Source: Trichosphaerium sp. ATCC 40318
Lineage: Eukaryota; Protista; Tubulinea
DNA: 64,000 nt
Assembly (NCBI GenBank): GCA_038496445.1
Contig: JALMLS010000447.1
Location: forward strand, 62,001-126,000
Direction of reading: 5' to 3'
The position numbers and the translations under genes were made by a program. The notes below the pieces were generated by a model that was not told the origin of the DNA, did not search any database, and worked only from the letters and a program-made list of their open reading frames with translations. Below are positions 1-64,000 of the stretch, one piece after another (the stretch's first letter is position 1; each line of letters begins with the position of its first letter).

Positions 1-1203
1 ATTGCTCCTTGCATTCATGGATTGCTGTGGGGCTGTTGTCGTTGTAGCTGGTGTAGTAGCTTGTTGTTGCTGTGTGCGCTGTTGAGGAGGCTGTTGGCGT
101 TGTACAGGCGGTTGTTGCATGGATTGCTGTTGTGTGCCTGGAGGCTGTTGTTGATGCGCCATATGCTGTTGCATGGTTTGTTGTTGTTGTCCCATGGTTT
201 GTTGCTGTTGTCCCGGTTGTTGTTGTCCGTTTTGCGGTTGTCCCATCTGTTGTTGGGCGTGTTGTTGAGGATAATAATACCCATTCCAGTATCCACCATA
301 ATATTGCCTGAATTGGCAAGAAATGAGTAAAAATCGGATAAAGTAAACAGTATTCAGTTCTACCGGAATCCAGTTCAATGATCGGGTTTTGTTCTCAAGT
401 GGAATTGATTGTTGTTCAAAAAAATAAATTGAGTTTCAAAAAATCTCAGCGAGCGTACTGTGGAGGGTAACCCATTGGCATGTGGCCTTGTCCTTGGCCC
501 ATGTACTGCATAGGATATCCCTGCGCGTACATGCCATTCTGTACACCATAATCTCCCATGTACGCCTAAAATTAACAAAAAAAAATGAGCTAACGATCTA
601 GTACAAAAATCCACGTGCAAAACATTTCCGTGGTGTAAACCACGATACAACGTGTGATTTTATCAACGTTTTTTGAAAAGAAAAACAAAAAATTCAAGCC
701 GTCAATTCACCGTTTTGGCTTTAGTCAAGTGTGTCACCGAATTCTACGATGAAATTGGATGACATTTTTGAAACGTGGCTTTCTCTAATTGGTTATATCG
801 CTTACCGGAGCATTTAGAATTGCTGGGTCGTTGGGAGGTGTTGCACGCTGCGTGTTTTGCTGCTGAGGGAGCTCACAGACTGTTAGATCCTTTATATCGC
901 TCCCTCTGAAGATGATGTAGTCGTAAACTTCATTTGTGGGCGCTATTTCTTTCCCACCGTTTGTTCTGCCTTGAGTACCAAAGGAACGCACTAGTCCAGT
1001 CAAAAAAAAACGAGATGTGTGCAAAAGGGCTTCCAATAGCGCTAAATACGCAAACTTTCGCCTCAACGCGGCGACGTACCATTTTGTAAGGCCACAGTAG
1101 ACTCTTTAGTGTCGATATTATACAATTTGCCTTCATACCGGATATCACTCTTGGATATTAACGATATTCGCGCCCCGATGTAAGGTACGTTATTAGATGC
1201 CAT
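1..1203 (-). CDS. LSM14: LSM14/Scd6 mRNA decapping activator (multi-exon; 3' end lies outside the window)
   Basis: Spliced translation from ATG 1203: [41 protein letters not shown]|VRSFGTQGR...[16 protein letters not shown], the LSM14 Sm-like domain, followed by a Q/P-rich low-complexity region. Confidence 0.95.
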
Positions 1204-1320
1204 TTCCACGAGAGTCGTTTAATAAAGTTATGAAATTCGCGTCAGTTTTCTGGGACCGTTGACTTTTACTATGAAGCATTTTTTTCGTACGCGGAATTTT
1301 TCAGTTTCTGTAAAGCAACA

Positions 1321-2626
1321 ATGCTCAGGCCTCAATTAGTAGCTCTTGACGCCCACGATGGCCCTGATCCTATGTTCACAGATCCTCAGGGCGCAGCTGT
1401 GAAGTTTACGCTACCTGGACAGGTTATAACCAATGAGACTGATGCAATGCGGTACACTTGCGAAATATGCTTTTTGTGTGCGTAATAGTACGACGTAGAG
1501 GCCATGGTACATGGCTGGACTATCAAGGGGATAAAAAAAATATAATGGCCTCCGTTAGTGGCTTGGTAGAACGGGTTAACAAGTTAGTGTCCGCTAAGCC
1601 AATAAAATCAAGGTAACAATTGAGAAGAATGACCTAAGAAATGCCATTTACGTCCCAAACTTGACACTGTGTTAATAGATATGCTGGTGATGTAGGCGAT
1701 ATCGTTGTTGGACGAATTGGTACGTGACATTAATGAACGCACTACACGCGACTGTAAACTAATCAAACGCACAGTGGAAGTTGTATCTGGACGTTGGAAG
1801 GTAGATGTACAAGCTAGACAACATGCAAACCTATTATTGAGCTCTATTAACTTGCCTGGAGGCGTAAGGGTATGTGTAATACACATAAATAACCAACGAC
1901 TCATTTTTTGGGTTGACAGCGTCGGCGTACATTGGAAGATACACTGCAAATGAGATCGTTCTATTGCGAGCAGGATCTTATAGTCGCTGAAGTGCAAAAG
2001 TACTTTGATGACGGTACAATATCATTACAAATCAGAACTCAATCAGCCAAGGTACCTACCTCTACACAGATGGGGAACCCTTCATGTTGTTAACACTTGT
2101 TTTTCTAGCTCGAACACGGCATGATGATTGCTGTACAGCCAGCACTCGTAAAGGTAAGCTGCTTTACAATGTGTCAATCCTCTAATGACGACACTAGCGT
2201 TTATCTTCCTACTTTGTATCACTGCCATGCGGTGTTGACATAATACTCGGTTGCAATGGCTACCTTTGGATAGGGCCACCAGGCACGAACACCAAGCTAC
2301 AGTCCACAGAGGAGGTCACAAAGGAAAAGGTGAGCCGGGTCATGGTGTGCGTCATCAACTAACCTTGTAAAACCCTTGTAGGTGACAGTTACGCGAGAAT
2401 TGCGGATGCGTATGTGTCGTGTTAGGAATGTGTTGGCTGGTTTAGATCAATTGTTTAGACCAATAGAGCCCTCATCCATAATCCGTGCTGTGCGTCATTT
2501 TAAAGGACACTTTTTTATTGTCTTCACACGCTAACGCTGCTATAGTATAAACTAAGTACACCACACGATGTGAAGGCGCTACTTCAGCCTGCGATCATTC
2601 AAAAAGTGTGTGGAGGACAAGACTAA
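1321..2626 (+). CDS. RRP4: Exosome complex component RRP4 (S1/KH)
   Basis: Spliced: GHGT...[13 protein letters not shown]...GDIVVGRI...[24 protein letters not shown]...[14 protein letters not shown]...[17 protein letters not shown]; stop TAA at 2624-2626. Confidence 0.93.
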
Positions 2627-2949
2627 CGACTAAAATAGATTTTGTTCAAACCGCAGCGTATATCTACCACCGCGCAGTGCTCACACAATTTTATATTGCC
2701 ATTGTACATAAAACAAGTCGCCCTTGTGAGGCACCCAACAATTTTTTTGATTCTTTTTTTTTTTTGTTGAAATGTTACTTCTCTACAACGCTTTGGTTTT
2801 ACAACTGTACTGCTAATGTACAAACGCTATCCTCTGGACCCACTGTGCAGCTGTGGTGTAGCACAAAAAAAGGGGTGGTAAATAGTGTGTGGGAGCGAGA
2901 ATAAAGCGATTAAACTTGTGCAAAAGGGGAAATTCCCTTCTGGTTAATT

Positions 2950-5900
2950 TTATATCTGTGGATAACACGAATCGCACACTCTCACAGCACCCTCTCCGTT
3001 CTGTATTATCTTGCGCTGACTGGAGCACGTACCACACACCACCTCTCCACACTTTCTGCAGTGGTGCTAGCAACTCTCGTTAGTATTGTGCGAACAACGT
3101 GGTCACTGTGGTTGCGATCTGGATGCGTGCACTTACCTTTCTATTGAACATGGTAAAAGGAACGCTACACCGTTTGCACTTTTTGGCTTCGTCGTCTGGG
3201 CGCTAGAGGCATTGAGTTGTGCCTTGAAAGATAAATAAAGTGTACCCATATTGGCGCAACGTTAGTGCCAGTCTCTTCGTCCTGATTCACCAGGTTGAAC
3301 GCGTCGGCGAAAGCATTTAGCCATGCTAAATACAGCATCAGCACAATCCATCACGAATCCGTTTTCCTGTGCGGTGTACCTGCTTTGGTTGCAGCGTCCT
3401 CGGCCAGTGCTACAAACGACTTTTTATTACTCTGTACAGCAAATGCATTGAATAAATCCTTGCTCTCTAGCCACAACAATAAGCAACCATAACAAAAAGG
3501 CAGCAAAGGTTAGGCGTACCATCATCCGCTATATCGTAGACGTGTACAGATGGGAGGGATATTTCCCTTTTCAGACCCAATTAGGAGATATACTTAGTTT
3601 AGTGTTGAACGTACCTAGGCATCACAAACCTAAATATATCAATTTAGTTGATGGTGAGCTTATTTTTCCTTTTTTTTTCTTACCTGTTTCCTACTATATT
3701 CGTGTACAACAGAATATCGTTACATAGAATGAATTGCCGTTGTTGGCGTGATGCGCGACATATCTTTATAATTTGACCTACATCCATGTCACATGAAGCA
3801 AGTAGAGCTGACTAGGTATTAAAAACTGATATTGAACTCACCTTCTTTTACAAGCTTTCTGTGTGGTTGTACAAGCTATCAAGTAGTTAGTTAATAACCT
3901 CGCCACTAGATAAGGTAGATAGAATGACATACGTCGATATTGACCCCCATAAAGCTCTGTTGTAGTCTCAATAGCGCTTTCGTATTTTCAAATTCCTTCA
4001 CAGCGGCGTCTATCGTGTCTGCAACCTGTACAAATTAGATAACTTGCTACTCCATCTATTTTATTTCCAAAAAGAAAAAGTAAAGGTTTGAGGTGTTGTG
4101 AAAGCACAGATACTCGAAATTATGTCTGATTAGCGCACCTCTTTGCACGCCCTAAAAGATGATATGTTAGTACAATGAAACTGCTATACGTGTAGGTACA
4201 TACGCTAAGGCTTTAACTACCGGATCATAGTCAGGGTGATCCTCTGGAGTGTGTTTAATCAGATCACTCAAAAGCAGCACGAATCGGGGTATCCTAGACC
4301 GCCTGATAAATAAATGCGTTCTTTGTTACGACACACAAAGTGCATTGTACATACCGCTGAAGAGGCATAATCAAAAGAGATCGAAGTTTTTGCCCTCCTG
4401 ACTCTGGATTGTCAAACTCGCAACTCTAACGGATACTGTTAGCTAACAGAATACACAACACTTCCAGTTAATCAATGATTGATCCTGTATACCTGTAAAA
4501 ATGGCTGAAATGTGTAACTGTCTTTGAGTATCTCCAAGACCCTAAGTATACATCTTTAGAACACTGTTCAACACGAACGAAAAACGAAAATAAGGTAAAA
4601 AACGTTAAGCAACTCCGTACTCTACAGCTTGTGTATACTTGACTGCATAGGTCTTATAAATCTTGAGGTATGGTATCAGCGACAAGAATACAGTTCCCAA
4701 TTCCGTATCCCTAATGCACAGCGTGAGTCATGGAGACAGGACCGCCAAGGGCTATGTTCACGTGTGAACAAAATTTTACGTACGCTGAACCACTATCAAT
4801 ACTGGCCTGTATCGTACTACTTACATCTTGGTAGAGCACAGTATTGACCCTTATGACATCATCTATGTTACAAAACATGGTATCCACCTGCTCTCGTCTT
4901 TTTATTTCAAAAAAAGATGAGTTGTTGTAGCAGGCACTCAGCAAGCGTACCGTATTTTTACAGATCCTGCGTCTACTGCCTCGTAAAGCGGATCTCTGTA
5001 TACCTGTTACATAGCATGAGCTCGCACATATCACCAGTTGTGCATGAGATATATGTGCATACCTTGATCATCATCCGCAAGAAGGATAGGTACTTGTTTT
5101 CACTCTGCAACACTTCCTAAAATTGCCAGTTGATAAACAGCGTTACTTACAACTGCAAACGCATACCTGGATGATGTGTTTGCGCTTTGGATCGATCTCA
5201 GTTGTGGAAGTGGTCTTGGATGTGGGTGTAGGCTTTGGCTTTGGCACATCCGCAACAACTTTTTTCTGAGGTATAGGAGGCGCAGACTTTTTAGTCCCTT
5301 TAGATCCTATGTTGAAGTTTGGCGATGATGCGCTCCTCTCCATTGGCTTACGTGGAAGTGGCTTTGGCTTTGGGGCTGTCTTCCTGATGGAGACCAACGG
5401 GTAAGATAAAAAATATTGAAAAGGTGCATTGTTCAAAAACGTACGCTAGAGCACGTTGCCTTTGTTGTGCTATTGGGGAACTCGGGTTTTGACGATGTGT
5501 TGATCTCGTTGCAACTGTGAATGATGAACTTTTAATGCGTTGCTTAGTCTGTGATTGCACACGAGCTGGTGCGGATTCCGTCTTTCTTGCAATTAGAACA
5601 CACCAAATTATACTGACTTTAACGATGGCATACCTTCTCAAACATTGCTGAGCGAGCTGCTATATTTGCTGTCCTCCTAGCTGCAGATCCAGACCGTGCT
5701 CTCAATGAACCAATAGCCGGTTTCTTTCCTGACGTCTTATTCTATTCGTTCGATTGATGATTATTATTTTGAAAAAAGTACTGATGCAAAGTGATTATTG
5801 TTGTGCCTGTTGTGGTGGATCTTTCCTTGTGAGATCTCGCATTGACTTTGATATCCACCCAGTTGCCTTCGATGTCGTTTCGTTCAATGTTTTTACTACA

Positions 5901-6941
5901 TTTGTGGTTTGTTCATTGATGCTAGTGCTCATTGCCTAATATGCTATGGGTAAGAACCAAAGAAAGCATACGTGATGCCTTGGACTGCTTAAAGGCGTCA
6001 GCACGTGCACGTGGTTTCTGTGTGCGATTCATTCTCGTGTCAGTTCGACTGTCTTTTGTAGGCGCTATCAACAATTAACAACAAAAGCAAAGTTGCTTGT
6101 AGGATGATCGTGTTTTTGTGACGTGCTCTTCTGTTTTGGTTTCCCAAAAATACTGTATTTCCGTTCCTTTCCATTTGCCCCATTTTTATTGCCAGCAGAA
6201 TATTGGCGTTTGTGTTGTGTGTTATTACCACGCGTCGATGTCTTGTTTGGCAGCGTGTTGTAATGAGCCTGAGGACCTTGATAGCTATGACTAGATCCTG
6301 CACGTTGTCGGGCGGTCCCACCGCGTGGTGTAGTAGGCGTCGTAGGTGTCGTAGGCGTGGTAGATGTTGTTGTTGGCGTAGTACCGTTATTTGGGTGACC
6401 CTTGCCATTTGTACCATTTGAAGAAGTACGTGATTTTACGCCGTACGACTGTACGCCAGTTCGTTGTTGTGCATCGCTTTGCTTCTGTATTTTATTGGGA
6501 GAACTGACTTGAACGCGTTCTCTTTGTTGTGGTACATCGGTTGAAGGCGTTCGTTGTCTGTATGGTGAGTTTGTTGCTTTACAACTGTTCAAATAAGCTA
6601 ACAAAAACAAAAGTAATTAATAACAACACCTCACAAGGATGCAATAATGCGAGCGAGGATGATCACGTGATATACAAGGATGGAAAAGGAAGAAAATATT
6701 TGTGTGATGCCTTGGCTGTACAGCAATTCCCAAACGTACCTGAAATTGCTCTAGCAGAATTGAATGAAGGCGCATTGTCCTTGCAGATTGGTTTCGCCGC
6801 GACTTTGACCTTACCAAGCCTTTTGGAAAAAATTAAAACAGTACAACACAACATTTACACCCTTAAAACAGATACGTACCCGGGTATATCACGATATTCG
6901 AACTCTGGCTGGCTGCTACTCTCTATCCGTGTGCGTGACAT
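2950..6941 (-). CDS. FGD-like RhoGEF (long low-complexity N-terminus, DH, probable PH, C-terminal FYVE)
   Basis: DH start KRKHIIQ|[17 protein letters not shown]-terminal APIW|[22 protein letters not shown]|[15 protein letters not shown]...VRVCDSCY is a FYVE domain. Internal exon borders approximate. Confidence 0.85.
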
Positions 6942-7288
6942 GAGTTGTTTTCACGTGGTTAAATTATTACAGCTGCACGCGTTTGTTATGTTGAGCGAGG
7001 GCGCTTAGACTGACAACCACTTTGATTTTTTTTTTACAATGTGACTCGACTGACGTTGACGTAGGTAGGTATTGTGCGCCTAGTTCTGTACGCGCACAGT
7101 GCCTGTGTTCAATAAATTTACGTTTTTCTTGTTTAGGGTGAAATTAATGTTTCAGCGGTTTTTTTTTTGGCTTGATAAAGTTACTAAACCACTTTTTTGA
7201 GAAAAGGCGCTCTGTAACACAACAAGTTAGCTCTTTTTAATCGTCACCTGCTATAAACAGTGAATGTTGTAACGTTGTACCAATAATC

Positions 7289-10215
7289 ATGTCTACGGTA
7301 TTTAAAACAAACAAAACTGTCTCCCTTTCCTTCTCACTGTGGTTGTAGTCTCAATTACCAAAGTGGATCCCAGATGAGGACGCAACAGAATGTATGAAAT
7401 GTACCAAAGAGTTTGGCTTGATTACACGAAGAGTACGTTTTACAGCCAATGCCTACAGCATTACGATCATCTATTCAAAACAGCATTTGTTTTTATTTTA
7501 TCGTTTAATGGCGCCCATTCCCTTTATTCGCTTCGCTGACGCGTGATACACCCTTAATGCGAGCCATTTGAATAAGTTACGGGTCGCTGTTTACTTTATC
7601 TTTTCGATTTTTTTTGGCTTTATTCTGACTCAACTAGCACCATTGCAGAAACTGCGGACGTACGAAACTACAATGAGCTAACTACAGTATAATTTTGGTT
7701 GCGTTATATTGTTAACGTGTTTTTTATTCCAAAACCAACAAATTTTGGTTAAAATGGCAACTCGGTACATATTTCTTACTTTCCTGAAGGTATCTTCTGT
7801 GGAAAATGCGCTTCACAGTTCGTAGTGTTGAAACACCTTGGTCTAGCTGACAAGCAACGTGTTTGTGCAGCTTGCCACGCAACAGTCACCTCAGGACAGC
7901 AAGGTACGACGGATTGAATTCAAGAATTGCCCTAGTACATTTTTTGGATTTTTTTGATCATTTTGAAGTGAAATCCTATTAAAAACAATATTTCACTCGC
8001 GCAAACATACTATAGTATGAGTGATGCTGGGTTGTTTTTATTTCGGAAATGTATTTTGGTATTATCGGCGATGGGTGGATGTTGGAGATTGCTTACAATC
8101 ACTTGTAGGTACCGGTGTAGGCGGTGGCGCTAACGACCAAAAGAAACCATGGCACGTGACACGTGTTCAAGAGGATACAAGCACGGTACGTTTTATATAG
8201 AGTCAGAGAGATGGCTATCAGAAGCACCTTCTTTTTTTTTTTTCTTGCCTTTGTTGGTTTTATTTGGGTGCTCAAAAAACAACCCTTTGAATAATTGGAT
8301 AACGACCAACATATAATGACGGATGCTTGTAGGAGCAAAAGCGCATTGACTTTCTCAGCACAAAAATTGCAAATGATCCAAAGAATCCCATCTTGTACAA
8401 CAACAGAGGTCTCGCCTACTGCTATTGCCAACGCTATGATGTACGTCACAACCATCAAATACAAAATGACATCACCTTCAAATTTGCAGCTCGTAAAAAC
8501 GGGTTGAAAGAAACTGTGGAGGAGTTTGGGTCAATCCAACACTTTTTTCCTGTATTTTCATTTGAAAGAAAACGACAGCCACCGTTGTTGTATCCAATAT
8601 GTTCCTTACAATACAGCCCTCTCATTTATGTTGCAGGAAGCGCTGAAGGATTTCGATCAAGCAATAAAACTTGTGGTGCCAACCAACCGCAACGTAATCG
8701 CCCACGTTACCTTCAACAGGGCTGCTTGGACTTACTTGAAAATGAACAAATTCCAACTCACCATACAGGAGTGCAACAAGGGTAAGCAACGCCAACCAAT
8801 GCAACACGCATTATTACGGGGGCCTTTATAACAATTACAGCCGAATTTGACATGGTATAGGTCTGGAGATGCAAGAGGACGCGCACATCTTACACCACAA
8901 ATTTTTGAACACTCGCGCAGTCGCGCATGATAGTCTAGGGTACGTAATTTATGTAAAGCGATGTAGCGTGATATTTGCACGCTTTACATGTTAGTCTTTA
9001 TGAAAAACTTGATGACAGATTCGTTTGTTAACAGCAACATCATATTTTCTTTCAAGTCAAAATGTCACATTTATTTTGTTGCGCTGCCTGTACTCATGCC
9101 TGTACAATTAGGCAGACTGATAAGGCGATTGAAGATTACACTCTGGCCATTGAGAAGAAACCTCGGGGACAATATTATGCTAACAGAGGAACTGTATACC
9201 GCCAGCTTGCAAACTACGCTGATGCTGAAAAAGATTTTGAGAAATCACTTGAATTCGAACCAGAAAGAGCCGCTTTCTACCACAACAGAGCTATATTGTC
9301 CATTGACCTGGGTCGAGATGAGTCAGCATTGGCAGACTTGACAAAGGTTCTAGAATGGAGCCCTACATTCATCGATGCGTTGACAACACGTGCACTCGTA
9401 CGCGACAAATATTTTTGATCTTTTCTTGAATTCTTCCTTTATTCTCCTTATTTTAACATTCCGACCTTCCGTCCTAACACCTGATATAGTTGTACTGCGA
9501 TCTAGGTAAACTTGATCTTGCATTGAAGGATGTATCTGATTGTTTGGATGTTGTACGTTCATTGGCAAATGTGTTGCGTTGACACCAATCCCTCTAGGAT
9601 GATTCCACTCCTGCTGCTTATGCAACAGCAGCTATCGTATACGCCAAGAAAGGCGACAAAGAAAAAGCAATGGAACACTTCACAAAGGCAACCGAAGGGT
9701 GGGAAGAGATCTACCATTACAAGAAGATGTTTTACAAAGGTAACAAAAATATAAAAAAGAAATACCTCCCACACTTTGTGTCATCTAATGCTCATCCAAG
9801 GCATCCTCCACATGGAGCTTGAAGAATTTGACGAGGCCTTGAGTGCCTTTAACGAGAGCTGGAAGCTAAAGAACAAAGAGTACCATTCAATCGGCCATAA
9901 AATCCTTGCTCGCCGTGCATACTGCAACATCAAGCTCGGCAACCGCACTGTATGTCTCAAACTCTTCTTTTCTCGCGAATTGCTAAACCGTGGTTTTAGG
10001 AAGCCGAACAAGACCTCAAATTAGCCTTGTTTTATGCGCCAAAGCACCCTAGGTATTTGGCTTGGAAAGCTCTGATTGGCGAAACTGAAGGTGAAGATGG
10101 AAGCCCAGCCAATGCAGCACAGACCAACGAGGCCTCTGATGCAACTGCAGAAGATACTGTAGAAACCCAACAGGTAGACGCTACATCAACTGACGAGCCA
10201 GCTGATAGCGCTTGA
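7289..10215 (+). CDS. FYVE domain + TPR repeat protein
   Basis: WIPDEDATECMKCTKEFGLITRR|HHCRNCGRIFCGKC...RVCAAC (FYVE), then several TPRs (AIEDYTLAIEKKPRGQYYANRG...AEKDFEKSLEFEP) and an acidic tail. Confidence 0.88.
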
Positions 10216-10622
10216 TGTAACTACAGTCACGTGTTCGATGCGATTGTATATGTGTTACCGGCCAAAATGTCAAGTGTAAATAAAAATCCTCAATTTTCCA
10301 ATATGATTACACGTCACCTCTCAGAGGCAACAGAAGAAAAAAAGGAACTACTCTTTGTTGTTTCCGTTGTACTATCCACTTTATTATAGACCAGAAAAAT
10401 GGAGGAAAGGGTTTCGAGCACTTGGTAGGTCAAAATACACTCAAACATCCACGAAGGCCATGGAACAACAAAGTTTCGCTACTGTGGAGGCAAAAAAAAT
10501 AAAAAAAATTGGTCGGGAGGTCACTTCCGTCCTGGTTGGGGGGTCATCTAAAAAAAACCAACATTAGCAAGTTACTTTTAAATTGTAAGGACCCGTACCT
10601 TTTGTTGGAACACTTTTTTTTT

Positions 10623-12452
10623 TTAAGTCGATGAAACGAGTTTCACGTTTATTCGTGTGTTTCGTTGCAAAATGTTGCGAAGTTGATCAGGGGTAGGTGG
10701 TGTAAATGTCTTCCAGGTACCACCAACCTTGATGCGTCTTGGGTTGGACTTATCTCCAACTTTTCGCGTCACTTCTCGCTTTTTTCTTTCGACGTCTTTT
10801 ACCCGTTCAGGCTATACGAAAACACATAAGTCAAACAGCTCATTTGCGCAAACATACAAAAAAAAAAGTATTGTGAACTACCGCTAGCTTTCAAAAAATC
10901 CACAAACCCCGCAAGCGCTTGAAAAGATGTGGAAATTGGGTTGTAGATTATCAAAGACGGAGGTTTGGAAAAAAAAAGCTTCTACCAAAAAAAAATTCAC
11001 AAAGTGGATTCACTCAATTAAACGGTTTTTTTGTGGTTCGTACGTAGGTTTCAATCACGAAAGATTTTGGTTTTCTGCCTGAAGGCATCTTGAACCAGCG
11101 AGATTTTAACGTCTTGTTTCTGTTAACGCGGCTATTTGTTTGGTTTGCCTTACTACCAGCGAATAGACTACACAACAATGGTTAACACCCAAAAACTTGT
11201 GAAATTACTTTTTTTTTTTTTGGAGTACAATTGTCTTCAAACGCTTCGTACCTTATGTAATCGTGTAGTAGGTCATGGTCTTCGATCAAATAGCGGTTGT
11301 CAGCTAATTGTCTGCAAGCTAGTCCATATACAATGCACATGAGCAATGCTTCAAGGACTGGTTCGCGGCTCTTTCCAAGGAACAATCTAATGTCCTCTGG
11401 AACGAGTACTTCTTTGGTCTCAATAAAATGGCTGTTTTGGCCTCTGTTTTAGGAAGAGAGAGTTAGAAACAAAAAAAATGCGCCTGATTGAAAAAAAAAA
11501 ACCAAAACTGAGCCAGTCGCTTGTACGCTGGTTCTAGGTGTTTGCAACGTACGATTGGGTTGAAGAGGCAGCCTTGTTTTGTCTCTTGACTACGCCTTGG
11601 CTTTCTTTTGGTACATAGTCACCACTGTTATCAGAGTCGCTACTATGTTCCTCCTCAAATTCAGATTCTCTAGGTAGCACAACCTGTCTATGGGCAACTA
11701 GAATAAAAGAGTTGGAGACTACACCACAGCTAAAAAAAGCACAAACCCACAAAAACAAAGTCAAAAAAAAAAAAGCCGAAAAACGCTAAAGCAAACCACT
11801 GTGGATGGTAAGAAAAATACGTTTAGAAGGGATTGGCGTTGTTTTTAGTGATAATTAATAAAAAAAAAAAAAGGGTTTGCCGCGAAAACTGTTTTAGTTT
11901 TTTACCTTGTGCGCTCTCACTGACAGGTAATGAAACCTGAATATCTTTGAGTGAACGGACTCTCTTGTTGCGTGTCTGATAATCTGTGGTCTCAGAGCAA
12001 ATTTGGGAGTGTTTGCGTTTGAAGGCAACTGCCAAAGGACTTGGCTTTCTAACAATCGAGGAGCTTGTTGTTAGTGATTCGAAGGCGTCTGGGGCTTGTT
12101 TTATAGATAGGAGCACCCCTGCGGCGTAGTTCACTGCGTGCGCTAAATAACAGCGTCAGTGATGATGTACGTGATTTTGTGAGTGGTTTTTAGCGATTTT
12201 TAGTTCCATAGTGTAGGTTTGGTGCGAATAAAAAACCAAAACTTTTTTCTCTGTTTTGGTTTTTTTTAACATCCCTGTCAGTTGGCGCTAAAAAAACAAT
12301 ACAACGGCGGTACAAATTGTAAAAACGCCACAAAAAAAATCCAACCGCCCAAAAGCTGAAGAGTTTGAAGTCTCGCTCAAGTTGGTTTTGCGAATTCACT
12401 CACCGTCATAAGCAAATGGGTCGTGAGGGCGTATGCCGGTCTGCACATTCAT
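10623..12452 (-). CDS. Hypothetical multi-exon protein
   Basis: Exons with GT-AG borders join into MNVQTGIRPHDPFAYD...AAGVLLSIKQ...acidic patch...EDIRLFLGKSREPVLEALL...RRIKVGGTWKTF...; no family recognised. Confidence 0.55.
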
Positions 12453-14554
12453 CTGTTCCGTAAAGGCAATGATCAGTTTTTTACCGTCCTAAACACAAAG
12501 AGTCTCAGCCAAAACCCTCGCAAACTGTAACGAAAAAATCGACAACCGCTCCGAGACACCATATCAGCTATTTTTTTGGGCTTTGGTGGGCAAGTAGCAC
12601 ATTGGGCGTTGATGCAAACTCGAATTGGCGAAGGGGCATGAAAAAAGTACCTGGTGCAAACAAAAAGCGTCCCTACACTCGATCAAGAGTGCTGGTCAAG
12701 AGCAAGAATGAGGACAAAAAAAGCCACATGTTCTAAGGCAAGGCGTTAAGTTTCAGTGTAGTCTTGCCGTTAATTGGCGCGCCACCATTGAGATAACATC
12801 CTTAGCTTCACGATATGGCGAAATGCGGTTAGAATTTACGATTAGAATTCCCGTCTTCAATTCTTGTTGGCCCCTTGGCATCTATGTGGTGTTAGAAGCT
12901 ATGGGCACAAATATTTGCTGAAGTTTTTATTTGTCCCTTTTTTAAAAAACACTTGCATTCGCTCAGTGATGGTCTAATAATTCTTCCAGTAACGTTATTT
13001 CAATGGCATTTTGAGAATTCCAGTCTTTGAGAATTACATAGGAACAAATATGGCTCCGCTATTACAGTAATGATCGCTCTCAGGTACGTTAGACAAGCAC
13101 CTGAAAGTGTGTGAGTTTTCTAGTTACAACTAAATTCGTTATTGTTTCAAACTGTTGCCGTTAGTGCACATGACGCTACATCATTGTCTCCAAAGTCGAT
13201 TGCAAAACAAATTGTACCCAACGACTTTTTTGCAAAACGTTCTCGTTTTGTACGCGCTAAACTATCGCTCAAAACTGCTTGAACTCGCTCGTAAATTACA
13301 CATGGGTATCGTTACTGTGTACTAGAACGTCTGTTAGTATCACTACCGTTTTGAGCGGTATGAGGTGACCTCGTTTTAAAATGCGTAATGTTTTTTACCC
13401 CTGTGTTTCGCGTGCAACAGCCTTTGACACGTATTTTGAGGTTAGTATTTGCTACCCAAGTAGGTACTAGCTTAGTTTTTTGTTAGGTCGTTATTTTCTG
13501 CGTAGTTTAGCGACTGGTAGAGTTTGTTTCGTATCCCGAAACTATTCATTCTTTTACTCTTTTTTTAGAACAGGTACCGTAGTTTTAATCAAAAAAGGTG
13601 GATTCATTGGTGTTTAAAAAAATACGTACCGACAATTATATCTGCTATCGTTTTAACTCGCGTAGATATATATAACGCGAGCGTAGAGCAGAAAAGCGCT
13701 CTTTCTGTTGGTTGCCATTTGTAAATACCTAAAGCGTTATTCCGCTATAAATGTGTTTTTACCATCGATTTTGGTGTAGTACGATCCACTTTGTTTGAAT
13801 CCAGCCCAATACTAATTTGCAGAAACGTGTCGTTTGAAGAAACGATGTCAATTGTTCACAATAATAGCTGCTTGTAGGCTATTGTTGCTTTATTCCACGT
13901 AACGTACTTGTGGGATTAGTTGAGTTTTCTCTCCAAAAAACAAGTTTTATTTTCCAGTATTTTTCTCGTAACTTAAAACCACAATAAATTTATGTTGCAT
14001 GCTCACGTTTTTAAAAAGAGGAAAGCTGCCAAATATAATCAGGGTGCTCCAATGTTAACTTGTCGGTTGAATGCCTGGTTGGGTTATCATCAATCTGCAG
14101 AAGCGTGGTTCGAATCCCGCAAAATCCAGCCAAAGGATTTTTAGAGAATTTGGTATCTCGGCAGACTCCAATCTGCGCACCTCTCAATGGTTATAACTCC
14201 TAATTTCGACCTCATGAGAGATAAACCGCCTATAACTCAATCACCTTTTTTGTCTATTTCAGGTACAAACAAAGTAAGAGCCTAAACACCTTTAAGAAAT
14301 TCAGCATATTCTCAAATGTCAAAACATTACAATGACATGACATTTTGACACATTGGAGCTTTTAGGTTCAAACTCCATCAACTTTTTGAAGAAGAAGCGT
14401 TCTTGTTTTTTATCCACGTCATGTTAAGACGCACACCCAGAGTGGTATGAAGAAGAAAGTCTGTGTATAAAAAAGAGATAAAATTTACAATTATTACAAA
14501 ACCCCTCACCAGTACAGAGGAGCGACCTAGGCGGTTATTTGACTCTTTTACTAT

Positions 14555-15640
14555 TCAATATCCTTCCTCTTGCGATGGCTTTCCATTGTGTACCAATGTG
14601 TACGTATGTAGAGCGCTACGGTCCCAAACAGCAACCGCCTCTGTTATCACTTTCCAGTGATGTTTTGCCAACATATTTAACGTCGGGATGTGGCTCTCAC
14701 CAAAAGCCTCAAGTGGCCATGAATACATACCATTTACCTTCTCTGCAGTAATGGGTCTAGTGCAAGTATTTAATACTCAGTGATTGATACACAAGTTGCT
14801 TTTTATTGAAAGCATACCTGACTGCAATGGAGGCAATGTCTCCAAGTTCTATAGAAGCCAAATCGCCATGAATCCTAATGTTCCCATCTGCTACTTCGAA
14901 TGCGATGTACTTTACATCTACGCTAATCTTCTTTACTGTAGGCAATGCAATTTGGTAAAATTCAGCCTCTCGATATACAGCACGTGATGACATGCCTAAA
15001 AAAAAGATGATTATTGTTTTTGCATATTTTTTTTCCCTTTCAACAGGATGAGTGACATACCAACTGGTATCTCTAGCTCTTTTGTTCGTAGGTAATTTAA
15101 AATTGGCCTGAAAAATTCACCATCTCTGTCAATAAAGTATGCACCTAGTATCTCAATGTGTGAGGGTCGATTTTATTCAAACATGTTCCCGGTTTCAAAA
15201 AAATTGACTGAAAAAAGCAAGTTTGTTTGAAATAAAGCTTTCAATTTTTTTGATTTTGATCTTTCCGCTTTTGTTTTATTTAAACTAACATACCGCTTTC
15301 GTCTTTTACACTTGGTACTGATGATGACAGTAAAGGCAGAAAAAAATTGGTACCTACAGAGAACTGTCAACATCTTGTTTATCTTTAATTAACATTAACC
15401 AGGTCATTGCGGTCAAGTACGGAGGCTGTGCTGTATTTTTTTTTCTTTTCCCCTCTTGATGCGCAGTTAAAATGGCGCTATGCGTGTACCTTCACTCAGT
15501 AGTGTCTGTGGCGTTGTTGAGTATCGAAAGCCACCAATATTTAGATGAATTATGCGCGGTTTGGGTGTATTCGCCTTTCTTGACTCTGTTTTTCCACTAC
15601 TGCGCTTGCGTCGTGATTTAACGCGTGTTTCTGAAGCCAT
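14555..15640 (-). CDS. KCTD-type BTB/POZ (T1) domain protein
   Basis: IIHLNIGGFRYSTTPQTLL...GTNFF...DESG|AYFIDRDGEFFRPILNYLRT...VYREAEFYQI matches the BTB_2 signature. Confidence 0.9.
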
Positions 15641-15916
15641 GAGACAATTATTGATTTACAGCGCCCATAGGCTGTACAGAGCAGCTTTTCTTTTGTAAAT
15701 TAATGAGTTTTAGTGCTTGTGCCAACAGCTAAGGCAATTCAACGATAGTAAAACAATAAACCAAAAAACGACAAAAAAAAAATCTGCAATCTCACTTTGT
15801 ACTTCTTCCTCTCAAAGAAATTGATAGTTCAACAAGTCATGAGTATATTTTTTTGGGTGTTGCACGTGTTTTGGGCTTGTCCACGTGCTTGAGTAGATTT
15901 ATTTAGGTAAAGTATA

Positions 15917-16826
15917 TTAGCAATTTGTACATTCTTTGGAAGCTCCTGAAATCCAATTAATCAAGTAATGTCCCCTTCTAATATGACCTAATAAGCTACA
16001 GTGCACATCACATGAAAGCAAGTAATTACCCGTGGTGTCCATGAAAACCAAATTGATCTTCCTCTCCAAGAGCATAAATAACGTGCATGAAATCATTTGC
16101 AAGTGGCCAGTCCGCCTTTGTATCCCTTTGGAGGTACATCATTTTATTATCAACGACAACTCAATTTCGCGTACCCTGTATCTAGAGCACGTGTCCATGA
16201 CACGAAAGACGACGAAGAGGTGCGTTCATACGAAACCATTTTTACGTTTTCTACACCTCCCAAAGCTGTATCTATTTCGTAAAGTGTCACTTTCGAACTT
16301 GGCTCAAAATATCATCCTTGTCGTACCATTTAAAGGCGCTGTTTTTGCTGAATGCTTTCTGTAAACGGGCTGTTAATAAATCGACGCGGTGATGAATACT
16401 AGTGTACGCATTGTTGGAATATCTATCGTCGATAGAAGCATGATTGTTGCTATCAAAAACAGCAATGACATAATCGCTGCTGTACATGTCGTGGTAGTCT
16501 TTGCCTAATTCATTTGTAAGCTCTTAAAACACCGTCAATATGTGTACCTGTTGATCCGTATTCATGCCAACCTAGTCCTATCCATACCTATTTTGTTCAA
16601 GTCAGAAGCAATCCAAACAAAATTGTACGCACTCGTTTGTTTGTTGTCATATTTACAGTGATGCTATCAGAATCTACCTTTGAGCGGGTGTAAGCTTGGT
16701 AGAAACCTCTCGAGTGTAAAATACCTGCCAAGCTACTTTCAAGCTTCCTTCTAGAAACGTTACTGTAAAAGGAGACTGTGCTAAAAGGCCACTAGCGAAT
16801 AGAAAAAGAACGACAAGGAGACGCAT
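15917..16826 (-). CDS. Secreted DOMON-domain protein, copy 1
   Basis: Signal peptide MRLLVVLFLFASGLLA; MYSSDYVIAVFD...IDDRYS...PLNDTALGGVENV...SWTRALDTGD...VIYALG...FGFH fits the DOMON pattern (Met/His heme-ligand positions). Confidence 0.8.
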
Positions 16827-17110
16827 TGGTATGAAGTATATTGTTGAGAAAAATGAGTCAATTTCTCGTACACAAAATTCCACGCGACAATACACTACTT
16901 AATCGAGAACACCTCTGTACATAATTGTCACTCATAGGATCATCTACAGAGGGAATAGAGATGATAATCGCAAGCATACAATCCGTACTAAAGCCATGAA
17001 ATTAAGCCGCTGTGAACGTAAGCGTGCTTAAAATAATTCCTTTTTTGTACAATTAGGCAAAATATTATTTTAACGGGTTTTATTTTGGTTGTGTGCTTGA
17101 ACTAGCAACC

Positions 17111-18380
17111 TCATTTAGGTATACTTGATCCAAGTACTTTCAGAGTTGTATAAATTATAGTAGTGCCATTACCATGCACTTTAGCTAGCATCCCAAGTTT
17201 GCTTCGGTGTAAAGCGATAACACTTGTGCCTCCTTGAGCCAATCCCACAATTGTATCATCTGATACATCCACTCCTCGCAACCCAAGTGTATGTATACCA
17301 GCCAGAGGAATAACACTATCGTCTGTCAAGCGAGTGCAGTACGTGAGATTAAGTGCGTGAACATTACTAAGCTGAGATGTTATAGCACTATCAAAAGTCA
17401 CGTGATCATTTCTTGAAAAATCAATAGCATATGCATTTGATAAGCTTGACAAGCTCTTGCTTGTAATACTGTCACAAGCAATCAGACTTATCCTCCTAAC
17501 ACCGCCTTCACCCAATACTTTTATGGATCCATCTGTGATATTATGACAATGTGATAGATCTATCACACGAACTCCTTTTAATGCCTTAACAGCAGTATCT
17601 GTTATGCCCAAGTTTGCTAGACTTATTGAATGAACTCCCTTTAGTGGTATGACACCTTCATCTGTAATATTCGTTAATGATAGATCAATATGCTTTACAC
17701 CTGCAAGTGCAGCAACTCCCTCATTTGTTATATCTCTACAGGCTCTGAGACTGATTGTCTTAACTCCTGCAAGTGCAAACAAGCAACCGTCGTCTACCAA
17801 CCTAGAGCATCTAGAAAGGCTTACTGACTGAACACCTGCCAATGATGCAAATCAGATACCACTATTGACCTCCCAAGTACTGCATCACGTACATCAGGTG
17901 TGTTTGTCAGTCTATCAGTGATGAGAAGACCTCTATGGTGTGTTCTCCTTGTTTGTTTCTTGACTATCGTTAAATGTGTATGTGAAAGCACTGCTGGGTA
18001 TTTTTTGGCTTTAATGATATCCTCTGGCCAAGATAATGTTCCTGTTTTGTATCCAACTTGGTAGTGTATTATATCTGATAGGTGCCAGCATGTTTGTGCT
18101 GTTTTATAACGAGATTTACTGTTTAGGTATTCTAAGACTAGAGCGAGTACTTCTACAGGCAATAAACCTAAATTTGATTCGCCGTTAAGCTGTCTTTCTA
18201 TTCTTTCTTCACTACGCTTCTCTGCTCGTTTTACAGCGTCACTGCATGCGTTAGGAGTTATATTTACCAGTTAAATACGTACTGATCACGCCAGTAGCGA
18301 AATAGAGAAACTATCAGCAATGCGCCACCAAACAACACGGTAATCGCTAAATATAATAGCGTTTCAGTGTCTTGTACCAT
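17111..18380 (-). CDS. F-box/LRR protein with N-terminal transmembrane segment; internal frame break near 17830-17890 (intron or frameshift)
   Basis: Exon 1 MVQDTETLLYLAITVLFGGALLIVSLFRYW, phase-2 intron, F-box LLPVEVLALVLEYL...AQTCW, then LRRs (ITNEGVAALAGVKHIDLS). Confidence 0.75.
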
Positions 18381-18688
18381 AACTGATGCTTTTGTAAAGT
18401 AATACTGACCACGTAGACAGTTTGATAGACTTAACACATGTGTAGTCATTCACTGATCAGATTTCACTTTAACGAAAGCTTTCGATTTTGGATATTCTCT
18501 CACTGAAGAAAGTTCAAGGATTTTGGTCTATCTCACTTATCATCTAGTTTAGCTTAAAGATAAAACGGAGACATGGTTGTAAAATACATACAATGTTGTG
18601 ATAGCGTTTATTGTTTCAAAACAAATAGCTCACTCTTTTTTTCGTTAAGGCTACATAACAGCTGGTTTTTTTCTTGTTTTGTTTTGGC

Positions 18689-21600
18689 TTAAACATTTTG
18701 GTATGACATGCTTGTCATTGGTTCTTCGTCGTTTCCCAAAGCAGCGTAATCTGCAGTGTTTCTACAATCCTTACATAGAAGGTTGTTATGTATCTTTTTA
18801 AGTTTACCTCTACGGAATTTGTGCTTGCATTGCTTGCACTTAACCTTCTTTATACAACAACAAAAAAAGCAGAAACAACACGCTGTTATTAATGTTAGGA
18901 CCACAAGTCCACCTCCAGCTGCAAGGGTAGGTACCAACCATGGAATAGAAGTACCCTCTTCTAAACAAGATTAAGTAAGAAAAATCTGCATTTGGTTGAA
19001 AGCGTACGTCCTGGATCTTTGCTGGAGCCTCCGTTTAGTCCAGTACTGATGGGTACAATACCGACTGGTTGGCTAGTAGTAGGGTTTTGGGTTGGTGCAT
19101 GAGTTGGTGCGTCTGTAGGTGTATCGGTTGGGGCAACGCTAGGGGTATGAGTTGGTGCATCACTTGGTACCTCTGTTGGAGTGTGTGTTGGTGCTTCGGT
19201 AGTTGGGCCTACAGTTGTAGGAGGTTGTGTTGTAGGAGCCTTGGTTGTAGGAGGCTTGGTTGTTGGTGGATTAGTTGTAGGCTTTTGTGTTGTTGGGTGT
19301 TCAGTTGTGGGCGCTACAGTTGTTGGAGGGTCGGTTGTAGGAACTTGTGTTGTTGGATGCTCAGTAGTAGGAGCATCAGTTGTAGGTGCACCGGTGGTTG
19401 GTGCTTGTGTTGTTGGATGTTCAGTGGTTGGCGCTTCAGTTGTAGGCGCATCGCTAGTTGGTGGTTGTGTTGTTGGATGTTCAGTTGTTGGAGCCTCAGT
19501 TATTGGAGCCAGTGTTGTGGGATTCTCTGTTGTAGGTGCTTCAGTTGTTGGAGGTTTGGTTGTTGGCGCCATTGTTGTTGGAGAATTGGTTGTTGGCATT
19601 TGTGTTGTCGGATGCTCGGTTGTTGGAGCTTCGGTGGTAGGGGTGCCAGTGGTTGGAGGTTCCGTAGTTGGATGCTCAGATGTAGGCACTTCAGTTGTTG
19701 GCCCTGTAGTTGTGGGCGATTGTGTTGTTGGATGCTCAGTAGTAGGAGCATCAGTTGTAGGTGCACTGGTGGTTGGTGCTTGTGTCGTTGGATGTTCAGT
19801 GGTTGGAGCTTCAGTGGTTGGAGGCTCAGTGGTTGGAGCTTCAGTAGTAGGAGGCTCAGTGGTTGGAGGTGCAGTTGTAGGCGCATCGGTGGTTGGTGCT
19901 AGTGTTGTTGGGTGTGCAGTGGTAGGCGCTACAGTTGTTGGAGGTTCGGTTGTTGGAGCTTGTGTTGTTGGGTGTTCAGTTGTAGGTGGCTCAGTGGTTG
20001 GAGTCTCAGTAGTTGGCGGTTGTGTTGTTGGTTTCTCTGTTGTGGGTGGTTCAGTAGTGGGTGGTTCGGTGGTAGGAGGCTCAGTGGTTGGAGGCTCAGT
20101 GGTTGGTGGTTCAGTGGTTGGTGGTTCAGTAGTTGGAGGTTGTGTTGTTGGAGCCTCGGTCGTTGGAGCTTCAGTGGTTGGAGATTCAGTCGTTGGAGAG
20201 CTTGTAGTTGGAGATTCAGTCGTTGGAGGTAAAGTGGTTGGAGGCTCAGTTGTAGGAGGTACAGTTGTAGGAGGCTCAGTTGTAGGAGGTGCAGTTGTTG
20301 GAGCCTCAGTTGTAGGAGGTACAGTTGTCGGAGGCTCTGTTGTTGGAGGTTCAGTGGTAGGAGCTTCAGTTGTTGGAGCTAGTGTTGTTGGATTCTCTGT
20401 TGTGGGTGGTTCAGTGGTAGGTGGTTCAGTGGTTGGTTCAGTAGTTGGAGGTTGTGTTGTTGGAGCCTCAGTCGTTGGTGGTTCAGTGGTTGGTGGTTCA
20501 GTAGTTGGAGGTTGTGTTGTTGGAGCCTCGGTCGTTGGAGCTTCAGTGGTTGGAGATTCAGTTGTTGGAGTAGGAGGCTTTGTAGTTGGTGCTGGAGTAG
20601 GAGATTCTGTTGGGTAGGCTGTTGGCGGTGGCGTTGGTATATATTTTGTTGGCGCATCAGTGAATACATTACCGTATCCAGGACAAGCATTGTACTTTAA
20701 ACTGAGAGGTGTAACCTAGAAAAACAATTACAATATGTAAGGGCAAGTACAACTTGTACCATGTCAGTTGAGACCAATGTAGTGAGGTCTCCATCAACAA
20801 CGTTAAATCCACCAACACCGTTACCGCTCATTGTATCAAAAGCTATTTCATAGTTATCATCTCCTTGAGGGAAGGGACCAAGCACAAAGCCGTCCATCCA
20901 TTTCTAAAGCCATGAGTGTTTGTTTGATAAACTGTTTGAGATCCGTACATCTACCCAAGCGTAGCGTGCTACAAACGTACTTGTAGCAGCGTTGTAACTA
21001 ACTTTATCTGATGTATCATCTGTTAGGACCAACTATGGGTGTGTTAGAGAAATATGAGACAAAGTCTTGAAATGAGATGATTGGCGTACTTTCACATCAG
21101 GATTTGGTGGCTTTACTGTAACCCTCATATCAATTCTTCCTCCTGTAGTATCCTGAAAATCCTCTGATTTTGGAGAGTCAATCATACAAACAAGATAGTG
21201 ACCGTCCTATTGCTACAAAGTGAGAAATCTACAAAACTTCATCGAAAAAGAGAAAAACCAAGTAAAAAACAAGAAAAAACAAAAGAGATTTTTTGACGTT
21301 ACCGCTGCATCGACCCAAAATACACCAACCATATCCTGAACTTGTGGCAAATACTCTAGACCATTTGGTGTTTTTGCTTTTGGACCGCTTTTTCTGTATC
21401 CATAAAAGTCTTTTATCTTCATATCTGTCTCAAAAGGACGTATTTCTCTCAACTCCGCTATTATCGACAAAATCAATTAGAAAAAATATGACGTAATCAA
21501 CGATTACGCTTTGAAGGTTTTTTACGCGCGTTTTACTACTTCCTACGCTATTTTCATAGTTGCACGCTAACAGTGCACAGTGTGAATGATTATTTTAGCG

Positions 21601-21756
21601 TAATTGGGAGTAAAGTCAAAATACCCAAGAGAATAGGCCTATTCACGTTGTCGTACCATTTACATCTGCTTGTATGCATTTTTCGGGGGTTTCTTGTGCG
21701 TTTACGTCATAAATAACGATAAGTAAAACCATAAAGGTTATAATTGTGTTTCTCAT
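18689..21756 (-). CDS. Type I membrane mucin-like protein: signal peptide, globular domain, PTTxx repeat stalk, TM helix, Cys-rich tail
   Basis: MRNTIITFMVLLIVIYDVNA signal; DFYGY...TPNGLE...DGFVLGP domain; about 1.5 kb of PTTE(P/A/H) repeats; TM LAAGGGLVVLTLITACC; tail with CKQC...CKDC. Confidence 0.82.
19070..20620 (-). repeat. Coding 15-bp minisatellite (PTTEP/PTTEA/PTTQP units) with higher-order blocks
   Basis: About 100 degenerate 15-nt units such as CCAACCACTGAACCA, read directly from the sequence. Confidence 0.95.
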
Positions 21757-22285
21757 TGTCTTTGTTTGAATTCGTTATGTATTCCCACAAAGAGTTTCTA
21801 CTTCAAGTTAGCGAAAATTTGTTGATTCGGAACTTAATTACCATCACGTCAAATTAGGCTTTTATTAATATCATCTCTTACGGTTCGTCAAGCTCCTCAC
21901 GCAGTACCCAAACAAAAGAAGAAAAAAGCTGTTTAAGCGAGATTCTCCATTTTTCAGTTGATTTTGTTGCCACGCAACGTAGGAAATACGTCATTTTGAG
22001 GTTTCCGCAAGATGTGATTGCGAAACTAGCTGGTAAAGAAACAAAGCTGTCGCTGATTTTGCGTTCTTTCACAGATAACTAAACGAAACTGATCCACGTG
22101 GATTCACTTGTACAAAGAAATTTTCGTACAGTGCTTCTTGCTTGGGTGTTCAACAAACTGATCCTGACAGTATACAATAGGCCAGCAAAATACGATAGAA
22201 ATATTGTCATTGTTTTATTACGTCCGTGGGAACTTTGACATACTAGTTTTTGAAACAAAAGTTCAAGTGTTCATTGACTGTTTAT

Positions 22286-24165
22286 TTACAACATATCAGC
22301 GCCAAGGGCGTACACAGCATTAGATGTTATCTTTGTACCTCTTATACCAATATCAGAAACACCTGCTAAAGTAGAAATAGCATCATCTGTCAAAAGAGAA
22401 CAATCTTTTAAACAAATTGCTCGAACACCTCTAAGTTGTTTAACACTTTGATCAGTAACAAGATTACATCCATCAATCCAAAGTCTCCTAACACCTTTCA
22501 ACGCTTTTATACCAACATCAGTAACTCTAAAGCACTTTGACATGTATATACAAACAGCACCAGCCAAATACTTTACACCTAGATCAGTAACACTATCACA
22601 TCCGGAAATATCGATTGTGTTCACCCCAGCTAACGCTTTAAGCCCTTCATCTGTAAGATGCTTTGTACTTAACTCTATAGTATGTATACCAGATAAAGCC
22701 TTTATACCGACATCTGTAATCAAGCTACATCCTATTATATTCAATGAATGAATACCAGCCATCTTAATAATGGAGTTATCAGTCAGTTTATCACAAGACG
22801 ATAAATCAGCCTCATAAAGAACGCAACCATCACTTACAAGTGATACAATACCTTCATCTGTAATATCAGTACAATCACTAACATGTATAGTGTGTACACC
22901 TTTAAGAGCCTTTAAACCTTCATCAGATATACTACTACATCCACAAAGGTTGATTTCATGTACACCACCAAGAGCAGAAACGCCTTCATCTGTTGTATTA
23001 GAATAGCTTATATCTATAGTATGTATACCAGCTAAAGCCTGAATACCATCATCTGTAACCAAAGGACATTTGTACATGTCAAGGTTATGAACACCAGCAA
23101 GCGCTTTAATGCCTTCATCTGTAACAAGTTCACAATGCCATAAAGTTACACAATGAACTCCTGCTAGCGCTTTTAGGCTCTTATCTGTTATTGCTATACT
23201 ATTAAATCTTATCGTATGAACACCACTTAACGCCTTAATACCTTCATCAGTGATTAAGTCACAGTTACTTATCCTAATAGAATGAACGCCGGCTAACGCT
23301 TTTATACCTTCATCTGTGACTTTAGTACATGCCGTAATATCGACTGTATGTACTCCCGCAAGAGCTGATAGACCGACACTTGTGACTAGTGTATCCCTAA
23401 GCGTAATATTGTGTATACCTGAGAGGAGTTTAATGCTCTCGTCTGTGACCAGTGATGTATCTCTGATTGACAAGCGCTTAACACCAGCTAGTGCCTTAAC
23501 GCCTTCATCTGTCACGCTTGTATTAAAAAGCGTTATATCCTCTACACCGGCGAGTGATATTATACCGATATCTGTAACAGCTGTATTAGAAATATTTATA
23601 CTTTGTACACCTGCTAAAGCCTGAATCCCGATATCCGTAACTTTTGTTCCTTCAAGATTTATAGTATTTACGCCTGCCAAAGCCTTTATGCCTTCATCTG
23701 TAACTCTGTTACAGTTCCTTAAACCTATGCTTCTAACACCTGCTAGCTTTTTTATATCGTCATCTGATACAGGAGGATAGTCTATAGTAATAGGCGTGTT
23801 GTTAAGTAATGGGCTTCCAAATAAAGCGTCAAAGTCAGACGATTTTTTTATAGCTATTGATCCGTATCCCACGTGTTGGTGTACTACATTTGATAAAAGC
23901 CAACAAGATTGTGCGCTAGCAAATCTACTTGATATTGTGCTTTTTTCTAGTATATTTACGAGTAGTTCGACTGGAAGATGCTCCAAACTGCTAAAAAAAT
24001 CATGAATCTTTTTTCACAGTTGTTAAAAGTCGTTAAATATGTTTAATTTAGGTTTTCCACGCGTAATACTGCGCCAGAACGTCATAAAAATGAGAAACGA
24101 GTTAATTTAACATGATATCGTATAGCGTCATTCTAAATAGTAACGTACCACTTGTATGTGTCCAT
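22286..24165 (-). CDS. F-box/LRR protein (about 22 LRRs)
   Basis: Exon 1 ATG GAC ACA TAC AAG TG|gtacgt, acceptor near 23990, giving MDTYKCSLEHLPVELLVNIL (F-box). One long exon of VTDEGIKALAGVHTI-type repeats follows. Confidence 0.9.
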
Positions 24166-25694
24166 TTATAGGCTCGAAAATTGAAGCTCGCGTTGATGAA
24201 CTGTTGGTTTTTTACTGACTTTGACTGATTTTTATTGACTTGGCGCAACGATCGGCCGTTTGTGGCCAAGGTGCTATTGTTTCAACGGTCTACAAATCCA
24301 CGAAAGTTGTTTCACAGTGGCCAACCAACTACGTTTACTCGAGATTTAACCGACAGAAGAAATTGTCTACGCGGTGATTTTTACCTTGTAAACCATTTAA
24401 ACGAGCGCCATATAGCGCCAGGAGCCACCAATACAAAGTTAAGCCGGAACAATGAGATTTTAAAAGTGAGAACGAGAACATCCTGTATGCGTGTTTTTAT
24501 GGCGTTGGTGGGATAGATTTTAGCTGATAGTTGCAGTTTATTAACGGTCGTCTTTACTCGTACGTTTTTAAGTGGTACGTTGACAGTGCGATTATGACTA
24601 TTTTCACTGTTTCGGTGACGTTTCGGCGGTAGAAACGTGATCTAGCGGTTTTATCTACTGACTGGTTTAGAGCCTCTGTAGTTCTGGCACGCATCTTTTC
24701 TACGCGCTCTCGATGTGTTGTTAGCCTCGCTAGCAAGTTTTACGGTTGATAAATCTTTTTAGCGCCAACACTGCCTGATGTAATTGTTTTGTTCGGTTCC
24801 TGAAGTAATACGCGTTTACGTTATGTATTCAAGTATTTAGAACTGTTTTTTTCTGCGTTACAAAAAATGAAATCGTGTTTGCAACTTGAACTATTCGCGA
24901 AGTGTTTGCGTTGTCATAGTCATGTCTGTGCCTGTTGTTGCATCAAATCGAATTCTGAGTATTCTTGAAATCACACACAATGGTGCACACAGCCTTGTGT
25001 CGTTGATATAGGAGGGTTTGAGACATCCCACAATTTATTTCTTGGATAAAATAAGTTGTTTAAAACTATTTTTGGATTGTTCTTATTTCAGGACGGCCAT
25101 CCATTGTTAACGATTGATGATCCCCTCTAAAATGTATTCTTCTTGTTACGAATTTGTTGTACATTGCAATACTCCTACCTTTCAGCGCAGGCTTATAATG
25201 TTCGAGGACTTTTCTGTATGTGGTGCATACCGAAAAGTCACATTGCAATTTCGTACATTTCGGTGCCTTCCGCCTTAATGTTCGAGGGCTCAGTGTGGTG
25301 GTGCACACTGTAGTCGTGCAACAATTTCCTAACATGTCGTACCTTTCGGTGTCTGCCTTAATGTACGAGGACTTCAGCGCGGTGGTGCGCCCTGTAGCCC
25401 ATATGGAGTGTAGTAACAGTTGGGGGTTCATCTGTTGGTTAATATTTTTTGAATAGAAATTTTAAGGTTGGTCTTCTTTGCTGTCTCCAACCAGAACATA
25501 TTAGTCAATGTCTTGTTCACACCCCGTCCCTTTCTTATTGTATACACATCATGTCATCCTTCATTTTGTAAGCTTTTACATTGGTACGACAACCTTTGAG
25601 AACACGTGCAATATCAAAAAACAAGTTGTGGACATTAACAAAAATCAGTACTGTTCCTTGCTTGGCGTGCAATTTGGTCTTTTTTTTTTGATTG

Positions 25695-28572
25695 TTACAA
25701 TTTAGCTGGCGATAAAACCATAGTACGCATGGCTACCAGATTCTTTCTTAAAGTTTCAGCAAACGCTCTAGCTGAAATAGTTTCTTTACACGACTTAAGG
25801 CTAGTCACATTGAACTCCAGCTGTTTCTTTCTGATACCATACCTAAAAAATACCAAATTTGTGAGCGCTCATTGCCACCAACACTCTCTAGAAAGGAAAA
25901 AAGAGATCCGTACCATATGCCATAACCATCATGTACTACAGGCCCAAAAGCAATCACAGAGTGATTGCAAGTGAGACAAGATGTGGACATGTTCCAGTGA
26001 CATGATCGAGAAATTGTTGGGTCTTTCAAGAAGGCGTGGTTGATGTCATTCTAGTTTTTGAAATACAGCTGTAAGTTCAAAAATTGTAAACTAATATATT
26101 TTTGTAAAGCGTACTTGAGAAGCTAATTGTTGTAAAGCCAATAAGTGTCTATCTATACCACCTCCTTTTTTTGCCTAAAACGAGTTTTTTTTTTAGAAAT
26201 TTGACAAGTTTGATTGTTTCTACACGTGCCTCTTTGGCATACTTCACGTGAGCAGAGATACCTGCTTTTAAAGCTTTAATCTTTTGATCTTTTGTAGCGT
26301 TAGGGTCAAGATAAGTCCTGACAAAAGCACATGCTTCAACAGAAGTAGATCGACCTAAAAACGGAAGAAAACCCAAAGTTAGAAAATGATACCCTTGTAT
26401 AGAGTTATACCAGTTTCTGTGCGCCCTCTGCGGAAATGCCTCATTGATACTGACTCATATGCTGGATCAAACTTTTTGTGAATCCTTTAAGGTTGTGAGT
26501 TAAAAACAAATAAAAAATTCTGAGTTGGCTTTTGGTCCAAAAAAAAACCAATTTAGAAGGTAATGCCGTACATGTAATAAGTGAGCTGGAAACACATTTG
26601 AACAAATGCATCAGGACTCATTTTGATACTCTTGATAGCATCCTTACCAAATTCAGTAAATTGTAGCCTACAGGATGACAAGTTATTGATGTCTTTCGTA
26701 ATTCTGCTGTTAGCATTAGAAAGATCATTCTAGGATTTTAAAGTTAACAACCCAATCACGTGATTTTACAAAAAAAATACATACGTCAATGCCTCTAGGA
26801 TATTCCCAAGATAACCGCTGTGGATGATGTAGTCGTGTAGGATGAGATTCCTTTGGACCAGGTGGGTATGAATCGTATTCTCTTTGGTTGATGTCAGTAT
26901 AAAAAAAGGAAACAAACACCTTTTGAATCAATTTTTGGCGTACATCTCTTCGAATATCCTGTCACTGAGTAAAGTAAGCGGAAATCCATCGTAAGGAGAG
27001 TGTTCTTGTATAAATCCACCCTTACCGTTACCTAAGATACGTATCATTTAGTTACAAGAGCTCGCCTTAACATGCCAAAAAAAAAAGCCAAGTACCAAAA
27101 ACAACAAACTGAGTCTTGTCCCACCAACGATTACCGCTCATATACTTTCCTCCTAATCCATGATGTAAATAAGCCATGCCCTAAAAGAGGTAAGAATACC
27201 ACAAAAACCAAGAAACAAGAGCAAGCCGCTCCGAACAGGTTTTTCAAAAAATTACCTGGTTTAAAGTCTCAGGAGAATAGTCATCCAAACAAATTACTGT
27301 CATTGCTGACTCAATTGTATTGAGAGTTTCTGCATTCTTTGGATGCTTCAATAGCTTATCACGTGTCTAAAAACTTGTGATGAATTATACAGAGCATAAC
27401 AGCAAATAGACTAACCTTGGCCCAAACAACTCTGTTTTCAGACGTCAATAGACCAATAGGACGCTCTATAGGTTTTCCATTTGCATCATCTTTAATCTTG
27501 CGTATTTGCCTGTTTTCCAAAAATATATAAGCGCACGTGATCATATAAATATTACTCGAACATACCGCTCAAAGTCTGGTACAGATAGTATATCATTAGT
27601 GCCAGGGTATCTCGTTTCTAGACGGTAAACTGCGTTTTTATAAAAGACAGCAACATGTGAAGACTCTTCTGGTGTATATGTCGTCTAGAAGTAAGTTAGA
27701 GTCGCGTTAAGTACTAACAAAGAATGCTTAAAACCACGTGCAATGTAATCGGTTTGTGTATGTGGAATGCGGCAAGCAGAAAATATGTATCGGTAGAACG
27801 ACATGCATTGAAGTTGACCTCTGATTTCATCTGGAGCAAGACGTTCACTAAAAATGTCCATTAGTGTCACCTAGTGGTAGTACGTTTTAAAAAGAGTTGC
27901 GTACTCATCTAATTCGCGCTTGAATCTTGCTATAGCCCATATCCAAGCAGACGAGCGTTGCTCCTTTAGGTGTTGTTGGTAAGGCCATTTTCTTTGGATT
28001 CAAAAAAAAATTAGATAGTTACCTGGCTCCATGGTCCGCTTGGTGTTGGATCCAAATAAAAAGCAGGTGACACATTAATTACAACAGAATCTTTGTAATC
28101 CATATAAGCCCATGAGTTCCACCTATATTTAGCGTCAATAAAGAGGAAAAAAATGACATCTAGACGAACATTTTCTCAAGCCAAGAATACTGCTCTTTTT
28201 GGTCAAGTTGTACCAACAGTCTCTGAAGCTCTGAGGATTGTATCAGTACAAAACTTGTTGCATTCTATTGACGTACTCTCGCCAGCACCGCCAGCTTTTA
28301 TGAAATCTTTGGCAAGTGATTTTGCTCTATTGTAGTCCTACAAGAACTCAAAGATTAAAAAAAAAAGAAGACAGAAAAAAAAAAACCAACAAAAAGGTTT
28401 TATCAACTTTATGTACCTCCTGTGATACTATAGGTTCTAGTGTTCTTAAAAACTTGCTTATAGTACTATGGAGATCTGGTATAGGTAATCTAGGAAGTTG
28501 ATCCTGGCAAGCAAAGGTGGTATTGTTGACATATTTGGTTGTTTGTTTTTTCACGTGGTTACGCTCAAACAT
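25695..28572 (-). CDS. Carnitine O-acyltransferase (CRAT/CROT family), probably peroxisomal
   Basis: QDQLPRLPIPDL...FL..LEP; NRWWDK; EHSPYDG; SPDAFVQMCFQL; YESVSMRHFRRGRTET; FGPVVHDGYGI; C-terminus SPAKL* is a PTS1. Confidence 0.92.
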
Positions 28573-29022
28573 TTTTTTTAAAAGTTATCAACGTCTCTAA
28601 TGATGTCAGTAAAGGTGTAATTTACTGAATTATAAGTATTTGACGCAAGGCGGAGTGACGAAAAGCCCGTTTTGAGGATTTTATGACACGGGGGCATGGG
28701 AATCTTTGATATACCGACGCTAGCGTTATTTTACGCCGGAAAAAAGCACGAGAAAGGGTTTAGAGCGAAAAGGTGGTTTGTTTAAAAATAAAGTTGGCCT
28801 ACTAACGGTTTAACTAGTAAAATGATGACAGTAGCGTAGTAGGCCGCAAATGAAGTATTTTTCCGTTCGTTATATCATCGATAAAGCACACGTACGTAGT
28901 ATTTATTAGCTAGCAATAGTTACGTGTGTTCAACTGACAATAGCGCTATTGGCAATTTCGGCTTGACAGCTCTTGACTTTGTGTTGAGTACAAAGTGTCT
29001 AAACGTCTTTGTATTAGCGACT

Positions 29023-32000
29023 ATGCTTAACGCTTTACGTGGAGGCAGCCGATTGGCTCAAAAGGTACTTGGTGTAGTGCTTTTGTTTTTTGTTTTACTA
29101 ACATTCGCTTAGTGTACTCGTGCAGTGCCCAGTACGTTAAAATAATAGCACTTTTAGCAGTATTTAATACAAAAACAGGTTCAACCTCGTCTTTTAGGCA
29201 AAGAAGTCGCTACACAGTACAACGTTCAACTTGTACGTTAAATATCGCATCCAGAACTCACTAATTTGAAAAAGCCTCATTGGCGCAAACAACTACAAGA
29301 ACAACAGCAAACGCATTGAAACCAACTTTATTCGCCTCCACACTATTCCAACACAACAGGTAAAACGAAAAATGCAACACGAGCGTTCTTGGGCTTGTTT
29401 ATACGCTAATTGCATACGATCACAGCCTTAGTGCATGGTTTTCGCCTTGACAGCCTCTGTTTCACTGCTCTTTTAACAAAAAATGTCAATTCGTCATTTC
29501 GGTTTAAGAAACCACAATCTAACACTTCCAAAGGCATCAATCAGTACTTACATCAACAATTGAGTCACAAATCAAACAAGAACGTTATTATGCAACAAAA
29601 AGTAAAGCAGCTGAGCGTGTTCTACGTTCTAGAGGAATTAGAAGTGATAAAGACACTGAGTTATCTCCTCCTGTTAAAAACTGGAAAAAATCAAAAGAAA
29701 GTGCGTCAAGTCCCTTTCGACTTCAAAAACAAACCTTCAACGTGAACTGACGATGTTTGTTTTATCGTTTCAGGTAAGAAAGAAGACAAAGGAGAATCAA
29801 AAGATCTTTCAGCTGAGGAAGAAGCAAAGGAAGCGATGAAAGAGGCTAAAGCAAAGGAGAAAGCAGCTGATGCTAAGGCAAAGAAAGAAGCTGATAAAAA
29901 AGCAAAGGAAGAAGAGATTTCAAAAAAGAAGGCAGAGGAAGAGGAGGCTGAAAAAAAAGAGTCCTCGAAGGAAACACCTTCCACAAAGACTAGTGAACCT
30001 GCTGCTCCAGTTGCAAAGGAACCTATTCCATATGATACATCTAATCCACCAGTGCTTAGACGGTCTGCAAGAAAGTATGCTGCGGCTGTACCTCAAGAGG
30101 GAGAAGTTAAGCCTCAATTGAAGAATCCTATTCCAGGAACAGTTACTATTAAGGAGGAGTTCCAGCTTGCACCAAAAGTATCTTTGGATATATATATTCC
30201 AGAATATAAACTGGCTCTTGAGTACCAAGGTGAGAACCTTGGTGACAAACACTACAAAAAACCAGTTTTTTTATAATTTTTCCAATTCCGAACTTTTTTT
30301 TTTCATATTTCGTTGATGGCTCTCTTTAAAAGACACGTGATCTCATTTAACTTTTTAGGTGAACAACATTACCATGATCTATACGGAAATTCTCTAGCGT
30401 ATGAACAACGTGATAAAGAAAAACGTTTGTTTTGTGCTGGCAAAGGTACACCTCAAGACTTTTTTACTCCGTGTTGTTTCTCAAGTCTTGACTGACTCTG
30501 GCTTTTCCTAGGTATTTCAGTAGTCCCAATACCATACTGGTGGAAGGGAGATATTGCTAGTATTGCTGCTACTATTATGCACTACAGACCCGATATTCAA
30601 TTCGATAATGTTCCTCCTCATGTTAAACCATTGATTCATCTTCCACAAAATAAGCATTTTGAAGGAGAAGGTAAAAATAATTATTTCTAGTAACATAAAA
30701 TACTAATATACTCTTTTATAGCTGCTATAAAGAAGCAAATGATGCAGTCTTGGGAATACTCAAGCAGTGGAGTTGATCCAAAGAGCTGGTACGTCAAAAA
30801 GTTTGAAAAGTGCATCAAAAAGAACGAAGAAAAAAAACCATCACCTCTCTTTTACGTTTGTGTTGATGTTTATGCTAGGTATGTATCTGAAAAACTTGAT
30901 GGTATTCGTGCATATTGGAATGGAAAGGAGCTATACTCCAAACGTGGTAAAAAAATACCAGGAGGAGAGGATATCCTTGAACAATTCCCAGACTTTGGTC
31001 TTGATGGTGAACTAGTGTATGATAACTTTTTTTGTTTGTTAACATTCTATACTTATGTACTCCTTTAGTATGACAGTTAAACCAGCTAAACTAGCTAAGC
31101 TCGTATCTCATTTATACAGAAGACAGAATTGGAGAGGTATGGCACCTATAATGGAGTTACAACGAGAGTTCTTTGTTTATCTCGTTTTTCTCGCTCACAT
31201 TTTTTTTTCTATGTTGACGCTTTTCTTACAGGTGTGACCTACTACGTCTTTGACGCTGTTATACCTGGTATTCAATTTGAAGGTATGGTTTTCTTTAATT
31301 TTTATTTTTGTATGATCAGTCACGTGATTGTTTTTTTAGAACGTCAAGCGATCCTCAAGAAGAGAATCCGTGCTTTGAACACTCCATTTATCAAATTGCT
31401 TCCTTACAAACGTGTTGGAAGTAAAGCTCACCTTACATGGTGGATGGAACAAATTACAAATACAAAGGGAGAAGGTGGTATGCTTCGTATGCCAAGTAGT
31501 AATTACATCTCTGGAAAGAGTTCTTCAGTCCTCAAAGTCAAGGTTAGTACATACGCGAAAAAAAAAAATCAAACAAACAACTTTTCTGCATTGTCAAGTA
31601 CCAAAAAAATCACGTGACTGATGTCACCCATCGATGGGTTTTTATTTTGTTGTATTGTTTTCGGTGTTGATCGGTTTTTTTAGCCTCATGAAGATATGGA
31701 AGTGCGTATGCTTCGTAGAAATAAAAAAGGAGGTTACTTTGAAGTGCTTACACCTTTTGGTCATGAAATTTCAGTTCAAGTTTCATATGGTGATTGGAAG
31801 ACACCTCCAGAGGAGGGAACCATACTCACTATTAAATATGCTGTACGTTAAATTTGACATTTTCTTCTATCAACGCTGTCATCAACATGACACACAGCAC
31901 CGATTTATATTTCAAATCAAACTTATTTTTTTTTTCCTTCCACAGGGTACTACATCTACAGGAAAGCCTCAATTCCCATACTATATGAGGGAAAGACATG

Positions 32001-32080
32001 ATTTATCATGGCATGATGTATTACAAGATACACCAGGTGTGCCAGAAGAGATGAAAAAGGATGTCCCAATACCAATCTAA
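29023..32080 (+). CDS. Minimal-type ATP-dependent DNA ligase with an N-terminal restriction-endonuclease-like domain and putative mitochondrial presequence
   Basis: Ligase motifs SEKLDGIRAYW (I), LDGEL (III), YYVFD (IIIa), GEGGMLR (IV), LKVK (V), OB-fold GKPQFP. Upstream LDIYIPEYKLALEYQGEQHY...RDKEKR...IPYWW. N-terminus MLNALRGGSRLAQK. Confidence 0.88.
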
Positions 32081-32576
32081 AAAAATTGAACCAAACACAC
32101 TGAAAAAAAAAAAAGCAACAGAGCGCTGGAAACTAGCCCTGCTGTTTTTCTTTTTTAAAATGGTATCCCAGGTACCCACTATTTCTTGTACAAAAATAAA
32201 AATATGCTCCAAACGTACTTGTACTATTCAGGTAACCTCTCCTTTAAGGACAATGTCACCCACTTTTGCATCAAACTTCTGACGCTATAATTAAAGATTG
32301 TCAGCCCCTTTTTCGGCGTAGTTCGTTATGGTGAAAGTCACAAAACAATGCAAATAAAGGTCACGTGATATACGTTCGTGATTGCATGTATGTCCGATGG
32401 AAAAATGTTCGTGTTAAGTCAATTTATGTGGCATTATGTATTATATGTTGCAATTACCAACAAAACGAACAGTACTACTGTCACCATGATGTACACAAGG
32501 AAATCAAACATCAAACAAACCAGCGCCTATCAATTAACGCCTTTAATCAAATGTAAAGCGTTCGCCGTAATTCTGT

Positions 32577-32666
32577 CAGGGTTACCCTGTCAATCAGGGC
32601 TGAACCCTGAGATACCCTAAATCAGAACCAGGGTTACCCTGTCTACCAGGGTGTATATATCCCCTG
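32577..32666. promoter_or_regulatory. Array of CAGGG...CCCTG inverted-repeat sites upstream of the metallothionein-like gene
   Basis: CAGGGTTACCCTG at 32577 and 32629, CAGGGCTGAACCCTG at 32595, CAGGGTGTATATATCCCCTG at 32647; all within 125 bp of the ATG at 32702. Confidence 0.55.
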
Positions 32667-32701
32667 CATTAAACCTCAACAAACTAAACAAACAACACAT
32701 C

Positions 32702-33086
32702 ATGTCCTCAGACGCTTCAGCAGAAATCAAACAACAACAATCTTCTTGCAGCGATTGCAAAGAATCTTGTAAGTCGTGCACCTACGAGACAGACTGTTCT
32801 AACTGCACCAACTGTAAAGGCCAAGGTACGTATACATCAGTTCTACATCAAGAGACATGATCTAGCTTCTCCGCTTGAGCCTTAAGTTTTCAAATGCTAA
32901 TTTTAGTTCTTAGATAACGCAGATTGTTGTTCAAAAGACGCTGACGGCAAAGCAACGTGCAGCTGCGATTGTTGTAAGAAGGTACGAAGAGAAAAAGAGA
33001 CTGCTTTTTTTTTTTGTTCATAAAATTAACTCCGCGCCTAGTGTGTTTGTGATACATGTGATTCAAGCAAGTGCGGATGTAAATAA
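32702..33086 (+). CDS. Metallothionein-like small Cys-rich protein (3 exons, about 78 aa)
   Basis: MSSDASAEIKQQQSSCSDCKESCKSCTYETDCSNCTNCKGQ|DNADCCSKDADGKATCSCDCCKK|CVCDTCDSSKCGCK*: 18 Cys in CxC/CC/CxxC motifs and no signal peptide. Confidence 0.8.
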
Positions 33087-33717
33087 AGCTACGGTACAGC
33101 TCCCTGTAGTAAAACGTCAACCATTGTACAAATTTGTAACCAAGAATAAACATTAAGAGCAAAATGCCTTCCTTGAAGTAATCTGTTAGCTAACTGTCTT
33201 CAATGATGGGTACAACACAATTGAGCATAAATGTAGATTGCCAAGAACATAAGCCAAGAAGGAGAGAAACAATTTGCTATGAATTATTATGAACAAAACT
33301 CAGTTGGTACAGTTAATGTCACCCGAGTTTTTTTTCGTATTCCAGGTGATACATACACTAATAAACATTTATTGAAATACTTAAAATCTCTTAAACTTCT
33401 TTACATTAACAAGAGAGGATGTTGAACAACGGAAAAATTCGTATCAGTAGAGTGGTCCTCTATGTTTCAATAATTTGAAAAAAACCTCATGACTGTGGCG
33501 TCAGGGTAAGCACCTGAGATCTTTGTCCTACCGGTGTAGCGTCACTATAGTTGTACGATTATTAATTGCAATAAAAAAAATTGGGTGCAAACTAAAAACC
33601 CAGGAATGCTGACTGAACATAGCTGTAAACTGCGCTATGCCGTGACTGTGATAAAGAATATGGAATAAAGGGTAAAAGGGATTGAATTGTACAAAGGGTA
33701 TAGATTATGGTATTATA

Positions 33718-35076
33718 TCAATGTCTCTGTAGACGAAGGAATCTACGCTTTTTTTGCTTAACCTCAACATCTTTCCTGAAAGTTGTAAATCCTTCACAAT
33801 AGAAGCAATTCGATACAACTACTCTTTTCTTCACTGACGCACTATCTGAAATACGCATACACCTACAAACTCTTATAGTCTTTGCTTTAAGTCGTCTAAA
33901 CCCATCTTGAGTGACTTGATAGCATCCGACAAGATCTAACTTTTTTGCTTTCTTTAGAGTTTTGATTGATCTATTTGTAACACTTCTTGATGCCAAAGTA
34001 AGACTTCTAACATTCTTCAATGCAATTACACATTCATCATCTATATAGTCTCCTGAAATGAAAATAGTGGTAACATGACCCAAATACTTTATACCTTCAC
34101 GTGTGATTGCTGTACAGTTCCTTATATCGATGTATTTAAGTTGTCTTCTAAATGTTGATCCGTCTTTTTTCGTCATAATTTTCCCCTTGGCTAGCGCTTT
34201 GAGACCATCGTCTGATATGTCGCTATATTGCAATACAGCCTTCTCAACACCAGTTAATGATATGATACCGGTATCTGAGACAAGTGGTGACGAGAGTTCA
34301 ATAGAGCTAATCCCTTTCAAAGCCATGATTCCTTCATCTGTTATCAACTTTGAAGTGACTTTAAGTGAATGAACTCCCTTAAGCGCCTTTATACCAGAAT
34401 CACTAATCCTCATACCTACTAATGATACTGTATGAGCTCCAGCTAGGTTCTGAATACAGCTTTCATCTATATCTAAATTGAAGAGATGTACAGTGTGAAC
34501 ACCCTTCAAAGATTCGATTCCTTCACAAGAGACTTTTCCACCTGACAAGTGAATTGTATGAACACCTTTAAGCATCTTGATGCCTTCATCCGTTATTTGA
34601 TTTATGCCACTTAGCGTTACATATTTTGCGCCTGATAAAGCTTTAATACCCTTATCAGTTACCTGTGGCATGTTGTAAAGATGAATTGATTGAACTCCTT
34701 TAAAATTCTTAAAGTCTTTATCGGTCATGTCTTTACATCGGATACACGTGATTTCAGAATACTTTAGTACACCTTTATACTCTTTTAGTCTATGTATTAA
34801 TCTACTAGAACGTATTGTAATCGATATAAATCCAACAAGGTTGTGTATGATCGCAGCGAATTGTCGACATGTGAACGCACAAGGAAATCTTGTTTTACGA
34901 ACAAAAGAAAGTATAACCGCAATCACCTCTGTAGGTAGATCATTGATACTCGCTTTATATCGCGATCCTGTACTGATTAACGGTTTAGTGCGTAATATTT
35001 AAGGAAAAGTGTATCAAATAACGGTAATTCACTGTTTAAGAGATTTGAGAGGGTTGTTACGGTTTTCGACAATCAT
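33718..35076 (-). CDS. F-box/LRR protein
   Basis: INDLPTEVIAVILSF...TCRQFAAII (F-box) plus ITDEGIKMLKGVHTIHL-type LRRs in one exon. The short first exon at about 35076 is inferred. Confidence 0.85.
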
Positions 35077-37033
35077 TTAGAGTTTTTTTAGTTAAAAGTT
35101 GTTCTATGCATCAAAATGCCGTTGAATTGCGTGCACGTACGCTTTTGACATGATATGATGACAGGTGTTGTGATTTTTTTTAGCCAGACTTGGGTGGTGT
35201 TAAGCCACGTTACAAAAGCGCTTAATTTTTTTTGCCAAATGTCCACGTGTCCACTTGTTTTATTAGTATAGACCAGTTTAGTTTCTTCATGTGCTTATGT
35301 TTTGCAGCCTAATCAAGCATCTTTTTCGTGGACCATGGAGTGTTAATGGATAGTATGATTCAAAGCACAACTAATAATAAATATGTGCCTAAAACCCCAA
35401 CTGCTATGTCGTGTAATACTAGCTACTAATGCTTACCACGTGGTGATGGGATCCAATGTTTACACTCTTTACAGAGCCAAAAATGGAGTCTGAGCTGTCC
35501 GCAAGTTGTAGTGGTATAATGGAAGGCGTAAGGTTTATGGTTTTTAGTAAGGATGTTTCTTCAATACAACAATTTTGCCTTTGTACAACTGTAAAATACG
35601 AAACCCATCTACACCATATAAACTCATTCTAACTCAAAGCAATATCGTACAATTATGGTGTGTGGTTATTATGGTGACGAAAAGTTATGGCCACAAAGTT
35701 GAACTTTTGCTTAATTACTTTCATGAATGAACTTGTTTTGTTAAAATCACTAATCAATCAAGCTTATTATCACTCTAAACAACATGATAGGGTATAAAAA
35801 GATCTTTAGAGTAATATTTTGAAGTTAAAATTGTCATTTGAAAAATTGGGTGTCCACTATGCACAAATCCAAAAAAAAAGTTGAAAAAAAGAGGTCAAGT
35901 GGAGTGCCTTTCCTAAATTAGAGCCTACTCTCTCGGTATTATTGTAACAATAATTAAGCACGAACAGTCTTCACTGATTAGGATCTATGGCTGTTTTGCG
36001 TTTAAATTACCGTCCTCAGAACGGTAATTTTCTAAAACAAGTGACTGTGGAATACAGACATATTGTCTTTTTATTTTTTTAACTGTTGCCCCTTTACAAT
36101 TTCCCACTGGTTTTTAGCAATTATATAGAATTGACCATGAGTTACTTTGAAGTTCCGTAAACGACTACGGAGCAAAATGAAACAATACGTCCAAAAAGGA
36201 GTCACATCAAAGACAAAACTTGTGGTTCTTTTTTTGTTTTTTTCAAACATTCTAGTTATGATTTTTTGGGTACAGCCACCATAGTTGCTACACGATTTAC
36301 ATTTCGGACTGTATTACGTATTGTTCCGTGTACTTCTGATATTACATTTTTCATTCAATATGGCGCCATAATCGTCTCATGACACCTGTTTCAATTCCAG
36401 CAAAACATGCCAAAAAAACTCGATATAAAACCAAACACTTAAGGTGAAATAAAGCGCTCCCTTCTGTCTGGGTGAATGTATAACGTCATTTGTAAAAACG
36501 CTGTAGACCATCTTATATGGTACAATATGTCTAAGATGTACCGGAATAAGGTGATAACAGGAGTGTACAAGCGTTCAATTACCAAACCGTCTATTTTCGG
36601 ACTTTTCTCCAGTACAATAAAAAACCCTTACAGCTAACGGACTAAACTCACTGGTTATTTTAAGCACGTGGATGATTGATTAGGTATTTTTACGATATGA
36701 ATCAGTTAACAACTCCCCGCAGTACGTTGTTGGCGTTATGGCAGTACCCTGCAAATTACGAACAAAAAAGCCGAACAATTTTTTTATGTTCTTTAAACCG
36801 ACGTCTCTTAGCTTCCATGGTGAGCTTCCAACCACGTGTATTTTCACATCATAGGAGTTACAAATACGTCACAAGCAATAAGAACTCCTGAACCTTAAAA
36901 ATGTGTATCAGTTTTGCTTTTTTCTTCTGTGCGTGCAGCAACTACTGTCGGACTCCAGATTATCGTATTTTTTTATTGAATAGACCACGTGGGTAGGAAG
37001 GATACATCCAAAATATCATCGCGTAGAAGTAAG

Positions 37034-39110
37034 ATGGGTGTGTGTTTGGCTACAAGCGCTACACCTCACGATATTGCTATTAACAAAGCTATGAGAAGAG
37101 ATAAAAAGGAGAGAGATAAAACAGTTAGGATACTGCTCTTAGGTAAACAAAAAAAAAAAATAAGCCCGAGTTTCGCTGTTTTTTTAATCAAAAACCGTTT
37201 ATGTTATTCCATAGTAACATTAAACATAAATACAATTTTACTACCTTTTTCTGGTCCTTTTTGACGTATTTTTTAAAAAATCAGATTATTAATTAAATTA
37301 TCACGTGATGTTGCTAAAAAGATGATATATTTTAGGTGCTGGTGATAGCGGAAAGTCTACTTTTCTGAAACAAATGAAATGCGCTCATGCTAATTTATCC
37401 TTGGCTGATTTTCAAACTTATAGGCGTATACTGAGGTACATTTATCATGTTGAACGTATTGTTTAATATTGCCGTTTTCTCGTAATAAAAGGAGGCGCCT
37501 CCGACGAAAAACCTATTCTTTATGGAGATTATTATCGTTGTTTTGAGAAATCCTTCTTGTTAACTGCTAACACGTGATTAGAGACAATTTAATTGACTCT
37601 GCCCGCGATCTATTTAGCGCAGCACAGAACGAGAATATAAAGCTATCAAAACCTACAAAGGTAAACCTCCGAAGCATGTTCAAAAAAAAAAATCCAAAAA
37701 AAAAAGTTAGCACTAGGCTTACGAGCTTTTTTAGAAAACATACACTACCATCCTTGCTGCGGATACAATGGACTGGACTGGAGATACAATAGAAGCTTTA
37801 GCTGCGTATTGGAAAGATCCGGGTATAAAGAAAGTCTGGAGAGAATATAGACTCGAGTATCACTTGCTATGGTGCACGGACTAGTACGTACTTTTTTTTT
37901 TTTTCTTCTTCAGGAAGTCGTTGTTTTTTGGTTGTCAGAAAATACTAATGTGAACTCTTTTTGATTTAGTTTGTTCAAGCATGTTGAAAGGATAGGAGCA
38001 AGTAATTTTAGACCAACAGAAGATGATATTTTTAGAGCGAGGTTGAAGACCACAGGTTGGTATTTAATTTTCCGGTCCACAAAAAAAAAAATCCCAAAGA
38101 GATACCATTTTGCTTGTTTTGGGTTTTTGTCGTTTGTTGGCGTCACTGACTCGATTTAGGTGTTAAAGAGACTACTATACAAATAAAGGGAATAAATATC
38201 TGCTTTATTGATGTTGGTGGCCAGAGGTCTGAGAGAAGAAAATGGTTGGGATGTTTTGATAATGTTGATGCTATTATTTATTTAGTCGCTTTGGATGAGT
38301 GTACGTCCAACCTTTTTCGTTCAATTTTTTTTCCTCTTTGGTAGCCAAAGCGAGATTGCTTCTTTCTTTCAAAAACCTATTGTAGTTAAAGAATTAACAC
38401 GTGCTGAGTGATGTTTTCGCGGTTTTTTTGTTCCGCTCCTCAAAATTTCATTTTCCTTCGTTTTTTGTCTTCTTTTTCCTGTACTCTCGCTTACTTAGAT
38501 CTCTCTTAGATAACATGTCAATAGAAGAAAACAATACTACAAACAGATTAGATGAGTCTTTACAACTATTAGAGCAAGTATCTGGATGTAAAGCTCTTAA
38601 CTCTGACAACGAAATTCCATTCATTATATTCTTAAATAAGTTCGACCTATTCAGAACAAAATCAGCTTATGTACCTCTTTCCGACTACTTCCCTGAGTAT
38701 AAAGGTAACTTTAACAACTACAAGGAAATATCGTATATTGACTATGCATCAAATAGGAGATCAAAAAGATTGGAGGAAGGGAGTTCGATTTATCGGTAAA
38801 AAAGTCCGTCAAAGTTTCAAAGGCGCCAAACTAGCAAATACCTATGTACGTCTTCCTTGACTCTTTTTTTTTCGAAGAAAAAACCAGGAACCACACCACG
38901 TGATTAATCAAAAATCATATTTTTGAATTATAGTCGCGTTTACTGATTTTTTCTGCTTAGGTCACGTGCGGTTTGGATACACGTAATTGTGCACGTGTTT
39001 TCAAGTCAATATATGATGAAATTTTATTGGATAATGTTTATGGCATTGCATCAATGTCAAGCTCTACGCGAGGATCTGTCAGTGACTCACCCTCAAGTAT
39101 AATTTTTTAA
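37034..39110 (+). CDS. Heterotrimeric G protein alpha subunit (canonical motifs intact)
   Basis: MGVC (acylation sites), ILLLGAGDSGKSTFLKQM, RARLKTTG, DVGGQRSERRKW, FLNKFD, VTCGLDT. Confidence 0.96.
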
Positions 39111-39773
39111 ACCTAAAGAATGGTATTAAAACAAATTTATAAGCTATACCGCCACCTCCAAAGAAAGCGCCAGTCAAACAAAACAAAAAGTATCCCAAAA
39201 ATTTTCCCAAAAACATCCAAAGGTAAACAAAAATGTAAATAACATAAAAATAAAATTGTACAGTAACCCCTTACCTTCTTTAATTATGGTTCTCCAAGTA
39301 CTAGCTAATAGCTATCAAGTTAAAGATGATTGCAACTCTGGGTAGACAGAGAAACAGTCAACTGTAGTGACTCTGCGTGGATGGAGCTGAAAATACAGGA
39401 ACTTATGTCACTATGGCTTAAACCACTTTATGCACTGAAAACAAAAGAGCGGTACAAAGGGAATACTGAGGCAATGAACAACCAACGCAGCTGGTTAAAA
39501 ACGACAAATAATCTTACCATCCGCAAAAGTGCACTGCTTTGCTGTTGGACATCCCTACAGATATTATAGCGCATTGTTTGTGAGTGCTATAGATGTCCTT
39601 CTAAGGATAAATGGAACATTACAATCTTTTTGTGACGAGCATAAGAAAATAGTTGTAATTTGTTATGATGGACATTTATTGAATTGGAGTTTACACTCTT
39701 CTAACTAAGTTGACGATTTTAGGGAAATAAAAAATGTCTTGCGGCTGTAGCAAAGCGCCAAGCATTTAATGTA

Positions 39774-40662
39774 CTATACCCATGTAGTAAGGTTCCTTAC
39801 ACCTTTTAGGGTTTTGATTCCTTCGTCTGTGATACGCCAGCAATGACTAAGATCGAGAGTATGAACACCTGAAAGACCTTTTATCCATTCATCTGTGATT
39901 CTCTTACAGCGAGCAAGATTGACAGTGTGAACACCTGAAAGAGCTTTTATACCTTCAGCTGTGATCCTCTCACAGCTACTAAGATTGACGGAATAAACGC
40001 CTGAAAGATACTTGATACCTTCACCTGTGATACGCCAACCATGACTAACATTGATAGTATGAACACCTGAAAGAGCTTTGATGCCTTCATCTGTAATACG
40101 GTTACAACGACTAAGATTGATAGTGTGAACACCTGAAAGAGCCTTGATACCTTCATCTGTAATACGATAGCAATGAGTAAGGTCAATGGAGTAAACACCT
40201 GCCAATGCCTTCAAACCTTCATCTGTTATTTGATTACAGTCGTTAAGATTTATAGTATGAACACCTGAAAGAGCCTTGATACATTCATCTGTAATACGAT
40301 TACTACAGAAACTAAGATCGATAGAACGAACACCAGCAAATCTCTGTAACAAACTAACTGAAACATCAAATTTGATTTTGATTCTAGTATGTTGTAGGGC
40401 ACTACTGTGTTTCAACAGCGCTTCGGCTTGGTCAACAGAATGAATTGCCACAGCTTCATATCCAATAACGTCATGAATGATAGAAGCAAAGAGATGACAC
40501 GTTTGACAAGCGTCAAATCGCCCTTTCATTTGGCGTAAAATATGCACTAAAATCTCCGCAGGGAAGTCCAAAAGGCAAGGTGCTTCACTTGTGGATTGTA
40601 AGAAGGGTTACAGCAAAATATTAGTGTTTATACCTTTTATATGCTGTAGTTAGAGCTGACAT
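39774..40662 (-). CDS. F-box/LRR protein with highly regular 22-aa repeats
   Basis: MSALTTAYKS|EAPCLLDFPAEILVHIL (F-box) plus 8-9 repeats of VHTINLSxCxRITDEGIKALSG. Confidence 0.9.
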
Positions 40663-40696
40663 GTTGCTATACACTACTGTTTCTCACAAATTGTGA

Positions 40697-40832
40697 GAGT
40701 GAAAAGTAGCTGCGAGACTTTTTTTGAAGTGCGAGTGAAAAGTAGCTGCGAGACTTTTTTTGAAGTGCGAGTGAAAAGTAGCTGCGAGACTTTTTTTTGA
40801 AGGCGTGGAAAAGTGGCTGCGAGACTTTTTTT
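40697..40832. repeat. 36-bp tandem repeat, about 3.7 copies, between the gamma-lyase 3' end and the F-box/LRR start
   Basis: Unit GAGTGAAAAGTAGCTGCGAGACTTTTTTTGAAGTGC, head-to-tail with no spacers. Confidence 0.95.
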
Positions 40833-40899
40833 TGTTTTGTGACATGTGATTTTTTTTTATTTTCACATAATAAAAGTGGAATTTTGGCTGTTGGTTAAA

Positions 40900-42875
40900 T
40901 TATACAGAAGAAAGTGCTTGTTTTAGGTCTTCAATCAAATCTATCGAATCCTCACATCCAACAGATAAACGAATAAGTCCATCCGTGATTCCAGCCTATT
41001 TGCAGTAAAGTCAATTACACGAATAATTAAAAAAAAAAAAAACAAATAATCTTCATGATTGAGCTTTTGTTTTGATTACCTTTAAGCGTTGTTCACGTGG
41101 CACCATAGCATGTGTCATTGAAGCAGCATGTTCTATTAGACTTTCAACACCACCAAGAGATACAGCCAAGGTGATAATCTTAACACTCTCAATGAGTTTC
41201 TTTCCTGCATCGACACCTCCTAAAATCAAGAAAAAACTTAGACTTGAACTTGCTTTGCATGCCCTTTGGGCGCAACGACGTGCCTTTGACTTCGAAAGAA
41301 ACCATGCCTCCAAATCCTCTATTCATTTGACGCTTTGCTAGTTCATGATCAGGGTGAGACTTTAGACCTGGGTAGAATACTACATCAATCTTGTCATGAC
41401 TCTCAAGATATTTTGCAATAGTAAGAGCATTAGAGTTTTGTTGATTCATCCTCATCGCTAATGTTTTGATACCACGTCCGAGAAGGTAAGCATCAAAAGG
41501 AGACATACAACCCCCAAATAGCTTCTGGGTCTATAAAAGGTAAGTGAGGTCGCCAGATTGTCATGAAACGAAGAATCCAAAAAATAAAAATGGCAAAAAA
41601 GTCAAAGAAAAGAAAAAGAGAGATTGGTTTTGGGTTCTAAGTAGGTACCTGAAAAATCTTTGCTTCTAGATCCTTTCTTTTGACTGTAACTGTACCTCCT
41701 AGAACATCACTGTGTCCTCCTAGGTACTTTGTTGCCGAATGAATTGATACATCTGTAAAACAAAAAAAAAAGTTAGTTGTTGTTTTTACTTCCATTTCTT
41801 TCTTTCTTTCTTGACGACGTACCAACTCCAAGTGCTAGAGCTTGCTGGTTATAAGGAGAAGCAAATGTTCCGTCAACCATAGTCGTAATGCCTTTTTTTC
41901 AAAAGTAAGAGATGGAGGACTTGTACAACAACAAAGAAACTAACAACTTTTTTTTTTCTATTTCTGTTCTAAGTACTCACCTTTTTCTTTACCGAGTTTA
42001 CCGAGAGCTTCCAAGTCAAAAATCGTTAAATTAGGATTATTAGGCGTTTCACCGTAAAGAACTTTCGTATTTGGTTTAATAGCAGCTTTGTAATCATCAA
42101 TCGAAGAAGAGTCAACCTTTGGGTACTTTTTAGTTCAAAAAACCCAAATAGAAATTTCTCGCCAGCAACAACGTGACATCACGTGATACTTCCAAAAAAA
42201 ACACGCACCATAGTAACTTCAATACCATAAGATGGTAATGTGGAAGAAAAGAGCTCGTGAGTGCCGCCTAAAGCTCAATAAACGCGACTCTTTAGAACAA
42301 ACTCTTTTGGAAAAAACCCTTGAGTGAACACGTGCCATAGATACGCTGAGATGATACCACGTGATCACCTGCGCGTAAACATGCCATCAAACTTGTAGTA
42401 ATAGCAGCCATACCGGAAGAAAATAAAAAGGTCTTATTTCTAAACCAGCACGTGTCAGAAAGAACACAAAAGAAGTGTTTTGATCAAAAACGCTGTTTTA
42501 AAAGTTTTGTTGTTTTTTTTCAGTTGGTAGGTACCCTTTCTCAATATCTGACACTACTTTCGCAACGCTTTCGTTCGTAGGGTTACCCCAACGTATGTAG
42601 AGCATTGATGATTCATCATCAGCTATTTGTTCCCTATTACAAAGATTCGCGCCTATAATGGTCATAAATACGTTAAGCGAGCTATTTAGTGTTGTTTTAC
42701 CGTGTTTAGCGCTTTTTAGTCTGTAAGTAGTGCTTGGGTAAATAGGTAACGCTACTGGGTCCACTGGTGTCTCTATAGGATACCCACGAACGCATTGGGT
42801 TGCTATTTGATCGTTTTTGTGACATTCCTCTGATTTTTCATTGTCCTTTTCAGTAACGCCTTTACCACTTGACAT
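40900..42875 (-). CDS. Cystathionine/methionine gamma-lyase (PLP-dependent Cys/Met metabolism family)
   Basis: [74 protein letters not shown]. Confidence 0.93.
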
Positions 42876-43333
42876 TTTGACTTGTGACCTTACTGTGAGT
42901 AGTCTACAAAGGTTAAATACTTTAAGGCAAGTGTCACCACGAATTCATTAGAAATGGAGGTGAAATCACGTTTTCTTTAGCGTTAAAAAAAGTGATGTCA
43001 ATCCCGAAAATCCTTGTTGGATTCGGATGCCGATAGGCGCTGTCAACTCTGCCATATATGCATTATCATCACTTTCAGTATAAATCCGATATCTTAGAGC
43101 GTAGTGGATAGATTTGCTCCAAAATCAGGATTCCAAACAACATTCAACTCGTTGCTATGCCTTACTTTATTCCTTGGATATACATGACCTGATACTCACG
43201 CCATGTGAAAATATATCTTAAAACATTCAGTACAAATGTGTAAAGTTGTATGATTAGTCAGGACATAGTAACACAATGCAACTATACGAAGACTTGCATG
43301 AAAAAATATAGACAATTTTATTTTGTACATAGA

Positions 43334-44072
43334 TTAATCAGAAAGAAGTGAAGGATCATCAAAGGCCTCAAGTGCGACACCAAGCTTCTTTTTTCTATCT
43401 TTTGTAATGACACGAACATAAGGTTTTAGTAATTTAGCGAAATCATTCAAGTTCTTCCTGCCAACTGCGAAGCAAGGCGTAGTTCCTAACAACCAATAAG
43501 ATTTTTTTCATTTTTTTTCAAAGATAGTACCTTTGCCGTCTGGATCACGTGCATATAGTCTCACTTGATCTTTAGATGTTTTGTTTGTGATTTTACCCAT
43601 TGTCCATTGTTTATCTCCGCTAAGCACAAGTGGAATACAGTGATTAGGCTGTCCAATAGGTCCTGAACAAGAATAAGTACTGAAGTTCAAAAATCATGTT
43701 CGAAGTGTACCTCTGGCTTCTTCATACAGGACAAGAAGAGCATTCTGAACTCTTTCATCTTCCTTTTGGACATAGACCATTATAAAACAAGGTGTTGGCT
43801 TTGCTCGACTTGCTGTTTTGAACATATGAAATGGCCTAACAGAATGAGTACGTGACAAACTTATTTATGTATAGTACCAATAGCCAATAGGAGATACGAT
43901 GGTGTCAGCATTATTTATCTCTTCTTGAAGTGATTTTAAGTCAGATTGAACACCTCCAATGGCAGTAGGTCCGAAGTAGTGTCCTTTAATTTTGATTGTC
44001 TAAAAATCACGTGTTATGTTTAAATGTAATAAGTCAGAACGAAAAAAGCCATACGTTTTCAGAGTCAGACAT
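43334..44072 (-). CDS. Hypothetical protein (about 180 aa, 5 exons)
   Basis: Clean GT-AG splicing gives MSDSEN|TIKIKGHYFGPTAIGG...GTTPCFAVGRKNL...DPSLLSD*; no family recognised. Confidence 0.6.
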
Positions 44073-44709
44073 TAGTGTTGTTTAGTTGATTTGTTTGTGT
44101 TGTAGTTGTTGTTCTTGTTGATTGTTTTTGAGAATGATTTTAAGTACCTAGTAAACTTATGCCTTAACTCCTTTCACTTAAATCTCGAACGTCTCTTTTT
44201 ACCACGTTCTTATCTCGGACTATTTCAGTGTTATATTTCAATACACACCATACGCACGCAATAGGAAGCGAATATTATTACTTCGAGAACTAGCGGGCAA
44301 GTCAGGGAAAAAAAATAATAGAAAACAGTATCGTGCACCACTCCATTCACTGTTTAAGCTTTTGATTATATTGCGACATCTTTGCCACAGTTACATGTGA
44401 TATTATCAGGGCGTAGTGGATAACACCCTAGAAATAAACAATTGTTATCATTCAAAACAGTGCGCGGTTGGCTTGTGCAGCTGGTTACTAACACTTTTTC
44501 TACTTCTGTTTTCGAAAAAACTTTCTATTAGTAACACGTGTTTTGAATTTTGTGTTTGTAATATGCGCAGTGCTATTTCGCACAGGAAGACTACCCATCA
44601 AGTTGGCGCTGTGCATCAAAAACCTCTTTGCATATTATAAAAGAAGACATATTTATTAAGCATCATTTGCGTTGCTACTGAGAAAGTAGTAACGATTGCA
44701 TGTCCCCAT

Positions 44710-45485
44710 TTAATCAGTGAGTACTCTAAAAACACGAGCAGTAACAAGGTATCCTGCTACACCAAACTGCCTGCAATAGTTGTTTCGAAGAGGTAATGTG
44801 CAAGCGGGGCATTTGAAAATTTGAGCTTTTACATCCACAGTTGAACTTGGTATCCCTAAGTGAGAGTACTATAACAAGAAGTATTACGTTAGTATCAACT
44901 CATTAGTAAGGGGTTATCTATCGTACACCTGTGAAATAGCTGGTATTGCTAATTGCACCATTTGTTGGTGATATTCTTATGCATACTGTATAATTGTTAT
45001 TGCTATTGCCGGTATGAAGAGACTCAAAAATGATAAGCCATGCATATTTCTCGTTGTCTTTTTCACGTAAAGCCTTTTCAAGCTTAGAAACACGTGATGA
45101 TAATCTTTTAATCAATTCACGTTGATCAACAGATACTCTAGTTAATGTCAAAGTAAACGACTCAGTTCCTAATGTTTGCTTTAAACTGCACTTAAATACT
45201 AAACTAGAACCCTAGAAGTCACGTGTCAGTTAATCTTAATTAATATCTTGTTATTCAATACCTGCTGTTCAAGGCAAAGTGTCGCTTCAGAGACAGATGT
45301 GTCAACAGCGCTCTCTAGGAACTTACAGAGAATGCCACCAGTTCTTTAATCGCTCAGTTAAAACCCACAAAACAAGACTACGGTTCGTACTTTATGACAT
45401 GATCTGTTTCACCCCTTAATTGTTCCAGTGTAAAAACACCCTTGTATTCTTCCATCGTACTTGAAGACAAATCAGTATTATCCAT
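44710..45485 (-). CDS. Hypothetical protein with a coiled-coil
   Basis: MDNTDLSSSTMEEYKGVFTLEQL...SFTLTLTRVSVDQRELIKRLSSRVSKLEKALREK...; several exons. Confidence 0.5.
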
Positions 45486-45981
45486 TACAAGTCTGTTTTA
45501 GATCGTTTTTTTCATTGTCGTACGTATCATTGTAAGCAGTGACAGTCACGGCGTTGTTGCTGTCTTGAACAGATATTTTGAACGGTTTAATAGTAAACGA
45601 AACTGTTTGCTGTTCTTCTGCCATGTGTACGCGTCTCAGGTTCTCTATTTATCTTGTGGTGTTTTATTGACGATGTTAGCAACTTGATGGAGGTGTCAGT
45701 TCCTTTGGTGTTAAGTTATGTTTACCTGTCACCCAAGAACTTGTAACCTCTTTTTTGCGATAGCCTACGCTACAATAATAGCTTTTATAGCACCCAGGAC
45801 CCATCTAAGATCAACACACCAATTCTTCGTTTGTACCAGCCACGTCTTCTCTGGATAGGCATAGTTCGTATGGTAAACGCGTTATAACAAACAGTATTAC
45901 CAAACATGACCTTAACTGCTTTTTGAGCGGTAAAAATAACGTCCAGTCAAAAAAATCTCCCTGTTCCCATATTCCTCTGTG

Positions 45982-48900
45982 ATGTCTAGAGAACGCACAG
46001 AGAGCGTTGGTATTCCAATAAAGCAGCGCCCTGTAGACGACGAACAGGAAGATGCGTACGTTGAAGGTTTTTTGTATTTTTTCAGGTTTTAAAGTTCCTC
46101 CGTTTCGTTAACTTGGTTTTCATTAGTGCTCCTCAAGTATACGTTACCAAAGGTAAGTAAAGTACAAAAGTTGGCTTTTTGTCTTACCACGTCTTTAGAG
46201 GTATACGACCACAAAGCAGTAGTCCCTGAGGAGCATGCATCCGTACTATGGGCTTACTTTGCGAGTTACTTGCCTTCGGGTGCGTTTTTTGAAACAAAAA
46301 CTCCTCCAGCGCTAAGAATAACGCCATTTAGATGAAGCAAACATTCAAAAGCACTATGTGTTTCACTCAGAGTACTCTTTGTGTCAAACGCGCAAAAACA
46401 TTGTTGAAAACAAAATGTCCGCTTATCAAGCGTTAGCGTTATCGTACGTTAATTTTAAGACCATTTTAGCTCTTAAAGCTACTTTTTGCGAACGCAACGA
46501 ATTTGTAGCAAACTCTCGGTTTTTCAGTTTGCGCTTACCGTAGCGTTTTCTACCACTTAAGAGCGTACCAGCGCAGTTTATAGGGTTGCAAAAGGAGCAT
46601 TTTTATTAGCCCGAACTTTAAAAGTATCTTAACGTTTACGTAGTGTTCGTGATCGCCTAACAGAGCGCTGGAAGGATACAGAAATATTTTTCAGGCAGAA
46701 AAAGGTATTATAGTCTTTCCGTTCCCAAATTCGTTCTTATTGCCTTACGTTGCGTTATATGTCGTATATTAAAGTATTATTTAGTGCAAGCGTATCTATT
46801 ACTTGTCTCTAGAGTATTTGCTTGGTCGCTCTCTACAAAATGCTATTCTAAATCTCAGTATTGATAACAGCTATGGTAGAGCTCTACGTGATTTGGGTAT
46901 CCAGATGGAAGAGTTATACGAGTTGGTAAGCTATTGGTGTTGAGATATTCCATCAAACTTTTTTTCTTTTTTTTTTTTTTGCTTTTTGAAGAAAAACCCC
47001 TGCACTAGAATTGAATCAGTTTTGTCAAATCGTACTGCTCTCTTTTAAGCGTGATTCGCGAGATATTTAAAGTCTTTTTTCATAGGAAACCGACGCTGGT
47101 CTTGGTAATGGCGGTTTGGGTCGATTGGCTGCTTGTTACATGGACTCTATGGCTACTCTTAACCTCCCAGCTATGGGATACGGTTTACGCTACAAATACG
47201 GTATTTTCCGTCAAGCAATACGCGAAGGCTACCAAATTGAGATGCCTGACTACTGGCTCAAGTTTGGTAACGCTTGGGAAGTTAAGAGGTTCGACGTTCA
47301 ATACGAGATTCAATTCTACGGTAGATTGAGAGAGAAGGGTAAAACAAGTGATGGAGTTACATTGGTATGCGATAACAGCTTTTTTGAGAGTTTTTAGAGC
47401 TCTAAAAACGTTTTATTTTTATTATTCCTTGTTGGCTTCCTTTGTGCTTATCTCTCCCTTTTAGTACGACTGGGAAGACACTCAAAAGGTTGTAGCTGTT
47501 GCTTACGATGTGCCTGTACCAGGTTACGATACCTTTAACGCATTGAACATGCGTCTGTGGAGTTCTGCTCCTTCTCAGGTATGTTATAACGTTTTTTTAC
47601 TAAGAAATCTCATGAAGCAAACTTTGTGTTTGGTCACCGTTCTTTTACCGTCTTGTCACTCTGTAGCACTGTTAGTAACATGTATTGTTGTAGGAGTTTG
47701 ATCTCAACTCTTTTAATGCTGGTAACTACATGCAAGCTGTAGATGAGCGTCAACAAGCTGAGACAATTACCAGTGTTCTTTACCCTAATGATAATACTAC
47801 TGGTGGTAAGGAGCTTCGTTTGAAGCAACAATACTTCTTTGTGTCTGCTACATTGCAAGATATCTTGAGAAGATTCAAAAGACTTGGACTTGAATGGGAA
47901 GAACTACCAAACCACGTGCGTTTTTTACTTAAACTAAAGTCACAGCAAAACAACTTTTTTTGAGTTTTGACCTTTTGACCTTGATGTTGGCCTGTTGGTG
48001 TGTGTCTAACTTTTTTCGTATAGGCTGTAATCCAATTGAATGATACTCACCCTGCTCTTGCTATTCCAGAGCTCATACGTATTCTTCTTGATGAGGTATG
48101 ATGAATGACTGGGTTCAATTTTTTTTTTGGATCATTTCGTGCTGTATTCTTTGCTTGTGAAGGTATGCTGATGCGTTTTTTTAGGAGGGTTTGACATGGG
48201 AACGTGCATGGAGTATCTGTACCAAAACTTTTTGCTACACAAACCACACAGTACTCCCTGAAGCCTTGGAGAAATGGAGTGTTGAGCTATTCGAATCTCT
48301 TCTCCCTCGCCAACTCAAACTTCTGTACCACATCAACCACGTCTTTTTGGAGCAATACAGAGCTGACCATAACCCTACTGACGATGAAATCCGTCGTGTG
48401 TCAATCTTCCAAGACGACCCACGCAAAATCCGTATGGCTAACCTTGCAATCATTGGAAGTAAATTTATCAACGGTGTTGCCGCCATTCACTCCCAAATTG
48501 TCAAAGATCACATCTTCCCTGACTTTTATAAAATGTGGCCAAAGAAGTTCCAGAATGTCACCAACGGTGTTACACCAAGAAGGCACGTGTTTATATTTTT
48601 TAAACTCGTATCAGCTGCAACCATTTTTTTTTTGTTTTTTTTGTTTTTTTATATTTCTTTTGGTACACTACTTACACTGATTAGATGGCTTCACCAAGCC
48701 AATCCTGGACTCAGTAAACTTATTACACGCTTTATGCGTACTTCTAAGTGGGTGAGTGAACTCGGATTGCTTAAGGGATTGGTTAAGTTCAGTGATGATG
48801 AGAAGTTCTTGAAAAAATGGCAAAAGGTTAAACTAGCCAATAAAGTGCGTCTTGCAAAATGGATCAAGGAAAACCTTGATGTTACTGTTGATCCAAATGC

Positions 48901-50385
48901 TCTCTTTGATATCCAAGTCAAACGTATTCATGAGTACAAACGTCAATTGATGAACATTATGGGGTATGGTTTTTGTTTCAACCAAAAAAAATCAACAAGT
49001 TTCTTTCGTTTCTTTTTTCTCTTTCTCTACTACCCTTAGCTATCAGTTGATTATTAAATATGAATCTAATATGCCTTTTTTAGTGTTATGTACCGTTACA
49101 GACAAATCAAGGGTATGACCGACGAGGTATGCGCTCAGAGTTCTTCTTTTTTTATGAATATTCGTTTTGGTTTTTTTTTTGCTTGTTTGTTATCAAGTAC
49201 TAACTTCTTTTGTTTTAGGAACGCGCTGACTGTGTGCCACGTGTTGTAATGTTTGGCGGTAAAGCCGCTCCTGGCTACAGAAGTGCTAAATTGATCATCA
49301 AATTGATCTCCACTGTATCTGCTGTTATCAACAATGATCCTGAAATTGGTGATTTGCTCAAGGTCCTCTTCTTGCCAAATTACAGCGTATCACTCGCAGA
49401 AATTATTATTCCAGCCAGTGACATCTCTCAACATATTTCAACTGCCGGTTTGGAAGCATCAGGCACAAGGTATGTATCACTTAAATCTCTCCGTTTCGAT
49501 AGTTTCGTCTAATTTATATGACTTAGTAACATGAAGTTTGCACTCAACGGTGGTCTCATCTTGGGTACTATGGATGGAGCAAATGTTGAGATTTGTGAAG
49601 AAATCGGTAAAGAGAACATGTTCATCTTTGGTACACTTGCACATGATGTTGCAGAAGTCCGCAATAAGTTGAGGTGCGTAAATCGATTCTTTTTGTCACA
49701 AAAAATCTCGACACAAAGTCGTTTTCTTACTGGTCTTTAATGTCACTCGATTTGACTTTTTTTTGTAGAAGCGGAGAATACAAGTGTGATCCAAGATGGT
49801 ATGAGACTCTCCAACTTATGCGTCAAGGGTACAACTAATTGTGTTCGAAAGAACTTCATACTCACTTTTTTTTCTGCTTTTAGACACTTTGGTAACTTCC
49901 CAGAGCTCCATGAACTCTGCAATCTTTGCAACAAGGAGAATGACCATTATATTCTCGGTGTTGATTTCCCTGGATGGCTAGAAGCCCAAGAACGCATTGA
50001 TGCTGCCTACAAAGACCAAACAAAATGGACTAAGATGTCAATTGCCAGTACGTTTTTTTTTGTGTTTCAATTCTGTTGCTTTTTTCTACGTACTAATACT
50101 GTTGTAGGTACCGCTTGTATGAGCAAGTTCTCTTCTGATCGTAGTATCCAAGATTACGCAGATAATATTTGGAACCTTTCTGCTGCTAAGCGCCCAGGAC
50201 CAGTTTCTGTATCTGGAGAAGAAATGGCAAAGTCTGGTATTGTACCACAAGCCTCTCTTTCTGCTGGAAGTCCTCCTTCTTTTGGTGATACACCAATCGC
50301 TATTGAGCGTCTAACACCTCAAGATCGTATGACTGTCATGCAATTCTCACCTGGATATCGTGCTACACACCCAGGAGAGTTTTAA
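45982..50385 (+). CDS. Glycogen/starch phosphorylase
   Basis: [83 protein letters not shown] (PLP lysine), [12 protein letters not shown]. Confidence 0.98.
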
Positions 50386-50850
50386 AAAAAAAACCCTACT
50401 AAGAAAAAAATAAGAAAGTGAAGAATCGCTTCGTTTTTAATTTGGACCCATAAAATTACCACTTACATACGCCTGGGTGATGTCATTCGAGATCTTGCAT
50501 CATTTGCACAATAATGATTTACATGTAAACCACGTGATTGTTGAAAAAAAAAAGAATAAAACTCTGTTTCTAAGACTTTCTACTGCTTTATCAACTGATA
50601 CATTTGTTTATATTTTTAAACCAACTAGTCTGTAGGATGACTGAACTCTACTTTACGCTCTACACACTGTATAATCTAAACTACTTATGGGCCTGATTGA
50701 CGTGCATTCTCAATTAGAACCTTTCACTTTCAGCAGAACGTGAGTGCTCATAAATGTTTGAAACATTTTTTATGAAGGAGTATATTGTTAAAATGCACGC
50801 GTTTGGGCTTGTCCACGTGCGTGAATGAATTTATTTAGGTAAAGTATATA

Positions 50851-51867
50851 TTAGCAATCAGTACATTCTTTGGAAGCTCCTGAAATCCAATTAATCAAGT
50901 AATGTCCCCTGTTAAACCTTATAAGCTACAGTGCACATTATATGAAAACAAGAAGTTACCTGTTGTGTCCATGAAAACCAAATTGATCTTCCTCTCCGAG
51001 AGCCCAAATGACGTGCATGAAATCATTTACAAGTGGCCAGTCAGCCTTTGTATCCCTGGAGGTACATCATTTAATTATCAACGACAACTCAATTTCGTGT
51101 ACCCTGTATCTAGAGCACGTGTCCATGACACGAAAGATGACGAAGAGGTGCGTTCATACGAAACCATTTTTACATTTTCTACACCTCCCAAAGCTGTATC
51201 TATTTCGTAAAGTGTCAGTTTCGAACTTGGCTCAAAATATCATCCTTGTCGTACCATTTAAAGGTGCTGTGTATGCTGAATCCTTCCTGTACACAAAAGC
51301 ATTAATAAATCGAGATGGTGATGAATACTAGTGTACGCATTGTTAGCATATCTGTCCGAGACGGAAGCTTGATTGTTGCTATCAAAAACAGCAATGACGT
51401 AATCGCTGCTGTACATGTCGTGGTAGTCTTGACCTAATTCATTTATAAGTCACTCTCTTCTCTTAAAACACGTGGAGATACTCCGAAGACTGCTAAAAAA
51501 GACAACATTTTCCTTTGAAAAATCAAGGATTCAATGCGGAATTTTCTGAAATATTGTTTTTCGGAAAATCCCCATAGTCAGTATGTACCTGTTGATCCGT
51601 ATTCATGCCAACCTAGTCCTATCCATACCTATTTTGTTCAAGTCAGAAAGAATCCAAACAAAATCGTACGCACTTGTTTGTTTGTTGTCATATTTACAGT
51701 GATGCTATCAGAATCTACCTTTGAGAGGGTGTAAGCTTGGTTGAAACCTCTCGAGTGTGAAATACCTGCCAAGCTACTTTCAAGCTTCCGTCTAGAAACG
51801 TTACTGTAAAAGGAGACTGTGCTAAAAGACCACTAGCGAATAGAAAAAGAACGACAAGGAGACGCAT
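50851..51867 (-). CDS. Secreted DOMON-domain protein, copy 2
   Basis: Close paralog of 15917-16826 with the same exon structure; ends SKECTDC*. Confidence 0.8.
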
Positions 51868-52701
51868 TGGTATGAAGTATACTGTTGAGAAAAATGACAT
51901 CATATTTCCGTTCACAAAATGTCACAAAATTCCACGCGACAAGCCGCCACTTAATCAGGAACACCTCGCAATAGATAAGAAACAATAGCCATAAGCACAT
52001 ACAATCCGTATTAAAGGCGTCAGTTTTAGTGTTAAGCCACTGTGAACGTAAGCGTGCTGAAATACTTCCTTTTTTGTACAATTTTATGTATAAACAGCCA
52101 GTAGTCTAACCAAACGCTCTCGCGTTATGTATGAATAGTATGAATACTTGAATAGAAGTCATATTCAGTAGTATTCATGACTAAAAAGTAAGTCATCATT
52201 CACTACAACGCAAAATTTGCCTTGCAGCGTGATTTTAGTGTTACTGTTACCACAACATTGTGTTTTCGTACAACTGTTAACAAATACAGCATTCATAGTT
52301 TTCTAACTGTAAAATATTTGGTAACAAGTAGTACTACGCTCACGAAATGATACCAGGGACGTTATGGTGTAAAAAAATCACGTGACAAATATCTATTTTT
52401 TAAAACGGCCCAAGTAATAAAGGTAACTTTGGGAGTCATTGTAATTAAGAAAAGCCCTTAGGGTGAAACTGAGCTACAAAGTGTAAATATTAAAGGTGCT
52501 ACTGATAATCAGTGCGTTATTGAGGCATGTTTCTTCAGGGATACAGTTGTCTGATGTGAACAGTAAAATGTACTTTTTTTTTTTCAAAAAAGTAAAATGT
52601 ACTCAGTGTAATTCTCTTATCAATCACAGGTCTTGCTGCAGAGTAAAGTGTAGTACATATATCAACAAGTATCTAATCTTGTCATATACACTTACTATTT
52701 T

Positions 52702-54150
52702 TTAATCAAAGTTCTTAGAACATCTGTGCTTTGACATGAACATTGGTGTATGAAAGGATCCTAGGGAGAAAAAGTTAATGTCTGTAACATTTTTTTTTAA
52801 TAACTTGTTTACGTTAAGAGCATCTGAAGTCGAAAACCTTTGTTCAGGATCTCTTACCAAGCACCTCTTTACAAATTTTGTGAATCCACTGCTCCACTTT
52901 TCTGGTTCTGTAAAGAAAGGCGGTGGATCTCGCATTATGGCAAGTATCATCTTAGAAAAAAAAATCACTATTTAAGAAGACAAATTGTTTAAAACCAAAC
53001 GGGTTTATGATTCGACATACTTCAATTGGACGCATTTCACTCCTTGGTGGATGCATCTGAGCCAACTCTATTGCAGTGATACCAATAGACCAAATATCAG
53101 GCTTAATCTAGAGAGAAAGTTGCTTAATTGATACAATTGTTATTAAAAAAGTAAGATGTGTACACCACCTGATGCTCCTATCCTCAGAGCCTCAGGTGCC
53201 ATCCACAGAGGGGAAGGCACAATCGTCTAGTATTGTTCATATCAAATTAATCATGAATAACTTATGCTAGTACCCTGTCTCCATCATATGAGTTGAAGAG
53301 TCCACCTAAAACAAAACAGATGAGAAAAATACTCTTTTTATTCTCTTGTTGCTTACCTAATTTAACATGATAGGAACAACTCAGGAATATCTTGCCTATC
53401 ACCTCAATAAGATAGTTGTTTAAGAAACACATTGCAATGCGTATTTACGATGATAGAAAAAGCAAAATCAATGAGACATACGTGCACCAATTGTGTTGTG
53501 AGATAAACCATTCTTGTGTAATATCTTCAAAGCAAAAAGAGTACTATAAAGAACACGTGCAATCTGCGATTCACTCAAAGGTGAACAATTTCTTTTCATA
53601 ATATCCTCAAATGATCCGAACTTGTAAAACTTTGTTATCACCTAACGAACAAAATGTGAAAAAAAAAAAGAAAAAAAACCACAAAAAAAAATGACTATTG
53701 ATGACTCCAAGTTTTCTCCCTCCGTCATACACTGGGAGTATCCTGTGACCTTAGATACAGTAGCTCGCCATCAAGTGACCACTTCCAAGGGTTCAGCTGG
53801 CACATTAAGTGACATTAGTCAGCATACTCCGTCGTATGACGGACGATTAACAATTCTTGCTGAAACAACGTACAGACGCCACGGAATCTTTAATAGAACC
53901 TTGCGTTATCCTCACAATGTTATGGCATCGTATGGAACCTCTTATTATCTTGATTCTATGGGAATAGGCTGTACGAAGGTCTTTTCTATATACATGTACT
54001 TCTCTAACAACGACAGTGCGTCCAGTATCTAAATCTCTGTATTTTGACACGTCTACGCTCCTTATACGTAGTTTGAGCCGTAATTATCACATAGCACTCT
54101 TAAACAAAGCCCGTACAGCTCACAACCAGTTCTAATCTATCCATAAGGTT
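52702..54150 (-). CDS. STE20-family pseudokinase (STRAD-like motif losses); 5' end uncertain
   Basis: TGRTVVVRE (for VAIK), HNTIGARKIFL (for HRDxK..NIL), VKLGGLFNS (for DFG). C-lobe WMAPE and DIWSIGITAIELA...DPPP...EKWS...KRCLVRDPEQR are intact. Confidence 0.75.
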
Positions 54151-54699
54151 TATATCTTCTACAAGCGTGTTTATACCCTTTTTGAACAACTATTATAATG
54201 ACGGATTGATTCATTGAACGCACTAAAATATTTTTGGCAAGATACTCACCGGTTAACACGTGTTTGCACTTGCAAACATTTTGTTCAACAAGATACACCC
54301 ACAGCTGACACGCCTACTACTTAATCAATGATTCAAAAATAAACCTCCAAAAGTTGTGGTGAGGTCCGTGGTCTCTTAAGATAATGAGACTTCTTGCTTC
54401 TCTTCTTCAAGTCGAAGTTTCTCAGCGGCTTCAGCCCTCAGCACTTCTTGCCTGTATTTGATCTCTATTCTCCTGTTTCGCAACCAATTCAGGCGCGTGA
54501 TAAGGCTATTGTAACGCCCTTCCGTTATGAATACAAGATTTCAATATTAGGTGATTAAGTGACACAACTTTTTGAGTGTCTGTTGATTTGCACGTTCTGT
54601 CACTTGTAGAATCGCTTTTTTTCCACTAATATAGTCAACACATCACATAGCTGATATACTTAACGCTTTATTAATGTGTAGAAATATGACGAGTTCTGT

Positions 54700-55190
54700 T
54701 ACAGCAAGATTTACCTGAATGATACGCTTACGTTACAAGTAAAGGTGTAAAAGCTCTTTCTGGAGTTCATGCTTTTACAAGGCTATATTTATCAGATATT
54801 GTGTTAAGCTCTTGTTGGTGTACAACTTTCTCAGAAAAACGTATCATTGCACTTACCGGCGTTAGTGAAATTCACCTTGCAGGAGTACCAGTAACAGATA
54901 AAGGAACACAAGCTCTCTCTGGTGTTCAAACAATTTATGCTAGTGGTTGTGAGGGCATAACCGATGAAGGAATTAAGAAACTTCCTTCTGTGCATATAAT
55001 AGCCATTGGTGGCACTCCATTTACACAAAAAGGTTGAGCTGAATCACTCAGTGGCGCTACCAATACTTAAACTCTTTTCTTTGTGCAAATTTTCCGAATT
55101 TACAGTTCACACCCACTGCACCATACTTTTTCAGCTCAGCCTCTGTCTCAATTACCTGGTACAAATTTGGAAGCATAAAGGTTAATAGTG
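54700..55190 (+). pseudogene. Decayed member of the LRR family
   Basis: VTDKGTQALSGVQTIYASGCEGITDEGIKKL flanked by stops and frameshifts, with no intact start. Confidence 0.65.
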
Positions 55191-55324
55191 TGCACTAATC
55201 TTCACGTGATTTATAGAGGCGTTCTTGTAGAGTCAAAAAAAAGTGACAGATGAGTTGGTCCAATGATTTCAATTTTCTTCTCACTTTTGGATCAATAAGC
55301 TTGTCTATTCTTCCGAGGCGACTA

Positions 55325-56992
55325 ATGATTCATGTTACACAGTCTGATATGGTGCTTAAAGTAATAGTACTAGGTGATTCCGGGCACGTAGAAAGTATTT
55401 TTAATTAAAACAAACAAAAACCATCATTTTTAGACTGTACATGTATATCACGTGACCGTAATTGCGGTTTTTTTAGTTAAGAATTTTTAACGTAAGGAAC
55501 TACACATAAAAGTGCTTACAATGGTTTAATTATAGCGTCGGGAAGACTAGTTTGATCCAAAGATTCGTTAAAGGAGAGTTTACAGAAAAGTACAAGGAGA
55601 CGATTGGAGCGGATTTTACTACTCAGGCTATAGCCGTAGGTGAAAAGTATAATAAAATAAGGCTACAGATATGGGATACAGGTTCGTTTAAACGTTCAGG
55701 TTTTTACGAAACGAAAAAAAAAACGTTTTTTGGCAAACACAAAATGACGACATAAGGAATCTTTCTTTGTTTTTTTTTTGTTTTGCTACGGATTCCCTTT
55801 TTCTGAACTTGCATTGTTCGTAGTACGGTTGAGAATGAACAAAAATCAATTGAGTTAATGGTTTTGTTTTGATAAAAACGTTACGTATCACGTGGGCGTA
55901 AACAAGATTTAACAAAACGCAAAATACTGCAGTATTGTTTTTTTTTTTTTTTGAAATTACTTGAGCGTTTTTGCAGTATGTGTACCACAATCTTCATTAT
56001 AGTAGTACCGCTATATCTCTCTTATTCAAATTTAATTATAATAATCATCTTTCAATCACGTGGTTCATTCACACTGGTTTTCAGACCGAAAAACACAAAA
56101 AAGTCACCTAATAAATATTTACCCATTTATTTAGCTGGTAAGTACGACCTTTTGAAATAAAGAGTCTCATGTTATAGGACGTATTTGATTTTTGAATTAA
56201 AGGACAAGAGAGATTTCAGTCCCTTGGAAGTATATTTTACAGAGGAGCAGATGCAGTTATACTTGTTTTTGATATAACAAGCCTATCGTCTTTCCAAAGG
56301 CAAGTCAAAAAAATCTCACCTTTTTTTATCACTCGTTTTTTCGCTAAGTTTTTGTTGAACTAGCTTAGATAGATGGCGTAAAGCTTTTCTACAACGTGCT
56401 GCACTTAAAAAAAATACAGTGTTTCCTTTCTTTATTGTTTCAAACAAGTCAGATTTGGCTAAACAGCAGCGGGTTCGTAATAAACTTTTTATTCTTTTCA
56501 CTCTTTTTTTTGGGTAATTTTTTTGCTTTCAGCAAGTATCAGAGAGGGAAATAAAAGCATGGCTAAAACAACATGGAATCAAGCGTGTATAGTACGTATA
56601 CTAAAATATTACAAAAGCAAGGACAAGTTTTTTTTACTGCTTCAAAAAAAAAACTGGAAAAAAATAAGAAAACCCCGAAAGTGTCTTGTTTGTTCTAGCG
56701 CTCCTTACATCAAATTGATTATGGCGAAATTTGCTATATGCTTATAACAACTTAGTAATTGCTCCGCCAAACTCGGAGAAGGTGTTACAGAAGTATTTGG
56801 AGACTTAGCACTCTCAGTACGTCAAAAACTCAGTTTCCTTCAGTTTTTTTTTTCTTAATGTTGCGCGTTTAGTGTTTTCTTGGGTTTGATGATGTCATTC
56901 AAGTTCAAGAAACATGTAAACCTGAACCTGTTGTACTAAGGGAAGACAGCAAAGATATTTTACCACAACAAACTAGGCGGTGTAACTGCTAA
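55325..56992 (+). CDS. Rab7-like small GTPase
   Basis: [10 protein letters not shown]|[39 protein letters not shown]-terminal CNC prenylation motif. The model needs two GC-AG introns and a 3-nt microexon. Confidence 0.9.
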
Positions 56993-57319
56993 AAGATGTA
57001 AATTGTGTAAAGAAAAAAAAAAGTTATAATGTATTAAGTTCAAATTGCCTTCACGTCTTATGGTTCGCTACTGCTTCAAAAACTCAGTGAATGTCTGTGC
57101 CCAAATTCTGGTACTCTTATTGAAATACGTAATTATAGGCTGAGATAGATACCTCGTGCTTGGCAACAAGAGGCACAAAAGAAAATGTTGTTGACATTGA
57201 AATAGTGCAAATTTCAATAGGTTGTTCTGAAAGCTTATGCATCCCTACAACCAGATTGACAAGCTTTACATAGGTTTTATTTGGTTACATGGAAAATCAG
57301 TGAAGTAAAGCAACATAGG

Positions 57320-58962
57320 TTACATAAACGGGTATATTGAGAGTTTATATTGTACAACCTTTTCCCATTCAAAAACTGTTTCGGGAAAAATCTCAATCTC
57401 AATTTTTGCTCTCATGTAGAAATAATCTGTAGTCTTCTTTTCAATGTAGTCAATAGCTTCTTTATAGTCTAGATTTATAAATGAGATCATCAAAAACACA
57501 GTTTAGCAACTAGAACTTTTTTATCATGTAGAAAAAACACGTGACATGAAAGGACAGTTGTTTTCAAAAGTTAAGGTTTGAACGACTTTAAAAACAATTG
57601 AAATCTGACTGACTCAGACTCATAGGTTCGTATACATAAGATTGTTTGCAACAAGTAATCCAAAAAAGACTCACCTTCAAAAAAAGGAACAGAGTGATTC
57701 CTATCATGGTTGTACTTGTTCCATTTTAATTTTTTCATATATTCTTTGTATTCTTGTAAACCTTCTAATACTATGATAATATCTTGTTCATACTTGTCTT
57801 TGTTATGCTCATATTCTCTAAGAAACAACTTGTTGAATTTGTTCTCAATAAAAACTACTTCATCATCTTCTTTGGTTGTTGGTATGTAATCCATTAATGA
57901 TACAAAAAACACATATTTGTCAATGTCACACATAGCAACATTCCTTGAACGGTGACTGTACCAGTCAGTTTTAAAATACTTTGAAATATCTATAATACTA
58001 TATAGGTCAGTTAGAAAGAATACATAAGATTTTTTGGGTGCTGTGAATGCAAAAGACTTACAATGATGGTCTATCCGAAATGTTTACTGAACACTCAAAT
58101 ATTCCGGTGGGTGATTGTTTGAGAATATTGTCATCTGTTCTTTTTTGCTGTTTACAACACATATCTAACAAGTACTGCTCTGTATTTGTGTTAACTCTGA
58201 GCATTCTTATGATAAACAAGTACGTACTTTGAGAGTCAATTGATGTGTTGTCACTACCAATGATACCAATGTGAAGTTTCCGATGTTTCTGTTTCCGTTT
58301 GTGTTTGGCCAAATATTGGTCAATTGTGTTGTTTGTGTTCAAACCAGACTTCACTAACTTTGTGAGACATCTTGCTTTCTTTGATACTTGCCATGTTGAT
58401 GATGAGATGGGGTATTCTATATAGGTCTTTATTAGTACTGATTTAATAATGAGAGCAGGAGAAATGGATGAAAAGAAGAAAGGGATGTACGCCAATAGTT
58501 GCGGTTATCTTTGAAGAAAGGTTTCAATCCTTGACTTATCTATCATCACGTGTTAGATTTTTAGTGTCACGTGATAAGTCTTACGATAGACACAGTGCAT
58601 TTGTGTATGTATTTAGATTCATTGCTAATAATGTGATGAAGCATACGACAAACAGAAGAAAGAGAGATCAAGTCGTATCCTTCAAGGTTGTCCAAAAACT
58701 CGAAAATTATTTCAGTTGGACAATCTACGAACCAACGTTTTAGAGTCACAGAAACTGACTTCAACGCGTAATTGGTACCTGTGAAATAGCATTTGGATGT
58801 ATTGGGCCTCGTTTTGGTGTAACGGCTTTGATGAGATGGTAAAACCAATTGAGGACCATGAATAAACGGGTCTTGCGTATGAACAGCGTATGATACTATC
58901 CTATTTGAAGTTTAAACAAGTTTTAGTTTAATACTCGTTTATCACCTTTCAAACGACTCCAT
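57320..58962 (-). CDS. F-box fused to a degenerate G-alpha GTPase domain, copy A
   Basis: F-box FVDCPTEIIFEFLDNLEGYDLISLSSVCRMLHHII; then IDQYL...LHIGIIG...TDDNILKQSPTGIFE...IIDIS...KYVFFVSLMDY...DIIIVL...DYKEAIDYIEKK, colinear with G-alpha. Confidence 0.72.
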
Positions 58963-59284
58963 CAAGATTTCACGGCATTGAAGTTGCCATAGCTTTTGTT
59001 TTAGTCTTTTTTTCTCCTTTACAGCTGTTAACTTTGATTAAAAATACCCACCAAGCTAGTACCTGTTCTAACGTTACTATCGTCTTTTTCATCTTGGACG
59101 TGCAAACACGTGGGACGTTACAGACTTGAAAAGATGATAGCTTAGCACAATTTGATGTTAAGGGAGGTTACAAGAAGTTAGTACACTAGTTAGATGTACA
59201 CCAGCCATTGGTAAGTTGCAAGTAGTAAGTTTTATTCAAAGGACGATACATTAGGAAGGTTACCACAGAGTAAATGTATTTGTA

Positions 59285-59641
59285 CTATATATTGATGCCA
59301 AGTGTTGTCCTCATCGATGGATTTGAAGGATTCTCATCTATTTGCATAAATTTTTTTCGAAGATTGTCAACACTAAAGTTGACAGCACGTGCTACAAGAT
59401 TTTTGTAATTTATGTTTTTATTGTTGCTTGACTTGTATTTATTAAACTTCTTTGGGTATGCTGTACATAGAATTAATTTCCATAGATAATTTGTTTGTGT
59501 TTGTTCATGAAGGTGTTTACAAGTTCTTGACAAAGATACAGTAACTGCTGGGGCTGAGAGATTACAACACTGGATTATTTTGTACAGGCACTCTGTTGGA
59601 AGGTTATTTATACTGTTTACATCTTCTGGTATTGCTGTCAC
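59285..59641 (-). CDS. Small F-box protein (start uncertain)
   Basis: INNLPTECLYKIIQCC...SLSRTCKHLHEQTQTNYLWKLI...NYKNL is an F-box with its downstream helix. Confidence 0.65.
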   Translation of the reverse strand: MTAIPEDVNSINNLPTECLYKIIQCCNLSAPAVTVSLSRTCKHLHEQTQTNYLWKLILCTAYPKKFNKYKSSNNKNINYKNLVARAVNFSVDNLRKKFMQIDENPSNPSMRTTLGINI

Positions 59642-59939
59642 GTTTTATGGCGTTAACCACAATTATTAAGGTAACTTTCGACAAAATTCACTGTTTTCAC
59701 GGAAGTAGGAAAGTTTAGTGATGTTAAACAACTGACTCGCATTCAAAGTAGTCGACTAGTTAACTAGTTAACTTGTTCTTGTTCTCGTTTACCATTGATC
59801 TGTTTCAATTGGCCATTGTAGTACACGTGTTTCACAATGGACATTAAGGAATACAGTCACCTTAAGCTTTCATATCACGTGGTGTAGCAGTAATCTTGAT
59901 AGCATTGGTTTACATACCACCTCCACACTCTTTCTACCG

Positions 59940-60632
59940 ATGAATACTTCAGAATCGTCTCCTTTTCGTATATTTCTCCTTCCAGTTGAGCTACAGCTAG
60001 ATATTATCGAATGGGACGCAGAAGTGTATATGAAATGGCCTGTTTTATCAAAACAGGCAGCAACAACCAGGTTTGATGATGACTTGAATAAACACGGAAA
60101 GTGGCTGAAACTAGCACCTACACAAGTTCATAATGAGTGTAAGGAATGTACAAGTGTCGTACAGTATTGGAAGCACGGTAAACAGGACGGCCTGTACAGG
60201 TATTTCAATGCCAATGGCCAGTTAATTTTGCAGTGTTATTACGTGAATAATAAGAAAGAAGGAGAGCAAAAAGAGTGGTATTATCATGGTAAATTAAGGA
60301 GACATTGTCATTTTGTTGATGATAAACTACAAGGAGAGTATAAAATATGGTTTGACAATGGTGTACTATGTACACGTGCAAATTATGTTGGAGATAAGCA
60401 AGAAGGTGAACAAACATGTTGGTTTGGTAATGGTGTATTGTTTGATCTATGTAACTATTGTGAGGGTAAACGGCATGGAGAGTATAAGAAGTGGTATAGA
60501 AATAGTCAGTTGGAAGAACATTGTCAGTATGTTCATGGTAAACGACATGGAGAGTATAAAAAGTGGTCTACTGAAGGTAGATTGCTTTATCATTATCACT
60601 ATGATCATGGCAAAAAACAAGTCAACAAATAA
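59940..60632 (+). CDS. Intronless F-box-like + MORN-variant (YwqK/MORN_2-like) repeat protein
   Basis: IFLLPVELQLDII (F-box-like) plus 24-aa repeats such as GKRHGEYKKWYRNSQLEEHCQYVH. Confidence 0.82.
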   Translation: MNTSESSPFRIFLLPVELQLDIIEWDAEVYMKWPVLSKQAATTRFDDDLNKHGKWLKLAPTQVHNECKECTSVVQYWKHGKQDGLYRYFNANGQLILQCYYVNNKKEGEQKEWYYHGKLRRHCHFVDDKLQGEYKIWFDNGVLCTRANYVGDKQEGEQTCWFGNGVLFDLCNYCEGKRHGEYKKWYRNSQLEEHCQYVHGKRHGEYKKWSTEGRLLYHYHYDHGKKQVNK

Positions 60633-61050
60633 ATGTTTATATCACAAAAACAGCCATTCACAAAAGGTGCAAACATAATTGCAGAAAAGAATTCTGCGTT
60701 AAACTTTTTTTTTGAGTTATAATGGCTAAGTTTTGCATAGTTTACTATCACAAGAATTGCCATCCATTGAAATACATTTTCTGTAATGACTTATCTTCAA
60801 GGTGGAGACTTTAGGGAATCTAAAAACCTTTCTTTTCAATCACGTGTTTTAAAACGGTTTGTTTAGGAGTTGCGTTTGAATATTACCACAGCAAACAGCG
60901 CTGATTATTTTTGGTATGATGGATCACCTGTAAGTCCTGTTGTGGCTAGATTGTATGTTGCTAATGTAATTGATTGACAACAATTGCCTACGCTTACCAA
61001 TGGCGTGGTAAATTAATTATAATGTGGTAGGTGTGTTGTTCTAATGTTTA

Positions 61051-62450
61051 TTAAATGCAAAATCCAATATGGGGTGTTAAGGCATAGTTTACTATTGCAA
61101 CAATTTTCGTCCATTGAAATACATTTTCCAATATGACTGATGCATTGGCATGTCTTTTCTTTATCTTTCTTTCAATGTACTTAATAGATTCCCTAAACTC
61201 TCCACCTTAAAGAAAGTTAGTCTTGAACCACAAACAACCAAATGTACCTTCAAAGTCAGGAAAGCAAGTGTTTAATGGAACTGTTTTGATGCTTTTCCTG
61301 AATTCCCTGATGTCCTCAAAGACAACAATGGTTTGCTTGGTTTTTATTGCTATGGCGTCTGAGATATATTGTAGTCTTTCATGAATGGGAAATACTCCAT
61401 CCGGTGTTGGTAAGTAATCCATCAATGACAAGAAGAAAACATATGCATCCCAATCAAAGAAGTCCCTGAATCGTTTTGTTGTGAGCTTGGGTGTAAACTT
61501 TGAAATAGCTGTAATGCTGCAATAGTTGTTAAATGGGTAGTAAGAAAAAAGGGAGAGAATTGTATATTAAAAAAGAACAGTACTGTAATGTGTTACTAAG
61601 AACTGGTTTGAAGCACTCAAAACATCCTTGTGGTTCTTCTTCTTGTTCCAATTTGTAATTCCCTAAATCTTTTGTCATTCAAAGTACTCTAACGACATGT
61701 TAAACAACATACTGTCAGGTGGCTCAAATGCTGTGTAATTATAACCAATGATACCAGCACGAATTACACGAACTCTTTGTGTAATATGAAGGTGTTGATC
61801 GATTGTTTTGTTTATTTTCAAACCAGACTTAAACAACCTTGTGAGACATCTCGCTTTCTTTGATAATTGCCATGTTGATGATGAGAAGGGGTGTTCTAAA
61901 TATTATTTAGAATGAGAGCAAGAGAAGTGGAAGTAAAGAAGTAAAGAAGAAAGGGATGTACGCCAATAGTTGCAGTTGTCTTTAAAAAAAGGTTTCAATC
62001 TTTCACTTGTTTGTAATTTTGTCTATTATCACGTGGTAAGAGTTTCGGTTATCACGTGTTTTCAAATCTTACGATGGACTCAATACATTTGTGTATGTAT
62101 TTAGATTCATTGCTAATAATTTGATGAAGCATACGACAAACAGAAGAAAGAGAGATCAAGTCATATCCTTCAAGGTTGTCCAAGAACTCGAAAATTATTT
62201 CAGTTGGACAATCTACAAACCAACGTTTTAGAGTCACAGAAACTGACTTCAACGCGTAATTGGTACCTGTGAAATAGCATTTGGATGTATTGGGCCTCGT
62301 TTTGGTGTAACGGCTTTGATGAGATGGTAAAACCAATTGAGGACCATGAATAAACGGGTCTCGTGTATGAACAGCGTATGATACTATCCTATTAGAAGTT
62401 TAAACAAGTTTTAGTTTAATACTCGTTTATCACCTTTCAAACGACTCCAT
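61051..62450 (-). CDS. F-box fused to a degenerate G-alpha GTPase domain, copy B
   Basis: Same F-box as copy A; then IRAGIIG...EPQGCFE...AYVFFLSLMDY...PIHERLQYI...TIVVFEDIREFRKSIKTVPLNTCFPDFEG|GEFRESIKYIERK. Confidence 0.75.
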
Positions 62451-62885
62451 CAATATTTCACGGCATTGAAGTTGCCATAGCTTTTGTTTTAGTCTGTTTT
62501 TCTCCTTTACAGCTGTTAACTTTGATCAAACATCGACGTTGTACCTGTTGTAACCTTGATATTCTCTTTTCCATCTTAAATACGCACGTGTGGATGTAAT
62601 AGTCCAATCTACAAACCCAGTTCTTTGAATGATGGACAAAGACTTACTGCGCTCACAAACCTGAAACTCTGTCATAAAATTTCGCATCATATGCGCTGCA
62701 GAAATGAGTGTCTGACATGACATTATTATGTGTAGTTAAGTATCATCCGGGTAACCACCCGAAGTACAAAGATAGCCAAATATTTGACTATTTTAAAGAA
62801 ACATAAATAGTGAATAAGTGTGCAAACAACACGTGATAAAATTATATTTATTTAGTATCGAGCAATTACAGCCAGCTACTACTCC

Positions 62886-64000
62886 TTAAATGATAGTATC
62901 AGGGCTTGCATCTACATGTTCAAAAATCCATTGCTGATCCCTGTTCATAATATTTGTAGATCCTACTACAACCTATTCATCGTTAAGCATGTTATTAGCT
63001 TGGAAAGAAGACATACGTTTTGACCTTTTTTTCCTCCTGCGCCACCATCAACGGATCCATAAGTACCAAACAGTCTAAATGCTCCATTTGGACCAGGAAC
63101 TTTTCTCCATTTTTGGTTAGGATGTGTGTTACAACTCCATACTCGTATGTTAAAGTCATCTCCGTAAAGACAGTGCTGTGTATTTTTCTTTTTGTACTGG
63201 TATAGGTTATTACCCAATGGAATCTCAACCCATTGTTGATTATCGTTATTAGCATCATACCTCCAAAGGTAAACCTTTCGCAATAAACATGTCAGCAAAG
63301 ATGGACAAGAACAATATTAATCATGAGCAAACAAGTAATAAGTATGTACTAAAACAAGGGTCCTCATGACAACAAAACTATTGAGGCATGTCGTACATTT
63401 TGACTTTGTGCTATATCATTGTCCAAAGCAAACTTAAGGTTATTGCTCTTTCTGAGTATATACATATTGTTACTTTCAAGTGACACTGATGATCCGGTGT
63501 ATCTTGGTAAGCAACCAAGTTTGATTCTTGAATCGATATACTGGCATGCAATGCTTTGGCTATTTCTAGAAAATCTATCGTACAACCAAGATCTAAAAGA
63601 AAACATGAGAAAAAACCGCGAAAAAAAACCAAAAATCTCCCACAAACAACATCACGTGATGAGTTTTCTCTTTTGTTTGTAATAACTCACGGATTATTTT
63701 GTAGGCCCGAATTCATTAAACCAAGACCTCTAGGATCATGAGGCATATCAACCAAGTGACCAACCTCATGTGATATGATTCTACGAAACTTGTACGGTGC
63801 ATAAAATCTAGCATGACACCTTGAGCTTCTTTGCTATTTTTCTTGTTAGATCAACATCTATCTACGGCAGTACTTACACACAAGTCCCCCAGTGGAGCAG
63901 CACCTGCAGCACCAAGATCCGGACAGTCGTGAACCAGTATTCCAGCTGCTACAGTAGACGGTACATTCAAAAGTTCTCTCCAATTATCCATAGTACTAAG
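62886..64000 (-). CDS. Protein with C-terminal ricin-B-type (QxW) lectin domain; 5' part outside the window
   Basis: NDNQQW, HPNQKW and NRDQQW repeats with CL...VWSC. Confidence 0.75.

Follow-up and report, generated by a model that had tools for sequence, protein, structure and literature searches.

Two neighbouring genes, here called A and B, raise the question of what kind of protein arises when an F-box is followed by a domain resembling G-alpha: whether the two parts are indeed joined, where the second part comes from, and what the joined protein may do. The genes lie in tandem on the minus strand of the window, that is, the whole stretch of 64,000 nucleotides analysed here, and both are expressed.

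57320..58962, minus strand: gene A coding region, 368 aa
58962-58946, 58900-58779, 58724-58585, 58539-58491, minus strand: gene A coding exons 1-4
58416-58228, 58179-58062, 57997-57675, 57468-57320, minus strand: gene A coding exons 5-8, stop included
61051..62450, minus strand: gene B coding region, 341 aa
62450-62434, 62388-62267, 62212-62073 (F-box), 62022-61962, minus strand: gene B coding exons 1-4
61895-61713, 61662-61584, 61516-61248, 61205-61051, minus strand: gene B coding exons 5-8, stop included

Each gene has eight coding exons and seven GT..AG introns of 42-206 nt (the models were corrected with cDNA contigs); the intron positions and phases are identical between A and B, and the reading frames of both spliced models are open. 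Translation probably starts from the ATG at 58962 in A and at 62450 in B (MESFER...), an ATG farther upstream leading into a 6-codon uORF. Five introns of A are seen as GT..AG joints in a single 928-nt contig of run X2, which is cDNA, as marked by one SMART-adaptor loose end.

57469-57674, 57998-58061, 58180-58227, 58417-58490, 58540-58584, minus strand: gene A introns seen in the X2 cDNA contig
58491..58539, minus strand: gene A mini-exon, 49 nt, bridging the F-box exon to the G-alpha-like exons

Introns 1 and 2 of A were placed by analogy with joints mapped on B, which is nearly identical there. The B introns are joints in X2 cDNA contigs, and run X1, whose identity to the window is 99-100%, also shows two of them. 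The mini-exon is 49 nt long in A and 61 nt in B; both its joints in A (58539>58585 and 58416>58491) come from the same X2 contig, and its 49 nt supply the phase required by the exon 5 acceptor. On the other hand, the 48 in-frame nucleotides at 58180-58227, probably taken as coding in the preliminary description of this locus, are spliced out in the cDNA.

For each gene, one spliced cDNA contig runs from the final 43 nt of the F-box exon through all G-alpha-like exons, hence the two parts are not separate transcripts, the objection that the preliminary description had itself foreseen. From that point on A and B are identical, which is why the RNA contigs reach no more than 43 nt into the F-box exon. 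Continuity with the remaining part of this exon rests on the shared 5' contig and on the additivity of depth, the value for the shared contig (31.9) corresponding to A (9.9) plus B (22.3). The gene models, Pfam and the cDNA contigs confirm the tandem spliced pair with N-terminal F-boxes as initially described, and all peptides quoted at that time are found in the spliced models.

58585..58724, minus strand: gene A F-box exon (CPTEIIFEFLDNLEGYDLISLSSVCRMLHHII...), Pfam F-box PF00646
62073-62212, minus strand: gene B F-box exon, Pfam F-box PF00646
58585..58962, minus strand: A 5' module, 95-100% identical to B 62073-62450, introns included

The PF00646 profile matches A with E=1.7e-6 (28.1 bits) and B with E=4.4e-7 (30.0 bits), the curated cut-off being 20.5, and the F-box-like profile PF12937 exceeds its cut-off both in A (24.5 against 24.3) and in B. 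By these profile thresholds, both proteins belong to the F-box family. The contigs and the open frames place a separate C-terminal domain on the same polypeptide as the F-box in both A and B, and this domain would bind substrates.

The identity of A and B is 100% in exon 1, 98% in intron 1, exon 2 and intron 2, and 95% in exon 3, and has dropped to 56% once the second half of exon 5 is reached; the G-alpha-like parts of the two share only some 25-30% identity. The 5' module either is a tract of gene conversion or arose by a recent duplication at the 5' end, and the identity of 95-100% of the F-box module, introns included, points to gene conversion. A and B lie in a local cluster with other F-box genes: an ORF with an F-box occupies 59285-59641, and a gene of the F-box-like/MORN type 59940-60632.

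The C-terminal domain was compared with a canonical G-alpha gene of the same window, which is separate from the fusion genes.

37034..39110, plus strand: canonical G-alpha comparator, 365 aa, nine exons
58228..58416, minus strand: A exon 5, conserved linker, basic alpha-N-like helix, beta1-like strand and P-loop remnant
58062..58179, minus strand: A exon 6, alpha1 remnant directly joined to a switch-I remnant (RTDDNILKQSPTGIFE), then beta2
57675..57997, minus strand: A exon 7, beta3 to the alpha-G equivalent
57320..57468, minus strand: A exon 8, C-terminal part (YKEAIDYIEKK...VFEWEKVV...), entered via a phase-1 intron
61248..61516, minus strand: B exon 7, the piece with the strongest likeness to G-alpha (DAYVFFLSLMDY ... 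IVVFEDIREF ... VPLNTCFPDFE)

The canonical gene keeps GAGDSGKST, RARLKTTG, DVGGQ, NKFD and MGxC intact, and a Trichosphaerium sp. G-alpha fragment that contains PF00503 shares 72% identity with its exon 7 region. Exon 5 of A is colinear with canonical INKAMRRDKKERDKTVRILLLGAGDSGKST; its beta1-like strand is KLHIGIIG, and the P-loop remnant, SDNTSIDSQ, lacks GKS/T. The first 100 nt of exon 5 are 87% identical between A and B, compared with 67% in the flanking intron; taken alone, exon 5 of A is not significant and finds no match in PDB. Nothing is inserted between exons 5 and 6 of A in the cDNA (joint 58179>58228). In exon 7 of A, DVGGQ is replaced by DISKY, and NKxD by EGLQ. Exon 8, joined to exon 7 in the cDNA (57468>57675), aligns to canonical DWRKGVRFIGKK with no TCAT-like G5 motif visible.

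Exon 7 of B falls within the Smith-Waterman match to canonical residues 206-312. The score of this match between B and the spliced canonical G-alpha is 71, the null being 31-33 ± 5 (z=8-9, or 8 with block shuffling); none of 3000 shuffles reaches it, and the reversed control scores 31, which is the null level. Of 69 stop-free stretches in the window, none outside the family gives a better match than the canonical exon. The similarity of A to B outside the DNA-similar block has z=23, the homology between the two extending across the entire domain. When A is compared with the full-length canonical G-alpha, z=1.4, not significant alone, and when the helical domain is removed from G-alpha in silico, z takes values between 1.6 and 5.7, depending on which of 16 cuts is chosen. 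Hence homology of the N-terminal half of the G-alpha-like domain is weakly supported and not significant alone.

The profile and database searches point in the same direction. A two-sequence profile of exon 7 from A and B has G-alpha t/i chimeras as the top PDB matches (E=0.015, chain residues 222-290), hhalign of exon 7 with G-alpha yields P=0.002, and for exon 7 of B alone the top three PDB matches are all G-alpha (E=0.08, 0.087 and 1.2). No Ras, Rab or Arf chains appear in the PDB searches with exon 7 of A+B or of B. The four nearest named ESM-Atlas clusters of B exon 7 are PF00503 G-alpha, with scores of 0.84-0.87, and among its Atlas feature neighbours G-alpha comes first, followed by Rag and Arf. 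Further, the phase-1 intron at FPxxxG, initially reported as common to both genes and G-alpha, is seen in B in the same aligned Gly codon, following FPDFE in B and FPEYK in the canonical gene, while the phase-1 intron of A is at the position paralogous to that of B.

The significant similarity spans the region from beta4 to alpha4. As the Smith-Waterman comparison, PDB profile, hhalign, Atlas neighbours and shared intron agree, the initial assignment to G-alpha stands: the domain is homologous to the Ras-like domain of G-alpha, and its derivation from the latter in both A and B is supported at the level of sequence. A Ras-like fold may be expected; AlphaFold was applied to fragments only and yielded pLDDT of 39-41. 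Scanned exon piece by exon piece, neither A nor B gives a PF00503 match, even with E allowed up to 10, and since the Pfam G-alpha model is blind to them, an architecture search for PF00646 with PF00503 would miss both genes. No relatives of A or B were found among 1.84 billion protein representatives.

What remains of the GTPase machinery is little. The G1, G3 and G4 motifs (GxxxxGKS/T, DxxGQ, NKxD) are not recognisable in either protein, the corresponding positions being GSDNTSIDSQ, DISKY and EGLQ in A and GYNYTAFEPPD, AISKF and EDIR in B, which bears out the earlier statement that the P-loop, DVGGQ and NKxD are destroyed. The switch-I Arg and Thr of G-alpha are missing from both sequences. 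The all-helical domain between alpha1 and switch I is absent from the A and B mRNAs, as had been proposed, and the cDNA joints leave no space for an additional exon at this position; however, it is replaced not by 15-20 aa but by about 9-14 residues, compared with about 115 in the canonical protein. The canonical G-alpha starts with MGVC, whereas A and B have no N-terminal myristoylation/palmitoylation site (MGxxxS/C) because the G-alpha-like domain is internal, with about 115 residues, the F-box among them, ahead of it. With degenerate G motifs in a GTPase-derived domain, A and B look like pseudoGTPases, and the loss of the P-loop, the switch-II DxxGQ and NKxD makes them very probably nucleotide-free.

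Comparison with the X2 orthologues in assembled contigs yielded at least 10 synonymous and at least 13 non-synonymous codon changes, and no indels in the coding regions among the differences listed. For the 23 changes among these differences, pN/pS=0.31 (binomial P=0.007 against neutrality, assembled contigs). Since pN/pS relative to the related strain is about 0.3, A and B are not decaying.

On balance, and with considerable room for doubt, A and B seem to be SCF substrate receptors with a putative pseudo-G-alpha binding module, belonging to a lineage-specific amoebozoan F-box family. Docking on Skp1 is the established role of F-boxes, and hence the F-box of A and B is proposed to dock on Skp1 of the SCF (Skp1-Cul1-Rbx1) ubiquitin ligase. 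The conserved linker would lead from the F-box into the pseudo-G-alpha domain, which would be the substrate-recognition module, and the conserved basic helix (the alpha-N equivalent) would be a spacer positioning this domain. The binding domain may diversify across the family, with gene conversion holding the F-box module uniform; the combination of a uniform F-box module and a divergent C-terminal domain is usual in expanding F-box adaptor families (PMC3719486, PMC8120010). Former G-alpha partners, such as G-beta-gamma, receptors and RGS proteins, might be substrates as one possibility.

It is rather unlikely that the domain is a true mimic of G-alpha, that is, a nucleotide-free mini-G-alpha that would retain the partner surfaces and direct receptors, G-beta-gamma, RGS proteins or effectors to SCF ubiquitination, thereby damping G-protein signalling by feedback. 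G-alpha contacts G-beta and receptors mainly through switch II and the C-terminal alpha5 tail. These are among the most divergent parts across A, B and the canonical protein, and the identity of only about 25-30% between the A and B domains argues for many targets and against one conserved partner set. Against this, the alpha-N-like helix is better conserved between A and B than the flanking introns, a canonical G-alpha gene is found in the window at a distance of 18 kb, and engineered mini-G proteins lacking the helical domain still couple to receptors (PMC5398546).

Two other readings seem improbable, and to about the same degree. The pseudo-G-alpha might be a bait in an arms race, mimicking host G-alpha and capturing pathogen effectors or toxins for the proteasome, so that the family would diversify through conflict with intracellular bacteria or giant viruses. 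The known toxins that modify G-alpha attack the switch-I Arg and the switch-II Gln; both residues are missing from A and B, which makes them poor mimics of the toxin sites. No pathogen link was observed for A or B. The fast divergence of the binding domain behind a uniform F-box, the position in a local cluster of other F-box genes (59285-59641; 59940-60632), and the positive selection to which large, fast-evolving nematode and plant F-box families have been tied (PMC8120010, PMC3719486) would fit such a conflict, but pN/pS of about 0.3 between strains is purifying, rather than positive, on average.

Alternatively, the F-box could govern the turnover or location of the pseudo-G-alpha itself, or bind Skp1 outside a cullin ligase. 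The authors of the TbFRP study link its F-box to rapid turnover of the GTPase protein itself (PMC3593210), but it is not obvious what activity of a pseudoGTPase lacking switch function would need control; the sequence of A and B does not discriminate between self-regulation and a substrate receptor.

That A and B are expressed relics, duplicated fusion genes in decay with no function of their own, is highly improbable. All catalytic motifs are lost, no relative is detectable among the 1.84 billion representatives, and the paralogues are extremely divergent, but A, B and the second-strain orthologues keep open frames, identical intron positions and correct splicing, the differences listed include no indels, and pN/pS is 0.31 (P=0.007). 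Finally, an origin of the C-terminal domain by chance or from another P-loop GTPase is scarcely credible: PF00503 is undetected on the exon pieces and A alone has z=1.4 against full-length G-alpha, but independent methods converge on the same region of G-alpha, the match includes the G-alpha-specific VPLxxxFPxY(K/E)G, where B shares the intron, and small GTPases are absent from the PDB search results.

Seen as putative substrate receptors, A and B can be compared with several known systems. With G-alpha (PF00503) they share, in colinear order, the basic alpha-N helix, beta1 and the switch-I TxGI remnant, as well as beta3 (whose D persists in A), the hhhhhSLxDY block of beta4, then beta5, and finally VPLxxxFPxxxG, where B also has the phase-1 intron of the canonical gene. 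They differ from it in lacking the helical domain, G1, G3, G4, the switch-I Arg and the N-terminal lipidation site, in the F-box preceding the domain, and in being missed by the Pfam G-alpha model. RhoBTB similarly combines an atypical GTPase domain with a cullin-ligase adaptor domain, but its adaptor is BTB/Cul3 rather than F-box/Cul1, and its GTPase is a Rho-type one, not a G-alpha. Engineered mini-G proteins retain both the alpha5 tail that binds receptors and the motifs for nucleotide binding. Like A and B, they are G-alpha GTPase domains without the helical domain (PMC5398546), but they are man-made, whereas A and B occur in nature, no longer have the nucleotide motifs, diverge at their C-termini and carry a fused F-box.

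Literature searches yielded no description of an F-box/G-alpha fusion, in agreement with the preliminary description. F-box fusions to small GTPases are known, namely TbFRP, a FYVE/F-box/Ras-like GTPase of Euglenozoa (trypanosome; PMC3593210), and, within the ARF family, lineage-specific GTPases with a fused F-box or BTB domain (10.1101/2020.10.31.363457). Hence the principle of joining an F-box to a GTPase is not new, and it is the G-alpha version that is undescribed in the literature searched. Like A and B, these are lineage-specific proteins of protists and have the F-box N-terminal to a GTPase-fold domain, but this domain is a small GTPase (Ras-like or ARF) and not G-alpha-derived, and TbFRP has an additional FYVE domain. 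The plant and nematode F-box families (PMC3719486, PMC8120010, PMC8665587) have FBA, FTH, kelch, LRR and other C-terminal domains, never G-alpha-derived ones, but they share with A and B the conserved F-box followed by a fast-diverging recognition domain, and the arrangement in tandem and clustered copies.

Genes A (57320-58962) and B (61051-62450) form a tandem pair, each encoding an F-box and a C-terminal domain resembling G-alpha. Their models were corrected with public cDNA contigs mapped to 57300-62600. Of the two runs, X1 agrees with the window at 99-100% identity, and the pieces of X2, which comes from a close relative, reach 90-99%; one SMART-adaptor loose end shows X2 to be cDNA. The features of the window (eukaryotic, G+C 38%) that are relevant here are listed below.

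37034-39110, plus strand: canonical G-alpha gene, 9 exons, 365 aa, with the MGVC lipidation site, GAGDSGKST, RARLKTTG, DVGGQ and NKFD intact
57320-62450, minus strand: genes A and B, a tandem pair
59285-59641, minus strand: F-box-only ORF of 118 aa between A and B, with a significant F-box-like match (PF12937, E=4.3e-6)
59940-60632, plus strand: intronless MORN_2-repeat gene of 230 aa between A and B (MORN_2, E=4e-19)
57469-57674, 57998-58061, 58180-58227, 58417-58490, 58540-58584, minus strand: introns of gene A seen directly as cDNA joints
61206-61247, 61517-61583, 61663-61712, 61896-61961, 62023-62072, 62213-62266, minus strand: introns of gene B from cDNA joints, two of them also seen in X1

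The RNA joints reveal a mini-exon, a 54-nt intron before the F-box and, in A, an in-frame intron of 48 nt, and they move the first donor; the naive ORF-based models of A and B were replaced accordingly. On the minus strand every joint, in both genes, is bounded by GT..AG. The first donor, at 58946 in A and 62434 in B, is set by two joints jumping between the near-identical 5' ends of the two genes; hence the start codon is probably at 58962 and 62450, respectively (MESFER...), with the ATG further upstream opening a six-codon uORF. This uORF (MATSMP-stop) is conserved in A (58970-58990) and B (62458-62478) on the minus strand; its frame differs from that of the main ORF, and it ends shortly, by a few bases, before the probable start codon. 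The corrected reading frames are open and encode 368 aa in A and 341 aa in B, with eight coding exons each and identical intron positions and phases. At the 3' end of B (61051-61090, minus strand) the final dozen or so codons are strongly unlike the X2 orthologue, whose loose end reads HAFRMGFCV-stop where the window has NYALTPHIGFCI-stop; both end in GFC(I/V), with a conserved cysteine two residues from the end.

The F-box-only ORF is covered by no X2 cDNA contig. The MORN gene is covered over its full length by an X2 contig, which carries 3 extra nt at 60060 compared with the window, and the N-terminus of the gene product is F-box-like in appearance (LPVELQLDIIEW). Splice donors of the canonical G-alpha gene frequently read GTACGT or GTAAAC. 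There are 14 copies of the palindrome TCACGTGA in the window (e.g. at 37301, 55202, 58567 and 63652) where 1.2 would be expected, and none of 100 shuffles reached 14. CACGTG is found just upstream of several genes and also within intron 3 of both A and B; the palindrome is probably a regulatory motif of the organism.

The F-box that the preliminary description placed at the N-terminus of both genes was recovered by a Pfam scan of the exon pieces, with PF00646 at E=1.7e-6 in A and E=4.4e-7 in B, and PF12937 likewise over the threshold. It shares a transcript with the G-alpha-like part. In each gene a single spliced contig begins 43 nt before the end of the F-box exon, crosses the mini-exon (49 nt in A, 61 nt in B) and continues to the 3' end; the gene-specific contigs reach no further upstream because A and B become identical there. 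Depth adds up, in that the A-specific contig at 9.9 and the B-specific one at 22.3 together account for the 31.9 of the shared 5' contig. Hence the objection that the two halves might be separate transcripts fails.

The C-terminal domains of A and B are, on sequence comparison, homologous over their whole length; outside the region of DNA similarity, the Smith-Waterman z-score between them is 23. Their statistical link to G-alpha could be established thanks to the presence of a canonical paralogue in this window, whose exon 7 shares 72% identity with part of a transcript from the amoebozoan Trichosphaerium sp. The Smith-Waterman score of B against the canonical protein is 71, versus 31.5 +/- 4.6 for shuffled sequences (z=8.5, none of 3000 shuffles reaching 71; Gumbel estimate about 1e-5). 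With block-preserving shuffles z is 8, and the score of reversed sequences is 31. Compared with all 69 stop-free stretches of at least 100 aa in the whole window, B has its best match outside the A/B family in the canonical G-alpha exon; the match to the canonical protein spans residues 206-312 of the latter, the beta4 to alpha4 region. When a profile of exon 7 from A and B was compared with all of PDB, G-alpha t/i chimeras came first (E=0.015 and 0.018, chain residues 222-290) and two further G-alpha chains were in the top ten, while the best three matches of B exon 7 alone were G-alpha; Ras, Rab, Rho and Arf chains were absent from both searches. Alignment of the A and B profile with that of the canonical protein and the Trichosphaerium fragment by hhalign gave P=0.002 over 94 columns. 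An independent kind of evidence, at the level of a lead, comes from the protein-language-model neighbours of B exon 7, which are four PF00503 clusters (0.84-0.87), followed by the Rag and Arf families. Finally, the phase-1 intron at FPxxxG splits the same aligned glycine codon in B (FPDFE/G, the slash marking the intron) and in the canonical gene (FPEYK/G), and its position in A is the paralogous one; from the intron densities, a coincidence of this kind is estimated to have a probability of roughly 1 in 20.

For the N-terminal half of the domain the support for G-alpha origin is weaker than for the C-terminal half. Against the full canonical protein A scores only z=1.4, and against the same protein with the helical domain removed z=1.6-5.7 over 16 combinations of cuts, the joined alignment including the alpha1 remnant (RTDDNILKQSPTGIFE versus RPTEDDIFRARLKTTGVKE) and FIIDI versus CFIDV. 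The N-terminal half thus draws its support from A and the C-terminal half from B, and A and B are homologous along their entire length. Thus the colinearity with G-alpha and the shared intron, both proposed initially, hold, the former less firmly in the N-terminal half. A Ras-like fold of the G-alpha kind is predicted from sequence; AlphaFold, applied to the exon-7 fragments, yielded an unusably low pLDDT of 41 (A) and 39 (B).

The motifs of the nucleotide pocket are replaced in both genes, in agreement with the preliminary description, which considered the P-loop, DVGGQ and NKxD destroyed. Where the canonical protein has GAGDSGKST, A has GSDNTSIDSQ and B has GYNYTAFEPPD; DVGGQ of switch II corresponds to DISKY and AISKF, and NKFD of G4 to EGLQ and EDIR, respectively. 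The switch I arginine is lost in both proteins and the threonine also in B, and no G5 TCAT-like motif is visible in either. The helical domain is absent as well, since the cDNAs leave no room for an extra exon, and hence the mRNA lacks it; the replacement is shorter than the 15-20 aa suggested earlier, with about 13 residues in A and 9 in B between the alpha1 remnant and switch I, versus about 115 in the canonical protein. The 48-nt intron of A between exons 5 and 6 (58180-58227, minus strand), spliced out in the X2 cDNA, is in frame and stop-free, and its translation, STYLFIIRMLRVNTNT, resembles the alpha1 helix of G-alpha (KSTFLKQMK). It may be a formerly coding segment turned intron, whose retention would give back an alpha1-like stretch; its counterpart in B is 50 nt long and out of frame.

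Several searches did not detect the domain. The Pfam G-alpha model had no match on the exon pieces of A and B, phmmer with A exon 7 found nothing relevant in PDB, and the exon 5 and exon 8 profiles produced nothing or chance matches only in the same database. An exhaustive phmmer search with A exon 7, the largest exon, revealed no relative among 1.84 billion representatives, the sole match being a chance one to a bacterial repeat protein. ESM Atlas returned no usable match for this exon, and a search for related loci and for the splice-junction pattern in metagenome contigs no match for the family. In the whole window, tblastn with A and B identified no further member; weak matches at 54.8-55.4 kb are chance ones, unrelated to A and B, that fall on an LRR-like ORF (54801-55037) and the adjoining gene of a Rab-like small GTPase (55250-56200, plus strand; KVIVLGDSG..., ...WDT). 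The family is very divergent and, as far as the searched libraries go, lineage-specific.

F-boxes bind Skp1, and the domain C-terminal to the F-box selects substrates. A and B are thus probably SCF substrate receptors with a putative nucleotide-free pseudo-G-alpha as the recognition module. A possible, more specific role is mimicry, whereby A and B would pull G-alpha partners to the ligase. Receptor binding by engineered mini-G proteins (PMC5398546) makes this conceivable; in A and B, however, conservation is among the lowest in switch II and the alpha5 tail, and we rate mimicry below the generic adaptor role. It is unlikely that the receptor, as a putative natural, nucleotide-free mini-G-alpha, either delivers components of G-protein signalling (such as free G-beta-gamma or receptors in the activated state) to degradation or serves as a diversifying G-alpha-shaped bait for pathogen effectors; if either were true, the G-alpha scaffold would have turned into a general recognition module, a use of the fold that we found described nowhere. 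The role of pathogen bait taken by itself is less probable still, and self-turnover, as suggested for TbFRP, is equally doubtful.

That A and B are expressed relics is even harder to accept. In exons 5-8 of the two genes the window differs from the X2 orthologues by at least 10 synonymous and at least 13 non-synonymous codon changes, with no indels among the listed differences; a rough calculation from these differences, which are taken from contigs, gives pS=0.036 and pN=0.011, a ratio of 0.31 (P=0.007 versus neutrality), which argues against decay. A mere chance resemblance to G-alpha is scarcely credible.

A and B share 95-100% identity across exons 1-3 and introns 1-2, and since the introns are as similar as the exons, gene conversion or a recent 5' duplication is implied. 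Identity is still 86-87% over exon 4 and the initial 100 nt of exon 5, versus 67-76% in the flanking introns, which indicates purifying selection on the linker and the alpha-N-like helix; further on, the DNA similarity is gone. Overall, the A/B pair is genuine, and both genes are expressed and maintained by selection.

G-alpha is among the best-studied signalling proteins and is seen as a free-standing switch defined by its helical domain and nucleotide pocket. A and B suggest that it can be reduced to a Ras-like core, apparently without nucleotide binding, and fused to a ubiquitin-ligase docking motif, yet be kept by selection. Should the domain have kept its recognition of G-protein partners, G-protein signalling would have a new route of feedback, and the engineered mini-G tools would have a counterpart in nature; should its targets be others, SCF ligases would have gained a new scaffold for recognition. 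Domain databases label such proteins 'F-box only', and hence architecture searches miss genes of this type.

In the literature, the G-alpha architecture survey of Anantharaman et al. 2011 aside, we found no description of an F-box/G-alpha fusion or of a natural G-alpha without the helical domain. Fusions of the F-box with the GTPase fold are themselves known: TbFRP of the Euglenozoa combines an F-box with a small GTPase (PMC3593210), and there are lineage-specific members of the ARF family with F-box or BTB domains (10.1101/2020.10.31.363457). Whereas in these cases the partner is a small GTPase, in A and B it is a G-alpha-derived pseudoGTPase, an architecture that is well supported.
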